Position numbers and translations under genes: made by a program. DNA of 64,000 nt. Origin: a virus (Duplodnaviria; Caudoviricetes). The stretch lies in the IMG/VR virus record IMGVR_UViG_3300032227_000318, positions 1 to 64,000 of that record. One strand, 5' to 3'. The notes beneath the pieces are model-generated. The model ran no database searches. It worked only from the letters and a program-made list of their open reading frames with translations, and was not told where the DNA came from. Positions within the stretch are counted from its first letter, which is position 1, and each line of letters begins with the position of its first letter. Below are positions 1 to 64,000 of this stretch, piece after piece.

Positions 1-1823
1 GCTGTGTTTGAGCCTGCTAAAGTTGTCAATAGATAGGTATTTGCTCCTGTGCCAACTGCTGTGTTGGCTCCAGATATTGTTGCTGAAGTAAAGGCATTAG
101 CGCCGGCACCAATTGCTGTATTGGCACCTGATATCGTTGCGGAAGTAAATGCATTGGCACCAGTGCCGACCGCCGTATTGGCACCCGATATGGTTGCTGC
201 GGAGAATGCGTTGGCTCCTGCACCTACAGCAGTATTAGCTCCGTTAAGGGTGGCCGTCGAAACATCGCCGGTGCCTGCTGTACTACTAACTGTGATATTA
301 GCCCTATTTCCAGCCGAATCATCATCCACATTGATAGTGATGTTTGTACCTGGAAGAAAATTCAATGATCTTCTAGTTGACCTTGAAGTAAATAACGAAG
401 CTAGTGTATTGCCAACTGGAGTATTATTAGCTGCGGAGAATGTAGCTATTGAAAAGTTATTGGCTGCTGTGCCAACGGCTGTATTTGCACCAGAAATTGT
501 AGCAGAGGTAAATGCATTAGCACCAGTACCAACGGCAGTGTTAGCTCCAGATAAAGTTGCTAAGAGATAGGTATTTGCTCCTGTACCTACAGCAGTATTG
601 GCGCCTGCTATAGTAGCAGAGGTAAATGCGTTGGCTCCTGTGCCAACAGCGGTATTAGCACCGGCAATTGTAGCAGAGGTAAATGCATTGGCGCCAGCCG
701 CTGCGGCTGTAGCAAAGGCGTTAGCACCACCGCCTACTGCGGTATTAGCACCTGCTATGGTTGCTGAAGTGAAAGCATTGGCACCAGCACCAACTGCTGT
801 ATTAGCACCAGATAAAGTCGCTAGTAAATAAGTATTAGCTCCTGTGCCAACTGCTGTATTGGCTCCAGCAATTGTAGCAGAGGTGAAAGCATTAGCACCG
901 CCACCGACCGCCGTATTGGCACCGTTTTGAACTGCAATCATAAAAGCATTAGCGCCTGCTGTGGCGGCTGTAGCAAAAGCATTAGCTCCTGTACCAACGG
1001 CAGTGTTAGCACCAGATAAAGTCGCTAAGAGATAGGTGTTAGCTCCTGTACCTACAGCATTATTGGCGCCTGTTATGGTTGCTGAAGCAAAATTATTAGC
1101 GCCTGTACCAACTGCTGTATTAGCGCCAGATAAAGTCGCTAAGAGATAAGTATTAGCTCCTGCGCCTACAGCGGTATTGGCGCCTGCTATAGTTGCTGAT
1201 GTGAAGTTATTAGCGCCTGTACCAACGGCTGTGTTTGCGCCTGCTATGGTTGCCGAAGTAAATGCATTGGCGCCAGTACCTACAGCCGTATTAGCGCCAT
1301 TTTGCACTGCGATCATAAAGGCATTAGCGCCAGCGGCGGCCGCTGTAGCAAAAGCATTAGCACCACCACCTACTGCTGTATTAGCACCAGCAATTGTAGC
1401 TAATAGGTAAGTGTTAGATCCTGCGCCAGTATTAAATGCTAAAACATTAGCTGCGTTAGCTTTATCAAATGCCGCCGATGCAATAGTGTTCGCAATTGTT
1501 ACTGCACCACCAACTTGAAATGCTAAGATGTTAGCTGAGTTGGCTTTATCATAAGCAGTATTAGCAATTAATCTTGCTATATTATCTGTAGCACCACCGC
1601 CGGCGATGATGCCGGTAAGCATAGAACCATCACCGTGATAAAAACCAGTAATGTATATGTCGCCATTTGGTGTAGCATATTGTTTTGAAACGCCATCGAT
1701 CTTAAGATCAAGCAATCGTGAATCAGCATTAGATCCATTATTGGCCACATTCATGCTAATAGCAGTAAATGCTATATTGCTATTAGACCATGTGGCTGAA
1801 AGATTTGATATTGCTACTGGCAT
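1..1823 (-). CDS. Long tail-fibre-like protein with 19-aa GANTAVGTGAN repeats (3' end runs off the window)
   Basis: ATG at 1823 overlaps the upstream stop (TAATG). Reads MPVAISNLSATWSNSNIAF... then the same repeats as 4755..7865. Not in the ORF track because there is no stop in the window. Confidence 0.8.
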   Translation of the reverse strand, partial: MPVAISNLSATWSNSNIAFTAISMNVANNGSNADSRLLDLKIDGVSKQYATPNGDIYITGFYHGDGSMLTGIIAGGGATDNIARLIANTAYDKANSANILAFQVGGAVTIANTIASAAFDKANAANVLAFNTGAGSNTYLLATIAGANTAVGGGANAFATAAAAGANAFMIAVQNGANTAVGTGANAFTSATIAGANTAVGTGANNFTSATIAGANTAVGAGANTYLLATLSGANTAVGTGANNFASATITGANNAVGTGANTYLLATLSGANTAVGTGANAFATAATAGANAFMIAVQNGANTAVGGGANAFTSATIAGANTAVGTGANTYLLATLSGANTAVGAGANAFTSATIAGANTAVGGGANAFATAAAAGANAFTSATIAGANTAVGTGANAFTSATIAGANTAVGTGANTYLLATLSGANTAVGTGANAFTSATISGANTAVGTAANNFSIATFSAANNTPVGNTLASLFTSRSTRRSLNFLPGTNITINVDDDSAGNRANITVSSTAGTGDVSTATLNGANTAVGAGANAFSAATISGANTAVGTGANAFTSATISGANTAIGAGANAFTSATISGANTAVGTGANTYLLTTLAGSNT

Positions 1824-2158
1824 TAACCTACTACTATTAAATATGTTACTTGATAATCTTGATTAAGTTTTCCTGTGAAGTGTGCATCTAAAGCTACTAT
1901 TTCACCGTTATCAATGTATATAGCATTTTCAAGAACATTTTCCCAATATGTTGGGTCAAAGAATAAGTCATAACTTCTAGAAAGTGTAAATTCATTAAAA
2001 GTTAGTGTCTCACCAGATTCATCTCCAACAATAGTAGAACCAACTTCAAAATATCCTTTTATGTCGTAAAGAACAACAAGGCCTGTATCAGGATAAAAGT
2101 TTTTTATTCTTGCTGTAGAATTGCCAGAACGAACAATCTCGTTATAGTTCCATTTCAT
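1823..2158 (-). CDS. Hypothetical virion-associated protein
   Basis: 111-aa ORF coupled to both neighbours in the tail operon. Confidence 0.6.
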   Translation of the reverse strand: MKWNYNEIVRSGNSTARIKNFYPDTGLVVLYDIKGYFEVGSTIVGDESGETLTFNEFTLSRSYDLFFDPTYWENVLENAIYIDNGEIVALDAHFTGKLNQDYQVTYLIVVG

Positions 2159-2478
2159 TTTCCACCGCCGGCGGCGCCGCCGTAAACTATAACATCATAT
2201 GAATGTCCTAATGGATTTGTTGCTCCAGATGGATGTTTAACGACACATCCTTCTTTATCTGGAGCTGCACTATCTCCTACTGCACATATCACCAGCAAGC
2301 CGCCGATTCTAATATTTTTGGCACCGTATATTGCATTGAGAGCGCCTTGATTACAGTGAGTGTCATAATCATTTTCAACAGCCCACAATCGGCCATTAAC
2401 TCTTACGTTGCTTTGACCAACAACAATAGTTTTAGCACCGCAAAATCTGACATCATCATTTCTATGTGCGCCCGGCAT
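2155..2478 (-). CDS. PAAR-like spike tip protein (gp5.4-like)
   Basis: MPGAHRNDD..CGA..SNVRVNG..H pattern with Cys/His metal ligands; size 107 aa. Confidence 0.75.
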   Translation of the reverse strand: MPGAHRNDDVRFCGAKTIVVGQSNVRVNGRLWAVENDYDTHCNQGALNAIYGAKNIRIGGLLVICAVGDSAAPDKEGCVVKHPSGATNPLGHSYDVIVYGGAAGGGK

Positions 2479-2512
2479 TTTTTATAGCAACTCTTTTTAT
2501 TGAATGATTTTA

Positions 2513-2659
2513 TTATGAATATACTATGAGATTTCCATTATTTGCCAATACTACCGGACTGCCAAAACCTACTTCATCGATTCTTACAGTGGTTCTTTGC
2601 TGAGAATTTACAGGCACACTATTGGTTGGAGAAGTGTTTATTAAAACTTTGATTGACAT
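2513..2659 (-). CDS. Small hypothetical protein, 48 aa (MSIKVLINTSPTN...)
   Basis: Fills the gap between co-oriented genes; translated by hand. Confidence 0.5.
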   Translation of the reverse strand: MSIKVLINTSPTNSVPVNSQQRTTVRIDEVGFGSPVVLANNGNLIVYS

Positions 2660-2665
2660 TTAACT

Positions 2666-3004
2666 TTACCTTGTTATTTCAGGAGTTACAGTAATAATAC
2701 CCTCAAGTACTCTAACAGTTGTATTTGATCTGTCAACAGTTTCTAAATCAAATAGATAGCGGCCTGCTTTAATATTAGAAGTATTGGCCGCATCTAAACT
2801 CATAGTAATTTCACCATTAGCTGAATCAGTTATTGTACAAACCAGATTGGCTGTAGCATTAGCCGAGTAATACGATCTACGCATCTGACTACGAACTTGA
2901 TATCCTGATACATTTATATAAGAATTCGTTAAGTCATCAGTTAAGTTAATAACATTCGTAAATGTTGTACCTTGATCCATGTATAGTTCTACATATGCTG
3001 CCAT
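2666..3004 (-). CDS. Conserved T4-like virion structural protein (fibre-associated beta-sandwich)
   Basis: DQGTTF...QMRRSYYS...GRYLFDLE...RVLEGIITVTPEIT pattern, typical of marine/freshwater T4-like tail regions. Confidence 0.7.
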   Translation of the reverse strand: MAAYVELYMDQGTTFTNVINLTDDLTNSYINVSGYQVRSQMRRSYYSANATANLVCTITDSANGEITMSLDAANTSNIKAGRYLFDLETVDRSNTTVRVLEGIITVTPEITR

Positions 3005-3028
3005 TTGATGCTTCTCTTTTAGTTATAT

Positions 3029-4066
3029 TTATGCGTCAACATATCGAATAACAACTAAACCTGAACCTGAGACTGTAAGTGTATCGCCAAATAATCCAAC
3101 ACCGACACCAGCAATATAGTCTATGTCAGTTGTGTTTGGAGGATTTACATTTGAGGTTCTTGTTCCAGTTGTTCCTATTGTATTTACAGGTGTTAATATA
3201 CTAGTGTTAGCTCCGCCAGTATAACTAGAACCGCCGCCACCACCGTGGCCACCGCTGTTGCTTCCGTCACCGCCGTTACCACCACCGCCACCGCCGTAGT
3301 AACCAGCACCGCCGCCGCCGCCGCCAGCGTGATCGCTTTGATAGACAGAACCATCACCGCCTTGACCATATTCTGAACCTAATACAGCACTTGCGCCATT
3401 ATCACCTCTGCCACTTCCGTCTGCACCACCATCACCACCTTTAAGATAACTACCTGACTGACCATTTGATGTATCACCATTACCTCCAGATCCACCTGCA
3501 CTTTGAGTGCCACCGCCACCAGCGTTCAAACCGCCAGTACCGGGGTTCCCGTCTTCTCCTCCTGCGCCAGCTGTTGTGCCACCTCCGGCGCCACCAAGAC
3601 CTCCAGAAGTAGCCCTGCCACCACCGCCGCCTCCGCCGCCGCCAGCGATTAGAAGTGGTGTTGTGCTTCTAAAGATGCCAGCCCATGAACCGCCGCCGCC
3701 ACCTTGTCTGTCATTAGAACCTAGACCACCTGTAGGAACAAAGATGTTCAGCGTTTCGCCGGGAGTAACAGTTATAGCAGCTTTAACAAACCCGCCTGAT
3801 CCACCTCCGCCACCGGCCGAACTTTCAGTGCCGCCGCTTCCTCCACCTGCTCCCCAACATTTAGCAAATATAGTTGTTACACCGTTTGGTATAACCAATG
3901 TTGTGGCACCTGTTGTAGAGAAAACAACTTTATCTGGAGATGTAATTTTCCAAACACCACCTACATTTACCCAAGAAGACGGAACTGATTTCCAAACACC
4001 ACCAACGTTTACATATTCACTTGGAACGGTTTTCCAAACACCACCTACATTAACATACTTTGTCAT
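3029..4066 (-). CDS. Glycine-rich fibre-tip adhesin / receptor-binding protein (gp38-like architecture)
   Basis: Three N-terminal VNVGGVWK repeats, then many GGGG runs ending GSGLVVIRY; lies downstream of fibre and chaperone. Confidence 0.65.
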   Translation of the reverse strand: MTKYVNVGGVWKTVPSEYVNVGGVWKSVPSSWVNVGGVWKITSPDKVVFSTTGATTLVIPNGVTTIFAKCWGAGGGSGGTESSAGGGGGSGGFVKAAITVTPGETLNIFVPTGGLGSNDRQGGGGGSWAGIFRSTTPLLIAGGGGGGGGGRATSGGLGGAGGGTTAGAGGEDGNPGTGGLNAGGGGTQSAGGSGGNGDTSNGQSGSYLKGGDGGADGSGRGDNGASAVLGSEYGQGGDGSVYQSDHAGGGGGGAGYYGGGGGGNGGDGSNSGGHGGGGGSSYTGGANTSILTPVNTIGTTGTRTSNVNPPNTTDIDYIAGVGVGLFGDTLTVSGSGLVVIRYVDA

Positions 4067-4067
4067 T

Positions 4068-4739
4068 TTAGTTGTTTCTACTTGGCCAATAAGAGTTTTG
4101 AGTGAAGTCTTGAGGAAGAGGATTCATGTCTTTCATTGTCCAACTTGCTTGATATAAAGCAGAAACATATCCAACAGCTTTTTGCCACACGTAAGACATT
4201 TGTGAGGGTGTTAAATTATAAATGATATTATCATTATCTCTAAAAGGAATAATAGCACTTTGATTCGTGAGAATATACATGTTTGATAATTGACCAAGAT
4301 TTGTCAAGTTTCGCATATCTTCGTTTGTGCCTTTAATAGAAATATTTCCAACATTAGCTACACTCACAATACAACCTGAAGCAATTCTACGCTCACGCTC
4401 TTCATTGATTTCATTCTTAAGGACAATTTTGGCTTCATCTTTTTCTGAATCTGACAGAGTAACAACTGAGTATGTCTGAACAACTACATTGTTTGCTTCA
4501 ACTCTTAGCTGACTAAAAGGTGTTTGAATAACTTTTTGTTCATACTTGTTATATGCTGGTGACCCATTGTCAATATATCCTCTATAACCATCAGTAACCA
4601 ACCATTCATCGGTCGGTCTTTCTCCTGTAGATGTTCTGAAAGTTGATGGTGCGCCACTTATGCGAGAAACTGTATTTCCTTCCATAAGAACGAATTTTGT
4701 CCATACTCTTGAACCAACGTTAGGATCTATCGTAGTCAT
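4068..4739 (-). CDS. Tail fibre assembly/accessory protein (DUF4376-like C-terminus)
   Basis: INEERERRI...FRDNDN..YNLT..QM...YWP pattern; immediately follows the fibre gene. Confidence 0.6.
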   Translation of the reverse strand: MTTIDPNVGSRVWTKFVLMEGNTVSRISGAPSTFRTSTGERPTDEWLVTDGYRGYIDNGSPAYNKYEQKVIQTPFSQLRVEANNVVVQTYSVVTLSDSEKDEAKIVLKNEINEERERRIASGCIVSVANVGNISIKGTNEDMRNLTNLGQLSNMYILTNQSAIIPFRDNDNIIYNLTPSQMSYVWQKAVGYVSALYQASWTMKDMNPLPQDFTQNSYWPSRNN

Positions 4740-4754
4740 ATTATTTTCCTTAAA

Positions 4755-7700
4755 TTATGCTGTATATTGTAGCCAAATATCACCGGCTGCGCCTCCAGTT
4801 GGCGATCCTGATGTCGTGATCATTATAGAACGGTATGCATTGTTTGCTACGGTACCGCCATATGTGCCAGCTACGGCAAGCGAACTCAATCCGCTGATGG
4901 AACCACCGGTGATTGATACTGAACTTGAAGATTGAGTTCCTAATGTGCCAATTGTATTTGCTTTAGCGAATGCAGCAGTACCTACAGTGTTCGCACCAGT
5001 ACCTACAGCCGTGTTAGCTCCTGCTATTGTAGCAGAAGCAAAGTTATTGGCTGCTGTACCAACGGCTGTGTTTGCACCTGATAGAGTTGCTAAGAGATAC
5101 GTATTAGCTCCTGTACCAACGGCTGTGTTTGCACCTGATAGAGTTGCTAAGAGATACGTATTAGCTCCTGTACCAACGGCTGTATTGGATCCATTTTGTA
5201 CGGTAATCATAAAAGCATTAGCACCAGCGGCGGCTGCTGTAGCAAAAGCATTAGCTCCTGTACCTACTGCTGTATTGGCTCCAGATAAGGTTGCTAAGAG
5301 ATACGTATTAGCTCCTGTACCAACGGCTGTATTGGCACCTGCTAGAGTTGTTAGTAGATAGGTGTTTGCTCCTGTACCTACAGCGGTATTTGCACCGGCA
5401 ATTGTGGTTAACAAGTAAGTATTTGAACCATTCTGTACCGCAATCATAAAAGCATTGGCGCCTGCTGTGGCGGCTGTAGCAAAAGCATTAGCACCAGTAC
5501 CAACCGCTGTATTAGCCCCAGCAATTGTAGCCAACAGGTAAGTATTAGCACCAGTACCTACGGCGGTATTTGCGCCAGCTATGGTTGCTAATAGATAGGT
5601 GTTGGCTCCAGTACCTATAGCCGTGTTAGCGCCATTCTGTACAGCAATCATAAAAGCGTTAGCGCCTGCTGTAGCTGCGGTAGAGTATGCGTTCGCGCCT
5701 GTGCCTACGTCCGTGTTAGCGCCTGCTACTGTAGCAGAAGTAAATGCGTTAGCACCTATACCTGTATTGAAAGCAAGAACGTTAGCTGCGTTAGCCTTAT
5801 CAAATGCAAAGTCATTTACCCATAGAGGAGGAGAACTGCTTCCATTTGATTGAAGCATTTGGCCTGCGGTACCAAAGTTAGCACCTCCAATACCTACAGC
5901 ACCAAATCTGTTGATACGAAGCTTTTCTGTCGATTCTCTAGAACCGATAGCAGTACCAAACATAAGTGTGGCGCCAGCGTTAGCTTGTTCATTTACAGCG
6001 TATACAAATGCTCTTGATCTTTCATCATCAGTCAAATCAGAATCATTAGAAGCAAATTCGATCATACCAATTGGTTGACCAGGATTTACAGTTGTATCTG
6101 TACCTGTAATTCTGAAAGTATTATTATGCATATTGAATGCATAGATCGTTGTTGAAGTCACAGTTGCTTGTGATGCTGTTAGGTTATATGTGCCTAGACC
6201 ACCAGTACCACCAAAGTATTCTTTAACGTAAGTGCCGCCAAGTACATTTAATCCTTCGTCAGTTACATAGTGACCAACGTTGATCTGACCAGAAACAACA
6301 GAACTGATTGTTAGAACATTTCCTGAGATAGAACCAGTACCTACGAATACTTCACTTGAACCGCCTGAAATTTCTAGTAGTTTAGCTGGTGTTGTAGTAC
6401 CAATACCAACAAAACCGTTGGCATCAATGACCAATCTAGATGCAGCAGCCGTGCTGAAACCAACTGTATTTGCACCAACGCGATACATGCCTGTGAAATT
6501 ATCAGTTGTCCATGAATATGCAGGTCTCAGTGCAGTGCCAGTGCTTACAGAATAGAATCCAGAAGTAGTATTAACATAAGCATTTGCAAGTAGAGAGCCG
6601 TTTAATGTTACTGTGGTATTTGGTAATGCAGCATTAGCTACAATAGAAGCTGCTAGTGTAGCAATATTTACAGTATTAGCAAATCCAAATGCGCTCTGTG
6701 CTACAGACAAAGCTAATGCTGGTGTATTATTACTTACAGCAAGTGAAGCTAGGTCAAGAGCTGTCTTAGCTAAAACATTAGCATAGTTTGCTGTTACGTT
6801 GGCTGTAAATGCTAAAAAGTTAGCTGCATTAGCTTTATCAAAAGTAATACCATTGTTAAGATTAGCTGTAGTTACTGCACCACCAACTTGAAATGCTAAG
6901 ATATTGGCGGAGTTAGCTTTATCATAACCACCGGCGGCTACAGTGGCGGTTTGACTAGCAGTGAAAGCAAGAACGTTAGCAGCATTAGCCTTATCAAATG
7001 CAGTACCTGCTGCTGTCGCGGCAAAAGAATTTGCGCCTGCACCAATTGCTGTATTTGAACCATTTTGTACGGTAATCATAAAAGCGTTAGCGCCTGCACC
7101 GACTGCTGTATTAGCTCCTGCTATGGTGGCTATGGCAAAATTGTTGGCCGCAGTACCAACAGCCGTGTTTGCGCCCGCTATAGTTGCTGAAGTGAAAGCA
7201 TTAGCGCCTGCACCGACTGCTGTGTTTGCGCCAGTTAAAGTTGCTAGAAGATATGTGTTTGCACCTGTACCTACTGCTGTATTGGCTCCAGATAAGGTTG
7301 TTAATAGGTAAGTATTAGCTCCTGTGCCAACCGCTGTATTAGCTCCTGATATGGTTGCTGAAGTGAAAGCATTAGCGCCTCCGCCAACTGCTGTGTTTGC
7401 ACCAGCAATTGTTGCTGAAGTGAAAGCATTGGCTCCAGTACCAACGGCTGTGTTGGCGCCATTCTGTACTACGATCATAAAGGCATTGGCACCAGCTGCG
7501 GCGGCCGTAGCATAAGCATTAGCACCGATACCGGTATTGAAAGCAAGTAAGTTAGCAGTATTTGCTCTATCAAATGCGGCGGCTGCATTAGAAGAAACAG
7601 TTGTGACTGTGTTTGAAAGTAGATTTACTGAAAGGGCTGAAGCTAAATTAAATGATGCTGTATCAGAAGTTACTGTAGAAACATTTAACTGGAAATAGAT

Positions 7701-7865
7701 ATTTCCTTTTCTGATAGGAGAAGTAGTTATTCTTAATCCTGCATTGTTTGAAATAAACGTAGCAAGAGTGTTTGCATTGATATCATTTACCTCAGTAACC
7801 AATTGATTGGTTCTGATTCTCCATTCATCAAATGTATTTGTAAGTGCTATATTAGCTAATGACAT
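4755..7865 (-). CDS. Long tail fibre protein, 1036 aa
   Basis: N-terminal TNTFDEWRIRTN fibre-attachment motif, two repeat blocks, GFVGIGTTTP fibre motif, C-terminal GDIWLQY. Confidence 0.8.
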   Translation of the reverse strand: MSLANIALTNTFDEWRIRTNQLVTEVNDINANTLATFISNNAGLRITTSPIRKGNIYFQLNVSTVTSDTASFNLASALSVNLLSNTVTTVSSNAAAAFDRANTANLLAFNTGIGANAYATAAAAGANAFMIVVQNGANTAVGTGANAFTSATIAGANTAVGGGANAFTSATISGANTAVGTGANTYLLTTLSGANTAVGTGANTYLLATLTGANTAVGAGANAFTSATIAGANTAVGTAANNFAIATIAGANTAVGAGANAFMITVQNGSNTAIGAGANSFAATAAGTAFDKANAANVLAFTASQTATVAAGGYDKANSANILAFQVGGAVTTANLNNGITFDKANAANFLAFTANVTANYANVLAKTALDLASLAVSNNTPALALSVAQSAFGFANTVNIATLAASIVANAALPNTTVTLNGSLLANAYVNTTSGFYSVSTGTALRPAYSWTTDNFTGMYRVGANTVGFSTAAASRLVIDANGFVGIGTTTPAKLLEISGGSSEVFVGTGSISGNVLTISSVVSGQINVGHYVTDEGLNVLGGTYVKEYFGGTGGLGTYNLTASQATVTSTTIYAFNMHNNTFRITGTDTTVNPGQPIGMIEFASNDSDLTDDERSRAFVYAVNEQANAGATLMFGTAIGSRESTEKLRINRFGAVGIGGANFGTAGQMLQSNGSSSPPLWVNDFAFDKANAANVLAFNTGIGANAFTSATVAGANTDVGTGANAYSTAATAGANAFMIAVQNGANTAIGTGANTYLLATIAGANTAVGTGANTYLLATIAGANTAVGTGANAFATAATAGANAFMIAVQNGSNTYLLTTIAGANTAVGTGANTYLLTTLAGANTAVGTGANTYLLATLSGANTAVGTGANAFATAAAAGANAFMITVQNGSNTAVGTGANTYLLATLSGANTAVGTGANTYLLATLSGANTAVGTAANNFASATIAGANTAVGTGANTVGTAAFAKANTIGTLGTQSSSSVSITGGSISGLSSLAVAGTYGGTVANNAYRSIMITTSGSPTGGAAGDIWLQYTA
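4945..5800 (-). repeat. Tandem 57-nt (19-aa) coding repeats GANTAVGTGANTYLLATLS; further blocks at about 6960-7560, 450-1440 and 1-230
   Basis: Directly visible in DNA and protein. Confidence 0.9.
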
Positions 7866-8070
7866 TTTGGTTTATCAACCCTTTTAATAAATTCTTAATT
7901 TCTTCCATATCAGACTTAAGGTTATTTATGTCTTCCTGCTGCTTCTTTTGTGCGGTAAGTTGCGCTGATCGAACCTTGTATTCTTCTTTTTTTGTAGTGT
8001 CGGTTTCAATCAGCGCCCTACTATGCACATCTCTTAACAGCGTAGTATCAGGAATATTAACATATGTCAT
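7852..8070 (-). CDS. Small conserved coiled-coil protein
   Basis: LLRDVHSRALI...INNLKSDMEEIKNLL; usual position after the DUF4815 protein. Confidence 0.65.
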   Translation of the reverse strand: MTYVNIPDTTLLRDVHSRALIETDTTKKEEYKVRSAQLTAQKKQQEDINNLKSDMEEIKNLLKGLINQNVIS

Positions 8071-8071
8071 T

Positions 8072-11000
8072 TTACTGGCTCAAAGCTGGAAGTGCAATTG
8101 CTCTCATGTCATGCAGAACAGGATATGTTGTAGTATCACTTGTTGTCATGACAATCTTAAGAGCAAACTGCTTAAATGTGTTAAATGTACCAGAAGCAGT
8201 TGAATATGAAATAGCATTAGGATAATCTTTAGGTCTAAATTCATATTCGATAATTTGGTTGTATACTTTCTTTGATGAGTACAATGATTGAAGTGTTTCT
8301 TGGTTCATCAAGACCCAACTCTTATCAGAGAAACTATCACTATCGTTTACATTCTTTACCTTGTAGTACACATAGATGTTTGTACCTGGTGGTCTATAAG
8401 CTGTAACAAATACACGAAGATCACCAGCATCAAATGTATCAGCGAGAGTAACTGTTCTGCTGATATACTTAGCTAACACTGGCCCGCCACTTGATGAGTT
8501 TTCACCCACAATGATTGCGCTTGCATTTGTTGTTGTTGCGTTACTTGAGTTGAATACAATTGACGCTGTATTGATATAGCCTGAGCCAAGACTATCAAGT
8601 GTTATAGAAACGATAGATCCTGTAGTATTAGTTGTTGCAAATGCGTTTGCTCCAGAACCTTCTGTTGAAGTTATAGAAACAGAGATATTCGCATTTGAAG
8701 CATATCCAAAACCTGCTGCTGTGATTAGAATATCATCATTGGCTAAAGTAGCATCATCAATATAGTTTTCAACTGCAACAACACCCGCTTTGTCTGTATA
8801 AAGAATAGGTGAAACGTCTTGATTTGTTGTGGTCATTACAGCTTTGAGGCGATATGAACCATCACTTACTGCATCAAATGTTACGCGATCATCAGGCACC
8901 TTATTTGTATCAGGAATATAACTGTAGTAGTTTGATCCTGAATCATAAGAGTGTGTGTATGAAATAGCTGTTGCCGGTAATGTTGTATCTTCAACGTGAG
9001 TATACATCATGTCAACATTAACAGTATTTTTTGGCTTTACATTATACATAGTTACATCGCCGCTGGTAACAAACTTGGCCTTATACAGCTTGAATGTTAG
9101 ATCGTCTAGCTGAATTGGATCCCATGTAGATGCATTCTGCGACTTGAAGAATGAACCAAGATACGGTTGCGATGACACAATTCTATTTGTTCCAATAATC
9201 TTCTCACCTACTTCTGATACGAATACTTCGTACACCAAGCTAGAACTTGTGATTACGATAGCATATTCACCCGGTTCTAGATAAACTGGCGAATTGAAAG
9301 TAAATTTAGTAGGCACACTTGCATTCTCAGACACGCGAACTTTATCCGCTTTGATTGTCTTTTTTGAGAATGGAACCATTTGTATAGAATGTGGGATACC
9401 GTTCACTGTAGGTCTAATTTCTACATTGACAGGCAGAACAGGATCTTTTGTTCTGAAGTAAATATCAATTGCAGTGAGGAATACGCCATTTGGATAAGCA
9501 CCTTCTTCAACAAAGAATGTCTGTGCAATAGGATCAGTTGAATTATCTTTATTGTGAGTTAAGAAGTCTTCAACCCAATAAGTATGGTCTGAACTATCAT
9601 CAAGTGTTAAAGCATAAACTAATTGATTTACAGAACCTGATTCTGTTACAATCTTATCAACAGGAATAAAACCGCTCTTATGAAGAACGGATTCTTCTGT
9701 TGTCATTGGATCCCAATTGATGTTTTCTACATTATCACGAACTAGGTGATTATGATATTCACCAATTTTGTATGCTGACCAACCCTTATTTGTTAAGAAT
9801 GGGTGATCTTCTGTAGCAAATGGTTCATGACCTGCAAATCCATACAGTTCTCTATCGCCTAGATGCGTGATGATTAAATCTGTAACTTTGCTTATGCCGT
9901 TTTTACTTAGAACTTCATCACCGGCCTGAATTTCGCAAATAGGCTTCTTGCTGCCGTCGGCCATGCTAACCATAGCATAAGGTTTGAAACAGCAGCTATT
10001 TGGTCTCTCTGGTCGAGGCGGCGGCCTCTTCGGCGGCGGCAAAGGAGGTGGAGTTGGCGGAGGAGGCGGCGGTGGCGGAGGAGGAGGTGGCGGCGGCACC
10101 GGCGGTCTTGGCACTGGAGAAGGAATAACCGTAACATCTGTGTCATTAATTGTAACACGATTCTTAGTCTGCTTCAGTCCTGATGCAAAGAAATCTATTT
10201 CTGCACGGGTTGTACAGTCTGTAACATCATTCTGCGGAGTATCAATAATACGGAAAATACGTTCACCAGTTCTAAAGAAGTTTGGTGGTATAAAGAACGT
10301 GCCGTCAATAGTACCTTCGCGGTCTGTATACAGACCTGGCGCAACAGCACTGTCATTTTCAATTTTCCAAGCAATATCGTTGCCAATCGTATTTCCTGAG
10401 TTTGCACTAGGAAATGCAGATGTATACCCAAATTCAGTAATAAGGTTGCCGATAGTATTAGCTAATGTCAGTCTTCTTGATACGTTGTCCCAACCTGTGA
10501 CATATCCTCTGATCGCTCTACCGCCTTTTTTATTTTTAGGAACTAAAACGATAGTATTGGAACCACCAGTGCCCCAATAGTTATTGGCCATTGTACTAGC
10601 AAAACGAGGAAGAGTAACAAACGTTGCGTTTGAGTTATCAAAGAACTTATCAAGATTATAGTCACCGATAGCTACAACGGAATTAACGGTGCCAACATTT
10701 CCTGTAACAGAACCTTGAATTGTTGATGAAATAGAAATAGTACCAGATACGTTTGAAACGCTGATAATTCTCTTACGTGGCACATCTCTGCCCTTATCTT
10801 GTAAGGCAGGATTTGGATTTTCTAAATCAAAACGTCTCTTGTTTGAGTGAATGAAACTTTTATTTTGTGTATTTGAACTGACAATAATTTGATCCGCATC
10901 CGAGAATCCATCATTGAACGATGAAACGTTATCGTTTTCATTCAAACGGATTTCATTTGAAGGAATAATATAATCTGTAACATCAACATCATCAAAGAAG

Positions 11001-11314
11001 AACCAAACTCGTCTTTCTGGTCTTAGACCTGAAGCTGTAAAACGAATCTGTTGTGAGCGCATATAAGGAATAATACTTACGTCCTGCACGCCATTATCAA
11101 ATGTGGCCGAGTCTGTGGTCACGATAATTTTTGGATTAGCCGGTGGTGTAGAAGCTGGTGGTGGAGTTTTAGGAAGTACCACTTTACTGCTTTTGTTACT
11201 ATTAGACTTAGAAGCAGAAGTTGGTCTATCACCTTGACTCTCATAAGATTTACCTGGTCCCGCATAGCTTGGGTCATTTCTGGGACTATTACCAGGATTA
11301 CTTCTAGTTGGCAT
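8072..11314 (-). CDS. Baseplate-associated structural protein, C-terminal half of DUF4815-type protein, with polyproline tract and Hint domain
   Basis: IIPYMRSQ, FRTGERIFR, DPIAQTF, QPYLGSFFKSQNASTW and final RAIAL motifs. Confidence 0.85.
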   Translation of the reverse strand: MPTRSNPGNSPRNDPSYAGPGKSYESQGDRPTSASKSNSNKSSKVVLPKTPPPASTPPANPKIIVTTDSATFDNGVQDVSIIPYMRSQQIRFTASGLRPERRVWFFFDDVDVTDYIIPSNEIRLNENDNVSSFNDGFSDADQIIVSSNTQNKSFIHSNKRRFDLENPNPALQDKGRDVPRKRIISVSNVSGTISISSTIQGSVTGNVGTVNSVVAIGDYNLDKFFDNSNATFVTLPRFASTMANNYWGTGGSNTIVLVPKNKKGGRAIRGYVTGWDNVSRRLTLANTIGNLITEFGYTSAFPSANSGNTIGNDIAWKIENDSAVAPGLYTDREGTIDGTFFIPPNFFRTGERIFRIIDTPQNDVTDCTTRAEIDFFASGLKQTKNRVTINDTDVTVIPSPVPRPPVPPPPPPPPPPPPPPTPPPLPPPKRPPPRPERPNSCCFKPYAMVSMADGSKKPICEIQAGDEVLSKNGISKVTDLIITHLGDRELYGFAGHEPFATEDHPFLTNKGWSAYKIGEYHNHLVRDNVENINWDPMTTEESVLHKSGFIPVDKIVTESGSVNQLVYALTLDDSSDHTYWVEDFLTHNKDNSTDPIAQTFFVEEGAYPNGVFLTAIDIYFRTKDPVLPVNVEIRPTVNGIPHSIQMVPFSKKTIKADKVRVSENASVPTKFTFNSPVYLEPGEYAIVITSSSLVYEVFVSEVGEKIIGTNRIVSSQPYLGSFFKSQNASTWDPIQLDDLTFKLYKAKFVTSGDVTMYNVKPKNTVNVDMMYTHVEDTTLPATAISYTHSYDSGSNYYSYIPDTNKVPDDRVTFDAVSDGSYRLKAVMTTTNQDVSPILYTDKAGVVAVENYIDDATLANDDILITAAGFGYASNANISVSITSTEGSGANAFATTNTTGSIVSITLDSLGSGYINTASIVFNSSNATTTNASAIIVGENSSSGGPVLAKYISRTVTLADTFDAGDLRVFVTAYRPPGTNIYVYYKVKNVNDSDSFSDKSWVLMNQETLQSLYSSKKVYNQIIEYEFRPKDYPNAISYSTASGTFNTFKQFALKIVMTTSDTTTYPVLHDMRAIALPALSQ
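9551..9991 (-). other. Hint (intein-like) domain, 147 aa, no endonuclease
   Basis: Block A CFKPYAMVSMADGSKKPICEI..GDEV, block B ATEDHPF, block F VYALTL...HTY, block G THN; +1 residue is Lys. Confidence 0.9.
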
Positions 11315-11348
11315 TATCTTTTATCCTTTTTATATGCAAATATATTTA

Positions 11349-14300
11349 TTAGTTCTTAGAACCAAAAAGAGTTGAGTATGCAAATGATTCTGTTATCAAT
11401 GGTGAATTGGCCCTTAACTGTGCCTGTCTTGTAGTTGGATTTATTGCATCCGCTACAATTAAAGCATCATTTTCGCCCAAGTTTATTATAACGTCAGGAG
11501 CTTGGTTTGTTTCAATCCAAATATCAGATTCAGGCGACAAGTCAACTTGACCAACCCATTGAGCAAGCATATATGGTTGTACTGGAACCCACTTAGTGGC
11601 TAGATTTTGTGTGATAAAATTCTCTTCAGTATAACTTAAAGTTATTGTTGATCCACTTACTTTTGTAGAATTGTTAGACTGTCTATACAACGGCATAAGC
11701 ACTGCTTCTTGAGGCGGTGTTGCGCCACCATAAACTCTATCTACAGCGATGAAGTAATCTGGATTTAATACTTCACCATATCCGTGAGTGGTAAAGTTAT
11801 CTGCAATAATACCATACTTAGTTCTTTCTAGACCGTTTACATCAACAATTGACATATCTGTTGTTGACTTTTCTAGAATAGAGAGTGTCTGATAATATTC
11901 TAAGTTTTCAATGCGTGTCTCAAGCTTACCAATATCTCTCATAGTATAACGCTTGTTTTCAACAAATTCCATATAGACGTTGTTTGTTGAAGCTGTATAT
12001 GGTTCAATGAACATCTTATATAGTATCATTGAATCTTGATCTGGTCTAGGTTCAATAGGATATTGTGATGGTTCACCATCCAGAATCTTGAAAGGAATAT
12101 CACCCTGTTTTGTGATAAGAACAAATGCTCTTCTGGCCAAAAAGTAATTATAGTCAAAAGTAAATGGAGTTCCTGTTACTGGAATTCTATTACCACTGAT
12201 TGTATAGTTAATATTTGTATTTGACTCATTGGCTCTCTTAGGTCTAAAATCAATTGAATCTCTTAAACTGTAAATAGTGCCTGATGAAGAAGTATATGAA
12301 GGTATTATACCATAATCAATATTAGAATAAGAGTCAACTGAGAAATAACCGCCTGAGCCTGAGTGCTGGAACCAATCGAAGCATACGACTAGAGGTCCTT
12401 TTGGTGTGCCGCTTCTAGGAGCAAGAGATATGGTTGAGTGATCATAATGAGAATCTTTTTGTCCATTATCAAAAACATACTTGCTTGTAACATCAGAATA
12501 TGAAGAAAGGCTTGCACCTGCTGATGGAATTGTTGCGCCATTTAAGTCATAGATTTTTGTAACTTGATTAACGTCTGTGTAGAACAAGCTCATCTTTGTT
12601 CCAGGAACCAAAGAAGGACCTGTAATCGATACTTGGCCACTACCACCATAAAGTCTAGTTGTTGTTCCATTAGCTGCAAAGGTATTGTTTGCAGCATGAG
12701 TAGAGAAGTGAGTAGTGTTAGCAGTAACAAGCGTCTTCGTCTTTGCTGCAATAGATGAACCTGAGTTTAGATACACCTTATAGAATACCTTTGCAGTGCC
12801 TGTTGTAAATGTTGTAGAGGTTAGAGTTGCTGTTGGTTCTGCTACTGTAACACTTGTTAAGTCTACGCGAGTGCCATTTGTTCTGAACACCATAAAGCTT
12901 GATAATGTAGATGCTGATCTGCCAGTACCGTCAGTTACACCAACGAATGTTTCACCTGTAGCTGAGGTAATTGTTGCTGAACCACCTGAGAATGTTAAAT
13001 CAGCTTGCTTTAGATATGAATAGTCTTGGTTTTGAATTGTTGATGGAACAATAAACTCATTACCAATGGTATAGACCAAACTATTGAATGCTGAATCGCC
13101 GATAACTGTAAGTCCATTTGCTAGACCATTGTCTTTGCTTAGTAGACTAATATCAGCATTACCTGTCGTGGTAGAAATAGAATTGGCATAAGCAAGAGAA
13201 TTAGCACCAGTAAATGATGTATCAAACAAACTAATAGTATATGTTGCTGTAGCTAAGTTTTGTGTATTAGATGCTGAATAATAGTTGATTGTTCTAAATC
13301 TACCGGTACCAATCTTTGTATTAACACCAATAGCAGATGTTTTGCTATTATAGAATTCAACATTTTGCATCGATGCAGTATCAAAATAACCCTTCATATT
13401 GTCAACATAAACATAGTTGCCATAGTTTACTGTCATTTCTCTATTGATGACAGAAGCATTGGATCTTGCTCTATCAACATCTAGTGATATCTGAGCAATG
13501 CTTTCATACTCATAACCCTTAACGTAAGCTTTACCTGGATCAAGAGTAATTTGGAACTTTGTATTGTCTGTAGGATGGTCATTAACATTAGCTCTAAAGC
13601 GACGAACAGTATAGTTGCCTGACTCATCGAATGTTCTGCGGGCCATTGTATCGCCAAGTTCTGAATAGATTGGATATCTAATCATCTTCTTAACAACACC
13701 ATTTTCAATTCTGAGAAGTTCAACAAACCTCTCATCGTCAATACTATCTAATGTGCGTGTAACAAGATCAAAGTTAATCTTCAATCTAGTTGCGCCAGGT
13801 GCCTGGTAATTAGATGCTTCTTGAGCTGGATCTAATAGAGATGTATCACTTGTTTCATCAACAATTGCTTCTGTAAATTCTAGACCAACTTTAGCATTGG
13901 CTCTTGTACCAAACCTATCAAGTACAATAGTCTGTGATGGTACTTTAACAAAATAACCATTGATGAAGAAGATACTGTCGTTCAGACTTACAAGAGAACC
14001 TGTACCTGTATGTGCAGTTGTTGCAATGTTGGCATAGTATCCTACATTTGACATTAAGGTTGTATTGTTTGGAAATTCTCTGCCTGAAAGGTATTTTACC
14101 ATCAGAACCGGCGGCGCAGTGTTTGTAGCTTCGGCTGTAGCTGAAACATATGCAATAACAGCAGAGTTACCTGATGTGAATGTAACGGCATTTGATTTAA
14201 ATACAGCAGCGGTAACATCTGTGTTTGCGTATGTTGACTCCAAGTTGATGTACTTGGCCCTTGTATCGACTGACAACTGACCGCCTAGAACGATGCTTCC

Positions 14301-14504
14301 GTTCTTAAATATATGATTACCAAATCTTTCGATCTGGTTCTGAAGAATAGTTTGTAACTGAGTAAGTTCTCTGGCCTGAACAGCATAACCGGGGCGGAAA
14401 AGAATGCGATGAAAATTCTTAGACTCATCAAAATCGTCGTAGTATGGAAGAACAGTTGTCTCCGTAGGTACGACTTTTGTATTTGCAATATTTGCGGTTG
14501 CCAT
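11349..14504 (-). CDS. Baseplate-associated structural protein, N-terminal half of DUF4815-type protein
   Basis: PYYDDFD..KNFHRILFRPG..VQARELTQLQTILQNQ, ARRTFDESGNY, NKRYTMRDIGKLE motifs. Confidence 0.85.
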   Translation of the reverse strand: MATANIANTKVVPTETTVLPYYDDFDESKNFHRILFRPGYAVQARELTQLQTILQNQIERFGNHIFKNGSIVLGGQLSVDTRAKYINLESTYANTDVTAAVFKSNAVTFTSGNSAVIAYVSATAEATNTAPPVLMVKYLSGREFPNNTTLMSNVGYYANIATTAHTGTGSLVSLNDSIFFINGYFVKVPSQTIVLDRFGTRANAKVGLEFTEAIVDETSDTSLLDPAQEASNYQAPGATRLKINFDLVTRTLDSIDDERFVELLRIENGVVKKMIRYPIYSELGDTMARRTFDESGNYTVRRFRANVNDHPTDNTKFQITLDPGKAYVKGYEYESIAQISLDVDRARSNASVINREMTVNYGNYVYVDNMKGYFDTASMQNVEFYNSKTSAIGVNTKIGTGRFRTINYYSASNTQNLATATYTISLFDTSFTGANSLAYANSISTTTGNADISLLSKDNGLANGLTVIGDSAFNSLVYTIGNEFIVPSTIQNQDYSYLKQADLTFSGGSATITSATGETFVGVTDGTGRSASTLSSFMVFRTNGTRVDLTSVTVAEPTATLTSTTFTTGTAKVFYKVYLNSGSSIAAKTKTLVTANTTHFSTHAANNTFAANGTTTRLYGGSGQVSITGPSLVPGTKMSLFYTDVNQVTKIYDLNGATIPSAGASLSSYSDVTSKYVFDNGQKDSHYDHSTISLAPRSGTPKGPLVVCFDWFQHSGSGGYFSVDSYSNIDYGIIPSYTSSSGTIYSLRDSIDFRPKRANESNTNINYTISGNRIPVTGTPFTFDYNYFLARRAFVLITKQGDIPFKILDGEPSQYPIEPRPDQDSMILYKMFIEPYTASTNNVYMEFVENKRYTMRDIGKLETRIENLEYYQTLSILEKSTTDMSIVDVNGLERTKYGIIADNFTTHGYGEVLNPDYFIAVDRVYGGATPPQEAVLMPLYRQSNNSTKVSGSTITLSYTEENFITQNLATKWVPVQPYMLAQWVGQVDLSPESDIWIETNQAPDVIINLGENDALIVADAINPTTRQAQLRANSPLITESFAYSTLFGSKN

Positions 14505-14513
14505 TTTTTTTCC

Positions 14514-15824
14514 TTAAAACTTAATTACGATTTTATATTCTTCAGTTTGATCTTCAGATCGAGTTATTGGTGGTACGTTATCGGTATATATCAATCTTCC
14601 ACTATACGCTGATGATTCTGGTGAGCTATATGAGGTCACAAAGCGCGAAACAACAGAATTTGCGCCAACAATAGTATCTGATACTAAAGGCGTACCTTCT
14701 GTATTTATCAAATAAATTTTACTGTTTACTGAATCCCAACTTAAAACAGTGCCTCTAAATGAGCTGACTCCAAGGCTAATACCCTGATATACTCTTTCGT
14801 TTTCAAAGTAATCACCAGAACCTACAGTAGTTACCACAGTGGCCTGCAAGAAATTTGTATTAGATAGTGAAGTGTTTCCTGTTAGGTAATCTTTTGGATT
14901 AGATATTAGAGATACTTGTCTGTAGTCATTTGCTATAGGTAATTTGCCGCCTTCACTACCTTTGATTCTTCCATTAAGCATAATATTAGAACCGCCAAGT
15001 TCATATAATGGATCGCTACCGTGTCCACCCGGTGGAGCAATGATTGCTCTACCTGAAGCACCTGTGCCTCCGCCGCCTGTAATGAAGATAGATGCTCTGG
15101 TATATCCAGTACCTTTAGCTAAAATACTAAATGCATTAACTGTTTGTGAAACGGTATTGATTGTTGCTACAGCAGATGCATCTTGACCATCACCGCTTAT
15201 TTCTACAGTTATGTTGCTTGCGTTTGAATAATTAGCGCCGCCATTAGTCAAAACGATAGAATGCAGGCCGCCTTCAATAGCGTTCTGTTGAACCTGCCAT
15301 TGAGTACTACCGTCATCATTAGCTAGTGTCTTTACTGGGATAAAATCATTTGAGCTAAATCTAAGACGCTCATAATCAGAAATAGAATATAGATATTTCC
15401 AAACATAACCATCAGCGGTAACAAGATCGGCTGTAGTTGATACAGTAACAGGTTCAGTGTTTGACTTACTGCTGCTATTGTTTGCAATGCACTTGAACAC
15501 ATTCCACTGTGAGTTGACCACATAAAAATTAGTAGCAGAAGACATATGATCATAAGCAGGATAACTGGTATTTGCAGCCCAGTTAATTCTAGGAATAACA
15601 TGATTGACATCATTACCAGTTATTCTCTTACCGCCAATCATATTTTTCCATATGTCATAATTTGACACAGGCGCAGTATTGGATAATGGAGGATTATTTT
15701 CGTCTGGCCAAGCTTCAGTTTTACCGAAGGTTAAGTATAGATATGTCGGTGACGGTTCAGAAACGGATTCTTTGAACTGTTCTGCATTGTTCACTCTGAA
15801 ATTAATTGAGGTGTCTGAAAACAT
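14514..15824 (-). CDS. gp8: Baseplate wedge subunit gp8
   Basis: FYVVNSQWNVFKC, DGYVWKYLY, PPGGHG.DP..ELG, ITRSEDQTEEYKIVIKF. Confidence 0.9.
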   Translation of the reverse strand: MFSDTSINFRVNNAEQFKESVSEPSPTYLYLTFGKTEAWPDENNPPLSNTAPVSNYDIWKNMIGGKRITGNDVNHVIPRINWAANTSYPAYDHMSSATNFYVVNSQWNVFKCIANNSSSKSNTEPVTVSTTADLVTADGYVWKYLYSISDYERLRFSSNDFIPVKTLANDDGSTQWQVQQNAIEGGLHSIVLTNGGANYSNASNITVEISGDGQDASAVATINTVSQTVNAFSILAKGTGYTRASIFITGGGGTGASGRAIIAPPGGHGSDPLYELGGSNIMLNGRIKGSEGGKLPIANDYRQVSLISNPKDYLTGNTSLSNTNFLQATVVTTVGSGDYFENERVYQGISLGVSSFRGTVLSWDSVNSKIYLINTEGTPLVSDTIVGANSVVSRFVTSYSSPESSAYSGRLIYTDNVPPITRSEDQTEEYKIVIKF

Positions 15825-15849
15825 TTTTTATCCTATAATCTTCAATTAT

Positions 15850-18006
15850 TTATGCGCTCATTAGAATAACAGTAACGTTACCAGATGACGTTGTGACATT
15901 TGAGTGTGTAACATTGAAGGTATTTACGTTTGAAGCTATTACGTTACCAACCATGAATATACCATTTGTCAAGTTAGCAGTATCACCGCTATTGAACTCA
16001 ATGTATACGTTGTTAGTATTGGCAAATCCATGTGTCGTTAAGTAAACAAAGATACTATTTGAATTTGATGTTCGATATGTGCCGTCTCTGTAGTATCTTA
16101 AATTAATATTAGATGATGCCATAGATACTTGAGAATTGACAATGTTAGAGATATATGTGTGTTCACCAAACAACTTTGTACCGGCGGGTTGAACCAAATC
16201 TCTCAGTACATTTTTATAGGCTGAGATCGACTCTCTAATCTTTATGACGAATGAGTGATTCTGATAATAATCTCTATCTTGCAAGAAGTTAAATGAACTT
16301 AAGTGACCGTCATCATTAATATAGCGACCTGGCTTTGTAATGATACCTTCAAGTAGAATTGGTTCAAGAATAGCAGTGCCGTCACCAGATGTGGTCATAT
16401 CTAGAGTGGTGTTCTGCGCTGTATATGATGAACCACCCGCAACAATAGAAACACGTTCAATACGACCAATGACTGAGTTGGCTTCTTTGAAGCTGCCGCC
16501 TGTACCGAGAATTGCAGTGACCATAACGTTTGCGCCGGTTCCTGTTGTCGATATAACATTAGCTATTGGTAGACGATCATATGAGTAACCAAGACCGCCA
16601 GGTATTTCTCCATATGGGATAAACTTAACCTGCCTAATCATACCATTTGCAGCAACGTTTGTTACATTGCCTCGGGCAGCATAACCATAAGTATCAGGAT
16701 AGTTGAGGAACTCAATCTGATTGCCTACAGCATATCCAAGACCGCCGTTCACAATCTCCATTCTTCCTAAAATACCAAGAGACTTGATAGATGTGTTACC
16801 AAAAATACCTATTGTTGGGCTAATATATCCTGCGCCAGGTTCATTAACTGTGATAAGTCTAACTGGGCCTGTGTTTGCAAATACCCAATAAGAAAGAGAG
16901 TTAGCTAGTGTCGTATTAGCATTTGCAGGATTTGTAAACCCTGAAAAATATAGACCGTAGTTAACGTTATTGATGCCAGCATTAGCTATAGATGCAATAG
17001 TTGTGTAATATATATTGTACGTATTTTGATGATATGTTTCATCTGTGTTTGCGGTAGAAACATAAGCATTTGCACCTAGACCTTCAGGATCCGAGATAGC
17101 TAAAAAGTCACCTACTCTGTAACCTGCACCGCCGTCAATATATCCATAATCATTCGATATTACTGTTACGGCCGCAATATTACCTGTTGATACTTTATCA
17201 ACTGTGATAATCGCGCCGCTGGCCAATTCATCTGTAGTAACAACAGGAACATTATCACCTTTTTTATATGTTGTGCCTGGATTAACAATCTTGACACCAT
17301 TGAAGATACCGCCGAACACTCGCCCGGTGACCATCTTTGTTTCTGTTGCTTCATCAAAATACGCACGGATTGTTTCGCCTGCTTTGAAGACACCTTTAAT
17401 TTCTGAAATTACAAGTTCATCCACACGGACGTTTTTATCAAAAAAGCGACTGACAGATTCAACCTTAGCTGAAGCATTAGATGTATTACCTGTAATTTTT
17501 CTGCTAATAAACTTTTCAAGGGCTGATGTTGTGGTATTAGCTACACCATTAATAGTTTCTTCTGTAACTCTAAGAGTTCTTTCAACATACCACTTACCAT
17601 CTGAAGCTCTAAGAACATCTGACTTTGGATAATAAAATTCAATTTCTTCATTGAAGAGTACACGCATAAGAAAACGCATTGACTTTTCAGTTCCTGTTGA
17701 ACGATAAAAGTCTTTAGCATTCTTCAATATTAATTTTTTATCAGCCTGTAAATCTTTTGGAATAAGATTCAGAAATCTCTGAAACAATATATCTGAGAAA
17801 TCATCTAGAGTATTATCAATATCCAGATAAGTCAATAGGTTCTTGGATCTTTCAGTTGTTTTACCAAACTGTAAGGTATTGTTAGACTGTTCTAGATATT
17901 CATAGTATGCTTCTAGAAAAGCTACAAAGTTTGGATGATCGTTCCTAACAAAGAACGGAAGTTGACTAGAAACTACTGTTGAAATCTTTGAATTCGTATT
18001 AGCCAT
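15850..18006 (-). CDS. gp7: Baseplate wedge subunit gp7-like
   Basis: QLP.FVR..HP.FV.FLEAYYEYLE, FYRSTGTEKS, LQDRDYYQNHSF, PAGTKLFGE; lies between gp6 and gp8. Confidence 0.8.
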   Translation of the reverse strand: MANTNSKISTVVSSQLPFFVRNDHPNFVAFLEAYYEYLEQSNNTLQFGKTTERSKNLLTYLDIDNTLDDFSDILFQRFLNLIPKDLQADKKLILKNAKDFYRSTGTEKSMRFLMRVLFNEEIEFYYPKSDVLRASDGKWYVERTLRVTEETINGVANTTTSALEKFISRKITGNTSNASAKVESVSRFFDKNVRVDELVISEIKGVFKAGETIRAYFDEATETKMVTGRVFGGIFNGVKIVNPGTTYKKGDNVPVVTTDELASGAIITVDKVSTGNIAAVTVISNDYGYIDGGAGYRVGDFLAISDPEGLGANAYVSTANTDETYHQNTYNIYYTTIASIANAGINNVNYGLYFSGFTNPANANTTLANSLSYWVFANTGPVRLITVNEPGAGYISPTIGIFGNTSIKSLGILGRMEIVNGGLGYAVGNQIEFLNYPDTYGYAARGNVTNVAANGMIRQVKFIPYGEIPGGLGYSYDRLPIANVISTTGTGANVMVTAILGTGGSFKEANSVIGRIERVSIVAGGSSYTAQNTTLDMTTSGDGTAILEPILLEGIITKPGRYINDDGHLSSFNFLQDRDYYQNHSFVIKIRESISAYKNVLRDLVQPAGTKLFGEHTYISNIVNSQVSMASSNINLRYYRDGTYRTSNSNSIFVYLTTHGFANTNNVYIEFNSGDTANLTNGIFMVGNVIASNVNTFNVTHSNVTTSSGNVTVILMSA

Positions 18007-20054
18007 TATTCAGGCACTACACTAATTTGAATTGCATTCACATCAGCCAAATCAATATCAAGAATACCGTTTCTAGACTGTCTCACAACATCTGTATTAG
18101 GTTTAATACTTATTGTCAAGATATTAGTATCATACTCTGTATTTTCTTTAGTAGATATGGTATAGAAGTTCTTTAGAATAATTTGGCCTAAATCATAGTC
18201 AATTGTGCCGGCATCTGAATTAACAATGACTTTTTCACCATTATCTTTGAAGTAATATGTTCTAATTGTGCCATTTCTAAATTGCAACGATGGTTGAGCA
18301 GTAGCACCTGATCCGCCACCACCAGTTATAGCTGCTGTGGCTCTTGTATATCCTGTGCCTCTAGAAGTCAATTCAATTGAGTTTAACTTTCCATTTACAA
18401 TACGTGCGATAGCAGTAGCACCTGTTCCATCACCTGTAATGGTAACGGTCGGCGCAACTAGATATCCTCTGCCTGGATCAATTACCTTAACGCTGTCGAT
18501 ACCTGTAAATGAACCTACAATTTCTTCAAAATATACATCTCGTTCTATGTTATTAAGATCATATGTTTTTACTGATGGATAACTATACAAACCTTCAGTT
18601 ATTCCGCCTCTGTGGAGAGACGTTGAGAAGTTTACGATATAATTTTGTTTAGACTCAGGAACTAATGTAACTCTTTTCTGCAACAAAGTTGTAACTTCAC
18701 TGCTCAGTATTGACTGGTGCGCTCTATCAATATAGTTGTGTACCACCGAGTTTCTATAAACAGAACCAAATGCGCTAAGGTTATCAATGGTGTAATCTTC
18801 GATAGCTGCTCTTACAAGACTAGTGATCTGTGCTTCATCTAAGTCTGTTAGTGATGGTTTCCAATTAACAACTGTTCTTAATAGAATATATGTATAGTCT
18901 GGGTCAATGATTTCTGGAAATACGGTAACAACGCTTCTGTTTGTGATAACGTCATTAACAATTCTCTCTTTTTCGGTTGTTGTAAATTCATAGTTGCCAA
19001 TTGGTTTTAGAGAGATGAACACTTTACCATAAACTGGCGGATCATTTTCGTCACCTGACCAAATTGAGATAGAACTAATATTTGGATAATCTTTCATTAA
19101 TAACGATTCAAAGTCTGTTTTTGTAACTGCTCTATTCTGTGAGGTATAGTGTATAGGTGCTCTATATCTAATTTGTTCTACTGTTTCTTTATCTGATCCT
19201 GCATCAGCCGGTGATACTGAAACAACCGATACGTTAGAATAACCACCAATAGCTGTTGTATTCACAAACGAGTTGGCCTTATTTGCTTCTGCACCAGATG
19301 TATCAAGATATTTGATGATAACAATATTACCATTTGCTGGTTGTTTTCCAAGAACACCATCACCAAAATATACAACATAATTTTGGTCTGAGGCTTCTTC
19401 AACAAAGAATACAGTCGAGTTAGCAGTTATCTCTGTGAGGTCTTGTGCTAATGTGTACTTTGTTATATAAGTATTAGCTGCTGACTCTTGCACTGTAACA
19501 GTGATGGTTGATGTGTCGGCATTGGCTGAAGGCAGTGAATATCTTCTATTAGAATTAGCTACAGTGTAATACAGGTTTGAAGTTTCGCCCTGCTTGAGTT
19601 CAATATTATTGAATGTGAACTTGCCACCACTTTTAGCTGCAATAGCTGATTCTGTGGTAGAGAATATGTAATTTACGCCGTCAATAGGTTCAGATACAAA
19701 GCGAGTAAACTGCGGTAAAACTAAAGCAGATTCGGTATCACCAACAGGCGGTGTCACGACAACATCTACTGTAGCTACCGCGCCCGTGCGTGAGCGAGGC
19801 ACATAATTGGTTAGTTTAGCTAAAGATAGTACTGAGTTGCGAATCTGTGCAGTATCCAAGAACATTTCATTGCCGATCATGTTCAGGTAATATGCATTGT
19901 AGTGAGTATTGTAGGCCAAGATATCAAGAAGTACAGATAAACCTGAACCATCAAAGTCATAGTCTGTAAATTCTGCTTGACTATTTAAATAGTTCTTTAG
20001 ATTTTCTCTGATACTATTGAAGTCTAGTTCAGAAATTCTAATTGCGCCCGCCAT
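18006..20054 (-). CDS. gp6: Baseplate wedge subunit gp6
   Basis: ELDFNSIRENLK..FTDYDFDGSGLSVLLDILAYNTHY, QNRAVT..D; start moved to MAGAIRIS. Confidence 0.93.
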   Translation of the reverse strand: MAGAIRISELDFNSIRENLKNYLNSQAEFTDYDFDGSGLSVLLDILAYNTHYNAYYLNMIGNEMFLDTAQIRNSVLSLAKLTNYVPRSRTGAVATVDVVVTPPVGDTESALVLPQFTRFVSEPIDGVNYIFSTTESAIAAKSGGKFTFNNIELKQGETSNLYYTVANSNRRYSLPSANADTSTITVTVQESAANTYITKYTLAQDLTEITANSTVFFVEEASDQNYVVYFGDGVLGKQPANGNIVIIKYLDTSGAEANKANSFVNTTAIGGYSNVSVVSVSPADAGSDKETVEQIRYRAPIHYTSQNRAVTKTDFESLLMKDYPNISSISIWSGDENDPPVYGKVFISLKPIGNYEFTTTEKERIVNDVITNRSVVTVFPEIIDPDYTYILLRTVVNWKPSLTDLDEAQITSLVRAAIEDYTIDNLSAFGSVYRNSVVHNYIDRAHQSILSSEVTTLLQKRVTLVPESKQNYIVNFSTSLHRGGITEGLYSYPSVKTYDLNNIERDVYFEEIVGSFTGIDSVKVIDPGRGYLVAPTVTITGDGTGATAIARIVNGKLNSIELTSRGTGYTRATAAITGGGGSGATAQPSLQFRNGTIRTYYFKDNGEKVIVNSDAGTIDYDLGQIILKNFYTISTKENTEYDTNILTISIKPNTDVVRQSRNGILDIDLADVNAIQISVVPE

Positions 20055-20055
20055 T

Positions 20056-20691
20056 TTAACCTCTGCACATATTGTCGTCACTTAAAGTGGCAACATTAAA
20101 TTTATTGTGTTTTTTGCCTTTGTTGTTTTGGCCCATTTTTTTACCTACAATTTTCATATTTTCTAATGCTTGACCTGTTCGTTTTTTACCTGTATTAGAA
20201 GCAACTCTCTTTTCAATTGATTCTGGACTTTGTTTTCTTCCTAACAGTTTCATTCTTTGTTTTTCTATACTTTCTAGGCTTCTTTTACGGCCTTTTAAAG
20301 AATTACTTATTTTTTGTCTTTCTTCTATTGTTTTATGATCACCTAAACGATTTTTATTACCTTTTGCCTTTTGAATAACAACATTTCTTTTATAGCTATC
20401 TGTTGACCAATGACCAAAATGGTGATTGTTTAGGTTATAATATCGGTCACCAAGTTCTTCATTTTTGATCTTAGATAACCATTTGTGTTCTTCTTCTAAT
20501 AAATCTTTCCTTGTAGTATAGATTCTACTTAATATTCTTCTTTTAAAATCTTGAGGTCTATGTTTATATCCTTGTTTCATCCAAGTTGATGAACAAATAT
20601 AACCATCATTTTCTTTACCCCATCTACATCCAATATAGTATCGCTTATGTTTCTTGTCGTACCATAGATAAACAAATCCATATTTTTCCAT
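20056..20691 (-). CDS. Free-standing GIY-YIG homing endonuclease (Seg-like) with NUMOD3-like repeats
   Basis: GFVY...YYIG...Y..SS, YYN, then repeated K.S.ESIEK motifs; inserted between gp25 and gp6. Confidence 0.85.
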   Translation of the reverse strand: MEKYGFVYLWYDKKHKRYYIGCRWGKENDGYICSSTWMKQGYKHRPQDFKRRILSRIYTTRKDLLEEEHKWLSKIKNEELGDRYYNLNNHHFGHWSTDSYKRNVVIQKAKGNKNRLGDHKTIEERQKISNSLKGRKRSLESIEKQRMKLLGRKQSPESIEKRVASNTGKKRTGQALENMKIVGKKMGQNNKGKKHNKFNVATLSDDNMCRG

Positions 20692-20730
20692 AGTTATACT
20701 CCTTTCAGAGTATTTAGTAAAGTATAGATT

Positions 20731-21132
20731 TCATCTAACTCTCTCTAAGAAAATTGTTGTAACATAAGGTTCTTGTCTGTTGTTAACTTGGAAAACAATT
20801 CTAGCCGTATACCCATTGTTATCTGGATCTGCAACCACATTTACAGTTGATACAATTGCTCGGGGTTCAAAGTTTTCTATAACGTCTTTAATGTGCTGCT
20901 GTATTAGATTGGCTGTCAGGGGCGAAATATTATCAAAGAGCAACTTTTGTGCGCTAGATCCAATATAAGAACGAAAAGGTCTTTCATAGAAATTTGTCAA
21001 TACAAGATTTCTGATAGCTCGTCCAATTGCTATTGGACCAACTACTTTATTAATATCTTTCGTTACAGGATGAACATTAAAGTCCAAATCTATATCGGTG
21101 TAGTCTTTTGCTCTTGATACTGTACTCGTCAT
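20731..21132 (-). CDS. gp25: Baseplate wedge subunit gp25
   Basis: DIDLDF..HPVTKD, IRNLVLTNFYERPF, IENFEPR. Confidence 0.92.
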   Translation of the reverse strand: MTSTVSRAKDYTDIDLDFNVHPVTKDINKVVGPIAIGRAIRNLVLTNFYERPFRSYIGSSAQKLLFDNISPLTANLIQQHIKDVIENFEPRAIVSTVNVVADPDNNGYTARIVFQVNNRQEPYVTTIFLERVR

Positions 21133-21155
21133 GTTTTATTTATCCTATGCCTAGC

Positions 21156-21815
21156 TTATGGGTTTAGATCAATACCTGAACTATCAACGATTTTCATACC
21201 ACTCTTCGATTCAATATCCATTTTGGTACCAGCATCAACTTTCATATTTGTTTTAGACTTAACGACTACTTTTCCGGATACAGAACCAACATTCATTTCA
21301 TTAAATCCGCCAACCTGAAACTTATCACCAGCAGACATATGTGCAGTTTCGTTTACTGTCAGTTTGGCATTCTTTGCTGTCTGTTCCATATTCTCAGCAG
21401 CAGCCATATTAATGTTCTTAGCGTTCATGGTCATATTGCCCTTAACGGTGGTTTCCATGTCGCCTTGTACTGTCCAATGTGCATTGCCTATTACATTAAA
21501 CGTTGCATCACCATCTACCATTACATCATACTTGCCTGTTACTTTAATGTAACCCTCACCGTTGATTTCAAGGCCCATCTTACCATTCTGTGTGACAATT
21601 CGAATAGAACCATCCGGCCCTATTGTAAAACCTGCACCAGTTCTACTCATGCAGCGGACATATTCATTACCTTCATCATCACAAACCTCTAACTCATGAC
21701 CGCTTCTAGAGATGAAGCGTTGTGAGTTTAGTTGTTCTTTTGATGGCTGTACAGGAGGAATACCAGTTAACTTTGATTCTGCTGTTAGCTTTGGTTTAGA
21801 TGCATTGTATGTCAT
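21156..21815 (-). CDS. Central spike, C-terminal beta-helix portion (gp5 C-terminal-like)
   Basis: SRSGHELEVCDDEGNE..R...RTG followed by VxG beta-helix repeats, ending IDLNP. Confidence 0.75.
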   Translation of the reverse strand: MTYNASKPKLTAESKLTGIPPVQPSKEQLNSQRFISRSGHELEVCDDEGNEYVRCMSRTGAGFTIGPDGSIRIVTQNGKMGLEINGEGYIKVTGKYDVMVDGDATFNVIGNAHWTVQGDMETTVKGNMTMNAKNINMAAAENMEQTAKNAKLTVNETAHMSAGDKFQVGGFNEMNVGSVSGKVVVKSKTNMKVDAGTKMDIESKSGMKIVDSSGIDLNP

Positions 21816-21824
21816 AATATTACC

Positions 21825-23018
21825 TTATGAGAAAAATTTTGCTAATTCTTTTGTACCGTGAACATCAACTTTAGCTGATAAATCTTCAAAGTTGGTTTTG
21901 AATAGCTGTTTTTGTGCGTTTGGTATTCTATCTATCATTGGCAAAAATTTATCTTTGACTGATTCTAAAACTTTAACATCACCCATGATACCTGCAAAAG
22001 CTTGTTCAGCTTTAACCATAACATCAGGTTTCAAAGTGGTTAAATTACCCAGCGCGTCAAATGTCTGTGTAATTTCACCAAATGCGGTAGGCACTTTTAA
22101 TACTGTTGAGCCTAATTCAGCAAGACCTGATAGTGTATCGTCTGTTTCTAGGTCATACATCTTACCAATCATCTCTTCGATTGTCTGTGAACCTTTCAGC
22201 AAGTTAACCGCCGTTGTAAAGAACGTAGCTGGGTTTACTCTCTTTTGTGCTGACATTCCGCCTGCTGCTGCTACTGTTTCATAACTTCTGGCCATGCCCA
22301 TGACAGATTCAAATTGCTCACCTAGACCTGCGGGTAATGACTTAAACAGTTCGTCTTTAAGAGCAGCAGGCATTATATTCAGAATATTGCTCATAGATAT
22401 ATTTAAACCTGGTAACTGAGACATAATATCTGGTGTCATCTTTGATTCAAACGCATCTAGTGCAGTCGAAACGTTTGTAAGTTGTGGTACTTTAAGACCA
22501 AAAACAGGTTTAACAGTCATTGAGTTCATTAGACCATCAAGCTTACTAAAAGTCCAATCACCTTTCTCTACGGCTTTAATAACTTTAACGCCGTTTTCCA
22601 TAACTTCTTTAAGGTCTGGCGGCTGCTTTATTGGTTTAAGTCTCTTTTCTTTCTTGGCCTTTTCTACGTTATCTGTTGCACCAGGAAGTGGTTGAGAACC
22701 ACCAATACCAGTTTTACCATGTTCTTTGTTTTGATTTGAACCGACTACCGTATGCCTAGATGTACCGCCTTCACCTACACTCTGTCTTACTATTACAGAT
22801 TGGCCTTTATCTAGTGCTCCTCCAGATGATGATGAACCAAATAAAGTGCCGGATACTTCTGCTGGAATCCATGTCAAATGCTCATCTAAGACATTTTTAC
22901 CATGCTTACGTGGTATTCTGACCTTGTATAAAATTTGACCTGAAGGCAATTCTTTATGGTCTACTACAAATCCAGTTTCTTCTTTATTTTCATTTGGAAA
23001 TGTCTTACTGTTTGTCAT
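21825..23018 (-). CDS. Central spike N-terminal OB-fold portion (gp5 N-terminal-like) with helical extension
   Basis: GFVVD......YKVRIPRKH.....LTW resembles the gp5 OB fold; position after the hub gene. Confidence 0.55.
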   Translation of the reverse strand: MTNSKTFPNENKEETGFVVDHKELPSGQILYKVRIPRKHGKNVLDEHLTWIPAEVSGTLFGSSSSGGALDKGQSVIVRQSVGEGGTSRHTVVGSNQNKEHGKTGIGGSQPLPGATDNVEKAKKEKRLKPIKQPPDLKEVMENGVKVIKAVEKGDWTFSKLDGLMNSMTVKPVFGLKVPQLTNVSTALDAFESKMTPDIMSQLPGLNISMSNILNIMPAALKDELFKSLPAGLGEQFESVMGMARSYETVAAAGGMSAQKRVNPATFFTTAVNLLKGSQTIEEMIGKMYDLETDDTLSGLAELGSTVLKVPTAFGEITQTFDALGNLTTLKPDVMVKAEQAFAGIMGDVKVLESVKDKFLPMIDRIPNAQKQLFKTNFEDLSAKVDVHGTKELAKFFS

Positions 23019-24253
23019 ACTCTACCTGCTGCTACTGTATTCGAAACACACTCAAGAGTGGTGATACCTAGACCGCCAACCTTGACATTATGTGTCATTG
23101 ATGAAATGAGATAGTCGCCTGTGCCATATAGTTCACCCTTGCTTGGTCCTTTATTTGGAAACTCAGCTTTAATAACATCACCAGCATGTAAGAACGGGCT
23201 AAAGGGTACGACCATCTTAAGAGCAATTTTATCTTGATCTAACAGAGCCATTCTAGGTCTGCGCTTTACAAGATACTTCTCAATATTTGGATTGCATGAG
23301 TTCTGATCTGTTTCTGTCTCTTGATTTGTAGTGGCCATAAATGGACTGTTACCGCAATCTGATGGAGTACCAAACATACCAAACTTACCTGTCAAATAAT
23401 TCAATGTAGAAACAACGGTGATGTCATTGCCATTTTCATCAAAACCATTCAAAACATCAGATAACAAATCAAAGTCGCAGGGAAAATCAAAGTTCATAAT
23501 TTCTGTTGGTGTTGCATAGTTTAGATCAATTGCACCTTTATCAGAGTAAGTAAATGTCCAGACCGGTGAAGCCTTAGCTAAAGATGTGAGAGAACGAAAA
23601 TGATGTGTACCTAAATCTCTATATGTCATGTAGTGAATGAATGACGGATCCATTGTACCTTGTGAAAGGGCCACTTCTGAGTTCTGAAATATGGCCTGAA
23701 ATGGGTGTACGTTCTCAGCCACAAAATCTCTGACTGGCATTGCATCTTCAACATCAATTCTAGGTGCTTTTATACAACCACGTAAAATATCAGATACAAC
23801 TTGGCTTGGTGGTGTACATTTCCATGATTTGCTCATGTATGTCTTAGCATCTTTGATTAGAGATGGATCACAAGCATCAAGTTCAAATGTCTCAATATCA
23901 TAATTGATACGCTTTCTCTTACTCAATCTATAAATTATCTGGCTAACATCTAATTTATAAGGTATATTAGAGCTAAATGATCTTATGATTGGTCTTGAAA
24001 GGGATAAAATTAAACCTTTTGCATAGAAATTATCTAGGTTTTTAAGTCTATAACCGACTGATTCTGATCGTCTACTCTGAACAACCACGTTAGTTTGCAA
24101 ACCGGGCGTCAATAGACTTTCTGTTAGATTTACTTCAGTCACATTCAATTCAATTAACTCAGGACCATTAATATCAATCGCAGATGTAACCTGCGTTAAA
24201 AATGATTCTGCTTTACCTGTAGTATTTTGTCCTGTATCTATAATGTCTGGCAT
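23015..24253 (-). CDS. Baseplate hub protein (gp27-like)
   Basis: LHAGDVI....GDYLISSMTH C-terminus; lies between gp53 and the spike. Confidence 0.6.
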   Translation of the reverse strand: MPDIIDTGQNTTGKAESFLTQVTSAIDINGPELIELNVTEVNLTESLLTPGLQTNVVVQSRRSESVGYRLKNLDNFYAKGLILSLSRPIIRSFSSNIPYKLDVSQIIYRLSKRKRINYDIETFELDACDPSLIKDAKTYMSKSWKCTPPSQVVSDILRGCIKAPRIDVEDAMPVRDFVAENVHPFQAIFQNSEVALSQGTMDPSFIHYMTYRDLGTHHFRSLTSLAKASPVWTFTYSDKGAIDLNYATPTEIMNFDFPCDFDLLSDVLNGFDENGNDITVVSTLNYLTGKFGMFGTPSDCGNSPFMATTNQETETDQNSCNPNIEKYLVKRRPRMALLDQDKIALKMVVPFSPFLHAGDVIKAEFPNKGPSKGELYGTGDYLISSMTHNVKVGGLGITTLECVSNTVAAGRV

Positions 24254-24254
24254 A

Positions 24255-24932
24255 TTATAAGCTTCTTATACCCTTAAATAAATTATTTTCGCCTCTAGCT
24301 GTACTCAATATATTTTCAAACTCAGTTACAATCGCATTATAGTATTCTTTCTTGATTAATTTGATCTTGCGCTTTCTTTCATTTAATTCAAATTCATAAT
24401 CAAAAGAATACACTATGTTTCTATAAGTATATAGAAAGACTGTTTTGCCGTTTGGCAATATCTTCTGAATTGGATTTAAGTCTGCATCTGGTAAAGTATC
24501 ATATTCTGATTTGGTTGTCTCATAATATATGATGTTTTCAAAATTGTTCGATGATACATCAACAGTTTTTATGACCTTCTCATATCTTTCTACTCTTGCC
24601 TGTGCAATTGCGGTGCTTCCATACTTCGCATCTATGTATTTCTGAAAATTGGAAGCAGACATAGGCCAGTCATACATTGGATCCAGTCTCTTGTTGGCCA
24701 ATAAGATTATCCAGTAAAGTTCTGGATCATTATAATATTTCTCAGCTAATATTTCTGGTGTGTCACCATCTTCAACATCATAGTCATAGTATACGAAAAT
24801 ATTGTCAAGTACGTTTGAGTAAAAGCCAATTCTTACCAGAATATCCACAGGAAAATCATAGTTGTTGGTAACGTTTGCTTCGGTGTTTAGACTATATTTA
24901 ACTTTAGGAAATAAATCAAATATCTTTGACAT
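24255..24932 (-). CDS. gp53: Baseplate wedge subunit gp53
   Basis: DGDTPEILAEKYY.DPELYWIILLAN...YDWP, E..LNERKRKIKL. Confidence 0.92.
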   Translation of the reverse strand: MSKIFDLFPKVKYSLNTEANVTNNYDFPVDILVRIGFYSNVLDNIFVYYDYDVEDGDTPEILAEKYYNDPELYWIILLANKRLDPMYDWPMSASNFQKYIDAKYGSTAIAQARVERYEKVIKTVDVSSNNFENIIYYETTKSEYDTLPDADLNPIQKILPNGKTVFLYTYRNIVYSFDYEFELNERKRKIKLIKKEYYNAIVTEFENILSTARGENNLFKGIRSL

Positions 24933-24935
24933 ATA

Positions 24936-26009
24936 TTAGAATCCTTGTAGAACACGAAGCTTGTGTGTAACTTCTGTTTCGCGGAATGCAAGCTGCATTC
25001 TGATCTGTGTTGGATAACCATCATGGAATGTAGACCATGTGCCGTTTGGTGAATATGAAACGTCTATCTGTGTTAGAGCGCAAGTGTTAATTCTAGGTAT
25101 TCTAAGATTTTCTTTACCTCTATAGAAGAATGTAATATCAAATTCTGCTGGTGGTATCCAGAAAAATGTAGATACACCACTACTCGCTCTAAGTTCTGGA
25201 GCCGCATGAAATCTCAATGTTCTGATAATCTGTCTCAGGTTGCGAGATTCATTGGCTGATGATGGAGCAAAGATAAAATCGAAGCGATGTTCACGTTGCA
25301 TAGTATTAGCATACAGAACTTCAACTTTTGGATTGATAGGAGAACCAAGTACTTTAGCAGCCTCAGATACTCCTGTTAGTGAATTGTTAATAAGTCCGAC
25401 GCCGCCTGCAAAAGCGGCCGCTCTACCAAACATAGCACCAATAGCCGCGCCTGCAAATGTCATAACTCCACCAGCAACAGCAGCACCAAACTTTGTCAAA
25501 CTGATATTCTCAAAATCGTGGGTGTCATTAAATGTCAATTCAGCATTTGGCATATAAAGTGCAATCGACTCTTGAATTCTTCTGGTAAAACGAGGCCTTG
25601 TGATATCACCTCTACTAGCAGAAGGGTTCAATACATCGACTTCTAAACTTATACCGCTCTCTTGACCTAGATTACCGCCTTCGTTGATAAATCTTTTATC
25701 TATATTAAATCTTAGCGCATCTGTCTTTGAAAGCTGATCTGGCGCTAAAGTAGATATCCGAGTACCATTAACAGTACTCATTTTAGAAGCTGTTTGTTGG
25801 TTAATGTTAATAACCATATAATGACCGTTATAGGTTTGTCCGCCAAGTTCTTCAGGGAATATTCTATAATTGAAGTCATAGTTTGGTTGAGTTAATGAAT
25901 TATCTCTCGGCAAATCATTAAAGATGCCGTCATTATCTAGTCCATTATCTGTATATGGTACAGTAGTATTAACATCTGGTCGCACTTCTGCGCTTGGCGG
26001 TACTGCCAT
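24936..26009 (-). CDS. gp48: Baseplate tail-tube cap gp48
   Basis: IALYMP, INPKVEVLY...R...FDF.FAP, C.LT.IDVSYSPNG, L.FRETE. Confidence 0.85.
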   Translation of the reverse strand: MAVPPSAEVRPDVNTTVPYTDNGLDNDGIFNDLPRDNSLTQPNYDFNYRIFPEELGGQTYNGHYMVININQQTASKMSTVNGTRISTLAPDQLSKTDALRFNIDKRFINEGGNLGQESGISLEVDVLNPSASRGDITRPRFTRRIQESIALYMPNAELTFNDTHDFENISLTKFGAAVAGGVMTFAGAAIGAMFGRAAAFAGGVGLINNSLTGVSEAAKVLGSPINPKVEVLYANTMQREHRFDFIFAPSSANESRNLRQIIRTLRFHAAPELRASSGVSTFFWIPPAEFDITFFYRGKENLRIPRINTCALTQIDVSYSPNGTWSTFHDGYPTQIRMQLAFRETEVTHKLRVLQGF

Positions 26010-26035
26010 TTTTTATTCCTTTATTGATGACTATA

Positions 26036-26043
26036 TATTTATA
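26036..26043 (-). promoter_or_regulatory. T4-type late promoter TATAAATA for the gp48 baseplate operon
   Basis: Exact consensus just upstream of gp48. TAAATA cores also precede other genes (about 3025, 11345, 15850, 20712, 21140, 26561+, 32057+, 38366, 55759, 63876). Confidence 0.75.
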
Positions 26044-26483
26044 TGAAAACCTATAAAGGAAAGTTTAGTCCAAAGAATCCACAAAAGTATAAAGGTGACC
26101 CCACCAACATAGTCTATAGATCACTATGGGAACTTAAGGTCATGAAGTACTTAGATGGAAATAATAATATATTAGAGTGGAGTTCAGAAGAACTCGCTAT
26201 TCCATACGTATGCCCTACTGATAACCGATGGCACAGGTACTTTCCTGACTTCATAGTTAAAGCTAGAAAGCCTGATGGTTCAATTCAAACTATGATATTA
26301 GAAGTTAAACCTAAAGCACAAACAATAGAACCTAAAGTACAGAGTAAGAGAACTAGGAAGTATCTCACAGAGGTAATGACATGGGGCAAGAATCAGGCCA
26401 AATGGAAATCAGCTACTGAATACTGTGAAGAGAGGAAGTGGTTATTCAAGTTAATAACAGAGGATAATCTAGGTATCAAGTAG
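26043..26483 (+). CDS. gp4: Head completion protein gp4
   Basis: YKGKF.PKNP.KYKGDPTNIVYRSLWE...WSSEE...HRYFPDF...EVKP. Confidence 0.93.
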   Translation: MKTYKGKFSPKNPQKYKGDPTNIVYRSLWELKVMKYLDGNNNILEWSSEELAIPYVCPTDNRWHRYFPDFIVKARKPDGSIQTMILEVKPKAQTIEPKVQSKRTRKYLTEVMTWGKNQAKWKSATEYCEERKWLFKLITEDNLGIK

Positions 26484-26549
26484 GACCTTAAAGGTATTCA
26501 TTTGATACAGGACATAGCCTTTATAACATACTGTCAACCATCTGTCAAG
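26482..26549 (-). repeat. Copy A of duplicated sigma70-like promoter plus 45-nt conserved element (candidate ncRNA or origin)
   Basis: TTGACA-N17-TATAAAGGCTATGTCCTGTATCAAATGAATACCTTTAAGGTCCT; near-identical to 62024-62092. Confidence 0.75.
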
Positions 26550-26573
26550 TAAAAACAGTACATAAATAAGAAT

Positions 26574-27074
26574 ATGGCTAAAAAAGAAGAAAAAGAAGCA
26601 GTAGACTGGTTTATCGGTAAAGCTAGAACAGCAGCCGGTTACAGAAGAAACATTATCAATAACAGCGAAAGATCCAGAGATGGAACATTCGTTGGTAAGA
26701 TGTACTTCTTCTACTATGACCCAAAGCATAAAAAGAAGCTACCGATATATGATAAATTCCCTCTTGTGTTCCCTATTGAACCATATCCAGATGGTTTCTT
26801 AGGTCTGAACCTGCATTATCTAGATACCGGTCAAAGAACAGCACTTTTGAGAAAGTTAACTGATTATAGAACCAACAGCAGGTTTGATGAGAAGACCAGA
26901 CTTAGATTGTCTTATGATCTTCTATCAAGAACAAAAAGTTTAGCCAGTCTATCTAGACCGTGCATCAAGAGATACCTTTTTACCCAAGTCAGAAGCAAAT
27001 TTATAGAAATCACAGCAAATGAATGGGAAAATGCAATCGCTCTTCCAGTTCAAATGTTTGTAACCAAGAGTTAA
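26574..27074 (+). CDS. gp2: DNA end protector protein gp2
   Basis: GKMYFFYYDPKHK.KLP.YD.FPL...GFLGLNLHYL...CIKRYL. Confidence 0.93.
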   Translation: MAKKEEKEAVDWFIGKARTAAGYRRNIINNSERSRDGTFVGKMYFFYYDPKHKKKLPIYDKFPLVFPIEPYPDGFLGLNLHYLDTGQRTALLRKLTDYRTNSRFDEKTRLRLSYDLLSRTKSLASLSRPCIKRYLFTQVRSKFIEITANEWENAIALPVQMFVTKS

Positions 27075-27077
27075 CAA

Positions 27078-27827
27078 ATGGCATCAGTAACATTTACAAA
27101 CCCACCACAATTTTTAGGATTGCAAGACCACAGGTCTATCGTCAATAGAGATGGTGGTCCTGCTAAAGCTAATCGCTTTGTAGCTAGAATCGTGAGCTTG
27201 CCTCCAGCATTGCCTAGAAGATCAGAATACGCATCAATGATTAAAGACCTTACATATTTGTGTGAAGCTGCTGAATTTCCAGGCCGTGGTTTTATGAATA
27301 TTGATGTTCGTTACTATGGTACTAACTTTAAGTCTCCGTACCAGACAACATACGAAGATTTGAACCTGACATTTGTTGTTAGAGATAAGTTTATGGAACG
27401 TCAGCTATTTGATGACTGGATGGAACTGATTAATCCAACAAGCACATTTAATTTTGCATATAGCAAAGACTACATGACAACCGTTGAGTTATTTCAAATC
27501 AGTGAGATAGATGGTACTACAGGCACACCATCAGTAAATACGACCAAAACATTTACTGCACAGTATAAGTTTACTTTTGAGAAAGCTTGGCCAGTTCTTG
27601 TAAATCCAATGCCTGTGAACTGGGCTGATGATAATTTCCACAGACTTACTGTCGCATTTACATATAATACATGGCATAGAGAGAGACTTGATCCTCTTTC
27701 TCCACCAGCTTTTAATTTGGTTGAAGGAAGTACTATAATATCCGTAGCTAATAGTACATGGTTGCCCACTTATGATATTGATGGCACTGTGTTCGATAAC
27801 CCAATCGGAGAAAGAGGAGGAAGATAG
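27078..27827 (+). CDS. gp54: Baseplate tail-tube initiator gp54 / tube-family protein
   Basis: G.AKANRF, LCEAAEFPGR, FDDWM..I, AWP...NP....W......LTVAF.Y. Confidence 0.75.
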   Translation: MASVTFTNPPQFLGLQDHRSIVNRDGGPAKANRFVARIVSLPPALPRRSEYASMIKDLTYLCEAAEFPGRGFMNIDVRYYGTNFKSPYQTTYEDLNLTFVVRDKFMERQLFDDWMELINPTSTFNFAYSKDYMTTVELFQISEIDGTTGTPSVNTTKTFTAQYKFTFEKAWPVLVNPMPVNWADDNFHRLTVAFTYNTWHRERLDPLSPPAFNLVEGSTIISVANSTWLPTYDIDGTVFDNPIGERGGR

Positions 27828-27844
27828 TAAAAGGTGAATAAATT

Positions 27845-28570
27845 ATGAAAATACCAAAGATATCTGTACCAATTTACACAGTAAAGTTGCCGTCAAGTGG
27901 CAAACAAATCAGAATTAGGCCGTTTCTTGTTAAAGAAGAGAAGCTGCTTCTAATTGCAGCACAGACAAAAGATATTAATGAAATCGTTAGTGCAACTAAA
28001 CAGGTCATTAACAACTGTCTGATTGATAATAATGTTTCAGTTGATACTCTGCCGTTCTTTGATGTAGACTATCTTATCGTAGCACTTAGAGCCAAGTCTA
28101 TCGGTGAAACCATACCTGTCAAGTTTCTGTGTAATAACGTAGTAGACGGTGAGAAATGTGGTCATAGTTTTCCAGTAGATATTGACATCTCGAAAGCATC
28201 TATTGTTAAGGATGAGAGTATCAAGCCAGAGATATGGTTGACAGAAGATATGGGTGTGAAGATGAAATACCCAAAGTATTCTGTTATGAAAACCATCATG
28301 AGTAATGAGTCTGACTTTGATAGGATGATTCGCATCATCGGTGCCTCTATTGACTCTATCTTCGACAAGACTGAAAACTACTCAACTAAAGAAATGTCCA
28401 GAGAAGAGGTTCATGAGTTCATTGAAGGTCTAACAAAGGTGCAGTTTGCACAGCTAGAGAACTTCGTTAAGAACTTTCCTGAGTTTGAGTGTAAGGTTCA
28501 GCACCAGTGTGAGAAGTGTAGTTTTAATCACAACATCAATTATAATAACTTTGATAGTTTTTTTTTATAA
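27845..28570 (+). CDS. gp26: Baseplate hub assembly protein gp26-like
   Basis: P.Y.VKLPSSGK.I..RPFLVKEEKLLL, FDVDYL...LRAKSIGE, ends SFF. Confidence 0.9.
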   Translation: MKIPKISVPIYTVKLPSSGKQIRIRPFLVKEEKLLLIAAQTKDINEIVSATKQVINNCLIDNNVSVDTLPFFDVDYLIVALRAKSIGETIPVKFLCNNVVDGEKCGHSFPVDIDISKASIVKDESIKPEIWLTEDMGVKMKYPKYSVMKTIMSNESDFDRMIRIIGASIDSIFDKTENYSTKEMSREEVHEFIEGLTKVQFAQLENFVKNFPEFECKVQHQCEKCSFNHNINYNNFDSFFL

Positions 28571-28773
28571 TTTTTGGCCATGATACGTTGGTCAACCACT
28601 ATAAGACCAACTTTAACTTGATTCAGTTTCATCATTATTCGCTAAGTGATATGGAGAATATGTTGCCTTGGGAAAGATATCTATATCTGGATCTACTCAA
28701 GGCTCATATTCAAGAAGAGAACGAAAAAGTGCGCGAAAGAAATATGATGGCGCAGAGACAAATGAGAAAGTAA
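28558..28773 (+). CDS. gp51: Baseplate hub assembly catalyst gp51-like (no ATG; probably reached by -1 frameshift from gp26)
   Basis: HDTLVNHYKTNF.LIQFHHYSLSDMENMLPWER..Y..LL; frame opens after TAG 28555-28557 exactly at a 9-T run. Confidence 0.8.
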   Translation, partial: FFFIIFGHDTLVNHYKTNFNLIQFHHYSLSDMENMLPWERYLYLDLLKAHIQEENEKVRERNMMAQRQMRK

Positions 28774-28774
28774 C

Positions 28775-31006
28775 ATGGCAATAGATCCAAAAGACCTAAC
28801 AATAGACTATAGAAAAATACAGTCAATGCCTTTCAGAGATCGAAAGGCTTTGGTGTACTCTAGCTTTGCTGATCAGGTCAATTCAGCACTAACTCCAAGC
28901 CAAAGAGCCAATTTATTCCCAAATTATTATGTAAAATCTGCTACTAGCGGCGCTACACCAGGCGCAGGTGGTGATCCAAACTTATCAAAAGCAGACTATC
29001 TGAATAGAGCAAGAAATGGTGGTGTTAGCGATTCTGATCTTAATAGGGTATCAGGAAGACCTGAAGATAGAGGTCCGCCCCAAATTACCGCTTCTGAGTT
29101 TCGTGCTGTAGAAAGTAATCCATTTTTAGCTGGATATGTTGATAAGACTAGACGGGTTGAAACGAGCAATAGTAAATTTGGTAGATTTTCACCTAGAGAA
29201 AGAGCAACATTAGATTTTATTTCTGCAAGAGAAGGTTCTAAAAATCCAGACATTATATTTGGTGATAGTGGCAATAAACCTGGTAGCGGAAGATATAGTC
29301 GTGCATTAGGTTTAGATAAGAGGCCTCTTTCAGACCATTCTATTGCAGAAGTTATAGCTCTACAAAAGAAGCTGACGGCTATAACAGGAGCAGACGGAGT
29401 TGCCGGTGGCGTTGGAACTTCTGCTGTCGGCACAGGTCAAATGATTAGAGGGACCTTAATTGGTAATCTTCGTTCTTTGGGTATACCTGAAGAAGATTGG
29501 GATAAGATTAAGTTTGATGAAACTCTACAGAATAGATTAACATTAGAGAATTTTAAAACGTCAGGTATCGGAGATCCAAATGGTGACCCGAGACAATGGA
29601 ATCATACAACGCTTGGTAGACAATATGAATCATTAGACACATCTAAAGGATTCAATGCTATGTCTGGTGATGAGATGTATTCTATTATCAAAGCATCATC
29701 AGAAAGACCTAAAGAGGTTGATGAACAAACAGCAACTCCAGATGCCATGGCTGTTGTAGATAAAGTGATGAGTGAAACTCCTTCTGCTGTAGAATTAAAA
29801 ATGTCTGCTGAGAATCTAGACATAAACTCTACACCTGAGTCGGCACTAGCATTCTTGAATAACAAAGAAAGAAATCCTGATGGTGCGAATCTTGGAGATG
29901 TAGATGCTAGACTTTTAGAATTGGCTGAGATGGGTATTCGTAAGTTTGAATCAGAAAATTCAAACTTTAAAGTTGAGATTTATGGTCCTAGTAGCGGAAA
30001 GAGGCAATCTTCAGTAACTCAGAACTCTCAGCACCTTGTAGGTAAAGCTCTAGACTTTGAGATATTTGAAGTTGATCCTAAGACCGGTCAGAAGACAGGA
30101 AAAAGATTACCTAATTTTAGAACACAAGCTGGTGCCGGTGAAGCTGGCGATGAATATCTAAATCTTCATCAAAACATTGAATTGGCTAGAATCTATAAGA
30201 AAGAAGTAATCAAAGATCAACGCTATGAGGGTGTTTATGGCAGAAGCGGTGCTCTGTTCGGCGGTGAATATGCTCTAGATACACAACATTATGATATTGG
30301 TGGTGCACCGGCAGCCGATGGTATTATGTCAGCATCTCAGCCAGGCGGAAGCATTTTTGGTGGATATAGTGAAGAGTATATGAGAAGATTCGGTGTTGAG
30401 TCTGCTGCAATGCCTATTCAACAAGATAAAGTAGTTGAACTAGCTAAAAGCACATATGGTCCAAAAGAAACAGAAACTGCTGTTGCTACTACTTCAAGCA
30501 CACCAACTTCTGCTGTTCCTGCTGTAACTACAGTCGCGCCCGCGCAGGGCGTTACTACATCAGGAGTGACAACTGCGGCTGCTCCACCAGCACCAGAAAG
30601 CACTAATTATCCTATCAAGACAATGGCTCAAGGCGGCATAATACCAAAGAGTGCTGATACTCAGATTGTACAGAGAAATATGTCCGGTGATATCATATCA
30701 GCAACTAAGGTTGGTGAAAATGAAAATGAGAGGATGAACATTGAACCGATATCAAAGATGAGTGCAGACGCATTAACTGTCGGTTCATATAATCCTGTTG
30801 AAGGAGGTATGAACGATTCTAAATCACAATCAGCACTAGAAGACAAGAAGGTTAGTATGAAAAGTCAGAGTGTAGCACAGCCAAGATTGAGCAGTGATCC
30901 GTACTCAAACATACAGGGTGATATTAAGCCAATGTCACCAACTGCAAGGGCTGCAATGATGGCCGCAAGAGACTTGTCAACTCAAAGACGAGGCTATTCA
31001 TTATAA
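28775..31006 (+). CDS. Virion-associated peptidoglycan hydrolase / possible tape-measure-hub protein (lysozyme-like plus M15 peptidase domains)
   Basis: LDFISAREGS...SAVGTGQMIRGTL (lysozyme-like) and SQHLVGKALDF...HYD (M15 Zn motif); follows gp26/gp51. Confidence 0.6.
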   Translation: MAIDPKDLTIDYRKIQSMPFRDRKALVYSSFADQVNSALTPSQRANLFPNYYVKSATSGATPGAGGDPNLSKADYLNRARNGGVSDSDLNRVSGRPEDRGPPQITASEFRAVESNPFLAGYVDKTRRVETSNSKFGRFSPRERATLDFISAREGSKNPDIIFGDSGNKPGSGRYSRALGLDKRPLSDHSIAEVIALQKKLTAITGADGVAGGVGTSAVGTGQMIRGTLIGNLRSLGIPEEDWDKIKFDETLQNRLTLENFKTSGIGDPNGDPRQWNHTTLGRQYESLDTSKGFNAMSGDEMYSIIKASSERPKEVDEQTATPDAMAVVDKVMSETPSAVELKMSAENLDINSTPESALAFLNNKERNPDGANLGDVDARLLELAEMGIRKFESENSNFKVEIYGPSSGKRQSSVTQNSQHLVGKALDFEIFEVDPKTGQKTGKRLPNFRTQAGAGEAGDEYLNLHQNIELARIYKKEVIKDQRYEGVYGRSGALFGGEYALDTQHYDIGGAPAADGIMSASQPGGSIFGGYSEEYMRRFGVESAAMPIQQDKVVELAKSTYGPKETETAVATTSSTPTSAVPAVTTVAPAQGVTTSGVTTAAAPPAPESTNYPIKTMAQGGIIPKSADTQIVQRNMSGDIISATKVGENENERMNIEPISKMSADALTVGSYNPVEGGMNDSKSQSALEDKKVSMKSQSVAQPRLSSDPYSNIQGDIKPMSPTARAAMMAARDLSTQRRGYSL

Positions 31007-31038
31007 AAAAAGAGGGAGACCAAAATCTCCCTCTCTTC
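31004..31038 (-). terminator. Intrinsic terminator between convergent genes
   Basis: AGAGGGAGA-ccaaaa-TCTCCCTCT stem with T-run on the - strand. Confidence 0.8.
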
Positions 31039-31063
31039 CGCGTTCGCCTGCTATTCGCATTTA

Positions 31064-31981
31064 TTAACCAGCAAGGGACTTGAAGTAGTCAAGATCCTCA
31101 TCAGTCTCAGTATCAAAAGGCGGCGTGTCTTCAACAGACTTCCGCGGCTTTGAACCTTCAAACGATGGCTTCTGAGTTACTGAATCAGTAATCTGGTCGT
31201 TAACCGCACCAACACTTGATACTGTGTTACCGAGAACCTCGGTGAGACGCTTCTTCAGTTCATCATAAGACTTGAAGTTCTTAGGATCAACAAACTCCTT
31301 TAGAGAGTATTCAGACTTCCAAATCTTCTCCAGTTCAGCATCGCTATCAGACAAAGCCGAAGGCGATTCGAAGGTCGACTGGTCATAGTTAAGATAACCA
31401 GCAACCATGCGGGTGCGAAGCTTGAAGTTTGCTCCGTTCCAAAGATCGAATGGGTTCATAGCCGGATCATCCGGGTACTGCGGGTTCATAGCAAGAGTGA
31501 TCTTGTCGAAAATCTTCTTACCGAACTTGAACAAGAACACCTTACCCTCATTCTCAGGGTTAGATGAATCCTTGAGTACCTGAATATTTGCGATGTAGTG
31601 AAGACGGCGCTTCTGATCACGGGCCTGCTTACGCTGCCAAGAAGCATCATCACTAGATGCATTCCAAAGAGTAGAATTATACTCAGAGACCGGATCTTTC
31701 TGACCGATAGTGGTCAGAGAGTTTTCAATATACCACTTGCCCGACGGACCCTTAAAGCCGTGATCAAAGTAGCGAACCCAAGGAAGTGAATCGTCACCAT
31801 CAACAGCAGCCGCAGGAAGAAAACGAATTACAGCAGAGCCGTTACCAGCCTTATCACGCGACAAGGTCCAGAAGCGGGTGTCTTCTGCTCGTTCAGTCTG
31901 AGGTGCGTTGATCTTTTCGATTTCTTTGGTGAGACGGCCGATATCAGCCGAGGTCTTCTTGAGGGATGCAAAGTTTGACAT
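31064..31981 (-). CDS. gp32: Single-stranded DNA-binding protein gp32
   Basis: DKAGNGSAVIRFLP, HGFKGP.GKWYIENSLTT, FGKKIFDKI, PFDLWNGANFKL, acidic tail. Confidence 0.96.
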   Translation of the reverse strand: MSNFASLKKTSADIGRLTKEIEKINAPQTERAEDTRFWTLSRDKAGNGSAVIRFLPAAAVDGDDSLPWVRYFDHGFKGPSGKWYIENSLTTIGQKDPVSEYNSTLWNASSDDASWQRKQARDQKRRLHYIANIQVLKDSSNPENEGKVFLFKFGKKIFDKITLAMNPQYPDDPAMNPFDLWNGANFKLRTRMVAGYLNYDQSTFESPSALSDSDAELEKIWKSEYSLKEFVDPKNFKSYDELKKRLTEVLGNTVSSVGAVNDQITDSVTQKPSFEGSKPRKSVEDTPPFDTETDEDLDYFKSLAG

Positions 31982-32027
31982 TGTATGTTCTCCTATATGT
32001 CGTTGTATGTCAGCGTATAATTTCTAT

Positions 32028-32056
32028 ATCTTAGTGTATTTTCGTTTGTTTGTCAA
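32028..32056 (-). promoter_or_regulatory. Sigma70-like promoter for gp32
   Basis: TTGACA-N17-TAAGAT. Confidence 0.6.
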
Positions 32057-32123
32057 CTAAATAATAGTGTAGGTCACGGTGCTGTTACACCCACCTACTC
32101 TAACGCTATTGAGGAGCGCCAGC

Positions 32124-32543
32124 ATGACTATTTATCATAAACACCACATCATTCCTAAGCACATGGGCGGAACAAACGAACCGTCCAATATTATTGAGGT
32201 TACCGTTGAAGAACACGCAAATCTTCACAAAAATCTATGGGAAACCCATAATCATTGGGAAGACTATGTAGCTTGGAAAGGACTCTCTGGTCAAATAACA
32301 CAAGATGAGGCCAGACGGCTGCGTGTTAGTCTAATGAACAAGCAAAAGATTGAGGATGGAACTCATCATTTACTTGATGGCAACATTCAAAGAAACGCCG
32401 CTTTGAATAGAATCAAAAACGGTACTCATAATGATAAAGACTTTCACATACAAGTTTCATGTCCACATTGTGGTAAAACTGGAAATAAGTTCATTATGAA
32501 AAGATGGCACTTTGATAAGTGTCGTGATTTACTTTCTATATAG
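32124..32543 (+). CDS. Free-standing HNH homing endonuclease with C-terminal Zn finger
   Basis: HKHHIIPKHMGGTNEPSNI..VTVEEHA.LH, CPHCGK...RWHFDKC; GAGGAG RBS before ATG 32124. Confidence 0.88.
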   Translation: MTIYHKHHIIPKHMGGTNEPSNIIEVTVEEHANLHKNLWETHNHWEDYVAWKGLSGQITQDEARRLRVSLMNKQKIEDGTHHLLDGNIQRNAALNRIKNGTHNDKDFHIQVSCPHCGKTGNKFIMKRWHFDKCRDLLSI

Positions 32544-33126
32544 TTGCATTTAACTGCTTCTTTAGTATTTCCCTGAACTTTTTTTGATCAAGGTCTTGAA
32601 GCAGGAACGGTGCAAACTTCCGTGTCTTGAAGCTGAACTTAGACCACAGATAGTCGTCCTTGAGTTTAGCATCAAACTTAGGAATGAAGTCAATGAAAGA
32701 ATTGAGAATGATGAGAGTTTCCAGAGAGATATCACCACGCATGTATTCATTCAAAAACTTAGGATAACCATTGTCTTCTATCTTGAATAAAGACCTGATA
32801 TCATCCACTTTTTCTAGTTCATTCTTAAAATCGTAGGACATGGATTGGACTTTTCGCATATGCCTTACAGTAGAACTGAAAGCATCATCATCTAACATAT
32901 CTCCAATCCATGTCCTATCAGCCATGAAACATAATGCAATGTGCATCTTCACATCATTACACTTTCTGGCCAATTTCTCAAACTGAAACCTATCTCGCCT
33001 GTTCAGAAACGACTCTTTACTAGCGGTCACTTTACCATTGTACTTGAAGAAATCATAGTTGTCTTTGGTAAAATGATTCTTCAGCGCAAGATAGGTACAG
33101 TACGTTTCGTACCCAGATAGTTTCAC
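32536..33126 (-). CDS. gp59: Helicase loader gp59
   Basis: YLALKNHFT...YDFFKYNGK...F..RRDRFQFEKLA, ISLETL; adjacent to gp32 and gp33. Confidence 0.9.
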   Translation of the reverse strand: MKLSGYETYCTYLALKNHFTKDNYDFFKYNGKVTASKESFLNRRDRFQFEKLARKCNDVKMHIALCFMADRTWIGDMLDDDAFSSTVRHMRKVQSMSYDFKNELEKVDDIRSLFKIEDNGYPKFLNEYMRGDISLETLIILNSFIDFIPKFDAKLKDDYLWSKFSFKTRKFAPFLLQDLDQKKFREILKKQLNATI

Positions 33127-33136
33127 TATTCATATC

Positions 33137-33364
33137 CTACAAAGGAAGTTTTGTGGTGTTTGACTTTGGTAGGAAGTTGAGTTCTTCTGCTTCAATCTTG
33201 ATCTTTGACTTGAGAGAACCGCTAATCAACTTTGAGGCCAATTCAATTTCAAGACCTGTTTCTTCACAATACAGAACAACTGCTTCCATATATGAAACAT
33301 TCTTCTTCTTGACGAAAGTTTCTATATTCAAAGAAAATGTGGTGATTTCTTCTTTTGTGGGCAT
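33137..33364 (-). CDS. gp33: Late transcription co-activator gp33
   Basis: IE..V......YMEAVVLYCEE...E.E...KLIS.SLK.KI..EA..LNFL. Confidence 0.9.
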   Translation of the reverse strand: MPTKEEITTFSLNIETFVKKKNVSYMEAVVLYCEETGLEIELASKLISGSLKSKIKIEAEELNFLPKSNTTKLPL

Positions 33365-33390
33365 TTCAATCTCTTTACCATTATCATAAT

Positions 33391-33419
33391 ATTATACATG
33401 ACTCACATAATAAAGTCAA
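33391..33419 (-). promoter_or_regulatory. Sigma70-like promoter for gp33-gp59
   Basis: TTGACT-N17-TATAAT. Confidence 0.75.
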
Positions 33420-33447
33420 GGAGAAGCTTTCGCCTCTCCTATCATTA

Positions 33448-33699
33448 TTAGTCATTCTTGGATACGAAACTGTTAAGCTTTTCAGCCAACCAGATGATAG
33501 AGTCTGCGTCCATATTAGGGATTGTTGGGAATGGAGGAAGATCAACATCCTTGCCTTGTGAAAGAGCAATAGATGCCTTTTCACGTTCAAGATTCCAATC
33601 ATTCTCAAGACGAATGCGTTCGTTCATGTTTTGCTCAATGATAAAGTCACGGGCAATATGAAGAAGTTCTAGACGGATTTCGTAAGGGTTCTTTGACAT
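33448..33699 (-). CDS. Conserved hypothetical protein (MSKNPYEIRLELL...)
   Basis: AGGAG RBS before ATG 33699; family common in T4-like phages. Confidence 0.7.
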   Translation of the reverse strand: MSKNPYEIRLELLHIARDFIIEQNMNERIRLENDWNLEREKASIALSQGKDVDLPPFPTIPNMDADSIIWLAEKLNSFVSKND

Positions 33700-33721
33700 G
33701 ATATACTCCTGTGTCATGTGT

Positions 33722-34036
33722 GTTAAGGTGGCCCGTTCTGTTTCTAGGTGGAACCATACCCACAGGTATCACGCTGCTAGAGCGTAAGCCTTAGATGCAA
33801 TGAAGTTATCGTTTGCATTTAGAGTTTTGCGCTTGTACGTAGTCGCCTACGGTTATCTCCAGTCAACTATTCTACACTCAGTCGATCCTAGTTCGCCCCC
33901 ATCAGAGATACATCACAACAAACTCTTTCGTGTCTTGCAAGGTCTCATTACAAGAGACGGTGATGTATCTGTGGTGGAGGCGCCGGGTACTGCCCCCGGG
34001 TCCTCAGTGTTTTTTGTTTTCCTTCAACGATAACAT
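33722..34036 (-). ncRNA. ssrA: Two-piece, circularly permuted (alphaproteobacterial-type) tmRNA; tag ANDNFIASKAYALAA
   Basis: Acceptor piece ends CCGGG-GGCAGTA-CCCGG-CGCCTCC-A-CCA at 33972. A 71-nt intervening hairpin follows. The coding piece starts GGGGGCGAA..GGATCGAC at 33900 (G3:U70 pair). Tag frame 33816-33769. Confidence 0.95.
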
Positions 34037-34048
34037 AGTATATATGCT

Positions 34049-34678
34049 TTAAGCATACACACTATTCTTTGCTGGCACCTGAATGAAACCTTCAGGTTTA
34101 CCATCATCTCCTACAATAGCGGCTGTTAGATGCCCGCCGTATACACAAGCAGTGTCCACATTTGTGCGATCTGCTACTTGCTCAATCTTACCTAGTCTTG
34201 GTGTATGCCCGTGATAGAAGTGCTTGCCAAGTTGTGCATGTTGATGCTGTTCATATCGTAACCACAAGAGCATTGCATCTGTTTGTTCATTCATTGGAAA
34301 TGCAGGATTAGCACCAGCATGAGCAACGATGATCGTGTCATCCTCATAGTACTTTGGTAGTGCCTTCATCCAATCCATTGCCCAATCGGGTATATAATGG
34401 CCGCGAAAACCACCGAAGCTGACAATTGTTTCAGCAGCATACATGTATTCACCAGCGATAAGCATGTCTTCGTGATTGCCCATTAGAGCAACATGACCAC
34501 GCTGTTGCATCTTCATAATGAACTCTACAACTTCTTTGGACTTAGGACCACGATCAACATAGTCACCAACAAAGATCATTCTAAAATCACCATTCGCATG
34601 TTCGTCTATCTTATGATATAGTTCTAACAACTCATCATAGCAACCATGCACATCACCAATCACATAACGTTTCATCAC
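34049..34678 (-). CDS. Ser/Thr protein phosphatase (NinI/PrpA-like metallophosphoesterase)
   Basis: GDVHG, GDYVDRG, GNHE, HAG, GHT motifs. Confidence 0.92.
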   Translation of the reverse strand: MMKRYVIGDVHGCYDELLELYHKIDEHANGDFRMIFVGDYVDRGPKSKEVVEFIMKMQQRGHVALMGNHEDMLIAGEYMYAAETIVSFGGFRGHYIPDWAMDWMKALPKYYEDDTIIVAHAGANPAFPMNEQTDAMLLWLRYEQHQHAQLGKHFYHGHTPRLGKIEQVADRTNVDTACVYGGHLTAAIVGDDGKPEGFIQVPAKNSVYA

Positions 34679-34887
34679 TTCTTCTTTCTTGTGGCCCTCT
34701 TTGGCTTATCATCATATGGAGTCCAACGAAGAATTTCACCTTCGTCTGTAATCTTGATCATTCTCTTTTCTACGAGCAACTGCAATGCGAACTCACCACC
34801 TTGGGCAAATCCTCTGCGGCCACTAATATAAGCACAAGCACCAAATGCAATGCAAAGTGTGGCGATCATCCAAGGTTCTAGGTACAT
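34675..34887 (-). CDS. Small membrane-anchored hypothetical protein
   Basis: N-terminal hydrophobic helix; coupled to neighbours. Confidence 0.6.
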   Translation of the reverse strand: MYLEPWMIATLCIAFGACAYISGRRGFAQGGEFALQLLVEKRMIKITDEGEILRWTPYDDKPKRATRKKK

Positions 34888-35558
34888 TATAGATTTTCCT
34901 GTTTGTATAGGTGTATTTTTTCTAACAAGCTTTGAACATATGAATTCTTATCACGAATGAAAACTTGTGGTTGTTCCATAAAATCAACCGATATGAGAAT
35001 TACGATTTGATTTATAGGTTCATTTACCAATTCTTCATACATCAGAGCATAAGCAGTTCCTTGCTCAAAATAATTTTCAATCCATTCTGCTTTCTTTTGA
35101 TTGCGTGAGGTCTTGAAGTCGATGATAGAAGGAATACCAGCAAACTCTGCTATGCAATCTGTCCTTCCCGCAACACCAAGCTTTTCGCTGTACAATGGAG
35201 ACTCAATATAACGTATGTTGTCGACCAAGTCAAGTGTTTCTTGCATATCACGAAAAGATTGTTTCATATCTGGCATAACACCATTTAGAAAGTCATCTTC
35301 ATTGCGGAGATAACTTTCCATCATGTTATGGAATTTTGTGCCTCTTGTGGCCGCACGGTTCATGATGAGATCGGCTTCTGCGTTGCCAACCCTATTGCGC
35401 CATTCAATCAGAGACTTCTTTTTGAAGTGACTGAGTACTGTAGTAACAGAAGGAAGTTTTACACCATTTGGTGTAATGTAAAACCTCTCTCCTGTGCTTT
35501 CATCAGTATCAAGCTGCTTCAGTTCTGGAAGCCCATCAACATAATTAAACTTCTTCAT
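34887..35558 (-). CDS. PD-(D/E)XK exonuclease (Cas4/RecB-like)
   Basis: PSVTTVL, RGTKFH, AGRTDC...IIDFKTS, Q..AY. Confidence 0.9.
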   Translation of the reverse strand: MKKFNYVDGLPELKQLDTDESTGERFYITPNGVKLPSVTTVLSHFKKKSLIEWRNRVGNAEADLIMNRAATRGTKFHNMMESYLRNEDDFLNGVMPDMKQSFRDMQETLDLVDNIRYIESPLYSEKLGVAGRTDCIAEFAGIPSIIDFKTSRNQKKAEWIENYFEQGTAYALMYEELVNEPINQIVILISVDFMEQPQVFIRDKNSYVQSLLEKIHLYKQENL

Positions 35559-35749
35559 TCGCCGCCGTCTGCGCCTCCGCCTGAAGAACTAGGCGACTTT
35601 CTCTTCAATACCAATTTCTTTGGACTACCATAATAATCATGAGCAGCATAAACTTGTTTGCCCTCTTCACTAACAGAGTTCATGGCCATTTCAATATTCT
35701 TTTCTTTCGTCGGATCTTTTTGGTCAATATATGTTTTAAATTTCTTCAT
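35555..35749 (-). CDS. Small hypothetical protein with MKKFKTYI start
   Basis: ORF coupled to the exonuclease; N-terminus resembles a capsid-targeting sequence. Confidence 0.55.
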   Translation of the reverse strand: MKKFKTYIDQKDPTKEKNIEMAMNSVSEEGKQVYAAHDYYGSPKKLVLKRKSPSSSGGGADGGE

Positions 35750-35926
35750 TTCTCATTCCATGCTTTTAGAATCCATGATGAACTAGTCTTGGCATTTGAT
35801 TCTTTCATACTCTTTTTTCTTTTGCTCATAATATGCCCAAGTGCCAAACATACCAACAGGCTTACGTTCTTCTTTGATCAGACACTCTTTAATATACTTT
35901 AGGCAATCTTCACTGTAACTCACAAT

Positions 35927-36772
35927 TTACTCCGTAGTGAAACGCGCAGGCGCTTTTTTCTTAGATGGTCTCAATTCAGTTTGAAATGGTGATTCTGGAT
36001 TATTATACTTGAGTTTACCACCAACTTTTTCTGATTTGTCGATGCCTGGAAAACCAGTTGTGTTTGTACCTATCAGTCTAGCAGTTTTGCCGTTATGATG
36101 CAAGACAGAATCTTGATCAAAGTGCTTTCCTGCTCTACGACCAAATGCTACAAGTTCCGCACCAGCAGCGCGTCCGGGTTCACGCGCGTGGATAACATGC
36201 GACGATTCTTTACCGCCTTCATATCGGCCTTCAGCTTTTCTTACACCAAAGCCGGCTTTTCTTGCCATAGACACAAGCTCTTTGTTTCTCTCAGATATCT
36301 GCTTCTTGGTCAGACCCGGCCTTTCAGTTGATATTGCAATAAAATGATGTCCTTCTTTTTCAAGAGTTCTCATACGCGAGAGTGGATTGCCTTCTTCAAG
36401 AGTACCATACTTTCTCATGCGTTGAACATCTGTCATCTTATCTGTAGACGAGAAACTTCCGCCAAAAGGATCATCATTGCCGAGTCTCTTGTCTCGGTCT
36501 TCACGCTCTTTTGGTGTGAGCATTCTTGTGCTGTCCATACCGCCCATTTCTGAACGAGTATAAAACTTTTTATCTTTTGGATCATAAAACCCAGCTTCAC
36601 CTGGCAAAGGCTTGCCTGGTTCTTTCATATGTCTTTCACGAATCTCGGCATGATCTTCACCACGCTTGCCACGCTTTATATGTAATTTACCTTCTTCGTC
36701 TGTATGACGAATTGCAGGCTGAACTCTCTCACGGAAAGATGTCTCTTCTCTTAATTGTTTTATTGTCTTCAT
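35927..36772 (-). CDS. Putative internal head protein; C-terminal domain resembles SAM-lyase/DUF3293-like fold
   Basis: MKTIKQLREE start; ISTER...GRYEG..ESS...FDQDSVL. Confidence 0.6.
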   Translation of the reverse strand: MKTIKQLREETSFRERVQPAIRHTDEEGKLHIKRGKRGEDHAEIRERHMKEPGKPLPGEAGFYDPKDKKFYTRSEMGGMDSTRMLTPKEREDRDKRLGNDDPFGGSFSSTDKMTDVQRMRKYGTLEEGNPLSRMRTLEKEGHHFIAISTERPGLTKKQISERNKELVSMARKAGFGVRKAEGRYEGGKESSHVIHAREPGRAAGAELVAFGRRAGKHFDQDSVLHHNGKTARLIGTNTTGFPGIDKSEKVGGKLKYNNPESPFQTELRPSKKKAPARFTTE

Positions 36773-37488
36773 AGCCCCATTGCGTCCTTCTGAATGATGT
36801 ATGACTTAACAAGTCCAGAACGAACGATATCTTCCTTCTGAAACTCTACGTGTTCAAAAGTATTTATTTTCTTGGTGATGGCCATTAGCTGAGTAATGCC
36901 CTCTTGTTCATATCTCTTTACCAAGTCTGTCTGTCTGAAATCACCACATACAAGAATGCGGCTTTCATCACCCATACGAGTCATAACTGTATCAGCTTCT
37001 TGAAATGACAAGTTCTGACTTTCATCTAAAATAACAATTGCTTTGTTGAATGTAATACCACGCAAGAACGATGTTGTGGTAAACTGAACAACACCCCTCA
37101 TCTTTAGTATTTCGTATCCATCACCACGTCCAAAAAGACTATCACAGATTTCACGATATGGTTCTTCGTACACAGCGGCCTTCTCTTTCATAGAACCAGG
37201 AAGAAATCCCATGTCCCTAGAAGGTACAACTGAACGCACAATGATTATTTTATTGTAAATTGAGTTGCCTGTCAAGATTTCATTTAGAGCAAGATATAGA
37301 GCGCAGAATGTTTTGCCTGTACCAGCAAAACCATGAAGCATAAGATGATAGCCAAGTTTGTATGAATTGAAAGCTTTCTCCTGATTTGGTGTAAGCGGCT
37401 TGATGTGTCTTAACTCAAAATTAGCAGCCGGCTTTTGTGCTTCTGGTGGTTTTTGTCTGTTAGTCTTGTTCTTTGGTTTCTTAGACAT
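36769..37488 (-). CDS. phoH: PhoH family ATPase
   Basis: GFAGTGKT, RDMGFLPG, SFLRGITF, DESQN, GDFRQTDL, DIVRSGLVK; start MSKKPK after GGAG. Confidence 0.95.
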   Translation of the reverse strand: MSKKPKNKTNRQKPPEAQKPAANFELRHIKPLTPNQEKAFNSYKLGYHLMLHGFAGTGKTFCALYLALNEILTGNSIYNKIIIVRSVVPSRDMGFLPGSMKEKAAVYEEPYREICDSLFGRGDGYEILKMRGVVQFTTTSFLRGITFNKAIVILDESQNLSFQEADTVMTRMGDESRILVCGDFRQTDLVKRYEQEGITQLMAITKKINTFEHVEFQKEDIVRSGLVKSYIIQKDAMGL

Positions 37489-37506
37489 TTTAGCTCCCTT
37501 TAAAGC

Positions 37507-37543
37507 AAAAGAGAGCGAATCACCTGCGTGACCGCCCTCTTTT
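37507..37543 (-). terminator. Imperfect hairpin flanked by A/T runs upstream of phoH
   Basis: AAAAGAG..GCG..TCAC-ctgc-GTGA..CGC.CTCTTTT. Confidence 0.45.
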
Positions 37544-37568
37544 GAAAATCGTGATGTTTTTTTACGTT

Positions 37569-38099
37569 TCATATTGGTTTAACAAAATATCCTTTGTGAC
37601 TATTTCTTTCACCAGTAGACACTCTATATAAACAACTTGATGTAAGACCATGGTCTCTAGCGAAGTTTGCCAAATTCTTGATCTTCATTTCTTCACCAGA
37701 AGGAACAGTCACGATCCATTCTTGTGATATAGCATCAACCATATTCTTAACATGAGATGGTTTTTGCTTCTTGCCGAGTTTGGCTTGACGCATTCTGTTG
37801 CGATGTTCTTCAGAATAGATGATGCCAGAACCTCCGTCACCACCATCTGTTTTATTTCTTAATATACCGTCATTTTTATCCAAACGGCCATACCATGCAA
37901 TCATCCGTCTCTCTAGAGCGGCAGCGCCGATCTGTGTAAGTTCTGTTTCAAGTAATATGATATATGATTTATCCTTAGGTGTGCTGATACCATGTTTACG
38001 ATGCTCTACCGAATCCCACGCTCTATACTTTTTGCCTTTACCGATATAGTAAGGTGTTCCGTCAGACTGACGTAAATATGCGTAAACATAATACTCCAT
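37569..38099 (-). CDS. Free-standing GIY-YIG homing endonuclease
   Basis: YYVYAYLR..GTPYYIGKG...RA, E...I..YGR....G.LRNKTDGGDG, NUMOD-like tail. Confidence 0.88.
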   Translation of the reverse strand: MEYYVYAYLRQSDGTPYYIGKGKKYRAWDSVEHRKHGISTPKDKSYIILLETELTQIGAAALERRMIAWYGRLDKNDGILRNKTDGGDGGSGIIYSEEHRNRMRQAKLGKKQKPSHVKNMVDAISQEWIVTVPSGEEMKIKNLANFARDHGLTSSCLYRVSTGERNSHKGYFVKPI

Positions 38100-38359
38100 T
38101 AAATTTCCTTAGGTATATGCCATCTTTTTTCCAGTGCGGCCTTATTGGCGCCTGGTGCTTTTTCTTTAACACGACCTAGTACATATTTAGAAAAATCAGA
38201 TGGAGGCTTAGTGACACCGATACCCATTGGATCAACAATGTTCATTACAAATGTCTGGTTAACCTTAGGATTATCCACAAGGAATTGTTTTAGTTCTTCA
38301 TAGGACATTTGAAGTTCAAACTCTTCGCCTGTCTCTTGGTCTTCGAAACTGTAAATCAT
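38099..38359 (-). CDS. Conserved hypothetical protein (FmdB-like N-terminus)
   Basis: Y.FED.ETGEEFE..MS..E...FL..NP. Confidence 0.65.
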   Translation of the reverse strand: MIYSFEDQETGEEFELQMSYEELKQFLVDNPKVNQTFVMNIVDPMGIGVTKPPSDFSKYVLGRVKEKAPGANKAALEKRWHIPKEI

Positions 38360-38379
38360 GCTACTATTTAGTATCCTTT

Positions 38380-38661
38380 CTAGCTGCCCATTCCACCAAT
38401 GGTACGGACAGTTCGTTCATAAATCTGCGACCAGTCTACACCATATGCAGGGCACACTTCTATATATTTCGGCAGATTGTTTTGATCCTTCTCACCAAGT
38501 TCACCACACACGAACCAAGTATCGGGTAGATGTTCTGCATAGATACGACGAATGATGACCTGCTGCCTCTCTAACAACATTTTCAGTTCATCAATCTCAT
38601 TCTGCTGTTCGCGGATGACTTCATTCAATGCAGCAATGATTTCGTCTTTATCAGGTGTCAT
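38380..38661 (-). CDS. Hypothetical protein
   Basis: ATGA-coupled ORF; FVCGELGEKD.NNLP..I.VCPAYG.D motif. Confidence 0.6.
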   Translation of the reverse strand: MTPDKDEIIAALNEVIREQQNEIDELKMLLERQQVIIRRIYAEHLPDTWFVCGELGEKDQNNLPKYIEVCPAYGVDWSQIYERTVRTIGGMGS

Positions 38662-39188
38662 ATCCATGCGGGCTTTTCGCGCTTCGTCCATTTGTGCATT
38701 CTTTCTTTTGAGATACGATAATAGTTACGATAGGATTCTACGTGATCGTTAGGCACTTTGTATTCATCAGGCATTGCAGGAGTTACCTGTGTCAAATAAC
38801 CAACAGGAATATTCAATGGCGGCTGCATAAGAGCAACTACCATATCTTCACACTTATGAATCTTACCATAGCGATAAGTATATTCGTGCAGTAATGAGAC
38901 GAAGTGGCAATAAAGCCAGTTGTAGTTGTTATTAGTCGCACGGCACCACACGGCTGACGGATGATTGATATGTGTGGCTGAATACAATACTTGCTCACGC
39001 TCGTCAGGCAAACGCCACCGCTTTACATTGCGACCAGTCTTGGTCTTGTCAATGTATTGTTCACCGTCAAGTAACCGATGAGCGGTGGACAGGAGTTGTG
39101 CTGTCTCCAAAATCATCTTCACTACATGCTTGTCCACCATCCACTCCGCTGCCTGAGCCGCATCGTTGCTGATTGCGAAAATATTCAT
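38658..39188 (-). CDS. Pyrimidine-dimer DNA glycosylase family (DenV-like)
   Basis: MNIF...DKHVVKMILETAQLLSTAH...THINHPS.VW...EYTYRYGK.H..AMPD. Confidence 0.8.
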   Translation of the reverse strand: MNIFAISNDAAQAAEWMVDKHVVKMILETAQLLSTAHRLLDGEQYIDKTKTGRNVKRWRLPDEREQVLYSATHINHPSAVWCRATNNNYNWLYCHFVSLLHEYTYRYGKIHKCEDMVVALMQPPLNIPVGYLTQVTPAMPDEYKVPNDHVESYRNYYRISKERMHKWTKREKPAWI

Positions 39189-39354
39189 TTATTTCTTCGC
39201 TCCACTTTTTATTACGTTTATCAAGTTCATCTGCAAGCTGGCGCAGTTGATATGAGGAAATTGCGCCATGCTGACTAGGCCAATAATAGCAGAAACCATC
39301 TTCTAATACAACAAATTCATTGCGGGCTTCTGCCATTTTAATAATGTCACTCAT
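39067..39354 (-). CDS. Hypothetical protein
   Basis: MSDIIKMAE start coupled to upstream stop; 3' end overlaps the next gene. Confidence 0.55.
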   Translation of the reverse strand: MSDIIKMAEARNEFVVLEDGFCYYWPSQHGAISSYQLRQLADELDKRNKKWSEEINEYFRNQQRCGSGSGVDGGQACSEDDFGDSTTPVHRSSVT

Positions 39355-39557
39355 GTGCGTGGTTCCTGCGGCAGGGGAAGACTGATGTAAGGGGGATACC
39401 AAGCAGTATCGTGGGGCTTTTGAATGGAAGGTCTAACTTCACCATTCGGCCACGCAGACAGCGCGGCGGCCAGCGCCCACTTCGGGTCTTCGCCGCGCAA
39501 AATCATCCACTTCAAAGAAGCCGCTACACCATCCGGTATCTGTTCAGGCTTGATCAC
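39351..39557 (-). CDS. Hypothetical protein
   Basis: ATGA-coupled; GC-rich. Confidence 0.6.
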   Translation of the reverse strand: MIKPEQIPDGVAASLKWMILRGEDPKWALAAALSAWPNGEVRPSIQKPHDTAWYPPYISLPLPQEPRT

Positions 39558-39916
39558 AGTCCTTCTCCCTCTTCACAATCAATAACCAACTTTACACAAG
39601 CAATGCGGTGCGGTGCATAAACTGAGTTCGCCTCATTTTTGCTTCCGTGAAGAATGGCGCACTGAGGATAAACATTAACCCACACCTCACGCTGGATGCG
39701 GGGCTTCACCTCAATGAGGTCAAGGTGATGCGCTATGGTATGGCCGTGGCTGCTCTCGCCGTTATATGATCCTGTCAGGGTCCACTCTTCCTGACGCCAT
39801 GTCCCATCATCCAGCTTTACTGCCCCGTGAACTGGAAAGCGTCCACCACCATCCACCGCATAGATGCGAACCTCGCAGCCATCGCGCGTCTTGTACTTCT
39901 TACCAAGCTCAATCAT
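39554..39916 (-). CDS. Hypothetical protein (KKYKTRDG.EVRIYA.D family)
   Basis: ATGA-coupled; GC-rich. Confidence 0.65.
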   Translation of the reverse strand: MIELGKKYKTRDGCEVRIYAVDGGGRFPVHGAVKLDDGTWRQEEWTLTGSYNGESSHGHTIAHHLDLIEVKPRIQREVWVNVYPQCAILHGSKNEANSVYAPHRIACVKLVIDCEEGEGL

Positions 39917-40311
39917 TGCTTGTCTCCTGAGAGTGCGGCGCGGGCGGCGCGAATATATTTCCGACGAATAAACAACTCTTCCGCAGCTACATCATTCTCT
40001 TCCTCACACCAATCAGCATCAGCCATTATTTCCTCAGCAAGATAATCGTCAAAAGGCCACAAGTATAAATGAGCAAACGGCTCCAGCGCCGCCCGCAGCT
40101 TCTCGTTCTCTGAGGTGAGGCTGGTGATTTCCGCCTCTAGCTTAAGCGTGTATTGAGCTTCAGCGCGAGTGAGCGCAAGAAGGCGATCCACCTCTGCGGT
40201 GAGGCGGGTGATGGTGTCGGCTGCTTCCCATTCAAGCGTTTTGGTATGAACCGCTTCCATTGTGGGACCGCGAAACACCTTACGCTGCAACCTCTCTACA
40301 ATGTCACTCAT
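39913..40311 (-). CDS. Hypothetical coiled-coil protein (MSDIVERL type)
   Basis: GGAGG RBS; EAADTI..L and RAALEPFA motifs typical of alphaproteobacterial phages. Confidence 0.65.
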   Translation of the reverse strand: MSDIVERLQRKVFRGPTMEAVHTKTLEWEAADTITRLTAEVDRLLALTRAEAQYTLKLEAEITSLTSENEKLRAALEPFAHLYLWPFDDYLAEEIMADADWCEEENDVAAEELFIRRKYIRAARAALSGDKQ

Positions 40312-40325
40312 CCTCCAACCTTTCA

Positions 40326-40541
40326 TTATTCCTCAATTGCATCAATACGAAAAAAGTCACCAGGCTCTACACTCAGAGTCCTGTCTAGATCCTTGCTGCC
40401 GTCTGCATTCCAAGACCGAACACGGATCTTTTTAACACCAGCAGGAACACGCCACGAAGCAGAGTTCTTGCCAGATGCATTAGCAACACCGATAAAAGGC
40501 AGAGCAGCAAGCCCTGCAAGTAACCAACGCTTATTCATCAT
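40326..40541 (-). CDS. Small exported protein with signal peptide
   Basis: MMNKRWLLAGLAALPFIGVANA signal (AxA site); about 49-aa mature beta domain. Confidence 0.65.
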   Translation of the reverse strand: MMNKRWLLAGLAALPFIGVANASGKNSASWRVPAGVKKIRVRSWNADGSKDLDRTLSVEPGDFFRIDAIEE

Positions 40542-40923
40542 CTTCAACCTTTCCAAAATCAACACGCTCAGAGTAGTAGCCGTTGGACTCACCCAACCAA
40601 CGCAGGGTTACGGAACCTTTGATGGTCGCAAACTTGTAGAATGTCCAAGTGTAGGAATCATTCTGATATTCTTCTTCCCAGCCATCTCGGGTTTCACCAG
40701 AAACGACTTCCGCTTGCAGCACGGGTGAGCCAACAAGATCATTGAGGTTGCCATCAATGTCCTCGATTCGCACATGCTCACAACAATTCTGTGAATGATA
40801 CATGATGTAGCGGTCACCATTGTCCATGGTGAAAAGCAATTCGTCATCACCGTTCTGTTGTAGATTGGTAATGGTGCGATGCATCAAAACAGAAACGTCA
40901 ACTTCAGGATAATAGCGATACAT
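40531..40923 (-). CDS. Conserved phage hypothetical protein
   Basis: YHSQNCCE.V.IEDIDG...TWTFY...T.KG.V.LRWLGESNGYYSE. Confidence 0.75.
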   Translation of the reverse strand: MYRYYPEVDVSVLMHRTITNLQQNGDDELLFTMDNGDRYIMYHSQNCCEHVRIEDIDGNLNDLVGSPVLQAEVVSGETRDGWEEEYQNDSYTWTFYKFATIKGSVTLRWLGESNGYYSERVDFGKVEDDE

Positions 40924-40932
40924 TTTTATTCC

Positions 40933-41469
40933 TTACTTGAGGAAGTTAGCAACATCAATACCGTCCATGCTGTCCCAGTCGGGATCAACAGAGTAGGTAC
41001 CACCAGCGTATTCACCAGCGTCTCGCATACCGAGTTCAGCCAGCAAGCGGTCGGCCTCAGCGTCAGCACGATCCTTGAGGACATTGCGAGCCGCCTTCTG
41101 GACAGGCGCGCCCGGCGTCTGCTTAGACTGCCGCACCTTGACAGGCTTAGATGCCTTCGGCTTTGCAACCTTAGCTGCCTTGACCACCTTGGGAGCTTTA
41201 GCCGCCTTTGGTGAAGCGGACGCCATTGCACGAACGTCAGCAGCATTGGCGGGTTCATCAGTCAAGGTGTAAGACACGACCGCACGGCCGTCCTTCTGAA
41301 CACTGAACTCAAAACCATGACGGTTCTTGAGGAACGAAATATACTTTGCAGCATAGTCGCCATAACCGACATGTGCATTAATCTCAGAAGGCGTGACCGC
41401 CTTACCAATCTCAAACAATTGGAGAGCAAGAAACTCACCACGAACTTCACGACCGGCAACCTTAGCCAT
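40933..41469 (-). CDS. Putative DNA-binding protein (winged-helix-like N-terminus, Lys/Ala linker, acidic tail)
   Basis: AGGAG RBS and own TTGACA-N17-TATCCT promoter; composition. Confidence 0.65.
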   Translation of the reverse strand: MAKVAGREVRGEFLALQLFEIGKAVTPSEINAHVGYGDYAAKYISFLKNRHGFEFSVQKDGRAVVSYTLTDEPANAADVRAMASASPKAAKAPKVVKAAKVAKPKASKPVKVRQSKQTPGAPVQKAARNVLKDRADAEADRLLAELGMRDAGEYAGGTYSVDPDWDSMDGIDVANFLK

Positions 41470-41530
41470 ATAAACTCCTATGTGTGTATTTGTTTAATGA
41501 TAGACAGGATAACAGGAACGATATCCTATG

Positions 41531-41722
41531 TCAAGCAACAAAAAGTTGCATCTCATCCATGCGGTGCAACTCATCCAGAATTGCTTCGACCGTTTCGCGG
41601 TCAGCAAGCGGTTCGTACATGTAGACATAAGCATAAATGCCGTCCACATCAGTGATGCCTTTTTCCATCGCGGTGTAGACCAGTTCCTCAACACCGATCA
41701 GAAAGTCCTTCATCTTAGCCAT
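41531..41722 (-). CDS. Small acidic early protein
   Basis: GGAGG RBS, coupled. Confidence 0.65.
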   Translation of the reverse strand: MAKMKDFLIGVEELVYTAMEKGITDVDGIYAYVYMYEPLADRETVEAILDELHRMDEMQLFVA

Positions 41723-42015
41723 TATGCATACCTCCGTCGAGTTACGTCAGTTTCGTGAAACGAGTGATTGGGTGCTTGCCCCTCAACCCAGCGAATGCCA
41801 GGCTTGCAGTGAACAAAGCCGCGCTGGTCGAGGTAAGAGTACCCGCGATATCGCTGGGCTGTAGTCAAAGCCTGTTCAAGCATGTCAATCAAACCCGTGC
41901 GCCGCGCGATGGCCTGAGGCGAATCGCCGTTCGGGAAGTCGGCTGCAAGATAGCCGTTGGCATACTCAATAAGCGCGTCAATCGGAACGGTCTTCTTTTC
42001 TTTTGCTTTAGCCAT
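41722..42015 (-). CDS. Hypothetical early protein
   Basis: GAGGAG RBS before MAKAKEK. Confidence 0.65.
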   Translation of the reverse strand: MAKAKEKKTVPIDALIEYANGYLAADFPNGDSPQAIARRTGLIDMLEQALTTAQRYRGYSYLDQRGFVHCKPGIRWVEGQAPNHSFHETDVTRRRYA

Positions 42016-42235
42016 TAGCGCGGAGCTCCTCTTTAGTGGACGAAGGAATAGCGGCTTCATACATTGCAGCCAGACGGATGCAGGAAGCCATGCGGATGAG
42101 ATTGCCAGACTTGGCGTGCTTTACTGCGGTAAGCAGGAAGTCGGCTGCGAGACGGACTTCCACATCTTTGTGCTTTTCAATCGACTCAGCAATCTTAACC
42201 TTGCGGGACATTGGAACCTTTCTTGTCACTGTCAT
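42008..42235 (-). CDS. Hypothetical early protein (leaderless ATG 42235 or internal MSRKVK start)
   Basis: First gene after a repeated promoter. Confidence 0.6.
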   Translation of the reverse strand: MTVTRKVPMSRKVKIAESIEKHKDVEVRLAADFLLTAVKHAKSGNLIRMASCIRLAAMYEAAIPSSTKEELRANG

Positions 42236-42297
42236 ATACTGGATATAGTGATTGCAAGTTGGTATTTCAAGCTTTATGGTACGCATATCTCGTATGC
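42236..42297 (-). promoter_or_regulatory. Repeated early promoter, copy 1
   Basis: TTGAAA-N17-TATATC with upstream GCATA-N5-TATGC. Confidence 0.8.
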
Positions 42298-42374
42298 ATC
42301 GGACGCATGGGTCCAATAAAGAAACGATACAACTTGCGGTAGACATTGCTGAACAGGGGGAGCGTCATCATCAT
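42267..42374 (-). CDS. Leaderless micropeptide MMMTLPLFSNVYRKLYRFFIGPMRPMHTRYAYHKA
   Basis: ATG at predicted +1; LYRFFIGP shared with 52051..52134 through synonymous codons. Confidence 0.7.
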   Translation of the reverse strand: MMMTLPLFSNVYRKLYRFFIGPMRPMHTRYAYHKA

Positions 42375-42435
42375 ACTATGGATATAGTGATGCGACCCTC
42401 GTTTTTCAAGAAAGGGTCGCGCATACCAGCTATGC
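42375..42435 (-). promoter_or_regulatory. Repeated early promoter, copy 2
   Basis: TTGAAA-N17-TATATC with upstream GCATA-N5-TATGC. Confidence 0.8.
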
Positions 42436-42442
42436 TCTAGGA

Positions 42443-42619
42443 TCAGGTCCGATACGCGATTCCCTTAGATTGTAATGTCGCCGCTTTTCGGCCTATATTG
42501 TAGGTTGAACCTTTGTCATTTCTGAAGGTCAACTCTTCCTTGCGAGGTTTGCGATATTCGGCAACAGTGATGCAACCACCACTTTCAAGATATGCCAGAA
42601 TCAGTAGATCCGTGTCCAT
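42443..42619 (-). CDS. Small hypothetical protein, 58 aa (MDTDLLILAYLESGGCITV...)
   Basis: Hand-translated; fills the gap. Confidence 0.55.
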   Translation of the reverse strand: MDTDLLILAYLESGGCITVAEYRKPRKEELTFRNDKGSTYNIGRKAATLQSKGIAYRT

Positions 42620-42644
42620 GCTAAGCCTTTGATTTTATTAAGAA

Positions 42645-42676
42645 TTTTAAAGAAGCGCCTGGAGAAAGCCAGGCGC
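42645..42676 (-). terminator. Probable intrinsic terminator
   Basis: GCGCCTGG-N6-CCAGGCGC then TTCTTT on the - strand. Confidence 0.6.
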
Positions 42677-42689
42677 GCGACCTCATCCG

Positions 42690-43319
42690 TTAGGCAGCCC
42701 TAGCTATCATCTCGCGGGCCTGCTCCAGGAGAGCGTCCTTGTTGACGGGCGCGATATCGACCCGCTGGCAGTTGCGCTGCCAGACCCACACCACGTCCTG
42801 ATAGACCTCAGCAACCTTACCAGAACGTAAGGGCTTCTTGACCTTAACGTCAGAGGTGGCGATAGCCACCTTGTATTCCTGAGAAGAGCGATAACCCATA
42901 CCGTAGGTTGCAAGCATCTGAACTACAACCGGACCGATAGTGCCCTTGCCGTTCTTGCCCTTGACAACCTTAGCGATACAACCCTTCTGGATTGCCCGCG
43001 CCTCGGATTCAGCATTGCCTACAAGGGTTTGGAAAGCATTCTCGACCTTCCAGTCATGATAGGCCTTCTTGACCTCATCGGTCGCGTCCACCGTGATCTG
43101 GACGGGTTTCCAGTCGGGTCCGTTCATATCGTATACGTTGACCAGCACCAGCTTGGCCCGCTTTTCCTGAGCGTCCCAAACGAGGGCGAAGTCCGCAGAT
43201 CCCCATACGTCGGACATGATCCGATAAGAGCGGTCATGTTCAACCTTGAGTACAGCACCCTCCCAGTTGTGGGCGGTGTCGTTAAAGCCGTTGTGCTGGG
43301 CAGACCAAGCGATAGCCAT
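42690..43319 (-). CDS. Hypothetical early protein
   Basis: AGGAG RBS; follows repeated promoter copy 3. Confidence 0.75.
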   Translation of the reverse strand: MAIAWSAQHNGFNDTAHNWEGAVLKVEHDRSYRIMSDVWGSADFALVWDAQEKRAKLVLVNVYDMNGPDWKPVQITVDATDEVKKAYHDWKVENAFQTLVGNAESEARAIQKGCIAKVVKGKNGKGTIGPVVVQMLATYGMGYRSSQEYKVAIATSDVKVKKPLRSGKVAEVYQDVVWVWQRNCQRVDIAPVNKDALLEQAREMIARAA

Positions 43320-43345
43320 TAGGTATTCTCCTGTTGTTGTCTCTT

Positions 43346-43406
43346 GACTAGGAGATAGTGATGGGTGATCTGAAATTCAATGTTTTCAAACGCATAGCAG
43401 GTATGC
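43346..43406 (-). promoter_or_regulatory. Repeated early promoter, copy 3
   Basis: TTGAAT-N17-TATCTC with upstream GCATA-N5-TATGC. Confidence 0.7.
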
Positions 43407-43433
43407 TCATGGAACATACCTGCTTACGCTACG

Positions 43434-43613
43434 TTATTTATAACTTCGGCTGTTACCGTAAAAGTCGTCTATCTCATCCGCTTCATCTAAATGTTCCACA
43501 TAAACTTTTGTCCAATTTCGAATTGGTCGGCGCTTAGTGCCGCTTCTCATGTCCACATATTCTTCATCATCAACATTCTCTTGAGTACCATAATGATTCT
43601 TTTTATACTTCAT
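43434..43613 (-). CDS. Small hypothetical protein, 59 aa (MKYKKNHYG...RRPIRNWTK)
   Basis: Hand-translated; directly follows the SprT-like gene. Confidence 0.6.
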   Translation of the reverse strand: MKYKKNHYGTQENVDDEEYVDMRSGTKRRPIRNWTKVYVEHLDEADEIDDFYGNSRSYK

Positions 43614-43614
43614 G

Positions 43615-44007
43615 TCAATAAACCTTTGCGAGATTTAGGCCTTTCTTGTTAAATGTGTCACGCCATTTTAGAAACGAGGAGCCGTGACCAACTTCTTCGT
43701 TATAGATATATTGATAGTGATGCACCATTTCATGTGCTAGGATTTCAACAAAGAATTGTTTGGATTTGTATCGCTTGTTCATGAGCAATCTGGACGTACC
43801 AGTTTTGGGATCAGTCTGGTCATAATCGTACCACGCATAAGCGCCTCGGCGCCAGCGTATATCAATGTCATTAATTTTAGGAAGAGCATTGTCAAAGAGT
43901 TCACGATTGAGGATATTGAACCATTTCTGGCAATCCTCAATCGTTGTTTCATATTCATGTGGGTCATGCGTTTCTAATAGCTTTGCTAATTTTGACTTCC
44001 TTGCCAT
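43615..44007 (-). CDS. SprT-like zinc metalloprotease
   Basis: LN..LF...LP, LAHEMVHHYQ, HG..F..W. Confidence 0.85.
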   Translation of the reverse strand: MARKSKLAKLLETHDPHEYETTIEDCQKWFNILNRELFDNALPKINDIDIRWRRGAYAWYDYDQTDPKTGTSRLLMNKRYKSKQFFVEILAHEMVHHYQYIYNEEVGHGSSFLKWRDTFNKKGLNLAKVY

Positions 44008-44050
44008 TTTTGTTCCCGAGAAAAAATGACATAGTATAGATCAATCAATA

Positions 44051-44476
44051 TTAAGGCAATAATCCAGGAAAAGCTTCTTGCACCAACTTGTAAGTCAGGC
44101 CCTTAACCTTTAGGTCTTTGAGTATCATATTCATGAACACATCAGCTTCAGCCGATTCAAGAGCTTCTAGAATCTGAATTAGAATTTCTTGACGCCTAAC
44201 ATCTGTTAGGTTCGGCGGCGCCTTTGTGCTGCCCTCAACGAATAGATATGCTCGACGCATTTCAACATCAATTGAAGAGTAGCCTAGGCCAGGTGGTGCA
44301 TCTGATCGACGGTATGATGGCTTAGACTTAACGGTAAATTTTACATCAGGATGTAATGCACCCTGTAATAAATCTAGAAGAGCAGGCCTATTGTTCTTGT
44401 GTAAGACAGCTATCTTAGCCGCTCTATCTGGTGCTCGTTCAAAGTCTCTAAAAATCTCGTACATATTCTGGTTCAT
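44051..44476 (-). CDS. Conserved T4-like hypothetical protein downstream of rnh
   Basis: RRAYLFV.G....NL...RRQEILIQILEAL...EA...K.LT..LV.EAFP. Confidence 0.75.
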   Translation of the reverse strand: MNQNMYEIFRDFERAPDRAAKIAVLHKNNRPALLDLLQGALHPDVKFTVKSKPSYRRSDAPPGLGYSSIDVEMRRAYLFVEGSTKAPPNLTDVRRQEILIQILEALESAEADVFMNMILKDLKVKGLTYKLVQEAFPGLLP

Positions 44477-45330
44477 TAAAATTCATCCAAACATTCAATT
44501 AGGTTTCTAAGTTTCTTGTCAATGAAGTAGTTCAACATCTTCTGCTTGTTACCAGCCTTTGTAGTCTCATATGATAATACAATAGCAGACTGGATGGTTT
44601 CAGGAATGAAGTCAAGATCGACCAGCATTTGGTTGCGCTTGTATCCACGAAGCATCACCTCAGTGATACAGAACTCTTCTGGAGACTTGTTGATCCATTC
44701 TTCAAGCTTCTTCTTATTTATTGTCTTTTGTCTTTCACCGAGAGCAAATGTATTATCGGGCGAAAGAAAATTAGGAATGCCGTCACCACGGTCGCCCTTG
44801 AGGATATGCTCTTTGACATACTGAGCAGGGTTATCCACTTCCACAAACTTCTTTAGGATTGGACTATACTGAATGACATTATCATATTTCTGAAGCTGCA
44901 CAAAGTCCTTATCAGAGGACAGAATTAGTACTTCACCACTAGATGCCAAACGAGGTGCCAATACGCCAATAACATCATCGGCCTCTGCGCCTTCAACGTC
45001 AATCACCTTGTATGGGAAGTTTTCTTTCAGTTCATCCCTGATCTTGTTCAGGGTTTCAAAAATGAGATGCCAGTCAAAATCGGACTTCTCACGATCCTTC
45101 TTACGATTGGACTTGTAGAATGCAAATACATCTCTACGCCAATACTTCTTAGAATCACAAGCAATGATGATTTCGCCGTACTTCGACTTGAATTGCCTAA
45201 TGTAGGAACGCAGACTGTTGAGAACCATATGACGAATAAGACTTTCGTCCAGCTTCTCTTTTGGATTCGAATTGATCTGCTGCATTAAGTTAGAGATTAG
45301 AACCTGATTAAGGTCTATCAAGATAGCCAT
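44476..45330 (-). CDS. rnh: RNase H / 5'-3' exonuclease
   Basis: ILIDLNQ, YWRR..F.FYK.NRKK, EADDVI, SSDKDF.QLQ, GDRGDGIPN. Confidence 0.95.
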   Translation of the reverse strand: MAILIDLNQVLISNLMQQINSNPKEKLDESLIRHMVLNSLRSYIRQFKSKYGEIIIACDSKKYWRRDVFAFYKSNRKKDREKSDFDWHLIFETLNKIRDELKENFPYKVIDVEGAEADDVIGVLAPRLASSGEVLILSSDKDFVQLQKYDNVIQYSPILKKFVEVDNPAQYVKEHILKGDRGDGIPNFLSPDNTFALGERQKTINKKKLEEWINKSPEEFCITEVMLRGYKRNQMLVDLDFIPETIQSAIVLSYETTKAGNKQKMLNYFIDKKLRNLIECLDEF

Positions 45331-45367
45331 TATATACTCTTTCTGTTACTACATCAGTATATAGTAT

Positions 45368-45769
45368 TTATTTTTCGGTGTCAACTTCTGAGTCACTTTC
45401 TGTAACGTCATTGATGATAATGTCTTCTGAAGCATCATCAACATCAAACGTCATATCACCAGTTTCACCCTTTTTGATTACTGTTACATTGCTATCAATG
45501 AAGTCATGTAGATGATGATTAATCGTTAGTGATCTGTAGATGGTCCCGCGAAGAGCTTCTATTGCAAACGAGAAGTCTTTCTCAAAATTTTTGCCTTCGT
45601 TGTCAACACCATAGTTATCTAGAGTGTTCATTATACCCTCAATCAGATCATCAATGATATCATCTGCATAATTTTGACGGCCCTTTTCTTTGGCCTTTTC
45701 CAATTCTTCAATCTGTGGAGGAATTTCTCTTATAATTTTATGTTCTGGAAACTTGAATACATTGGTCAT
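45368..45769 (-). CDS. Hypothetical protein
   Basis: MTNVFKFP start, ATGA-coupled. Confidence 0.7.
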   Translation of the reverse strand: MTNVFKFPEHKIIREIPPQIEELEKAKEKGRQNYADDIIDDLIEGIMNTLDNYGVDNEGKNFEKDFSFAIEALRGTIYRSLTINHHLHDFIDSNVTVIKKGETGDMTFDVDDASEDIIINDVTESDSEVDTEK

Positions 45770-46902
45770 TTGATAATCCTTACAAGCACTGTCTCATTAT
45801 TTATGCGGCCAGTGGCTTCTTTGGACTTACACTTGATTTCATCCATGAACTTTCGAAGAACAATCTTACCGCCGTCAAGCAACTTGTTCACTTGTTCAGT
45901 CGGCTTTCGCAGTTTCTTCACAATGGAGGTCTTTTCATCAAAGCCAATTACTGTGCTACCCTTGACGTTAAGCCCAGCAGGGCCCATAGCATTGTAAACA
46001 GCCAGAGTTCGATATTTGGAATTGAACACCCAAAGCTGATTGCATCCAATAATCTGCTTCGGATCAACTGAAGTGACATTGTACGTTTCATCCTTTTCTT
46101 TGAACTTGAGTTTGCCGACAACAACAGAGGCAGGCTTTTCCTTCTTCTTGCGAGGCTTTCGTGCAGCCTTGACGACCACAGCACGGGTCTCGGCCGCAGA
46201 AACAATAGACTTCACAAACTCTACATAAGCCTTCAGCTTCGGCTTTGAGTAACGAGAATATGCTTCACGCAACTCAGGCACTTTACCAGAGAGAGCATCA
46301 AAGAGTTCGGAGTAAAGCGGCTTGTAATAGTCTGCAATGCGCTGTGCAATAGCAGGCTTCACATCATGCTGCGAAAGCCAATCGCTAGCCTTGAACTGAG
46401 TTCCATCACGATAGTAGTTGTCAAGCTGGACTTCAAGGTCAGCAATCAGGTCATTAGCCCGATTGGCTACGCGCTCTTGAATGGAGATTACTTGCTTGAC
46501 TTCTTCTTTCTTGGTGCTGACTTCTTCTTCGGTGCTGGCGACACTGGCGACACTGGCGCTGGATCCAGCGGCAAGGGCGCGGATACGTTCGAGGTTTCGC
46601 TGTTCGATTTTGCTTGGGAGATTACCGCCCAGAAGTAGTATACGGCAATTCCAACCGCTAGTGCGGCAAGAATGAGGATTAATTCGATTGGCATTCTTGA
46701 TTAGTTCCTTTTCTGTCTTGTGAAATTCCTTCAAGTATTCAATGATCCAGTCCTTAGCCTGATCCGAATCATAGAAATAGTTATACCAGTTGTAGGCCTG
46801 AATGACCTGAGCATCTGTAACGTCACCGCGAAGGTCGGGTTCAGCGCCAAGATATTTCTCATCCGCAAACTTACCGCGAATTGCCTTTTGCTTCTTTGCC
46901 AT
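45766..46902 (-). CDS. Conserved T4-like hypothetical protein
   Basis: YNWYNY, SIQER, LREAYS, LWVFN.KYR.L, KKLRKP, GRINNETVL. Confidence 0.8.
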   Translation of the reverse strand: MAKKQKAIRGKFADEKYLGAEPDLRGDVTDAQVIQAYNWYNYFYDSDQAKDWIIEYLKEFHKTEKELIKNANRINPHSCRTSGWNCRILLLGGNLPSKIEQRNLERIRALAAGSSASVASVASTEEEVSTKKEEVKQVISIQERVANRANDLIADLEVQLDNYYRDGTQFKASDWLSQHDVKPAIAQRIADYYKPLYSELFDALSGKVPELREAYSRYSKPKLKAYVEFVKSIVSAAETRAVVVKAARKPRKKKEKPASVVVGKLKFKEKDETYNVTSVDPKQIIGCNQLWVFNSKYRTLAVYNAMGPAGLNVKGSTVIGFDEKTSIVKKLRKPTEQVNKLLDGGKIVLRKFMDEIKCKSKEATGRINNETVLVRIIK

Positions 46903-46909
46903 AATGTTC

Positions 46910-47194
46910 CTATAGCGAGTTAAAATTCCAATCTTTGAAGTTCGTAATCACACAGATACCGTCTTCAAGATAGTCATAAGTATAGCTGAGTTCTTCGGCA
47001 TAGTCAAGGGCCTCTTCCAGAGTGGAAAACATCTTATCTGCATGGAAATAACTCGAAATCATTTCAGGGTCACCTTGCCACTGAAATGATTCGTCGGAAA
47101 AGTTTCCATAAATGTTGTCAATAGCCTGATGATATCCTACACGAAATTCTGGACCTTCGGTCTGTAGAATATAAATTCCATTATCGGCTGACAT
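46910..47194 (-). CDS. Hypothetical protein (MSADNGIYIL family)
   Basis: Coupled ORF. Confidence 0.7.
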   Translation of the reverse strand: MSADNGIYILQTEGPEFRVGYHQAIDNIYGNFSDESFQWQGDPEMISSYFHADKMFSTLEEALDYAEELSYTYDYLEDGICVITNFKDWNFNSL

Positions 47195-47427
47195 TATTCA
47201 ATCTCATACTCATCAAATCTCTTTTCTTGCATAGTCTTTTGTTTCCAATGTTTGCGAGGATTACCACACGCATAGCAAGAGCAGGGCTTTCGCGTTTCGG
47301 CCATTCTCTTTTGATGCTGTTCCTTGTGTTCTTCACCTGAGAACCAATTCTTGTACCAAAAAAACTTCTTGACCTTGTTCAGCATCCTATCATGATGATG
47401 ACGGCGTTCAGCCCTGCTCTTAGCCAT
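47194..47427 (-). CDS. Basic hypothetical protein with CSCxxCGNPR motif
   Basis: AGGAG RBS before MAKSRAERRHH. Confidence 0.7.
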   Translation of the reverse strand: MAKSRAERRHHHDRMLNKVKKFFWYKNWFSGEEHKEQHQKRMAETRKPCSCYACGNPRKHWKQKTMQEKRFDEYEIE

Positions 47428-47428
47428 G

Positions 47429-47515
47429 TTACTTTCTCCTGTTGCGCGCCTTTCGCTTCTTTGAGCCAATCTTACGGCGGCCCTTTCGCGGGCGATTCTT
47501 ATGTGAATGTGGCAT
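47429..47515 (-). CDS. 28-aa highly basic peptide MPHSHKNRPRKGRRKIGSKKRKARNRRK
   Basis: TAATG coupling to the upstream gene; ends 1 nt before the next ATG. Confidence 0.65.
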   Translation of the reverse strand: MPHSHKNRPRKGRRKIGSKKRKARNRRK

Positions 47516-47790
47516 TATACTCTATCTACTCCTATATATTGAACTTCGATCACTGAATTGACATTGAAAGACCGCCAACCCTTGTTGTCTAAATCCCAGA
47601 CAGCAAGAACTTCATTATTCTGCTTTCTAGGAACATGAGCAACCTGTTCTTCACTTATGACCATAGGCAGATAATCGGCCATTAGAGTGCAGTTCATCAT
47701 TCGAACTGTACCATCACTCTTGTTGAAGACAACCTTAGCAACACACTTTGAAAGGTTCTCTTTCAGTTCAATCTTACTCAACATTGCCAT
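47515..47790 (-). CDS. DUF2693 / WYL-like SH3-barrel protein
   Basis: FNKSDGTVR.M.CTL...VWDLDNKGWRSF. Confidence 0.85.
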   Translation of the reverse strand: MAMLSKIELKENLSKCVAKVVFNKSDGTVRMMNCTLMADYLPMVISEEQVAHVPRKQNNEVLAVWDLDNKGWRSFNVNSVIEVQYIGVDRV

Positions 47791-48049
47791 ATACCCTCTG
47801 AAGTTCCATGAATTCGTCATAGTCATTCTTGGTCATGTAGTAGCCAAGAAGAACCTTCATAGCATCATGAACCTCAGCATTACGCTTGAAGTCTTCAATC
47901 TCAAAGTCCTTCATATTGCCCATCTTGTGCTTCAACTCATGAAGTTCCTGACAGACAAATTCAAAGTCTTCCTTGAGAACCTGAGCAACAATATTGCCAG
48001 CATCTTCAAGATCAATTTCCATATTCCGCTTCACACTCACGTTATACAT
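47774..48049 (-). CDS. Hypothetical protein
   Basis: Co-oriented ORF with RBS. Confidence 0.65.
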   Translation of the reverse strand: MYNVSVKRNMEIDLEDAGNIVAQVLKEDFEFVCQELHELKHKMGNMKDFEIEDFKRNAEVHDAMKVLLGYYMTKNDYDEFMELQRVYGNVE

Positions 48050-48053
48050 TACT

Positions 48054-48302
48054 TTACCTTTCTGTTAGATTATGATTATCACAATATTCAACAAAGTCTT
48101 CGTAACCACCAATGCGCTTATTATACACGAAAATCTGCGGCACTGTCAAGGGCAGATTTTCAGGCACAAGTTGTTTTAACTCGTCTCGCGTGTAGTCTAC
48201 ATCAAGTACCTTTTCATCATAATTGAGATGCAGCTTATTCATCAGTTCTTTAGCTTTGACACACCAAGGGCAGTTAGGCTTAGAATAGATTACGATGTTC
48301 AT
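48054..48302 (-). CDS. nrdC: Glutaredoxin
   Basis: YSKPNCPWC..AK, TVPQIF....IGGY. Confidence 0.93.
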   Translation of the reverse strand: MNIVIYSKPNCPWCVKAKELMNKLHLNYDEKVLDVDYTRDELKQLVPENLPLTVPQIFVYNKRIGGYEDFVEYCDNHNLTER

Positions 48303-48496
48303 CGCCTTCTCCAAGTTTTGGTATCTTCAATCGCGTAGAAGAACATATAGATTACTCCAATAAAAACACTTGCAATAAAAGCAATTGCAACATATCCAAG
48401 AATTGAAGGCCACACTGTGGCTATCGCAAACAGAATGGCAATAATGCCAATCGTTATTGCGGTCTTAAACAAGGCTCTCTTAGTCACTTCGGTCAT
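48299..48496 (-). CDS. Small two-TM membrane protein
   Basis: Two hydrophobic segments. Confidence 0.65.
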   Translation of the reverse strand: MTEVTKRALFKTAITIGIIAILFAIATVWPSILGYVAIAFIASVFIGVIYMFFYAIEDTKTWRRR

Positions 48497-49176
48497 TAGT
48501 CAATCTCCACAATTAAAGGGATATAGTTTTGATACCACGGCTGTTCATTTGGATAGCCGCGAGGATTACACACAACTCTCGTATTGCCAATCATATAGTC
48601 ACATCGTTCATGCGTGTGCCCATGCACGATAAGCTTCGGTGGCTTCTTCATTTCAAGAATCTGGTGCGACAGTTCAGTTGCAAAAAAGTCGTTACCACCA
48701 GATTCACGATACTTATCATGCACCGACTGAAAAGACGGCAGATGATGCACAACCCAGATATCAGCACCAGAATTAAATAGAAAATGCTTATGTGTTTCAT
48801 GAGCATTCATGTATCTATCATAGTTCATACCCTTGATGTTGCGATAGTCCATCATATACTCTTTGAAGTCCCACCAACGAGTAGGTAAGATATCAGTCCA
48901 AAGAGTAGCACCAGCGATAGTGATTGTGCCACCATCAGGCTTTTCTAGAAAGAGTAGATCAGGAAAGTCCATATCAGCATTAAGAAATGTGCCGCCATAG
49001 TAGTCGTGATTACCTGGCACTGAAAAGAGTTTATCCTTGAACAGCGAATAGAAATAGTCGCGCGTCAACTTCTGCGGATGCGTATCACCTGCATTCAGAT
49101 AGAATACATCAGGATCAGGCTGAAAGAACCACGGTTGAAATTCCATATGCAGGTCTGAAAAGATTCCAAACTTCAC
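48496..49176 (-). CDS. Metallophosphoesterase (calcineurin-like)
   Basis: SDLH, AGD, GNHDYY, HHLP, HGHTH, NPRGY; GTG start overlapping the upstream stop. Confidence 0.9.
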   Translation of the reverse strand: MKFGIFSDLHMEFQPWFFQPDPDVFYLNAGDTHPQKLTRDYFYSLFKDKLFSVPGNHDYYGGTFLNADMDFPDLLFLEKPDGGTITIAGATLWTDILPTRWWDFKEYMMDYRNIKGMNYDRYMNAHETHKHFLFNSGADIWVVHHLPSFQSVHDKYRESGGNDFFATELSHQILEMKKPPKLIVHGHTHERCDYMIGNTRVVCNPRGYPNEQPWYQNYIPLIVEID

Positions 49177-49340
49177 GGATCTAGTTCTTTCTCTTTCCAT
49201 ACAATGGCTTCACTTATGACCGAGACATTATATCCACCGATCTTCTCAGCCCAAAGTATAGCAGCATTTGAGCTATCTGTAAAGACTTCGGATTGATACC
49301 AATAAACACCGATAGCATACCGAACAGTAAACTTTTTCAT
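49173..49340 (-). CDS. Small hypothetical protein, 55 aa (MKKFTVRYAIG...)
   Basis: GGAG RBS; hand-translated. Confidence 0.6.
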   Translation of the reverse strand: MKKFTVRYAIGVYWYQSEVFTDSSNAAILWAEKIGGYNVSVISEAIVWKEKELDP

Positions 49341-49351
49341 TTTATTCTCCA

Positions 49352-49831
49352 TTAGACATAAGCGGCACGAACCTCATCAAAACCTTCTTCAATCGTCGGC
49401 TGTTGCAGAGAGGTTATCATCTGCTGAACAGCAAACTCAGGAATGGTCTTGCCAGGCCGAGAACCAAGCCGACGATATAGCTCTCCAGTTTCAGGAGTAG
49501 GAAAGAAGATTGCAATCTTGCGGTAAGTATTAGGCACCGCAGCAAGCTTCTGTGCGCGCGACTTCTTGTTAAGATTGGTCTGATCCCAAATGATGTTATA
49601 ACCATACATGATAACATCCTTGATATGCGTCATCATGGCCTTATTAGCATAGTCAATGTTATCTTGGAACATATCATCATAAGTTGCTTGACGCATGGAC
49701 GCATAGATTTCAATCAAGCGATCCGTAGATGCAACATAATGACCAGTCAGATCAGGAAAGTTTTGAGCGATCCAAGTAGACTTGCCGGAGCCAGGGACTC
49801 CGACAAGCATATATAGCATAGGATTAGACAT
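49352..49831 (-). CDS. Polynucleotide kinase-like P-loop protein (AAA_33)
   Basis: GVPGSGKSTW, STD, WDQTN...SR, P..EEGFDE. Confidence 0.85.
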   Translation of the reverse strand: MSNPMLYMLVGVPGSGKSTWIAQNFPDLTGHYVASTDRLIEIYASMRQATYDDMFQDNIDYANKAMMTHIKDVIMYGYNIIWDQTNLNKKSRAQKLAAVPNTYRKIAIFFPTPETGELYRRLGSRPGKTIPEFAVQQMITSLQQPTIEEGFDEVRAAYV

Positions 49832-49935
49832 AATTAGCATCCTTCAGAAAAGCTTCCTTGATCTTTGTATAAGAAGCATTAGATCCACAGTTCTTGAGTA
49901 TCATAGCAACAACCGCTTAATAAGTCAAGCGTTCA

Positions 49936-50298
49936 TCACACTTTTCTCCCTAGTGTTTCAACATCAGCACCATCAGTGATGTACTGATAGCCGGTTTTAT
50001 TGGCCACAGGTGCTAGACGGTTCTTCTTCTTCTCAATCTCTCTAATGGTAGCAACAGATTCCTCGCGGTCGCGCTTCCATTTGTAGTCCTCAACAGACCG
50101 CTTGAAGCCATTGCCGACCGAGTTAGACAGTGGCGCCAACTCCCTCTTCGGCAATGGCTCAGGCATATTGATAGGCCGTTCTTTAGACGAATCTTTAAGA
50201 ATGGACTTGAAATACGTTTTACGTTCCTCACGAAGACGCAGTGTCTTAGCTGATGGCTTTTTACGGTCAGAAGATGTTTTAGTGTATACAAGTGCCAT
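49936..50298 (-). CDS. Conserved hypothetical protein
   Basis: C-terminal AP..NK.GYQYI motif. Confidence 0.7.
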   Translation of the reverse strand: MALVYTKTSSDRKKPSAKTLRLREERKTYFKSILKDSSKERPINMPEPLPKRELAPLSNSVGNGFKRSVEDYKWKRDREESVATIREIEKKKNRLAPVANKTGYQYITDGADVETLGRKV

Positions 50299-50480
50299 CA
50301 GTCAACCCAACCTTCCGAATATTCTTCGCGCTTATTACTATGATACTCATGGAGCCCGTCAAGGAACGAGTTGATATCGTCCAACGGAATGCTCATTATA
50401 TGCTTTTTCTCAGCCACAGTCAAGATGTAATCAGCAACGAGTTGAGGAATCTCAGCATAGGTCTGGTAGTGCTTACGCAT
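50298..50480 (-). CDS. Hypothetical protein
   Basis: Coupled ORF. Confidence 0.6.
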   Translation of the reverse strand: MRKHYQTYAEIPQLVADYILTVAEKKHIMSIPLDDINSFLDGLHEYHSNKREEYSEGWVD

Positions 50481-50586
50481 AATCAATCTTCTTGTGCTTA
50501 ATCTTACGGGTGTAGGCCTTCTTGCTCTTGACGGTTTGTTGTCGGTACTTGGGAGACCACAGAACCTTTGCTATGTGATTACGCAT
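50473..50586 (-). CDS. ArfA-like small basic protein MRNHIAKVLWSPKYRQQTVKSKKAYTRKIKHKKIDYA
   Basis: GAGG RBS; overlaps both neighbours; N.IA..L..P.YRQ...K.KK.Y.RK.KH pattern. Confidence 0.65.
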   Translation of the reverse strand: MRNHIAKVLWSPKYRQQTVKSKKAYTRKIKHKKIDYA

Positions 50587-50989
50587 CTTCCAGTTCCTCT
50601 AGTAGCTGCTTTGCAGCAGGAGCCAATACATGTTCAAGATGATAGGGCAGGCCGTTGATGTAGCACAGATACCCAACATCACGCAAGTCATACGCTTCAG
50701 GTTTGAGCGATACGACATAGTGATAGATTGCACGATCCTCATCACAATCCATGAGGTTCTGAATCAGAGCGATCTTCTCTTCAAAGACCTTGATCTTGCG
50801 TTCCTCTTCATCACGTTCATGCTTAAGAGTCTCTTCAGCCCACTTAGAGTATGATTCGGCAATAGACTGCGCCTCAGCATCGGAACAATCCGCATCATAG
50901 AAGCGATGGGCGCGCGGGCGCATACCAGTGACAGTCTTGTAGTCTTCCCAGAACACTTCACCAGCAACCTTACGATCAAACTTCAGCAT
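50579..50989 (-). CDS. Hypothetical early protein (YK.V.G.RPR motif)
   Basis: GAGG RBS and TTGACG-N17-TACAAT promoter upstream. Confidence 0.7.
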   Translation of the reverse strand: MLKFDRKVAGEVFWEDYKTVTGMRPRAHRFYDADCSDAEAQSIAESYSKWAEETLKHERDEEERKIKVFEEKIALIQNLMDCDEDRAIYHYVVSLKPEAYDLRDVGYLCYINGLPYHLEHVLAPAAKQLLEELEDA

Positions 50990-51038
50990 GATTTCCTCAT
51001 TGATTGTTAGAGTATTGTAGCAGATAGTCGCGGCCGCG

Positions 51039-51305
51039 TCAAGCCGCTTCAACCTCTTCTTCCACGCGATGGTGTTCAGCCAGCTCTTCCCAGTCAACCT
51101 CGCGCAGGGCCGCGTTCATAATATCAGCGGCAAAGCCATACTGCGGCAGGGCGCCGTCAGATTCTAGCATCTCTTCAACGAAGGACTGGATATATTCAGC
51201 ATCAATTACATTGCCGTCATTCTGCATGTCGGTAAAAACATCACCATACCAGAGATTGACGAGCCAGGTTTCGTAGTTAGACCAGCCGTTATAACCGTTA
51301 GACAT
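51039..51305 (-). CDS. Conserved acidic phage protein (YNGWSNYETW family)
   Basis: YNGW.NYETWLVNLW...VDW.ELAEH. Confidence 0.75.
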   Translation of the reverse strand: MSNGYNGWSNYETWLVNLWYGDVFTDMQNDGNVIDAEYIQSFVEEMLESDGALPQYGFAADIMNAALREVDWEELAEHHRVEEEVEAA

Positions 51306-51427
51306 TATTGCTTCTCCATGAGAATTTTGACAATTTGATGGGACGGCTTACCTGCAATTCGTGCAAGTTGAGCCACAGTCATGTTCGGCTTAGAGTCGAA
51401 CAAGTCTCGGATTTCTTGTTTTGTCAT
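51305..51427 (-). CDS. 40-aa HTH-like protein (MTKQEIRDLFDSKPNMTVAQLARIAG...)
   Basis: TAATG coupling at both ends. Confidence 0.6.
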   Translation of the reverse strand: MTKQEIRDLFDSKPNMTVAQLARIAGKPSHQIVKILMEKQ

Positions 51428-51735
51428 TACATGCTCCAGTAAGATTCAGACGAGGGCGAACAGTAGTTCGGCGTATTGATACGCTCAAAGAACGGCTTCC
51501 CGCTCATGAGGTTGGTACGCTGGACAATCTGTTCAATGTTATCGTGGAAGTTTTGTTCGTCAGTCACAGCCAGCTGGTCGGCGGTGTACTTCCCAGACTT
51601 GATCAGGCGCGACATGTGAGACTTGGCCGCAGCGATGGAGTCAAAGATGGGTGCGTCATACTTGGCCTTTTTTCCAGCATAGCGGGTGGTGGCAATCTCA
51701 AAAACGACGAAGGTCATGGTGTCTCTCTTTCTCAT
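51427..51735 (-). CDS. Hypothetical early protein (NLMSGK...NTP..CSPSSESYWSM family)
   Basis: First gene after repeated promoter copy 4. Confidence 0.75.
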   Translation of the reverse strand: MRKRDTMTFVVFEIATTRYAGKKAKYDAPIFDSIAAAKSHMSRLIKSGKYTADQLAVTDEQNFHDNIEQIVQRTNLMSGKPFFERINTPNYCSPSSESYWSM

Positions 51736-51796
51736 ATACTGGATATAGTGATTGCAAGTCTGATTTTCAATGTCTAAGGACGCTGGACTGCTATGC
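51736..51796 (-). promoter_or_regulatory. Repeated early promoter, copy 4
   Basis: TTGAAA-N17-TATATC; 28-nt identity with copy 1; degenerate upstream palindrome. Confidence 0.8.
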
Positions 51797-52051
51797 GTCC
51801 ATCGCATTGCTACCGTACTTGCGTTCAATATACTTTCTCATTATCTGCAAACCTTTCTCAACGTAAGTATATGCAACCTGTCTACTGACGTTAAGTTCCT
51901 TGGCAATCTCAATATATGTTAACCCATTGAAATGTCTCATATAAACCGCGCGGGCAAGGGGATGGCCACTAAGTCTTTGATTTCCTCTGTTCTTTTTGTT
52001 CCAAAGAACGGCCAGAGCATCAAGCATCAGGTCACGGTTGTTCATAATCAT
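51791..52051 (-). CDS. Sigma-70 region-4-like HTH protein
   Basis: RAVYMRHFNGLTYIEIAKELNVSRQVA...V.KGL. Confidence 0.7.
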   Translation of the reverse strand: MIMNNRDLMLDALAVLWNKKNRGNQRLSGHPLARAVYMRHFNGLTYIEIAKELNVSRQVAYTYVEKGLQIMRKYIERKYGSNAMDA

Positions 52052-52134
52052 TAAGACACCTTATAGTTGTAACGGGGAAGGGGGCCGATGAAGAATCGGT
52101 AGAGGGCGCGGAGGAAGGGGATCTTGGTCATCAT
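52051..52134 (-). CDS. Leaderless micropeptide MMTKIPFLRALYRFFIGPLPRYNYKVS
   Basis: ATG at predicted +1; TAATG coupling to the HTH gene; paralog of 42267..42374. Confidence 0.7.
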   Translation of the reverse strand: MMTKIPFLRALYRFFIGPLPRYNYKVS

Positions 52135-52195
52135 ATACTGGATATAGTGATGCAACCCTCTGGTTTCAACTGAGGAAATAGAATACCAGCCATAC
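52135..52195 (-). promoter_or_regulatory. Repeated early promoter, copy 5
   Basis: TTGAAA-N17-TATATC; spacer resembles copy 2. Confidence 0.8.
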
Positions 52196-52257
52196 GCAAG
52201 GCGCATAGCTGGCTAAATTGTTGATTTTATTGAGATTTTGCTAAGTGCTTGATTTTG

Positions 52258-52437
52258 TTAGCTTTTCAGTGCAATGATATATTGACGAACAAATGCATCG
52301 TCCAGTTGCACTCCCATTCTCTTCAACTGGAGGTATTCTTTTGCATATTCTACACGGAACATGCGAACCAATCCAGTTTCAGTTTCATTAGAAAAACCAC
52401 GTATAACATTATGCAATATTCTTTCCCATGCAGTCAT
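52258..52437 (-). CDS. Small hypothetical protein, 59 aa (MTAWERILHN...FRVEYAKEY)
   Basis: GAGGAG RBS; hand-translated. Confidence 0.65.
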   Translation of the reverse strand: MTAWERILHNVIRGFSNETETGLVRMFRVEYAKEYLQLKRMGVQLDDAFVRQYIIALKS

Positions 52438-52522
52438 GGTAGGTAACTCCTCTTAATCGTCTTGTGATACACTGGTATATATGTATTTCGCAATTGCGAG
52501 ATAAGATGACGGAGTGTCGCAG

Positions 52523-52930
52523 TTATTCTTTTATGTGCGAACGGTGAACTTTCACCATTATCCAGTCATTGTAGAACCCATCAGATTCCAAAACGTTCTC
52601 GTTCATCTGATGCCAAGCTTCCCAGTAGTTCGCTGTACCTTTAGACTTGCAGAGTTTCAATATTTCTCTCTTGAATCTATCTCGTCCCAGTTTCTCAACG
52701 TCTCCAAGAAGTGTGAGGTTCGAACCAAAGTATTCGCGCCAGTCACTTTCACTTTTGACTTTTTTCTTTCGCGTTTGGCCTTTAACTTTTTTGCTTCGGA
52801 CTTTCGTGAAGTTTTTTTTACCAATATATTGTTTTCCATTTTCTAGATTGGTGATGCGATACACAAAAGACACATAGCCCTCAATATCGTCATCACCAAT
52901 TTCTTTGTCGTTATATAGCCACATGAACAT
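52523..52930 (-). CDS. GIY-YIG endonuclease, DenA (endonuclease II)-like
   Basis: FVYRITN..NGKQYIGKK.F...ESDWREYFGS...F.REIL...FYNDWI. Confidence 0.8.
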   Translation of the reverse strand: MFMWLYNDKEIGDDDIEGYVSFVYRITNLENGKQYIGKKNFTKVRSKKVKGQTRKKKVKSESDWREYFGSNLTLLGDVEKLGRDRFKREILKLCKSKGTANYWEAWHQMNENVLESDGFYNDWIMVKVHRSHIKE

Positions 52931-52990
52931 ACCCTTTTAGAGTATGTATGTTACTTTCCGCGATTAGGATATCATTGTCCTGCTACATAG

Positions 52991-53152
52991 TCATTCATTT
53001 TCTTCTTCCACTTCTACTTCATCTTCATCAAAACATTCCTCACCGCAGAAGGAGCAAAAACGAACTTTACCTTGAGTCGCCTCATAATCATACAAAACTT
53101 TATATTGTGATTCACAATAGTTACAAATTACTTTTTCTACTTCTTTGGTCAT
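52991..53152 (-). CDS. Small Zn-ribbon protein, 53 aa (CNYC...CSFCGE, acidic tail)
   Basis: AAGGA RBS; typical T4-like gene after nrd genes. Confidence 0.7.
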   Translation of the reverse strand: MTKEVEKVICNYCESQYKVLYDYEATQGKVRFCSFCGEECFDEDEVEVEEENE

Positions 53153-53166
53153 ATTTTATCCTTTAG

Positions 53167-53196
53167 AAAAACTGACAGGGCATTACCCCTGTCAGT
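53167..53196 (-). terminator. Intrinsic terminator after nrdJ
   Basis: ACTGACAGGG-N6-CCCTGTCAGT plus T-run. Confidence 0.85.
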
Positions 53197-53207
53197 ATAT
53201 AGCGCAA

Positions 53208-55130
53208 TCATATCTCGCATCCTCCAACGACACACGCGAGTTCTTGAGAACCAGTGGTGTTATCACGCTTCTCATACTTAGCTAACATTGTCCAGTCAAT
53301 GTTCTTCGGCATCTTAGCTGCAAGTGCTTCATATTCTTCCTTCGTGCAGTCTTGATAAGGAGCCTGCTGATAAACGTGATCGGAAAACGGCAAGAATGAA
53401 ACGCCAGACATTTCATCAAAGTGATTGTAGACCCATGCACCAACTTCTGGCCACTCATCTTCCTTCACTGAGATAGTAACAGAAGGCTTATGCTCACAGA
53501 AATGACGCTGATACATCAACCACAATTCAAGCTGTTCAATAGCGGTCATATCAGTGCGGAACACAGCATTGTCAGGAGACTTCTGCGGGAATGAGAACAC
53601 ATAGGTATGCTCTGGCTTCATCACATCGTCTTCACATGGGAAACCCATCTCCTTCATCATTACTGCAAGGGGGTCTTTCTTGTCAGCACGAACAGTTCTA
53701 ATATAATAAGGGCTATGGCGGGCATGAATGCCAGAAGCAGAGTCGACCAACTGAGAGACGGTCCCAGAAGGCTTGACACAAGTAATAGCAGCAGAAACAG
53801 GAATACCAAGTTTTGCAGCCCAAGTCTTATTAGTTCTAACGGCTTCATTGCGAAGTTCCTCCAATAGATCAGGTAATTCAATCTCAATAGTCTTACCATT
53901 AGTATATTCATTGTCCATAATACCAGTCAGAGATACACCAAGCAAACGCTCTTCGGCACAGTTTTCTTTCCACTTCTTACTCAGGTATTTGAAGTTGGTA
54001 AGTGTGGATTGGAATGTACCAAGTATAGTTGCGAGTTTGACCTTGCGCTTGAGTGATTCCGGTGTATCATCTCCTCTGACGACCACCTCTGTAAGATTAC
54101 AGAACTCGCGTGAACGGAGAATGATTTCAGAACATGGGTTGGTGCCGAAATCGTGTTCAGGATCACGGCGTCCGAACTTCTCAGCCTGCTTCTTAGACGC
54201 AGTTCTACTAAAAATGCCGCGTTCGCCAGAGCGTGACTCATAGAGGGAAAGCCACTCACGCATGAAAAGGCCCACATCAGGCTTCTCTTTAGCAACGAAA
54301 GAGTTGTTAGCAAGAGCGCGTTGGACATTTTCTTTCCACCAGTCACCAGACTTTGCAACGCGCATTCTATCATCACTAAGGTCAGAAAGAGAAATAAGCG
54401 CGGATCTACGAACGCCGCCGACAACCACAATCTCAGCGATCTTACAAACGATGTCATGTGCCTCCAATGTAGTTAAACGACGACCAGCAGCCTTCTTGAA
54501 TGTTGCAACCACGAACTTGAATAGATCAGTTAGAGGTTGCGGCCCAGAAGCACGGCCACCAAATGTCTTGAGTGGTGCGCCAGCAGGACGAACCTTTGAA
54601 ACGTCCCACTTAGGAATTTGACCAGCATACAGAAGATGCACTAGTTCTTTAAAGGCCTTTGCCCAACCAAGCTTTGAGTCTGCAACCTGAATAGTTGTTT
54701 CTGTTGTGAACATTTCATCAGGAACAATAGGCAATTGCTCTACATATTTTGATTCAACAGAGAAACCAACACCAGTACCATTCATAAGAATGTAAAGAAT
54801 TTCATCAAATGAACGTGGGCTGTCAACAGCAACATACGAACAGTTATAGCCAGCAACGTTCTCACGCTTGAGTGCTTCACCAGCAGTCATCAAGCAACGC
54901 ATTGACGGCATGATTTCAAGATTAAGAACAGCATCTTCTAGCTGCTTACGCTCTTCAGTGGTGATAGTATATCCAGTAATTTCTTTGACATGCTCATCAA
55001 AGAAATTGAAATAACGGGCGACTGTTTCGTCCCAGTTCTCTCTACGATTTTCATCCCACAGCCAACGGGCATAACGAGACTTATGAATGAACTCTTGATA
55101 CAGAGACGGTAACATATTACTGCCTGACAT
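53208..55130 (-). CDS. nrdJ: Class II (B12-dependent) ribonucleotide reductase
   Basis: PSMR, YNCSY, GGVRRSALISL, GTNPCSEI, TCVKPSGTVSQL, C-terminal ACVVGGCEI; no nrdB adjacent. Confidence 0.92.
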   Translation of the reverse strand: MSGSNMLPSLYQEFIHKSRYARWLWDENRRENWDETVARYFNFFDEHVKEITGYTITTEERKQLEDAVLNLEIMPSMRCLMTAGEALKRENVAGYNCSYVAVDSPRSFDEILYILMNGTGVGFSVESKYVEQLPIVPDEMFTTETTIQVADSKLGWAKAFKELVHLLYAGQIPKWDVSKVRPAGAPLKTFGGRASGPQPLTDLFKFVVATFKKAAGRRLTTLEAHDIVCKIAEIVVVGGVRRSALISLSDLSDDRMRVAKSGDWWKENVQRALANNSFVAKEKPDVGLFMREWLSLYESRSGERGIFSRTASKKQAEKFGRRDPEHDFGTNPCSEIILRSREFCNLTEVVVRGDDTPESLKRKVKLATILGTFQSTLTNFKYLSKKWKENCAEERLLGVSLTGIMDNEYTNGKTIEIELPDLLEELRNEAVRTNKTWAAKLGIPVSAAITCVKPSGTVSQLVDSASGIHARHSPYYIRTVRADKKDPLAVMMKEMGFPCEDDVMKPEHTYVFSFPQKSPDNAVFRTDMTAIEQLELWLMYQRHFCEHKPSVTISVKEDEWPEVGAWVYNHFDEMSGVSFLPFSDHVYQQAPYQDCTKEEYEALAAKMPKNIDWTMLAKYEKRDNTTGSQELACVVGGCEI

Positions 55131-55151
55131 ACGAATACTCCTAAATTGTTT

Positions 55152-55727
55152 TTATTGATTGTGATTGTAGATTTTCTTCACATGCTCTATGAACACGGAT
55201 TCTTCTGTGCTGCTTTTCATATTGTTACATAGCCAACAACAGGAAACACAGTTATCTCTTGTGTAGCCTTTTGACGAATCAACTCTATCAATACCTGTGT
55301 ATCTAAAATCACCGCTAGTCTTACCTTGACCCTTTTTAGTCTGTGTAAGGCTATCTCCACAGTATTGACAGTTTCCGGTTACCAGTTGTGTGAACTCTTC
55401 GGTTGTGAGTTGATAGTCCAAGTTTCTTCTCTTTGCACTTGTTTTGTAAGTGTGTTCTAGATTGTTTCTGGCCGCTTTGCCGCTTGCGAGTTGCCAAGGT
55501 TTAGTCTTAGGACCTGATGACTTCCAAGTTTCAGGTTTTCTCTGTTGACAACCACAACTATTCATCTTCCTTATGAGATTGCCGTTCATCATTACAGTTT
55601 CATTGTTGCAGTAGTGGCAGAGGCATCTAAGACTTACATGTTGACCCGGTTTGTTGTTTGAAATGATTTCCAGAACCTCAAGTTTGCCATGGAAGTCACC
55701 AACGTTATGTGAACTCTTTCTACCCAT
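55152..55727 (-). CDS. Free-standing HNH endonuclease
   Basis: C.CHYC, SCGC, CQYCG, GIDRVDSSKGY..DNCVSCC..CN.MK. Confidence 0.85.
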   Translation of the reverse strand: MGRKSSHNVGDFHGKLEVLEIISNNKPGQHVSLRCLCHYCNNETVMMNGNLIRKMNSCGCQQRKPETWKSSGPKTKPWQLASGKAARNNLEHTYKTSAKRRNLDYQLTTEEFTQLVTGNCQYCGDSLTQTKKGQGKTSGDFRYTGIDRVDSSKGYTRDNCVSCCWLCNNMKSSTEESVFIEHVKKIYNHNQ

Positions 55728-55761
55728 TCTAGAACTCCTTATAGTGTATCCTAGAATGTAT

Positions 55762-56448
55762 TTATATAATCCACTCTTCTGAGGTACCACCTAAGGCCGC
55801 TGCAACAGAGGGAAACTGCTCACAAATGATTTTCTTACATTCAATAGCGATAAGTTTGTGTTCCTTCTGGGTACCATTTTTCTCACGGAGAGCAATGTAG
55901 GTAATCCAGCTGCGGAGACTTCCTGACATATACATGCGTGACATAGTAAGTCCTTCAGGAAGAACAGAACGAGCAACTTCCTTGGCGATGCCATTTGCAA
56001 TAGCCCATTCATAGTTTTCTTGTGCATGTTCGATCAGTGCTTTTTGCATATCATGCCATGTGTCAGTTATACCCGTTTCATCATTGAAAATCTCAATGCT
56101 GTTCTGACGATTCTTATCGTCTTGCCAACGTGCTTCGCGCGGCACAGACATCTCCTGTACAGCAGCATATCTTTGACTAAACTCTTGAAACGAGAACGAG
56201 CGATGGCGCAGGATCTGCCTTGCAATATCTCGGGTCGTTTCAATCTCCATAACGACATGCACCATCTCAAACGGCGACCAGTGCTTGTTCTTCACAAGAT
56301 ACTTGAGAAGACGTTCGCTGTCTGGATTGTCCTGATTAGCAGGGTTTGACACTCGCGCACAGTATGCGATCAACTGCTCTGCACTGCACGGAGTAAACGC
56401 TTCAATACTTATCGGCTGTGTAATCCCAACTAACTTCACATTGCTCAT
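55762..56448 (-). CDS. thyX: Flavin-dependent thymidylate synthase
   Basis: ARVSNP, HWSPFE, RQILRHRSFSFQEFSQRY. Confidence 0.96.
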   Translation of the reverse strand: MSNVKLVGITQPISIEAFTPCSAEQLIAYCARVSNPANQDNPDSERLLKYLVKNKHWSPFEMVHVVMEIETTRDIARQILRHRSFSFQEFSQRYAAVQEMSVPREARWQDDKNRQNSIEIFNDETGITDTWHDMQKALIEHAQENYEWAIANGIAKEVARSVLPEGLTMSRMYMSGSLRSWITYIALREKNGTQKEHKLIAIECKKIICEQFPSVAAALGGTSEEWII

Positions 56449-56449
56449 A

Positions 56450-56716
56450 TTATACTTCCTGATATGTCTTGATAAAGATTTCATTCTTGCAAGGATAGAA
56501 CTCACCGTTCACACCCTTGATGATCCAGTCGTTCTGCCCACCTTCCATGCGGCCTTCTAGTGTATCTATCCAAAGTGTAGGTGGGCTAGTGCTGAAACCA
56601 ACAGTCGGACTGTTAATCCATTCTTCTATATCTAACACGGACTTTGCATCTGTCAATTGCATCGCCTCAATCGTTACTGGCCTCTTTCTAAACTTTCTCA
56701 CTAAATTTTCTTCCAT
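56450..56716 (-). CDS. Conserved phage protein (PGDYG-like)
   Basis: FRKRPV.IEA.Q...TLEG.M.....DWIIKGV.GEFYPCK..IF..TY. Confidence 0.8.
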   Translation of the reverse strand: MEENLVRKFRKRPVTIEAMQLTDAKSVLDIEEWINSPTVGFSTSPPTLWIDTLEGRMEGGQNDWIIKGVNGEFYPCKNEIFIKTYQEV

Positions 56717-57705
56717 CTCTCAAACTCCAGCTTGGCTCTCAAATCATTGAACGTGTTATTATCTATAATACTGCGAATCTCAGCAGGAGTCGTTCCTGTC
56801 ATAATAATGTCGTTTATATCTTTTCCTGAAAGATTATTTGGCAATAAACAAACATTATATTTCATATCAATCATCTTTGCAACGTTTTTCATTACTTCTT
56901 TATTTCTTATGTCTCTATCAGGAATAAGTATGTAGTCGTGATTACCTAAGATACTACAAACTTTATGTAAAGATGCATCCATAAGTGCTACTGCGTTATC
57001 AAGAAACATAGAGTCTATGATTCCTTCTACCACATATACTCTTTTACTGAAATCTACTCGATCAAGCCCGAAAACTTTTCGGTTATCATCATCAAGCTTG
57101 ATTGTTATGTATTTGACTTTGGATTCACCTAATGCACGGCCTTGAAAGCCGAGCATGTTCTTTGCTTCATCATAGAATGGAAACACAATGCGTGGTTCAT
57201 CATACAATGTCTTCTCATAGTCAGGAAGAAGTTCTAGAACGAATGACTTGAAGCTTGCAGCATAGTATATATCATCAAGCCTATCGCGCGAAATCTTGCG
57301 CTTCAGTAGATACTGCTTTGCTACGTGATCTTCTGGTAACGAATTGATTGTAGGTAGTTCAATACGCTTCTTGAACACAGGCTTTGTCTTGGCCATTGTA
57401 AAATCAGGCTTTGCAACATTACCAGTAGACTCATTCTTGTATCGTTCAAGCTGATACTCACGATACAGTGAAGGATCAATTGTCTTGAGGAAGTTACCGA
57501 CAGACAGACTTGTTCCACAGTTGTGACAGGTAAAGAACAAGTCTGACTTGCGACGATAGAAATAGCCGCGAGTCTTAGCCTTGTTTTTATGGGAATCTCC
57601 GCAGATTGGGCATCTGAAAGTCCAAAGGTATTCAGACTTCTGCTTAAAACGTTCCAACTTTGTGGAAACTAAGGAAACGAACTTCTTATCAATGTATAAG
57701 GACAT
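56701..57705 (-). CDS. gp61: DNA primase gp61
   Basis: FRCPICGDS...CHNCG Zn finger, GFQGR, VVEG..DSMFL TOPRIM, KDIND. Confidence 0.95.
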   Translation of the reverse strand: MSLYIDKKFVSLVSTKLERFKQKSEYLWTFRCPICGDSHKNKAKTRGYFYRRKSDLFFTCHNCGTSLSVGNFLKTIDPSLYREYQLERYKNESTGNVAKPDFTMAKTKPVFKKRIELPTINSLPEDHVAKQYLLKRKISRDRLDDIYYAASFKSFVLELLPDYEKTLYDEPRIVFPFYDEAKNMLGFQGRALGESKVKYITIKLDDDNRKVFGLDRVDFSKRVYVVEGIIDSMFLDNAVALMDASLHKVCSILGNHDYILIPDRDIRNKEVMKNVAKMIDMKYNVCLLPNNLSGKDINDIIMTGTTPAEIRSIIDNNTFNDLRAKLEFERWKKI

Positions 57706-57732
57706 AATGCCACCTAGTGTTACGTAAGTGGC

Positions 57733-57760
57733 ATTATAACAGATGGTGCTAGAAAGTCAA
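57733..57760 (-). promoter_or_regulatory. Sigma70-like promoter for primase-thyX-nrdJ
   Basis: TTGACT-N16-TATAAT. Confidence 0.65.
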
Positions 57761-58068
57761 AGGTTACTTACTGCCTTGAGTGGCTTAGGTTTCTTGGCTT
57801 CATTAACAAATGAATTCGCGCCACCATCTACACCTAATCTGCTTTTATCAATAGCATCGAGTCCGCCAGGGCTTTTCATTTTTGCTTTTACTCTATCAGC
57901 AACTTCTTTACCACTTTGAGCGCCATAGATGTTAGTAGATGTTGGTTGTGGTCGTGGTGCCGGTCTTGCAGAACCCATACCTGTTGCTGTTGGTCGCACA
58001 GGCGTTCCTATAGCAGACATTTCACGAAGCTGTTCTAGATTGGCATAAAAATTTTCTTTGATATCCAT
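57757..58068 (-). CDS. Hypothetical protein
   Basis: GGA RBS; low-complexity ORF. Confidence 0.6.
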   Translation of the reverse strand: MDIKENFYANLEQLREMSAIGTPVRPTATGMGSARPAPRPQPTSTNIYGAQSGKEVADRVKAKMKSPGGLDAIDKSRLGVDGGANSFVNEAKKPKPLKAVSNL

Positions 58069-58080
58069 GTTAGTTTGTCC

Positions 58081-58563
58081 TTAATTAAATATCTTGGTAA
58101 TGTTGATTGCGTTGTTGGCGATCAAGAAAAGAAGGAATGAAATAATAGCAGCTATGCCATATTTCCACATTTCAATTTGACCTAGACGATTTCCTAAACC
58201 CTTTTCACTTCCTTTTATCTCTTCACGCATCTTGTGAAGTTCGGTCAAGATTGTTTTTTCTGTGTCTTCAATTTTATCCGTAAGTTCTTTGTTTACGGTA
58301 TTAATACGATTATACACATCTTTTATGTTACTATTATGTTCTTGTCTACGCATTTCCATTATGCCTTGCACTTCTGAGGTTATTTTTTCATGATTTTCAA
58401 TCCTCTGTTCTTGTAAGGCAATCATCTTGGTCAGATTGGTCGCAATTTCTTGGATCTTATCCATAGTTGTGTCAAACTTTTCAAGCAAAGCTGACATCAT
58501 AGTTACATCTTTTTTCAAAAGCTCAATATCAACTTTAATTTCTTGTTCAGACACGGTCGTCAC
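58081..58563 (-). CDS. Coiled-coil protein with C-terminal TM helix (possible lysis component)
   Basis: Heptads followed by WKYGIAAIISFLLFLIA. Confidence 0.65.
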   Translation of the reverse strand: MTTVSEQEIKVDIELLKKDVTMMSALLEKFDTTMDKIQEIATNLTKMIALQEQRIENHEKITSEVQGIMEMRRQEHNSNIKDVYNRINTVNKELTDKIEDTEKTILTELHKMREEIKGSEKGLGNRLGQIEMWKYGIAAIISFLLFLIANNAINITKIFN

Positions 58564-58578
58564 CTCTTGTTGTTTCGT

Positions 58579-59079
58579 TTATTTATTCTTCTTAGTTACT
58601 GTGATCTGTGCCTGAGGCAATGCATTTCTATCTTGCTTTTCAATTGTACGAGAACCAAACCAAAATGCAATGATAGTTGAGAAGAGTGCCATTGTCTCAA
58701 CGTCCCATACAGCATCAAGCATCGCAGGAACAGATTGACCTGTTGAGAGCATTACATACGCTGCGGAAACTTTTACTGCAAGAAATGTAATGAAGAATAC
58801 GTATGTGACTACTGGGCGAACAGAAGCGCGTAGTGCGTTAATAAAGATTCCGCCATCAAGAGACTTATCATGATCAAGAGCAGATTGTCGTGACTGAGCG
58901 TCACCCTTAACCATTTCAATGTTGTAAGTGAGATCGGCTTGTCGTTCGGCCGCATCAATCTTGATTTTTGAAAGTTCAAGTTCATACTTAATCTCCTGCT
59001 TACGCTCAAATATTCTCACAATAGAAGGTAACAAACTACCTACGATACCTAGAAATGGTGATAATAGTGCTGTTAACAT
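58579..59079 (-). CDS. Holin-like membrane protein (GTA 3TM holin-like)
   Basis: LRASVRPVVTY...IIAFWFGSR. Confidence 0.7.
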   Translation of the reverse strand: MLTALLSPFLGIVGSLLPSIVRIFERKQEIKYELELSKIKIDAAERQADLTYNIEMVKGDAQSRQSALDHDKSLDGGIFINALRASVRPVVTYVFFITFLAVKVSAAYVMLSTGQSVPAMLDAVWDVETMALFSTIIAFWFGSRTIEKQDRNALPQAQITVTKKNK

Positions 59080-59081
59080 GA

Positions 59082-59549
59082 TTAGTCCCCTTTCTTGTCT
59101 CTATTTATCGGAATGTAGTGTCTGTTAGAATATGCATTGATATCATCAGAATACCCACCTGCCTGTTTTGCTAAACGAGTATACAATCTGTTTCTTCCAC
59201 CTTCACCTGGTTTATCTGTATCTTTCTCACCAGTAAAAGTATAAGTTTTCAAGTCAGGATGTTTTTCAGCATGATCCTGCATAATCTTCTTGACGGTAGA
59301 GATATGTCTGATGCTTCCTCTGCCGGTGGCTTCAATATTGCCTTGTTCATCAGTGAAATCTACAGAAGCTTTACCTTTGCCAACTTTGCCTGCATGATGT
59401 GAAATGTAGACATGAGTAGGTATACCTTTATGATCTTTGAAACCATAATGATGTTCCATTTCTCCTGAACTGTTTTCAAGAGAACCTAAATGATCATATT
59501 CAAAAGGTTTATCAAGTGCTTCTTTAAGATACTGTTTGAACGTCTTCAT
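59082..59549 (-). CDS. Putative internal head protein (MKTFKQYLKE)
   Basis: Capsid-targeting-like N-terminus; ATGA-coupled. Confidence 0.65.
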   Translation of the reverse strand: MKTFKQYLKEALDKPFEYDHLGSLENSSGEMEHHYGFKDHKGIPTHVYISHHAGKVGKGKASVDFTDEQGNIEATGRGSIRHISTVKKIMQDHAEKHPDLKTYTFTGEKDTDKPGEGGRNRLYTRLAKQAGGYSDDINAYSNRHYIPINRDKKGD

Positions 59550-60208
59550 TTTTTTGTTTTTCTTAAATATGTTTCGCCGTTCCATGTAAACTTAGAACCT
59601 TCAGGAGCAGCAGCAAAGGCCTGCTTGAATGTTTGTTTTTTTGGAGCAAGATTAGCTGGTCTTGCTTTTGGAATTGGCGGTTTTGCATTTACTTTAGATG
59701 TTGACTTTTGATTCTCTGCTGATGCTAATTGAGGTTTAGGAATAAATTTAGCTGTAGGTTTTTTTATTCCTGTATCATTAATAGAAGCTTTAGATTTCTG
59801 ATTGTTTGTTTTTTCAATGTTTGCATCTATGTTACGATTAATTTTAAGCAATCTCATCTTTGTATCTTGACCGAACTCTTTAGTTGGTGCAACATCTGGA
59901 AATGCTCTTGTTGCCTTTTGCATTTTTTTGCCTGTTTCATCATAACCTTTTGCTGCCAACGCCCTCTTCACAGCATCATCTTTACCTATCATAGGTTTAT
60001 CAGTAGTAACTTTGTATGATTTAACTTCAGGATCAGCGAATGGAGAATTTGCTCCAGTAGTATCTACTGGTCGATTAGGATTTTCTTCAGGAGGAATAAT
60101 TCCTTTACTTAAAAGCTTCATCTTGGTATCATCACCGAATTGTTTTTTTGGCGGCATATCAGGATAAATTCTTGCATTTTCTATCATAAACTCTAAGAAT
60201 GTTTTCAT
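59546..60208 (-). CDS. Putative internal head protein (MKTFLEFMIE)
   Basis: Capsid-targeting-like N-terminus; internal duplication; C-terminal FKQAFAAA..G.KFTWNG..Y. Confidence 0.65.
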   Translation of the reverse strand: MKTFLEFMIENARIYPDMPPKKQFGDDTKMKLLSKGIIPPEENPNRPVDTTGANSPFADPEVKSYKVTTDKPMIGKDDAVKRALAAKGYDETGKKMQKATRAFPDVAPTKEFGQDTKMRLLKINRNIDANIEKTNNQKSKASINDTGIKKPTAKFIPKPQLASAENQKSTSKVNAKPPIPKARPANLAPKKQTFKQAFAAAPEGSKFTWNGETYLRKTKK

Positions 60209-60495
60209 TATTTTTTACCTACGGGAGTTTGAGTTGTTGATGTTTTTTCTATTTCTTCACCATTCATTATTCTTGTAATCTTCTCTTGCCCGCGCGTCCA
60301 TGCTGCAACACCAATGATAGCTGCCATAGCAAGATGATAGAAGCCGCCTTCTTTCAGCGTGATAGGATTCCATTGCTGTTGTGAAAAATACATGTATGCT
60401 GCTGGGAAAATGATGAAGTCAAAAATACATACTGCAAAATACTGCCATGCAATTGCAGGTCTCCAGTATTGTTTGATCCAAGATTCTTCGTTCAT
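60208..60495 (-). CDS. Holin-like membrane protein
   Basis: WRPAIAW.Y...C.FDFIIFP...W.P.TL..GG..H.AM.AI.GV.AW.RG.EK; follows the endolysin. Confidence 0.7.
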   Translation of the reverse strand: MNEESWIKQYWRPAIAWQYFAVCIFDFIIFPAAYMYFSQQQWNPITLKEGGFYHLAMAAIIGVAAWTRGQEKITRIMNGEEIEKTSTTQTPVGKK

Positions 60496-60496
60496 A

Positions 60497-61279
60497 TTAC
60501 ACCATCAGCTTGTTTAGAGTGTCTGTATCAATCGTACCTGTTACAGTCAGGCCATTATTCTTCTGAAAGTCTTTTACAGCCTGTTCGGATTTTGGACCAA
60601 AATCTCCATCAGCAGTAATATTAGCACCTTTCCTAATCAACATGTTTTGTAGATCGGCGATGTAAGGTGATTTATCACCCTTCTTTGCAACTACGATAGG
60701 CGGTATAATCGGGTTTACAGAAGGTTTAGAAGGAGCTTCAAATGTAATATTTTTAGGAATAGCTAATCTACATTTTGCAAGATATCTTCTACGATCATCA
60801 AAACCGTTTGTACCACCATTAATCTTTCTTGTTACGCCCATTATATCATCAGCATCAGCTAAAGCGTTTAGATTGCGTGAACGCCAATACTCAAGTGCTG
60901 TTAGAACAGAAATTTTAGGCGTTTCGGCTAGCTCTGGATTATTTTCTAGATCCGCACCTATTAGATTACCGATCTGGCGATAATTTGCACGGCCTGTCAA
61001 CTGAAAGATGCCACGACCCTTATATCGTACACCGTCACCCTTTTGTGTATTACCTAAGTCTTTACGACCCTCATATGCTGAACCTGAAGCATATTCTTCA
61101 AGTGTTCTGAAAGAGGCGGATTCATGTGCAGCTTGGGCTAAGAAATGGCATACACGAAGCCATGTATTGACTTGATACTTTGGATCAGGCATATATTCAT
61201 TTAAGTAACCAACTAAAGGAGATATAATTTCTTCTTTTGAATTTGGCGCAATCTCTCTAATCATTTCTTTGGTAATCAT
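60497..61279 (-). CDS. Endolysin, GH19 (chitinase-like) with C-terminal peptidoglycan-binding domain
   Basis: HFLAQ.AHES, YKGRG.FQLTGRANY, TRKINGG.NG..DR; ADGDFGPK...AVKDFQ. Confidence 0.93.
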   Translation of the reverse strand: MITKEMIREIAPNSKEEIISPLVGYLNEYMPDPKYQVNTWLRVCHFLAQAAHESASFRTLEEYASGSAYEGRKDLGNTQKGDGVRYKGRGIFQLTGRANYRQIGNLIGADLENNPELAETPKISVLTALEYWRSRNLNALADADDIMGVTRKINGGTNGFDDRRRYLAKCRLAIPKNITFEAPSKPSVNPIIPPIVVAKKGDKSPYIADLQNMLIRKGANITADGDFGPKSEQAVKDFQKNNGLTVTGTIDTDTLNKLMV

Positions 61280-61293
61280 GTTATTTCTTTCTT

Positions 61294-62016
61294 TTATCTG
61301 CTTTTGCCGTATCGCACGTACATACACGCGCCTGTGCGCTCGTCTTCTATGATAATAGGATCTTTACACTTCTTTGCATACTCTCTTAGGTCATGATACG
61401 CACTATCTTCATCAAGATATTTACGCCAATGCTTTCTACTCTTCTTTGCTTCTCTTAATGCATTGAATGTGGCCGATGAAACAATGAATGTTGGTTTTCC
61501 TGCAAATTTACCTCTACGCGCCATCGGCATCATTTGTGCTGATCTGCCAGGTTCTCCGTTTGGCCCTACGCCAAGAGCAGCTATATTGCCTCCGCCTGCG
61601 GCATTCGCAGGAGCTTCTTCTTCCATTCCTACTGCTTTTCTGGCTAGTCCTAGATAGTATGGAACTTTAGATGCTTTTTCGCCAGCAGATAATGCTGCAC
61701 CTACAGCAGGTATACTAGACGCAGCACCATACGCGAGTACAGGACCAACCAACTCACCAGCAGCAGCAGCCTGCTGGTGTTCTTTCTCGTCATGGTCAAG
61801 CTTTTCTTTTTCTTGGTCAAGTTCTCTTTTGTATGTTGTGCCTTTGCCATATCCTAATGCACTTGCTGTATTCTTTGCTGCATAATCTATACCCGCTCTT
61901 GCGTACTTGTATCCGCCAAGTGTGGCAGTGTCAGCGGCTTTTCTACCAAATGCTGATATACTGTCTAACCAACCTTCGCCTTCCTGCATTTTTTTTCTTA
62001 CAATAATTTTCTTCAT
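61294..62016 (-). CDS. Hypothetical virion protein
   Basis: EEAPANAAGGGNIA and PIIIEDERTG C-terminal region conserved in T4-like phages. Confidence 0.65.
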   Translation of the reverse strand: MKKIIVRKKMQEGEGWLDSISAFGRKAADTATLGGYKYARAGIDYAAKNTASALGYGKGTTYKRELDQEKEKLDHDEKEHQQAAAAGELVGPVLAYGAASSIPAVGAALSAGEKASKVPYYLGLARKAVGMEEEAPANAAGGGNIAALGVGPNGEPGRSAQMMPMARRGKFAGKPTFIVSSATFNALREAKKSRKHWRKYLDEDSAYHDLREYAKKCKDPIIIEDERTGACMYVRYGKSR

Positions 62017-62023
62017 CTTTTCT

Positions 62024-62092
62024 CTTGACTTTCTATTGACACGGGTGTATAAAGGCTATGCCCTGTAGCAAATGAATACCTTTAAAGGTCCT
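62024..62092 (+). repeat. Copy B of duplicated sigma70-like promoter plus 45-nt conserved element
   Basis: TTGACT-N17-TATAAAGGCTATGCCCTGTAGCAAATGAATACCTTTAAAGGTCCT. Confidence 0.75.
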
Positions 62093-62468
62093 TAAGTTTC
62101 TTACCAATGATAACATCAATACCGATATCTGAAGAGTTTATGTATTTTCCTCTAATACCATTGATATACTTAGGCATGAAGTTTAGAAACAGAAGAAACG
62201 TCTTCAATATCATATAATCACCAACATCCAGTTTATAGAATAGCATTCTAACCGCAGGTTCTACTCCAAAAACATTGGAGAGAATGATAATATGGTTTAG
62301 TATCAATCTCTCCTTTAGTTCTCCGGTATCTTTATATCGATTAATCAATCTTTTGACATATTTAATTCTCTTCAAGTCTTCTTCAAATTCGGATACGATA
62401 GCATTAGGTTTATCGTAGGCCTTCATTGCATAAAGCATAAAGTTATCATCATTTAAATTGTTGACCAT
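62082..62468 (-). CDS. Conserved T4-like hypothetical protein
   Basis: NF.LYAMKAYD.P.....EF.EDLKRIKY.KRL..RY...GELKERLILNHII.L.NVFG. Confidence 0.8.
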   Translation of the reverse strand: MVNNLNDDNFMLYAMKAYDKPNAIVSEFEEDLKRIKYVKRLINRYKDTGELKERLILNHIIILSNVFGVEPAVRMLFYKLDVGDYMILKTFLLFLNFMPKYINGIRGKYINSSDIGIDVIIGKKLKDL

Positions 62469-63227
62469 TTACTTTTTTTTATCGTTATACTTTTGGAATT
62501 TAATGACGAGCTTTGCAGCTTTTAATCTTCTGGCTTTTGCATCTTCAGCTTCTTTTTTAGCTTCAGGTGTTTTGGTTCTAATAGCTTTCTTTCTAGCATC
62601 TGTCTCTGTATCGTAAGCGTCATAATACTTTTCTGCTGCTTTGCGTTCGGCTCTTTTAGCTACATTTTTAAGTTCATCAAGACGCTCTTCTTTCAAATTG
62701 CCGTCATGCTCATCTTTATTAAGAAGGTAATTATTTTGTTGATCTGCTGAAACTACAGTATCATCTTCATCTTCATCATCTTCTTCGCTGTCATCCATTT
62801 CTGATTCATAATCACCTAGAATTTCTTCTAGTTCATCATCATCTACAACTTCAGCAAATACATCAAACAATCCAAGATCATTCATTTGATATTCAAAATA
62901 TAGAAAATAAGGTGAGTCGCTTTTAGAAACAAACTCACCAGTATTTGTCTGACCATATTTCTCACCAAACTGGCTAATATTGAAAATTACATTACCTGAA
63001 TTGCCTTCCATAAACTGATGTGCAGGAAGAAAAATGTGGTAATAAGCTAGAGCTTTTCTAACTCTTTCAAGAGAAACATAAGGCGTAACAACAGATTTAG
63101 TAGTAACTCCACTCAGGAGGCTGTTGATATTATCTCTTACAGAAGAGTTTTCAACACCAACAAAGTTTTTATCAGTCAATGCTTGTGGTGTAATTTCTTC
63201 ATTAATATATTCTTTAAACTTCTTCAT
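62469..63227 (-). CDS. Putative prohead-targeted protein (MKKFKEYINE) with acidic tract
   Basis: N-terminal motif and composition. Confidence 0.7.
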   Translation of the reverse strand: MKKFKEYINEEITPQALTDKNFVGVENSSVRDNINSLLSGVTTKSVVTPYVSLERVRKALAYYHIFLPAHQFMEGNSGNVIFNISQFGEKYGQTNTGEFVSKSDSPYFLYFEYQMNDLGLFDVFAEVVDDDELEEILGDYESEMDDSEEDDEDEDDTVVSADQQNNYLLNKDEHDGNLKEERLDELKNVAKRAERKAAEKYYDAYDTETDARKKAIRTKTPEAKKEAEDAKARRLKAAKLVIKFQKYNDKKK

Positions 63228-63247
63228 ATTGTTAGCCCTATCTTCTA

Positions 63248-63847
63248 TTAAACACCAGTGAAGTATACGTTATCTCTTGGATCGTCACCAGTTATTGAAC
63301 CCATAGCTACGAGTGTTTCGTAGTTTAGACGACCAGCACGACCGCCAAGAGTTATTGATAGACTTGGCCAAAGTGTATTTGAACCATTTGTTCTAACGTT
63401 AAGACTTGAGACGGCAGAGAATCCAGAACCACCATTGTTAATGGTAATGCTGTTGATAGTATTCAATGTTGAGTTGGATGAGAACGACTGTAGAGTGTTC
63501 TGTGAGTTGGCAATAGTGAACGAAGCATTAAAGCCTGCACCTTGTGCCAATACGCTTGAATCTGTAATAAGCAGAAAACCGGCGGCATTGATACCTGTAC
63601 CACCATTGACAATATCAATACGTGTTACTGGGCCTGTACCGACCTTCTGGCTCTGCCAGCCGCCGTGTGGTCCATGAACTGCATTGTTATTCATTTCGTT
63701 AGCTGACACACCAAATACGTTGCCATAATATGCATTGGTGTTAGCCGCTGAACCATTGATTGTTGAGCTAGACGAAACATTTGTAGTGTTAGCAAATAGT
63801 GGCTTTTGATAGCCGTTTGCTGTATCTTGATTTCCCCATAGAGGCAT
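63248..63847 (-). CDS. Virion structural protein (MPLWG...GRAGR..YETLVAM family)
   Basis: AGGAG RBS and upstream ATAAATA late promoter. Confidence 0.75.
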   Translation of the reverse strand: MPLWGNQDTANGYQKPLFANTTNVSSSSTINGSAANTNAYYGNVFGVSANEMNNNAVHGPHGGWQSQKVGTGPVTRIDIVNGGTGINAAGFLLITDSSVLAQGAGFNASFTIANSQNTLQSFSSNSTLNTINSITINNGGSGFSAVSSLNVRTNGSNTLWPSLSITLGGRAGRLNYETLVAMGSITGDDPRDNVYFTGV

Positions 63848-63890
63848 TTTTATTACTCCTTTAAAGCTTTCTTTTATTTATCTATAATAA

Positions 63891-64000
63891 TTATTGTTTA
63901 CCAAACTGTTCAATCTCGGGTGTTATGGTAACTTTCTGACCTTTTTTCTTTGTGTCAGTAGCACCTAAATCATCTGTTTCTTCTTCAGCAACAGGTCTGG
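63891..64000 (-). CDS. 3' end of a gene entering the window
   Basis: Open frame ...KVTITPEIEQFGKQ-stop. Confidence 0.5.
   Translation of the reverse strand, partial: RPVAEEETDDLGATDTKKKGQKVTITPEIEQFGKQ

Follow-up and report, generated by a model that had tools for sequence, protein, structure and literature searches.

What does a Hint domain followed by lysine do in the middle of a phage baseplate protein? Inteins are defined by a Cys, Ser or Thr at the +1 position, and BILs without a +1 nucleophile are regarded as infrequent curiosities that mostly cleave and reside in bacterial surface proteins. A Hint with Lys at +1 lies in the window, the 64,000-nucleotide stretch (positions 1 to 64,000) of the IMG/VR record IMGVR_UViG_3300032227_000318, from a marine phage whose nearest cultured relative is a pelagimyophage. 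An original prediction, made from the DNA letters, had recognized this Hint and viewed it as a domesticated module rather than a selfish intein.

A Hint domain in the linker of a VrlC-like baseplate protein

The Hint-bearing ORF and the ORF upstream of it jointly correspond to one long VrlC-like protein, phrog_358 (Table 1). Positions 1416-1589 of the phrog_358 profile align with residues 588-764 of the 1080-aa protein, and positions 5-505 match the upstream ORF. Moreover, tblastn with the 1080-aa protein revealed phage genes annotated as VrlC or adsorption-associated tail protein, and baseplate wedge genes adjoin the locus, so that the predicted baseplate association of the host protein is well founded; a baseplate role of VrlC-like proteins is documented (PMC7029224, PMC4621102). 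The DUF4815 domain had been placed on the Hint ORF, but Pfam assigns it (PF16075, E 4.8e-65) to the upstream ORF instead. VrlC is modular, and its split points differ between phages.

Table 1. Features of the Hint-bearing locus, in coordinates of the window
Feature	Position	Strand	Evidence
C-terminal half of split VrlC-like baseplate protein, 1080 aa	8072..11314	(-)	ORF list and translation; phrog_358; tblastn
N-terminal half of same VrlC-like protein, 1051 aa, DUF4815-bearing	11349..14504	(-)	phrog_358; PF16075
Proline-rich interdomain linker, residues 399-438	10001..10120	(-)	29/40 Pro (72.5%), one run of 14 Pro
Cys441, -1 residue	9992..9994	(-)	Cys in 11/12 orthologous inserts; Gly in P0057
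Mini Hint, residues 442-588, 147 aa, endonuclease-free	9551..9991	(-)	AlphaFold2, Foldseek, VIA-align, profile matches
Cys442 (C1), predicted N-S acyl shift nucleophile	9989..9991	(-)	Cys in 254/254 family copies
Block B, T501-E-D-H504, then P-F	9803..9814	(-)	254 copies: His 100%, Thr 89%
H587-N588, C-terminal His-Asn, predicted Asn cyclization site	9551..9556	(-)	HN in 248/254 copies
Lys589, +1 residue	9548..9550	(-)	Lys in 12/12 orthologous inserts, 196/254 family copies
Variable spacer DNST and conserved DPIAQTF	9515..9547	(-)	DPIAQTF at 9515-9535, opens C-terminal domain

The ORF translation places the Hint just before DPIAQTF, with Lys, which is not a nucleophile of the canonical kind, at +1 and Cys at -1, all as originally predicted. 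The stretch of 40 proline-rich residues ahead of it is also present, but its description as near-pure proline was slightly overstated. It is part of the flexible linker that connects the middle domain of the host protein to the C-terminal one. Cys442 aligns to position 1 of Pfam Hom_end_hint. On the other side of the insert, two to four variable residues separate Lys from DPIAQTF in close relatives, and D594, P595, A597, Q598 and F600 are near-invariant across the host homologues. The Hint is followed by 492 residues of baseplate domain (VrlC C-domain). From the invariant G379 to the Hint there are 62 residues here and 52-174 in Hint-bearing homologues, whereas the entire stretch from G379 to D594 comprises 33-39 residues in insert-free homologues.

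The predicted lack of an endonuclease was confirmed: 147 residues leave no space for one, and no nuclease family was matched. No homing endonuclease was found in or adjoining the insert, and the single endonuclease-like ORF (20056..20691, phrog_314) lies 9 kb off, among baseplate genes. A search for a second Hint copy elsewhere in the same virus found none. The GC content of the Hint is 33-41%, like that of its flanks, which rules out a foreign base composition; the CCN-rich linker alone deviates.

The Hint most closely resembles BIL domains

The AlphaFold2 model of the Hint has a mean pLDDT of 89.8 and a pTM of 0.85. Structural similarity search using Foldseek revealed that, among the matches listed, all 47 at E <= 0.001 are Hint domains, and VIA-align gave Z scores of 12-18 to more than 50 Hint entries. 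The top structural matches in both are BIL2, the gp41-1 intein and the Cth BIL. A Hint profile matched the PDB entries 6Y75 (E 3e-9) and 2LWY (E 1.5e-8), and a profile of the C-terminal half found the type-A BIL 2LWY as its best match (E 3e-9), which a single-sequence search with the Hint did not reach. On the full 1080-aa protein, the Pfam Vint, Hom_end_hint and Hint matches all fall below their gathering scores, and on an excised 164-aa region Vint barely exceeds the cut-off (27.1 vs 27 bits). NCBIfam gave weak matches alone, to intein-containing proteins, and neither the Pfam nor the NCBIfam matches include a dedicated family model for this Hint.

The all-beta horseshoe-like fold, the N-terminal Cys and the Thr-x-x-His of block B place the domain in the HINT superfamily. 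It shares with class-1 inteins the C-terminal His-Asn (H587-N588) and the behavior of an optional, horizontally moving single-site insertion, but has Lys589 in place of their Cys, Ser or Thr at +1. A terminal His-Asn without a +1 nucleophile (HN/K, the slash marking the boundary) is the arrangement of type-A BILs, as are the match of the family profile to 2LWY and the location in a hypervariable linker, with tail fibers and giant surface-type proteins among the family hosts. Together with a fold closest to BIL domains, these features agree with the original assignment to a non-canonical, endonuclease-free, BIL-type Hint. Other classes fit poorly. The terminal HN excludes a type-B BIL, and Pfam Hint_2 has no match to the 1080-aa protein. 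Pretoxin HINT (PF07591) has no match at E <= 1, and the downstream region is the VrlC C-domain with no toxin domain; PF07591 does match seven of 35 family members. A Hedgehog-type domain would not be internal, with 492 baseplate residues after it, and a BUBL-type BIL would not be flanked by a Pro linker and a VrlC C-domain, Pfam finding no ubiquitin family.

Superposition of the model against the type-A BIL of Clostridium thermocellum (2LWY) gave a VIA Z score of 15.9, with an rmsd of 1.9 Å over 127 residues. Both have the N-terminal Cys, a TxxH block B and the terminal His-Asn, lack a +1 nucleophile and an endonuclease, and occupy a variable region of a non-enzymatic protein. They differ in the conserved +1 Lys (77% of the clade) and the phage baseplate host found here, and in the tandem arrays, extreme N- or C-terminal copies and interconversion with +1 Cys forms seen in the present family. 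The Cth BIL that Dassa studied in 2004 reportedly has Ala at +1. Type-A BILs mainly cleave, with splicing possible by amine attack (PMC4031507, PMC7664689); those studied show auto-cleavage at both ends and minor splicing (PMC4031507).

The best structural match is BIL2 of Tetrahymena thermophila BUBL1 (6Y75, 6TMM), with a Foldseek E of 8e-9 and a VIA Z of 18.0 (rmsd 2.2 Å over 142 residues); the full-length profile also matches it (E 3e-9), but sequence identity is only ~22%. BIL2 is reported to join its N-flank to a lysine epsilon-amine, forming a Lys epsilon-isopeptide, so that a Hint using lysine in its chemistry has a precedent (PMC8616854). However, BIL2 is eukaryotic, with ubiquitin-like flanks in a polyubiquitin-like locus and its acceptor lysine in a downstream ubl domain or other substrates, whereas in the present case a proline linker and a baseplate domain form the flanks and the lysine occupies +1. 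Phage class-1 mini-inteins (gp41-1, 6QAZ) are similar in size, fold (Z 15.8-16.0) and C1/TxxH/HN residues, and also occur in marine phage genes. They differ in their +1 Cys/Ser/Thr and in residing in an enzyme catalytic motif rather than a linker, and the tandem arrays are a feature of the present family. The Hedgehog Hog domain has the same fold (Z 13.8), its G-C-F start resembles the G/C-C-F start here, and some family members are C-terminal like Hog; however, our Hint is internal, has an HN for C-terminal cleavage and lacks a sterol-recognition region.

The Hint is an optional element among divergent hosts

The insert occurs at this site in 12 metagenomic homologues, all of which have Lys at +1. 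P0011 and P0012, the nearest host relatives (path 0.41-0.45), are insert-free and have a short PPPP linker at the site. P0002 and P0003 are also among the closest relatives. The IMG/VR loci of the close relatives L082 and L083 stop before the Hint.

In the host tree, three supported clades contain the Hint-bearing hosts, and the sister of each lacks the Hint; an AU test rejects monophyly of these hosts (p = 5.4e-10). The Hints of these polyphyletic hosts nevertheless form one supported clade, in a FastTree phylogeny of 143 columns that is weakly resolved overall. The host:Hint path-length ratio is 0.7-1.1 within the clade, compared to 2.0-6.0 across clades, and for P0004 and P0005 identity is up to 83% in the Hint, compared to 33% and 47% in the flanks. 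Because the hosts are polyphyletic, their Hints form one clade and the Hint exceeds its flanks in identity, we regard the Hint as an optional, horizontally moving element. It appears to behave as one that moved between divergent alleles of the VrlC-like gene, not as a lineage-specific device. One gain followed by many losses is a less probable alternative, and the distance ratios argue against it.

The VrlC site occurs in several natural forms: insert-free, with one or two Hints, with Cys at +1, or with the gene split after the Hint. The +1 Cys forms (L016, L025, L030 and L040) are found at the same site in 'C-x-A-Y' hosts, a more distant VrlC-like type that matches phrog_358 and has flanks ~27% identical. 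In L003, L005 and L008, the host gene is split just after the Hint, and the next ORF starts with M, three to four residues and NPIAQTF. This start mimics the predicted cleavage product, a Lys with two to four residues and DPIAQTF. Hence a protein whose two parts stay unjoined can be viable, as these split genes of related phages illustrate.

Conserved catalytic residues in a large HN/K family

Among 10 population variants (>=91% identical), 10.7% of the Hint columns are variable, compared to 10.2-13.2% in the structural domains and 45% in the hypervariable proline linker; CC and HNK are invariant, and the +1 Lys is unchanged in 11 close variants. The Hint thus seems to be kept intact under purifying selection comparable to that on the host domains, which a host-beneficial module would show equally. 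Over a wider range of Hint identity (30% to 93%), every orthologue keeps C1, the block-B Thr and His, and HN.

This Hint is one of a family that comprises at least 1256 clusters, is common among uncultured phages and bacteria, and shares the signature C-F ... T-x-x-H-P ... H-N/K. In 254 copies, C1 is always Cys, HN is found in 248 and Lys at +1 in 196 (77%), and the -1 residue is small (S 81, C 53, G 31, T 22). The +1 Lys, retained in these copies and in 12/12 orthologous inserts, is by all appearances no degenerate accident. Copies are often tandem (head-to-tail; L033 and P0143 have such a pair), N-terminal (M-CCF...) or C-terminal ('HNK-stop', for instance in L041), and in 11 of them the protein ends with this Lys. 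Many unrelated proteins, among them tail fibers and giant Bacteroidota surface proteins, contain Hints of this clade. HN/K forms interconvert with +1 Cys forms, and their boundary aligns with the HN/C boundary of canonical relatives. As no column cleanly discriminates +1 Lys from +1 Cys/Ser/Thr, nothing points to a remodeled active site.

Among cultured phages, a tblastn search of 50,697 phage records with the Hint gave two unrelated weak matches alone, to the large terminase of Tetrasphaera phage TJE1 and to a Hom_end-associated Hint family protein of Achromobacter phage JWF, and thus no isolate that could serve as a model. Our literature search found no paper describing the HN/K Hint clade, and on Hint or BIL domains in phage tail or VrlC proteins, tandem Hints or a +1 lysine it returned reviews and the BIL2 note only.

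A proposed self-removing Hint and its alternatives

Altogether, we propose, with a probability of roughly 70%, that the insert is an endonuclease-free type-A BIL mini Hint, optional, horizontally moved and selected intact, which would remove itself from the linker of the VrlC-like protein. The conserved catalytic residues make self-excision likely. Cys442 would form a thioester with the carbonyl of Cys441 by an N-S acyl shift, aided by T501 and H504, and Asn588 would cyclize. In this proposal, the Hint removes itself because cyclization of Asn588 cuts the bond to Lys589. Thereafter the flanks may persist as separate chains held together non-covalently, which is how BIL reactions usually end. 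Alternatively, the conserved Lys589 may attack the thioester and so rejoin the flanks; the amine involved could be the alpha-amine, following the proposal for type-A BILs, or the epsilon-amine, following the report on Tetrahymena BIL2. Tolerance of the insert by the host would follow from its position in an interdomain linker and from the viability, in related phages, of a free N-terminus a few residues ahead of DPIAQTF.

Rejoining through Lys589 is plausible. That Lys589 actually serves as the acyl acceptor, so that the halves are rejoined without Cys/Ser/Thr via the epsilon-amine (isopeptide) or the alpha-amine freed by Asn cyclization, is a tentative suggestion that we hold possible but doubtful. 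The retention of Lys, even as the last residue in 11 copies, is not accounted for by a model of cleavage alone.

Of the other readings, the one closest to the original prediction is unlikely: a host-beneficial, non-mobile Hint that makes a required assembly cut, giving a proline-rod N-part and a C-part starting at Lys589. It draws on a Hint that evolves as slowly as the structural domains, on a linker expansion limited to Hint-bearing proteins, on split-gene relatives in which separate chains work, and on the modularity of VrlC with its varying split points among phages. However, the closest hosts (P0011 and P0012) are insert-free, the Hint-bearing hosts are polyphyletic, and across clades the Hint is far more alike than its hosts. 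Moreover, a single Hint clade spans unrelated hosts, from tail fibers to giant Bacteroidota surface proteins and others, often in tandem. The idea of a Hint domesticated rather than selfish is therefore not upheld.

It is improbable that the proline-rod thioester reacts with a lysine from a different virion protein or a second VrlC subunit and so cross-links the baseplate. Among solved structures, the closest fold is indeed BIL2 (Z 18.0), reported to move its N-flank onto lysines and conjugate a ubiquitin-like domain to substrates (PMC8616854), and the long rigid linker would present a reactive end. But the nearest amine is the Hint's own +1 Lys, N-terminal copies (M-CCF...) have no N-flank that could be transferred, a single transfer would leave tandem arrays without a purpose, and among the loci examined the presence of the Hint co-varies with no partner protein.

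A dead Hint, retained merely as a spacer domain, is more improbable still, despite the missing +1 nucleophile and endonuclease and the subthreshold scores of the full-length protein with all Pfam Hint models. C1, the block-B Thr/His and HN are kept in all orthologues and in 97-100% of the 254 copies, which disfavors this reading because a dead domain would lose them. A canonical class-1 intein that uses a nearby Ser/Thr of K-DNST as its actual +1 nucleophile is scarcely credible: Ser592 and Thr593 are three to four residues past Asn588, but homologue spacers (GG, GN, AS, D, NRD etc.) hold no conserved Ser/Thr/Cys, and the alignment of HN/K with the HN/C of canonical relatives contradicts it.

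Implications

A Hint that is catalytically intact by its residues, endonuclease-free and followed by lysine acts like a mobile intein in a core phage baseplate gene, and is tied to a very large clade absent from the papers found in our literature search. Given the natural variants of the site, a small construct would suffice to test directly whether the Hint only cuts or also rejoins via lysine. Rejoining via lysine, if true, would add a new chemistry to natural protein splicing and provide a cysteine-free ligation tool. HN/K Hints, with at least 1256 clusters and often in tandem, would then constitute a separate, widespread class of lysine-dependent protein splicing, mobile-intein-like in phage structural genes and bacterial surface proteins. 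If there is no rejoining through lysine, the locus would represent post-translational fission of a baseplate protein that precedes fission of its gene.

Anatomy of the Hint domain and its host protein

P0001, a 1080-aa protein, carries a proline-rich linker followed by a Hint domain with block B T501-E-D-H504-P-F and the terminal pair H587-N588. ORF mapping bore out the coordinates and anatomy of the original prediction for the linker, the Hint, the flanking lysine and the DPIAQTF motif; the linker is indeed rich in proline, but its 72% content is not the “near-pure proline” described. The Hint is too short to house a homing endonuclease, and searches of Pfam and NCBIfam matched no nuclease family.

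Positions in the window of P0001, its features and the ORFs discussed
Feature	Position (nt)	Strand	Details
P0001 ORF	8072..11314	-	1080 aa
Proline-rich linker	10001-10120	-	residues 399-438; 29/40 Pro, 14 of them consecutive
Cys441 and Cys442		-	after the proline-rich stretch
Hint	9551-9991	-	Cys442 to Asn588, 147 aa
Lys589 (+1)	9548-9550	-	right after Asn588
DPIAQTF	9515-9535	-	separated from Lys589 by the spacer DNST
Upstream VrlC-like ORF	11349-14504	-	1051 aa; 34 nt from the P0001 ORF
Downstream ORF	4755-7865	-	1036 aa; immediately downstream of VrlC
phrog_314 ORF	20056-20691	-	211 aa; 26-nt overlap with the next ORF

The upstream ORF aligns to positions 5-505 and P0001 to positions 1416-1589 of the same PHROGs profile (phrog_358, 2056 positions), indicating that these ORFs encode the halves of a single long VrlC-like protein, which other phages have in fused form. 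This protein is modular and prone to gene fission: it is a single chain of about 1700-2100 aa in phrog_358 and many homologues, and its split points differ between phages (e.g. three ORFs at the IMG/VR locus L003). The DUF4815 domain, originally linked to the Hint-bearing protein, sits in the upstream ORF (PF16075, E 5e-65) and not in P0001. About 1600 phage records match the C-terminal half by tblastn, labeled VrlC, VriC or adsorption-associated tail protein. The genes neighboring P0001 encode the tail tube cap and subunits of the baseplate wedge. VrlC takes the place of T4 gp7 in pelagimyophages and cyanomyophages, where it is considered integral to the two-layered baseplate (PMC7029224), and PMC4621102 cites the immunolocalization of the Listeria phage A511 homologue to the baseplate, so the description of P0001 as baseplate-associated is reasonable. 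The window belongs to a 110-kb IMG/VR virus record that is about 67% complete, and the gp6-like protein of this virus has its nearest counterpart in Pelagibacter phage HTVC008M (40% amino-acid identity).

The 1036-aa downstream ORF, without PHROG or Pfam match, has long arrays of a degenerate ~14-aa motif (GANTAVGTGANxxxxAT...) at both ends and a non-repetitive center. By analogy it is probably a tail fiber; fibers come after VrlC in pelagimyophages (PMC7029224). Between the baseplate wedge genes lies a 211-aa ORF that matches a homing-endonuclease PHROG (phrog_314, E 7e-17) and has no Pfam match; being 9 kb away, it is probably unrelated to the Hint.

The domain is a BIL-like Hint

The AlphaFold2 model of P0001 residues 437-600, computed from a 35-sequence alignment, has a mean pLDDT of 89.8 and a pTM of 0.85. 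Its top structural match is BIL2 of the Tetrahymena BUBL1 locus (PDB 6Y75/6TMM; Foldseek E 8e-9), with a VIA-align Z of 18.0 and an rmsd of 2.2 Å over 142 residues, followed by the gp41-1 intein (E 2e-7 to 3e-7, Z 16.0), the type-A BIL of C. thermocellum (PDB 2LWY; E 1e-6, Z 15.9, rmsd 1.9 Å) and DnaB mini-inteins (E 1e-6 to 1e-5, Z about 15). The family profile of the whole domain matches 6Y75 (3e-9) and 2LWY (1.5e-8), and that of the C-terminal half alone best matches 2LWY (3e-9). Judged from the predicted structure, the domain is a real, BIL-like Hint, and its features are type-A-BIL-like. It falls outside the definition of class-1 inteins by its +1 residue, and outside those of type-B BILs, Hog, PT-HINT and BUBL domains as well.

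No Pfam or NCBIfam model captures the Hint: Vint, Hom_end_hint and Hint all score sub-threshold on full-length P0001, and Vint barely reaches its cut-off on the excised 164-aa region (27.1 vs 27 bits). The Pfam AXH model (Ataxin-1/HBP1 module, PF08517) clearly exceeds its cut-off in the central part of the Hint in 12 of 35 family members, reaching 97 bits on residues 1145-1184 of P0123, a protein from a Flavobacteriales MAG; here an animal family model cross-matches bacterial and phage Hints.

An optional, probably mobile insert at one fixed site

Homologues of P0001 residues 330-760 fall in two lengths. Twelve aligned proteins carry a Hint at exactly the same site, all keeping C-C-F (G-C-F in one), TEDHPF and (T/A)-H-N-K, with the +1 lysine in 12/12 down to 30% Hint identity. 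The insert-free homologues (~850-895 aa) hold just a short “PPPPxxPP” linker there, with 33-39 residues from the invariant G379 to D594, compared to 52-174 residues between G379 and the Hint and 2-12 after it in the carriers. This indicates that the proline stretch is the native interdomain linker of the host, longer wherever the Hint is present. The stretch upstream of the Hint is low-complexity in every carrier and varies in type (poly-Pro, Pro-Thr repeats or Arg/Lys-rich).

Compared to P0001, two carriers (P0004 and P0005) share 83% identity in the Hint, 33% in the N flank and 46-47% in the C flank, and a third (P0013) shares 78%, 28% and 27%, respectively; the insert-free P0011 and P0012 share 55-56% in the N flank and 73-75% in the C flank. 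In a host tree built by a “quick” method from 57 C-terminal domain sequences, the ten Hint-bearing hosts are spread over three starred clades, whose sister lineages all lack the Hint, and their monophyly is rejected (AU test, delta lnL 390, p 5.4e-10). The Hints of these polyphyletic hosts form one starred clade in a FastTree tree from a short alignment. The host/Hint path-length ratio is 0.7-1.1 within the P0001-P0003 clade, 5.8-6.0 to P0004/P0005 and 2.0-3.3 to P0006-P0010. The simplest reading of these sequences is that the Hint spread horizontally among divergent alleles at one fixed site, intein-like yet without a detectable endonuclease; we infer that it may have moved via recombination in co-infections.

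Among ten variants from independent metagenomes, each at least 91% identical to P0001, 10.7% of the Hint columns are variable, close to the structural domains (13.2% and 10.2%), compared to 45% of the linker. CC and HNK are invariant. The Hint is not decaying and appears to be under selection. The spacer between the lysine and DPIAQTF differs among the variants both in sequence and in length.

A lysine-flanked Hint family

An exhaustive HMMER search with a 149-aa Hint query returned 1256 representative clusters at E <= 1e-3, of which 239 reach E <= 1e-10. A re-scan of the top matches, together with 80 IMG/VR loci, gave 254 distinct full-length copies, all starting with Cys and 248 ending in His-Asn. 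The +1 residue is Lys in 196, Arg in 8, Cys in 16, Ser in 7 and Thr in 4, and the -1 residue is Ser in 81, Cys in 53, Gly in 31 and Thr in 22. At least four switches between Lys/Arg and Cys/Ser/Thr at +1 lie on well-supported branches of the Hint tree, and no other alignment column separates the two groups. A Hint of this type was found in no cultured phage of a 50,697-record collection.

Some copies form head-to-tail arrays with the junction “...HNK-GGS-CF...”, such as five in P0123 and five back-to-back Lys-flanked Hints at residues 2043-2772 of P0122 (WP_377022980.1, Mucilaginibacter angelicae, 4119 aa). The latter also has Laminin_G/Laminin_B domains; despite its annotation as “Hint domain-containing homing endonuclease”, no endonuclease domain was detected in it. 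Other copies lie at the extreme N-terminus of tail fiber proteins, as “M-CCF...HNK-GGGGGG”. Three such tail-fiber-like proteins (phrog_5616/phrog_31; L014:3998-6790, L022:3980-6457 and L035:3977-6754) start with M-C-C-F and have a Gly run after the Hint; at this position only C-terminal cleavage could matter. In 11 copies the stop codon directly follows the lysine.

VrlC-like hosts recur in this family (L003, L016, L052). Two tandem Hints lie immediately upstream of DPLAQ(S/T)F in P0143 and L033. In the more distant “C-x-A-Y” type, the same site holds an HNK Hint plus spacer (L002, L009, P0013) or canonical HN|C Hints (L016, with three copies, L025, L030, L040). The latter four are giant VrlC-like proteins (e.g. 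L016:2-5563) that hold between one and three Hints in tandem, all from this clade and with “HN|CC(I/M/V)AY”.

Predicted self-excision and the fate of the flanks

All residues required for the N-S acyl shift and Asn cyclization are conserved in the P0001 Hint, and we put the probability that it self-excises at roughly 85%. Given excision, the flanks would stay as two chains at not quite even odds. Studied BILs yield mostly cleavage products (PMC7664689, PMC4031507), the insertion site is a flexible linker, and natural VrlC genes are divided at various positions, including directly after a Lys-flanked Hint (L003:2738-6335, L005:2648-6258 and L008:1447-5025). At these three loci the Hint and a 27-45-aa tail close the upstream ORF; in L003 the tail still has “DNSTNPAIG”, a remnant of the DPIAQ motif. 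The ORF that follows begins with M, 3-4 residues and NPIAQTF, closely mimicking the predicted P0001 cleavage product of K, four residues and DPIAQTF; the gene appears to have undergone fission where post-translational cutting is predicted.

Rejoining of the flanks via the lysine is a somewhat less probable, yet serious, candidate. The lysine is retained across very different contexts, even as the final residue of a protein, and at one and the same site it alternates with Cys, Ser or Thr; Hints in tandem are tolerated, and a mobile element has been retained in a core structural gene whose product is a single chain in insert-free relatives. Moreover, freed-amine attack is the proposed route of splicing in type-A BILs (PMC4031507), and formation of a Lys epsilon-isopeptide is reported for BIL2, the nearest solved fold (PMC8616854). 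Passing of the N-part to another nucleophile would be an unlikely outcome of excision.

Compared to the literature searched, the conserved +1 lysine is new as a clade hallmark, as are the phage baseplate (VrlC) host with intein-like Hint mobility, the tandem and terminal Hint architectures, and the natural series at one site, with no Hint, one or two Hints, a +1 Cys or a split gene.

Follow-up and report, generated by a model that had tools for sequence, protein, structure and literature searches.

The window analysed here, 64,000 nucleotides of a 110-kb contig from a T4-like phage, carries two short intergenic elements of similar sequence, both antisense to the neighbouring genes on either side. 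Copy 1 lies between the gp4 and gp2 genes, and copy 2 lies between a DUF7207 gene and an ORF with no assigned function (Table 1). In what follows, the gene whose 3' end faces the element is called gene A, and the gene that starts behind it is called gene B. The DUF7207 gene is plausibly a late gene on indirect grounds: an ATAAATA late-promoter motif was found 34 nt upstream of the gene at 63248–63847, the first of the co-oriented string to which the DUF7207 gene belongs. The contig is 67% complete, and gp55 and the x|gp55 junction, the best conserved among relatives, are outside it.

Table 1 Features of the two cassette copies and of their surroundings in the window
Feature	Position	Strand	Basis or remark
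gp48-like baseplate tail tube cap gene; first sense gene for the copy 1 transcript, ~0.5 kb downstream	24936..26009	-	homology
gp4 head completion gene; 3' end faces copy 1	26043..26483	+	phrog_218, E 1.3e-58
Cassette copy 1, site I, gp4|gp2	26482..26549	-	tandem -35 boxes, -10, conserved early transcribed region
Conversion tract end, 8 nt imported from site III copy	26482..26489	-	TAGGACCT on +, AGGTCCTA on -
Copy 1 ATGAAT motif, about +14	26496..26501	-	same offset in family
Copy 1 GGCTATG, discriminator and inferred start site	26513..26519	-	near-invariant GSTATG
Copy 1 -10 hexamer TATAAA	26520..26525	-	sequence read, pattern match
Copy 1 box 2 TTGACA, inside spacer, 11 bp downstream of box 1	26532..26537	-	tandem boxes family-invariant
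Copy 1 box 1 TTGACA, -35, 17-nt spacer to -10	26543..26548	-	sequence read directly
ATAAATA late-promoter motif for gp2, between cassette and gp2 start	26562..26568	+	sequence motif
gp2 DNA end protector gene; start 25 nt behind box 1	26574..27074	+	phrog_429, E 8.9e-47
240-aa ORF, no assigned function; start 8 nt behind copy 2 box 1	61294..62016	-	ORF call
Cassette copy 2, site III, DUF7207|240-aa ORF	62024..62092	+	sequence, pattern match, family comparison
Copy 2 box 1 TTGACT	62025..62030	+	sequence
Copy 2 box 2 TTGACA	62036..62041	+	sequence
Copy 2 -10 hexamer TATAAA	62048..62053	+	sequence, pattern match
Copy 2 GGCTATG, discriminator and inferred start site	62054..62060	+	sequence
Copy 2 ATGAAT motif	62072..62077	+	sequence, family offset
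DUF7207 / phrog_407 gene; stop and last codons within the conserved cassette end	62082..62468	-	phrog_407, E 3.7e-35; PF23837, E 4.2e-37

The initial annotation had placed the two elements at these positions, with two mismatches and one indel between them, and had described TTGAC 17 nt before TATAAA and a second TTGACA at an equal position of the spacer. Pattern matching and blastn confirmed the positions, the differences between the copies were counted correctly, and the box geometry is true of both. The two elements share 38 nt with two mismatches. The pattern TATAAAGGCTATGYCCTGTAKCAAATGAATACCTTTAA matched only 26488–26525 (-) and 62048–62085 (+) and found no match in 100 dinucleotide shuffles, which rules out a chance repeat as the origin of the likeness. 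When the whole 110-kb contig was searched by blastn, the cassette copies were just these two. Both follow the layout TTGAC(A/T)-N5-TTGACA-N6-TATAAA-GGC-TATG, where TATG occupies 26516–26513 (-) in copy 1 and 62057–62060 (+) in copy 2, and transcription would start at the G of TATG, the seventh base after the -10 hexamer.

The -35 boxes, TTGACA in copy 1 and TTGACT in copy 2, are close to the sigma-70 TTGACA, and the spacer is 17 bp in both copies. The -10 hexamer TATAAA has A at position 2 and lacks T at position 6, so a consensus scanner does not flag it; at the equivalent place other family members have TATAAT, TATTAT or TATATT, all of the form TAnnnT. Judged by these sequence features, the cassette reads as a gene-less promoter of the host sigma-70 type. 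Host RNA polymerase would probably fire from it early, before late transcription starts, and the predicted product is a non-coding, unstructured RNA that runs against the genes around it in antisense. The tandem-box cassette is not the general early-promoter design of this phage, as other early promoters of the contig consist of a single TTGACA-N17-TATAAT, some of them with a terminator-like hairpin just before them, and tandem boxes in an intergenic spacer were found in the contig only at the two cassette sites.

Neither element had appeared to have a plausible downstream gene. For copy 2 this held, with all called ORFs (at least 70 aa) to ~77.9 kb being on the opposite strand, but the copy 1 transcript would run antisense to gp4 for ~0.5 kb and then enter a co-directional baseplate cluster in sense. 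Among relatives, the ORFs downstream of sites II and III are antisense only, up to 11 kb. The broader description is supported, in that the elements are of promoter type, oppose probable late genes and are conserved among relatives.

A scan of IMG/VR recovered 107 distinct cassettes with tandem -35 boxes, and the family spans at least 120 IMG/VR contigs. The 82 antisense members sit between two co-oriented genes, 17 members are ordinary sense promoters with a Shine–Dalgarno (SD) sequence and ATG 24–43 nt after TATG, and 8 are unclear. The 17 have the same architecture and so lend the promoter reading indirect support. Three recurrent junctions account for 76 antisense cassettes, namely gp4|gp2 (site I, 29), x|gp55 (site II, 34) and DUF7207|variable gene (site III, 13), and the orientation is antisense in all 76. 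The cassette is a unit of 65–75 bp in which TTGACA boxes lie 11 bp apart, with the upstream box 17 bp from TAnnnT/TATAAA, followed by GSTATG and ATGAAT. The tandem boxes and the TTGAC of the -35 are invariant, GSTATG is near-invariant, and ATGAAT at about +14 is present in 55 of the 76 antisense cassettes against a background of 4.2%. In most members box 1 lies 7–25 nt from the start codon of gene B. Genomes represented by long contigs carry one or two copies, and the 110-kb contig of the window carries two.

The best-conserved junction is x|gp55, in front of the late sigma factor gene and downstream of uvsY-uvsW, where one or two small genes separate the cassette from uvsW, at whose 3' end it fires. 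Among five complete or near-complete genomes, four had variant tandem-box antisense promoters upstream of gp55; the fifth (G007) had none at this place, with only weak 9/12 sigma-70-like matches. The strict cassette pattern was absent from four related complete or near-complete genomes, from the cultured Stenotrophomonas phage DLP6, and from five Kyanoviridae records, of which four are cultured cyanophages and one is a marine virus derived from a single cell. At the junction equivalent to x|gp55, between its uvsW-adjacent gene and gp55 (KU682439.2, about 20470–20578), DLP6 carries an antisense TTTACA-N17-TATAAT. A megablast search for cultured relatives gave no match, and blastn with the cassette returned only chance Klebsiella matches. 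The cassette family occurs widely across an uncultured clade of T4-like phages, to which the window phage belongs as a freshwater member.

The boxes can also be read on the gene strand, where they repeat directly as (C)TGTCAA-N4/5-(C)TGTCAA, with a period of 11 bp and immediately ahead of the gene B ribosome-binding site. They resemble the Pho box, CTGTCAT-N4-CTGTCAT, and the transcribed part contains TGTA-N9-TAC, which is loosely reminiscent of NtcA/CRP sites. The cassette might then be an intercistronic mRNA signal or a PhoB/NtcA-type site regulating gene B, with TTGACA being incidental. We regard this as highly improbable, given that 17 members have a gene downstream in the promoter direction that the cassette drives, that the 7–17 nt between the boxes and the gene B start leave no space for a -10 and a leader, and that the sense RNA gave no fold signal. 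The base completing CTGTCAA is not conserved, which rules out a Pho box, and the spacing of N9 rather than the canonical N8 rules out an NtcA site. A sense-direction or bidirectional promoter for gene B was also rejected: CANNAT can be read opposite -10s of the TATTAT/TATATT type but not opposite the TATAAA of the window, and the only sigma-70 match in the sense direction is a weak one in copy 1 (TTGATA-N16-TAACAT) that is not conserved in copy 2.

Conservation of the early transcribed region goes beyond promoter needs, copies of one genome have this region in common, and many members contain a 5-codon frame from the ATG of TATG. These features would suit a small regulatory RNA family, with the conserved 45 nt as its functional 5' part and a target either in trans or at the gene A 3' end, or a micropeptide (ATG-YCC-NNN-NNN-AWA-TGA, or ATG-AAT-AMC-TTT...). 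However, fold energies were no better than those of shuffles (z -0.07 to +1.41), and RNAalifold, run on 20 sequences of site I and 12 of site III, predicted 0 pairs over 130 nt, so a structured RNA was rejected. No terminator was found in the firing direction, and no known RNA family emerged, as Rfam gave no match at E ≤ 1. Micropeptides were likewise rejected, since the frames are not conserved: they are broken or of variable length (ATG TAG in L137 and L145, longer in L022, L035 and L013), they lack an SD sequence, the inferred start site falls inside the first ATG, and the third codon after ATGAAT varies freely. As neither a structure nor a terminator was found for the RNA, and neither an Rfam family nor a conserved peptide, the undescribed sRNA family suggested by the initial annotation is a weak reading, and we consider it, together with the micropeptide, very unlikely.

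The sar RNA of P22 is a cis-antisense RNA that covers a ribosome-binding site. CfrI of cyanophage S-PM2, cited in PMC2984593, is a phage cis-antisense RNA as well. The cassettes resemble both of these RNAs, and the anti-late RNA of T4, in their antisense position within phage operons and their host-type promoter. However, CfrI and sar are discrete RNAs with defined ends, whereas the cassette RNA would have no defined 3' end or structure and, unlike sar, would lead away from the ribosome-binding site of gene B. Folding, terminator and Rfam searches found none of the marks of a structured or terminated cis-antisense sRNA in the cassettes.

The near-identity of the two window copies is explained by the DUF7207-side copy having overwritten the -10-to-+45 part of the gp4|gp2 copy. 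The sequence AGGTCCTA in copy 1 is identical to the last, C-terminal codons of DUF7207 genes, both the one next to copy 2 and that of L085. In the alignment, these 8 imported nucleotides were present in window copy 1 and in L007 and were absent from L042, an unconverted gp4|gp2 cassette. A copy of a 65-bp regulatory unit appears to have passed from one site of the phage genome to a distant one, taking adjacent codons with it. Conservation past the promoter had been taken as a sign of selection. This does not apply to the window pair, whose long identity mostly reflects recent ectopic gene conversion, but it stands across the family, where GSTATG and the ATGAAT at about +14 are constrained. That the element is a real promoter cassette homogenised by conversion is, in our judgement, very likely.

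Mosaicism extends beyond this genome, as early-transcribed segments are common to different sites, for example L007 (site I) with L126/L206 (site II). On the gp2 tree, the presence of the cassette requires at least five gains or losses, and since gp4|gp2 cassettes have been both gained and lost, these copies are dispensable. Comparison by eye of filled and empty sites revealed no target-site duplication or transposon ends.

This record is compatible with a selfish or near-neutral mobile promoter cassette, spread and homogenised by phage homologous recombination, whose antisense copies would have no function. The same junction is filled or empty among close relatives, the gains and losses are repeated, mosaic halves cross sites and genomes, and the conversion tract drags flanking codons. 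The PeSL cassettes of RB49 and phi1 provide a precedent, as they recombine and move genes (PMC2839356). Like the cassettes described here, PeSLs are short, conserved, intergenic, sigma-70-like promoters that recombine and reshape genomes, and the conversion tract and mosaic halves indicate recombination between cassette copies in our family too. However, PeSLs have a stem-loop terminator, point at a downstream gene and end in an SD sequence and start codon, and they are numerous and clustered in hyperplastic regions rich in orphan genes (PMC2839356). The cassettes have no stem-loop or terminator-like site (see the fold energies above), both window copies and 82 of the 107 family members are antisense, and they occur at one or two per genome, without a cargo gene, at the core genes gp4, gp2 and gp55. 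Furthermore, a neutral element would not be antisense in 76 of 76 cases at three fixed junctions, would not keep the -35/spacer/-10 geometry intact over gp55 identities down to about 45%, and would not retain ATGAAT at a fixed offset. A selfish cassette is therefore unlikely, although less so than an sRNA.

Tentatively, we favour a transcription-primed replication origin of the T4 oriE/oriG type as the function of the cassette, a role that is possible by analogy. The antisense RNA would stay annealed behind the promoter as an R-loop and prime leading-strand DNA synthesis. According to the annotation of the T4 record, the oriE primer RNA is the complement of the transcript of late gene 5, and the oriG primer RNA runs in the "opposite direction of adjacent gene 34", also a late gene. 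The cassettes share with oriE and oriG the position of a pre-late promoter in a late-gene region, an RNA opposite a late gene, and the lack of a gene of their own. With oriE they further share an early-mode promoter, and they are few per genome, as origins are in T4. Like oriE, copy 1 lies near the point where gp4 and the baseplate genes diverge and fires back toward it. A T4-type minimal origin of ~100 bp contains a pre-late promoter (PMC3016281), and so, by its sequence, does the cassette. T4 origins coincide with recombination hot spots, as reported in a paper cited by the same review (PMC3016281), and an origin role that made the cassettes such hot spots would explain their mosaic, converted copies.

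The likeness to T4 has clear bounds. There is no sequence similarity to oriE or oriG, and the neighbouring genes differ (5/34 in T4 against gp4|gp2 and DUF7207 here). OriG uses a MotA middle promoter, unlike the cassettes, and the 12-nt iterons and the repEA/repEB genes of oriE were not seen in them. Neither tandem -35 boxes nor a conserved motif at +14 is present in T4 origins. The T4 record gives oriF (ori uvsY) as the uvsY transcript in the (-) direction, toward the uvsW 3' end in the gene map. Its promoter transcript, which primes replication, points at the uvsW 3' end like that of the x|gp55 cassette, but it is the sense uvsY mRNA, whereas the cassette transcript is antisense and has uvsY beyond uvsW; in addition, the corresponding junction falls beyond the window contig. 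T4 origins do not require a specific sequence downstream of their promoter (PMC3016281), and the origin model accordingly predicts neither the tandem -35 boxes nor the conserved ATGAAT. Box 2 and ATGAAT might, for example, hold the polymerase or nucleate the RNA:DNA hybrid, as determinants without a counterpart in T4.

T4-type origins have an A+T-rich DNA unwinding element just downstream of the promoter, and are further marked by a persistent R-loop and by autonomous plasmid replication during infection (PMC3016281). Base composition was compared by A+T content, a crude measure that does not clearly mark T4's oriF, oriG and oriE: family values were 0.72–0.74 over the first ~25 bp after the inferred start and 0.67–0.71 over the next 20 bp against a background of 0.62, and the window copies had 0.62–0.72 downstream against 0.59. 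By this measure an unwinding element is not evident (~72% against 62% A+T over ~40 bp). A shift in compositional skew is seen at some T4 origins; GC3 skew differed across the x|gp55 junction by -0.019 ± 0.076 (18 loci), with no shift, and skew in the window, inspected by eye, follows the strand switches of the ORF map. Against an origin role stand the members that serve as ordinary gene promoters, the absence of the strict pattern from four related complete or near-complete genomes and of a tandem-box antisense promoter upstream of gp55 in G007, the dispensability of the gp4|gp2 copies, and the lack of T at position 6 in the -10 of both window copies.

A close rival to the origin role, almost as likely and likewise tentative, is transcriptional interference. 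A strong head-on early promoter inside an operon may act as an insulator, or source of "anti-late RNA", that blocks read-through from gene A into gene B (gp55, gp2 or the variable gene), or it may silence uvsW, gp4 and the DUF7207 gene until host-type transcription fades. Anti-late RNA exists in T4, and convergent-promoter interference operates in phage 186 and lambda. All 76 junction cassettes are antisense, as this would predict, and with box 1 so close to the gene B start, sense transcription has to pass through the promoter to get to gene B. In L107, a sense TTGACA-N17-TATACT upstream of uvsY would run through uvsW and x into gp55, against the cassette. An insulator combined with a separate promoter would also fit gp2, which keeps its own late promoter downstream of the cassette, and the type-b genomes, in which gp55 has its own promoter. 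In favour of the origin reading, the cassette is kept where gp55 has a back-to-back sense promoter, so it is not merely a gate for gp55. Against interference, both window copies lie in probable late operons that would be silent while the early promoter is active, and beyond read-through there would be little transcription for the cassette to disturb. An intrinsic terminator would be a simpler insulator and is used elsewhere by this phage, gp4|gp2 cassettes are often lost without replacement, and interference leaves the +14 ATGAAT and the tandem boxes unexplained.

Under the preferred origin reading, the x|gp55 antisense promoter pointing at uvsW could be the ancestral origin of this large clade, the window copies extra origins generated by conversion, and box 2 and ATGAAT origin-specific determinants; this more detailed scheme is somewhat doubtful. 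The analysis defines a gene-less antisense promoter cassette that recurs at three fixed junctions in an uncultured T4-like clade. Mapped origins are known for T4, and in the literature we reached none was reported for environmental T4-like phages of lakes and oceans. T4's own origins have no common sequence motif to search for (PMC3016281). If the origin reading is true, the cassette would be a sequence-defined, low-copy, clonable candidate start site at fixed junctions, with the architecture of oriE and oriG. If interference is true, these phages would have a conserved timer immediately ahead of the gene for the master late sigma factor. In both cases the answer would account for the order of their infection programme.

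The two copies of the cassette, a predicted gene-less antisense promoter of host type, formed a genuine repeat pair, as the initial annotation had proposed. A degenerate 38-mer matched the window only within these copies, none of 100 shuffles gave a match, and a search of the whole contig found the same two copies and no others. Both read TTGAC(A/T)-N5-TTGACA-N6-TATAAA-GGC-TATG-YCCTGTAKCAAATGAATACCTTTAA, with box 1, the first of the tandem -35 boxes, 17 bp from the -10 and box 2 (TTGACA) starting 11 bp downstream of box 1. The -10 was TATAAA, not TAnnnT, in many family members, including both window copies. Since copy 1 lies on the minus strand between plus-strand genes and copy 2 on the plus strand between minus-strand genes, both have the same antisense orientation relative to their neighbours. 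The neighbours of copy 2 are probably late genes, and an ATAAATA motif was present 34 nt upstream of the first gene of their string.

Coordinates of the cassettes and other features (window positions unless another record is named)
Feature	Position	Strand	Details
Copy 1	26482-26549	-	90-bp spacer, filled; fires into gp4 (head completion); gp2 (DNA end protector) behind; both genes +
38-mer match, copy 1	26488-26525	-	
Copy 2	62024-62092	+	65-bp spacer, filled; fires into DUF7207/phrog_407 gene; 240-aa ORF behind; both genes -
38-mer match, copy 2	62048-62085	+	
Head of gene string around copy 2	63248-63847		
Sense promoter	33365-33447		terminator hairpin, then TTGACT-N17-TATAAT
Sense promoter, G000 contig	105950-106167		perfect TTGACA-N17-TATAAT
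743-aa ORF	28775-31006	+	
Four-copy direct repeat	42232-42279, 42371-42418, 51732-51779, 52131-52178		TCATATACTGGATATAGTGAT...TTTCAA
57-nt (19-codon) repeat arrays	1-1415, 4951-5747, 6990-7520		
GCC/GCG-rich runs	3224-3704		CCGCCGCC...
L107 (cassette-bearing relative)	10222-10306, 9657-9702	-	
Phage DLP6 (L239), KU682439.2	~20470-20578		antisense TTTACA-N17-TATAAT, adjacent TTGACC

Of 52 related IMG/VR loci compared upstream of gp2, about 20 had a recognisable form of the cassette; in the others, the gp4 stop codon abutted or overlapped gp2's late promoter (ATAAATA). The region downstream of DUF7207 homologues was likewise divided: related loci L085-L090 and L103 had the cassette, and L091-L102 did not. 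Scanning IMG/VR with the pattern TTGAC-N6-TTGAC-N7-TA-N5-GSTATG gave matches in at least 120 contigs; the matches listed and the earlier loci, under a slightly relaxed pattern, comprised at least 107 distinct cassettes. Antisense cassettes made up 82 of the 107 listed, 17 were ordinary sense promoters followed by SD and ATG, and the orientation class of 8 was ambiguous. The stop codon of the gene into which antisense cassettes fire (gene A) mostly lay 15-30 nt after TATG (range 8-43), and gene B, which lies behind the cassette, mostly had its start codon 7-25 nt upstream of box 1. Clustering the proteins flanking antisense cassettes assigned 29 of the matches listed to site I (gp4/gp2), 34 to site II (x, a small ORF/gp55), and 13 to site III (DUF7207/variable gene). 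At site II, where gp55 is the late sigma factor (phrog_234, E 2.6e-52), the order was gp23, a 172-aa ORF, UvsY, UvsW, x, cassette, gp55, gp47, gp46. Copy numbers were low (1-2 in five long contigs), and the strict pattern was missing from four related complete or near-complete genomes. Three of these four, together with the complete genome G002, carried a variant of the tandem-box antisense promoter immediately before gp55, in one case again with CAATGAATATCTTTA. Because variants persist there in genomes negative for the strict pattern, site II appears to be the oldest cassette site and the one most consistently occupied.

Apart from the hexamers, the upstream halves of copies 1 and 2 had nothing in common (GATGG/GTATGT versus TTCTA/CGGGTG), and from the -10 onwards the copies were nearly identical. 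Alignment with orthologous sites showed that, in copy 1 and in the closely related L007, AGGTCCTA separates CCTTTA from the gp4 stop codon. These 8 nt were missing from other site I cassettes (e.g., L042); in copy 2 and L085, both at site III, they form the end of the DUF7207 gene and encode K-D-L-stop. Copy 1 thus holds DUF7207 end codons that other site I cassettes lack, indicating that the site I copy was overwritten from the -10 to +45 by the site III copy, with flanking codons carried over in the process. Conservation past the -10 had been taken to imply selection on the transcript; this argument fails for the window pair, whose likeness is mostly accounted for by a conversion tract with imported DUF7207 codons.

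Mosaicism of the cassette is general. L007 (site I) shared its early transcribed segment with L126 and L206 from site II, copy 2 and L206 were identical in their upstream halves, and the two copies in G002 had an unusual upstream half in common but not the downstream half. On the gp2 tree, at least five changes in cassette presence were required at site I, and well-supported branches forced two of them. A neutral mobile cassette is an unlikely explanation, and a sense-strand site a highly improbable one. A weaker form of the argument for selection past the -10 did hold family-wide: GSTATG was almost invariant, and 55 of the 76 antisense cassettes at the three sites, among them members of otherwise divergent subtypes, had ATGA[AT]T at 10-12 nt past TATG (background, 4.2% of 40-nt windows). 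Only 4 of the 17 sense members had ATGA[AT]T at the same offset.

No terminator was found in the firing direction at either window copy, the putative transcripts of these copies were predicted to fold no better than shuffled sequence, and RNAalifold gave zero consensus base pairs over the first 130 nt of 20 site I and 12 site III sequences. Rfam returned no match at E ≤ 1, and two candidate mini-frames were not preserved across the family. We consider it very unlikely that the cassette produces an sRNA or peptide. Downstream of sites II and III, the predicted RNA would be antisense throughout, to the ends of the loci analysed (up to 11 kb); the site I RNA would traverse ~0.45 kb of gp4 before entering the baseplate cluster in the sense direction.

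By analogy, the cassette could tentatively be read as a transcription-primed replication origin of the T4 type. The T4 GenBank record annotates three origins: oriE, inside late gene 5 ("primer RNA is complement of gene 5 transcript"); oriG ("primer RNA is opposite direction of adjacent gene 34"); and oriF, equated with the uvsY transcript running towards the uvsW 3' end. T4 early DNA synthesis begins in late-gene regions, and oriF and oriG require a promoter and an A+T-rich unwinding element, nothing more (PMC3016281); according to a paper cited in that review, T4 origins coincide with recombination hot spots. As a gene-less, presumably early promoter that is antisense to late genes, low in copy number and prone to conversion, the cassette would be consistent with such origins. 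However, the T4 origin model predicts neither the tandem boxes nor the ATGAAT of the cassettes. A+T enrichment downstream of the cassettes was modest, by a measure that does not single out T4's own origins, and GC3 skew showed no shift at site II. Identity with the promoter-early stem-loop (PeSL) cassettes of T4-type phages RB49 and phi1 (PMC2839356) was rejected: the recombination habit is common to both, but our cassette has no stem-loop, fires in the opposite direction, is present in few copies and occupies core-gene junctions.

Transcriptional interference, with the cassette as a head-on roadblock or insulator, is only slightly less likely than an origin, itself less likely than not. It would fit the strict antisense orientation and the position directly before gene B, most strikingly at gp55, which in L107 is reachable only from the promoter upstream of uvsY. 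In that locus a clean hairpin terminator and then a CATAAATA late promoter come after gp23, and TTGACA-N17-TATACT precedes uvsY; with a terminator after gp23 and a promoter before uvsY, the genes uvsY, uvsW, x, gp55, gp47 and gp46 may constitute a single early operon whose only interruption is the antisense cassette. However, in 14 of 16 scanned spacers of this kind gp55 had a sense promoter of its own, arranged back-to-back with the cassette, and the cassette was still retained. Both window copies lie in operons expected to be silent when the cassette promoter is active.

The source phage is a divergent T4-like myovirus, whose IMG/VR contig is 110,481 bp (estimated 67% complete; the window is its first 64 kb). 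Its gp4 was at most 63% identical to cyanophage proteins, its baseplate proteins were ~30% identical to counterparts in Stenotrophomonas, Caulobacter and Sinorhizobium phages, and no cultured phage gave a near DNA match. As gp55 was not found in this contig, the phage may carry a third copy of the cassette. The two sense promoters in the table, the first PeSL-like in layout, are ordinary early promoters of this phage. The four-copy repeat, in reverse complement, has tandem -35-like boxes (CTTGAAA-N6-CTTGCAA) and then a TAT-rich stretch, sense to early genes. A tblastn search of 50,697 cultured phage records with the 743-aa ORF, which comes after gp2, gp3-like and tail-tube-like genes, gave no match at E ≤ 1e-5. 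The 57-nt repeat arrays sit inside large minus-strand ORFs of the structural region, which probably encode repetitive fibre or collagen-like proteins.

A limited literature search found no published description of tandem -35 antisense promoters beside gp55. The antisense promoter of the cultured Stenotrophomonas phage DLP6 lies at the site II junction, in a spacer flanked by gp55 and by the gene that follows uvsW, and DLP6 provides a cultivable system for the role of antisense promoters at the gp55 junction.
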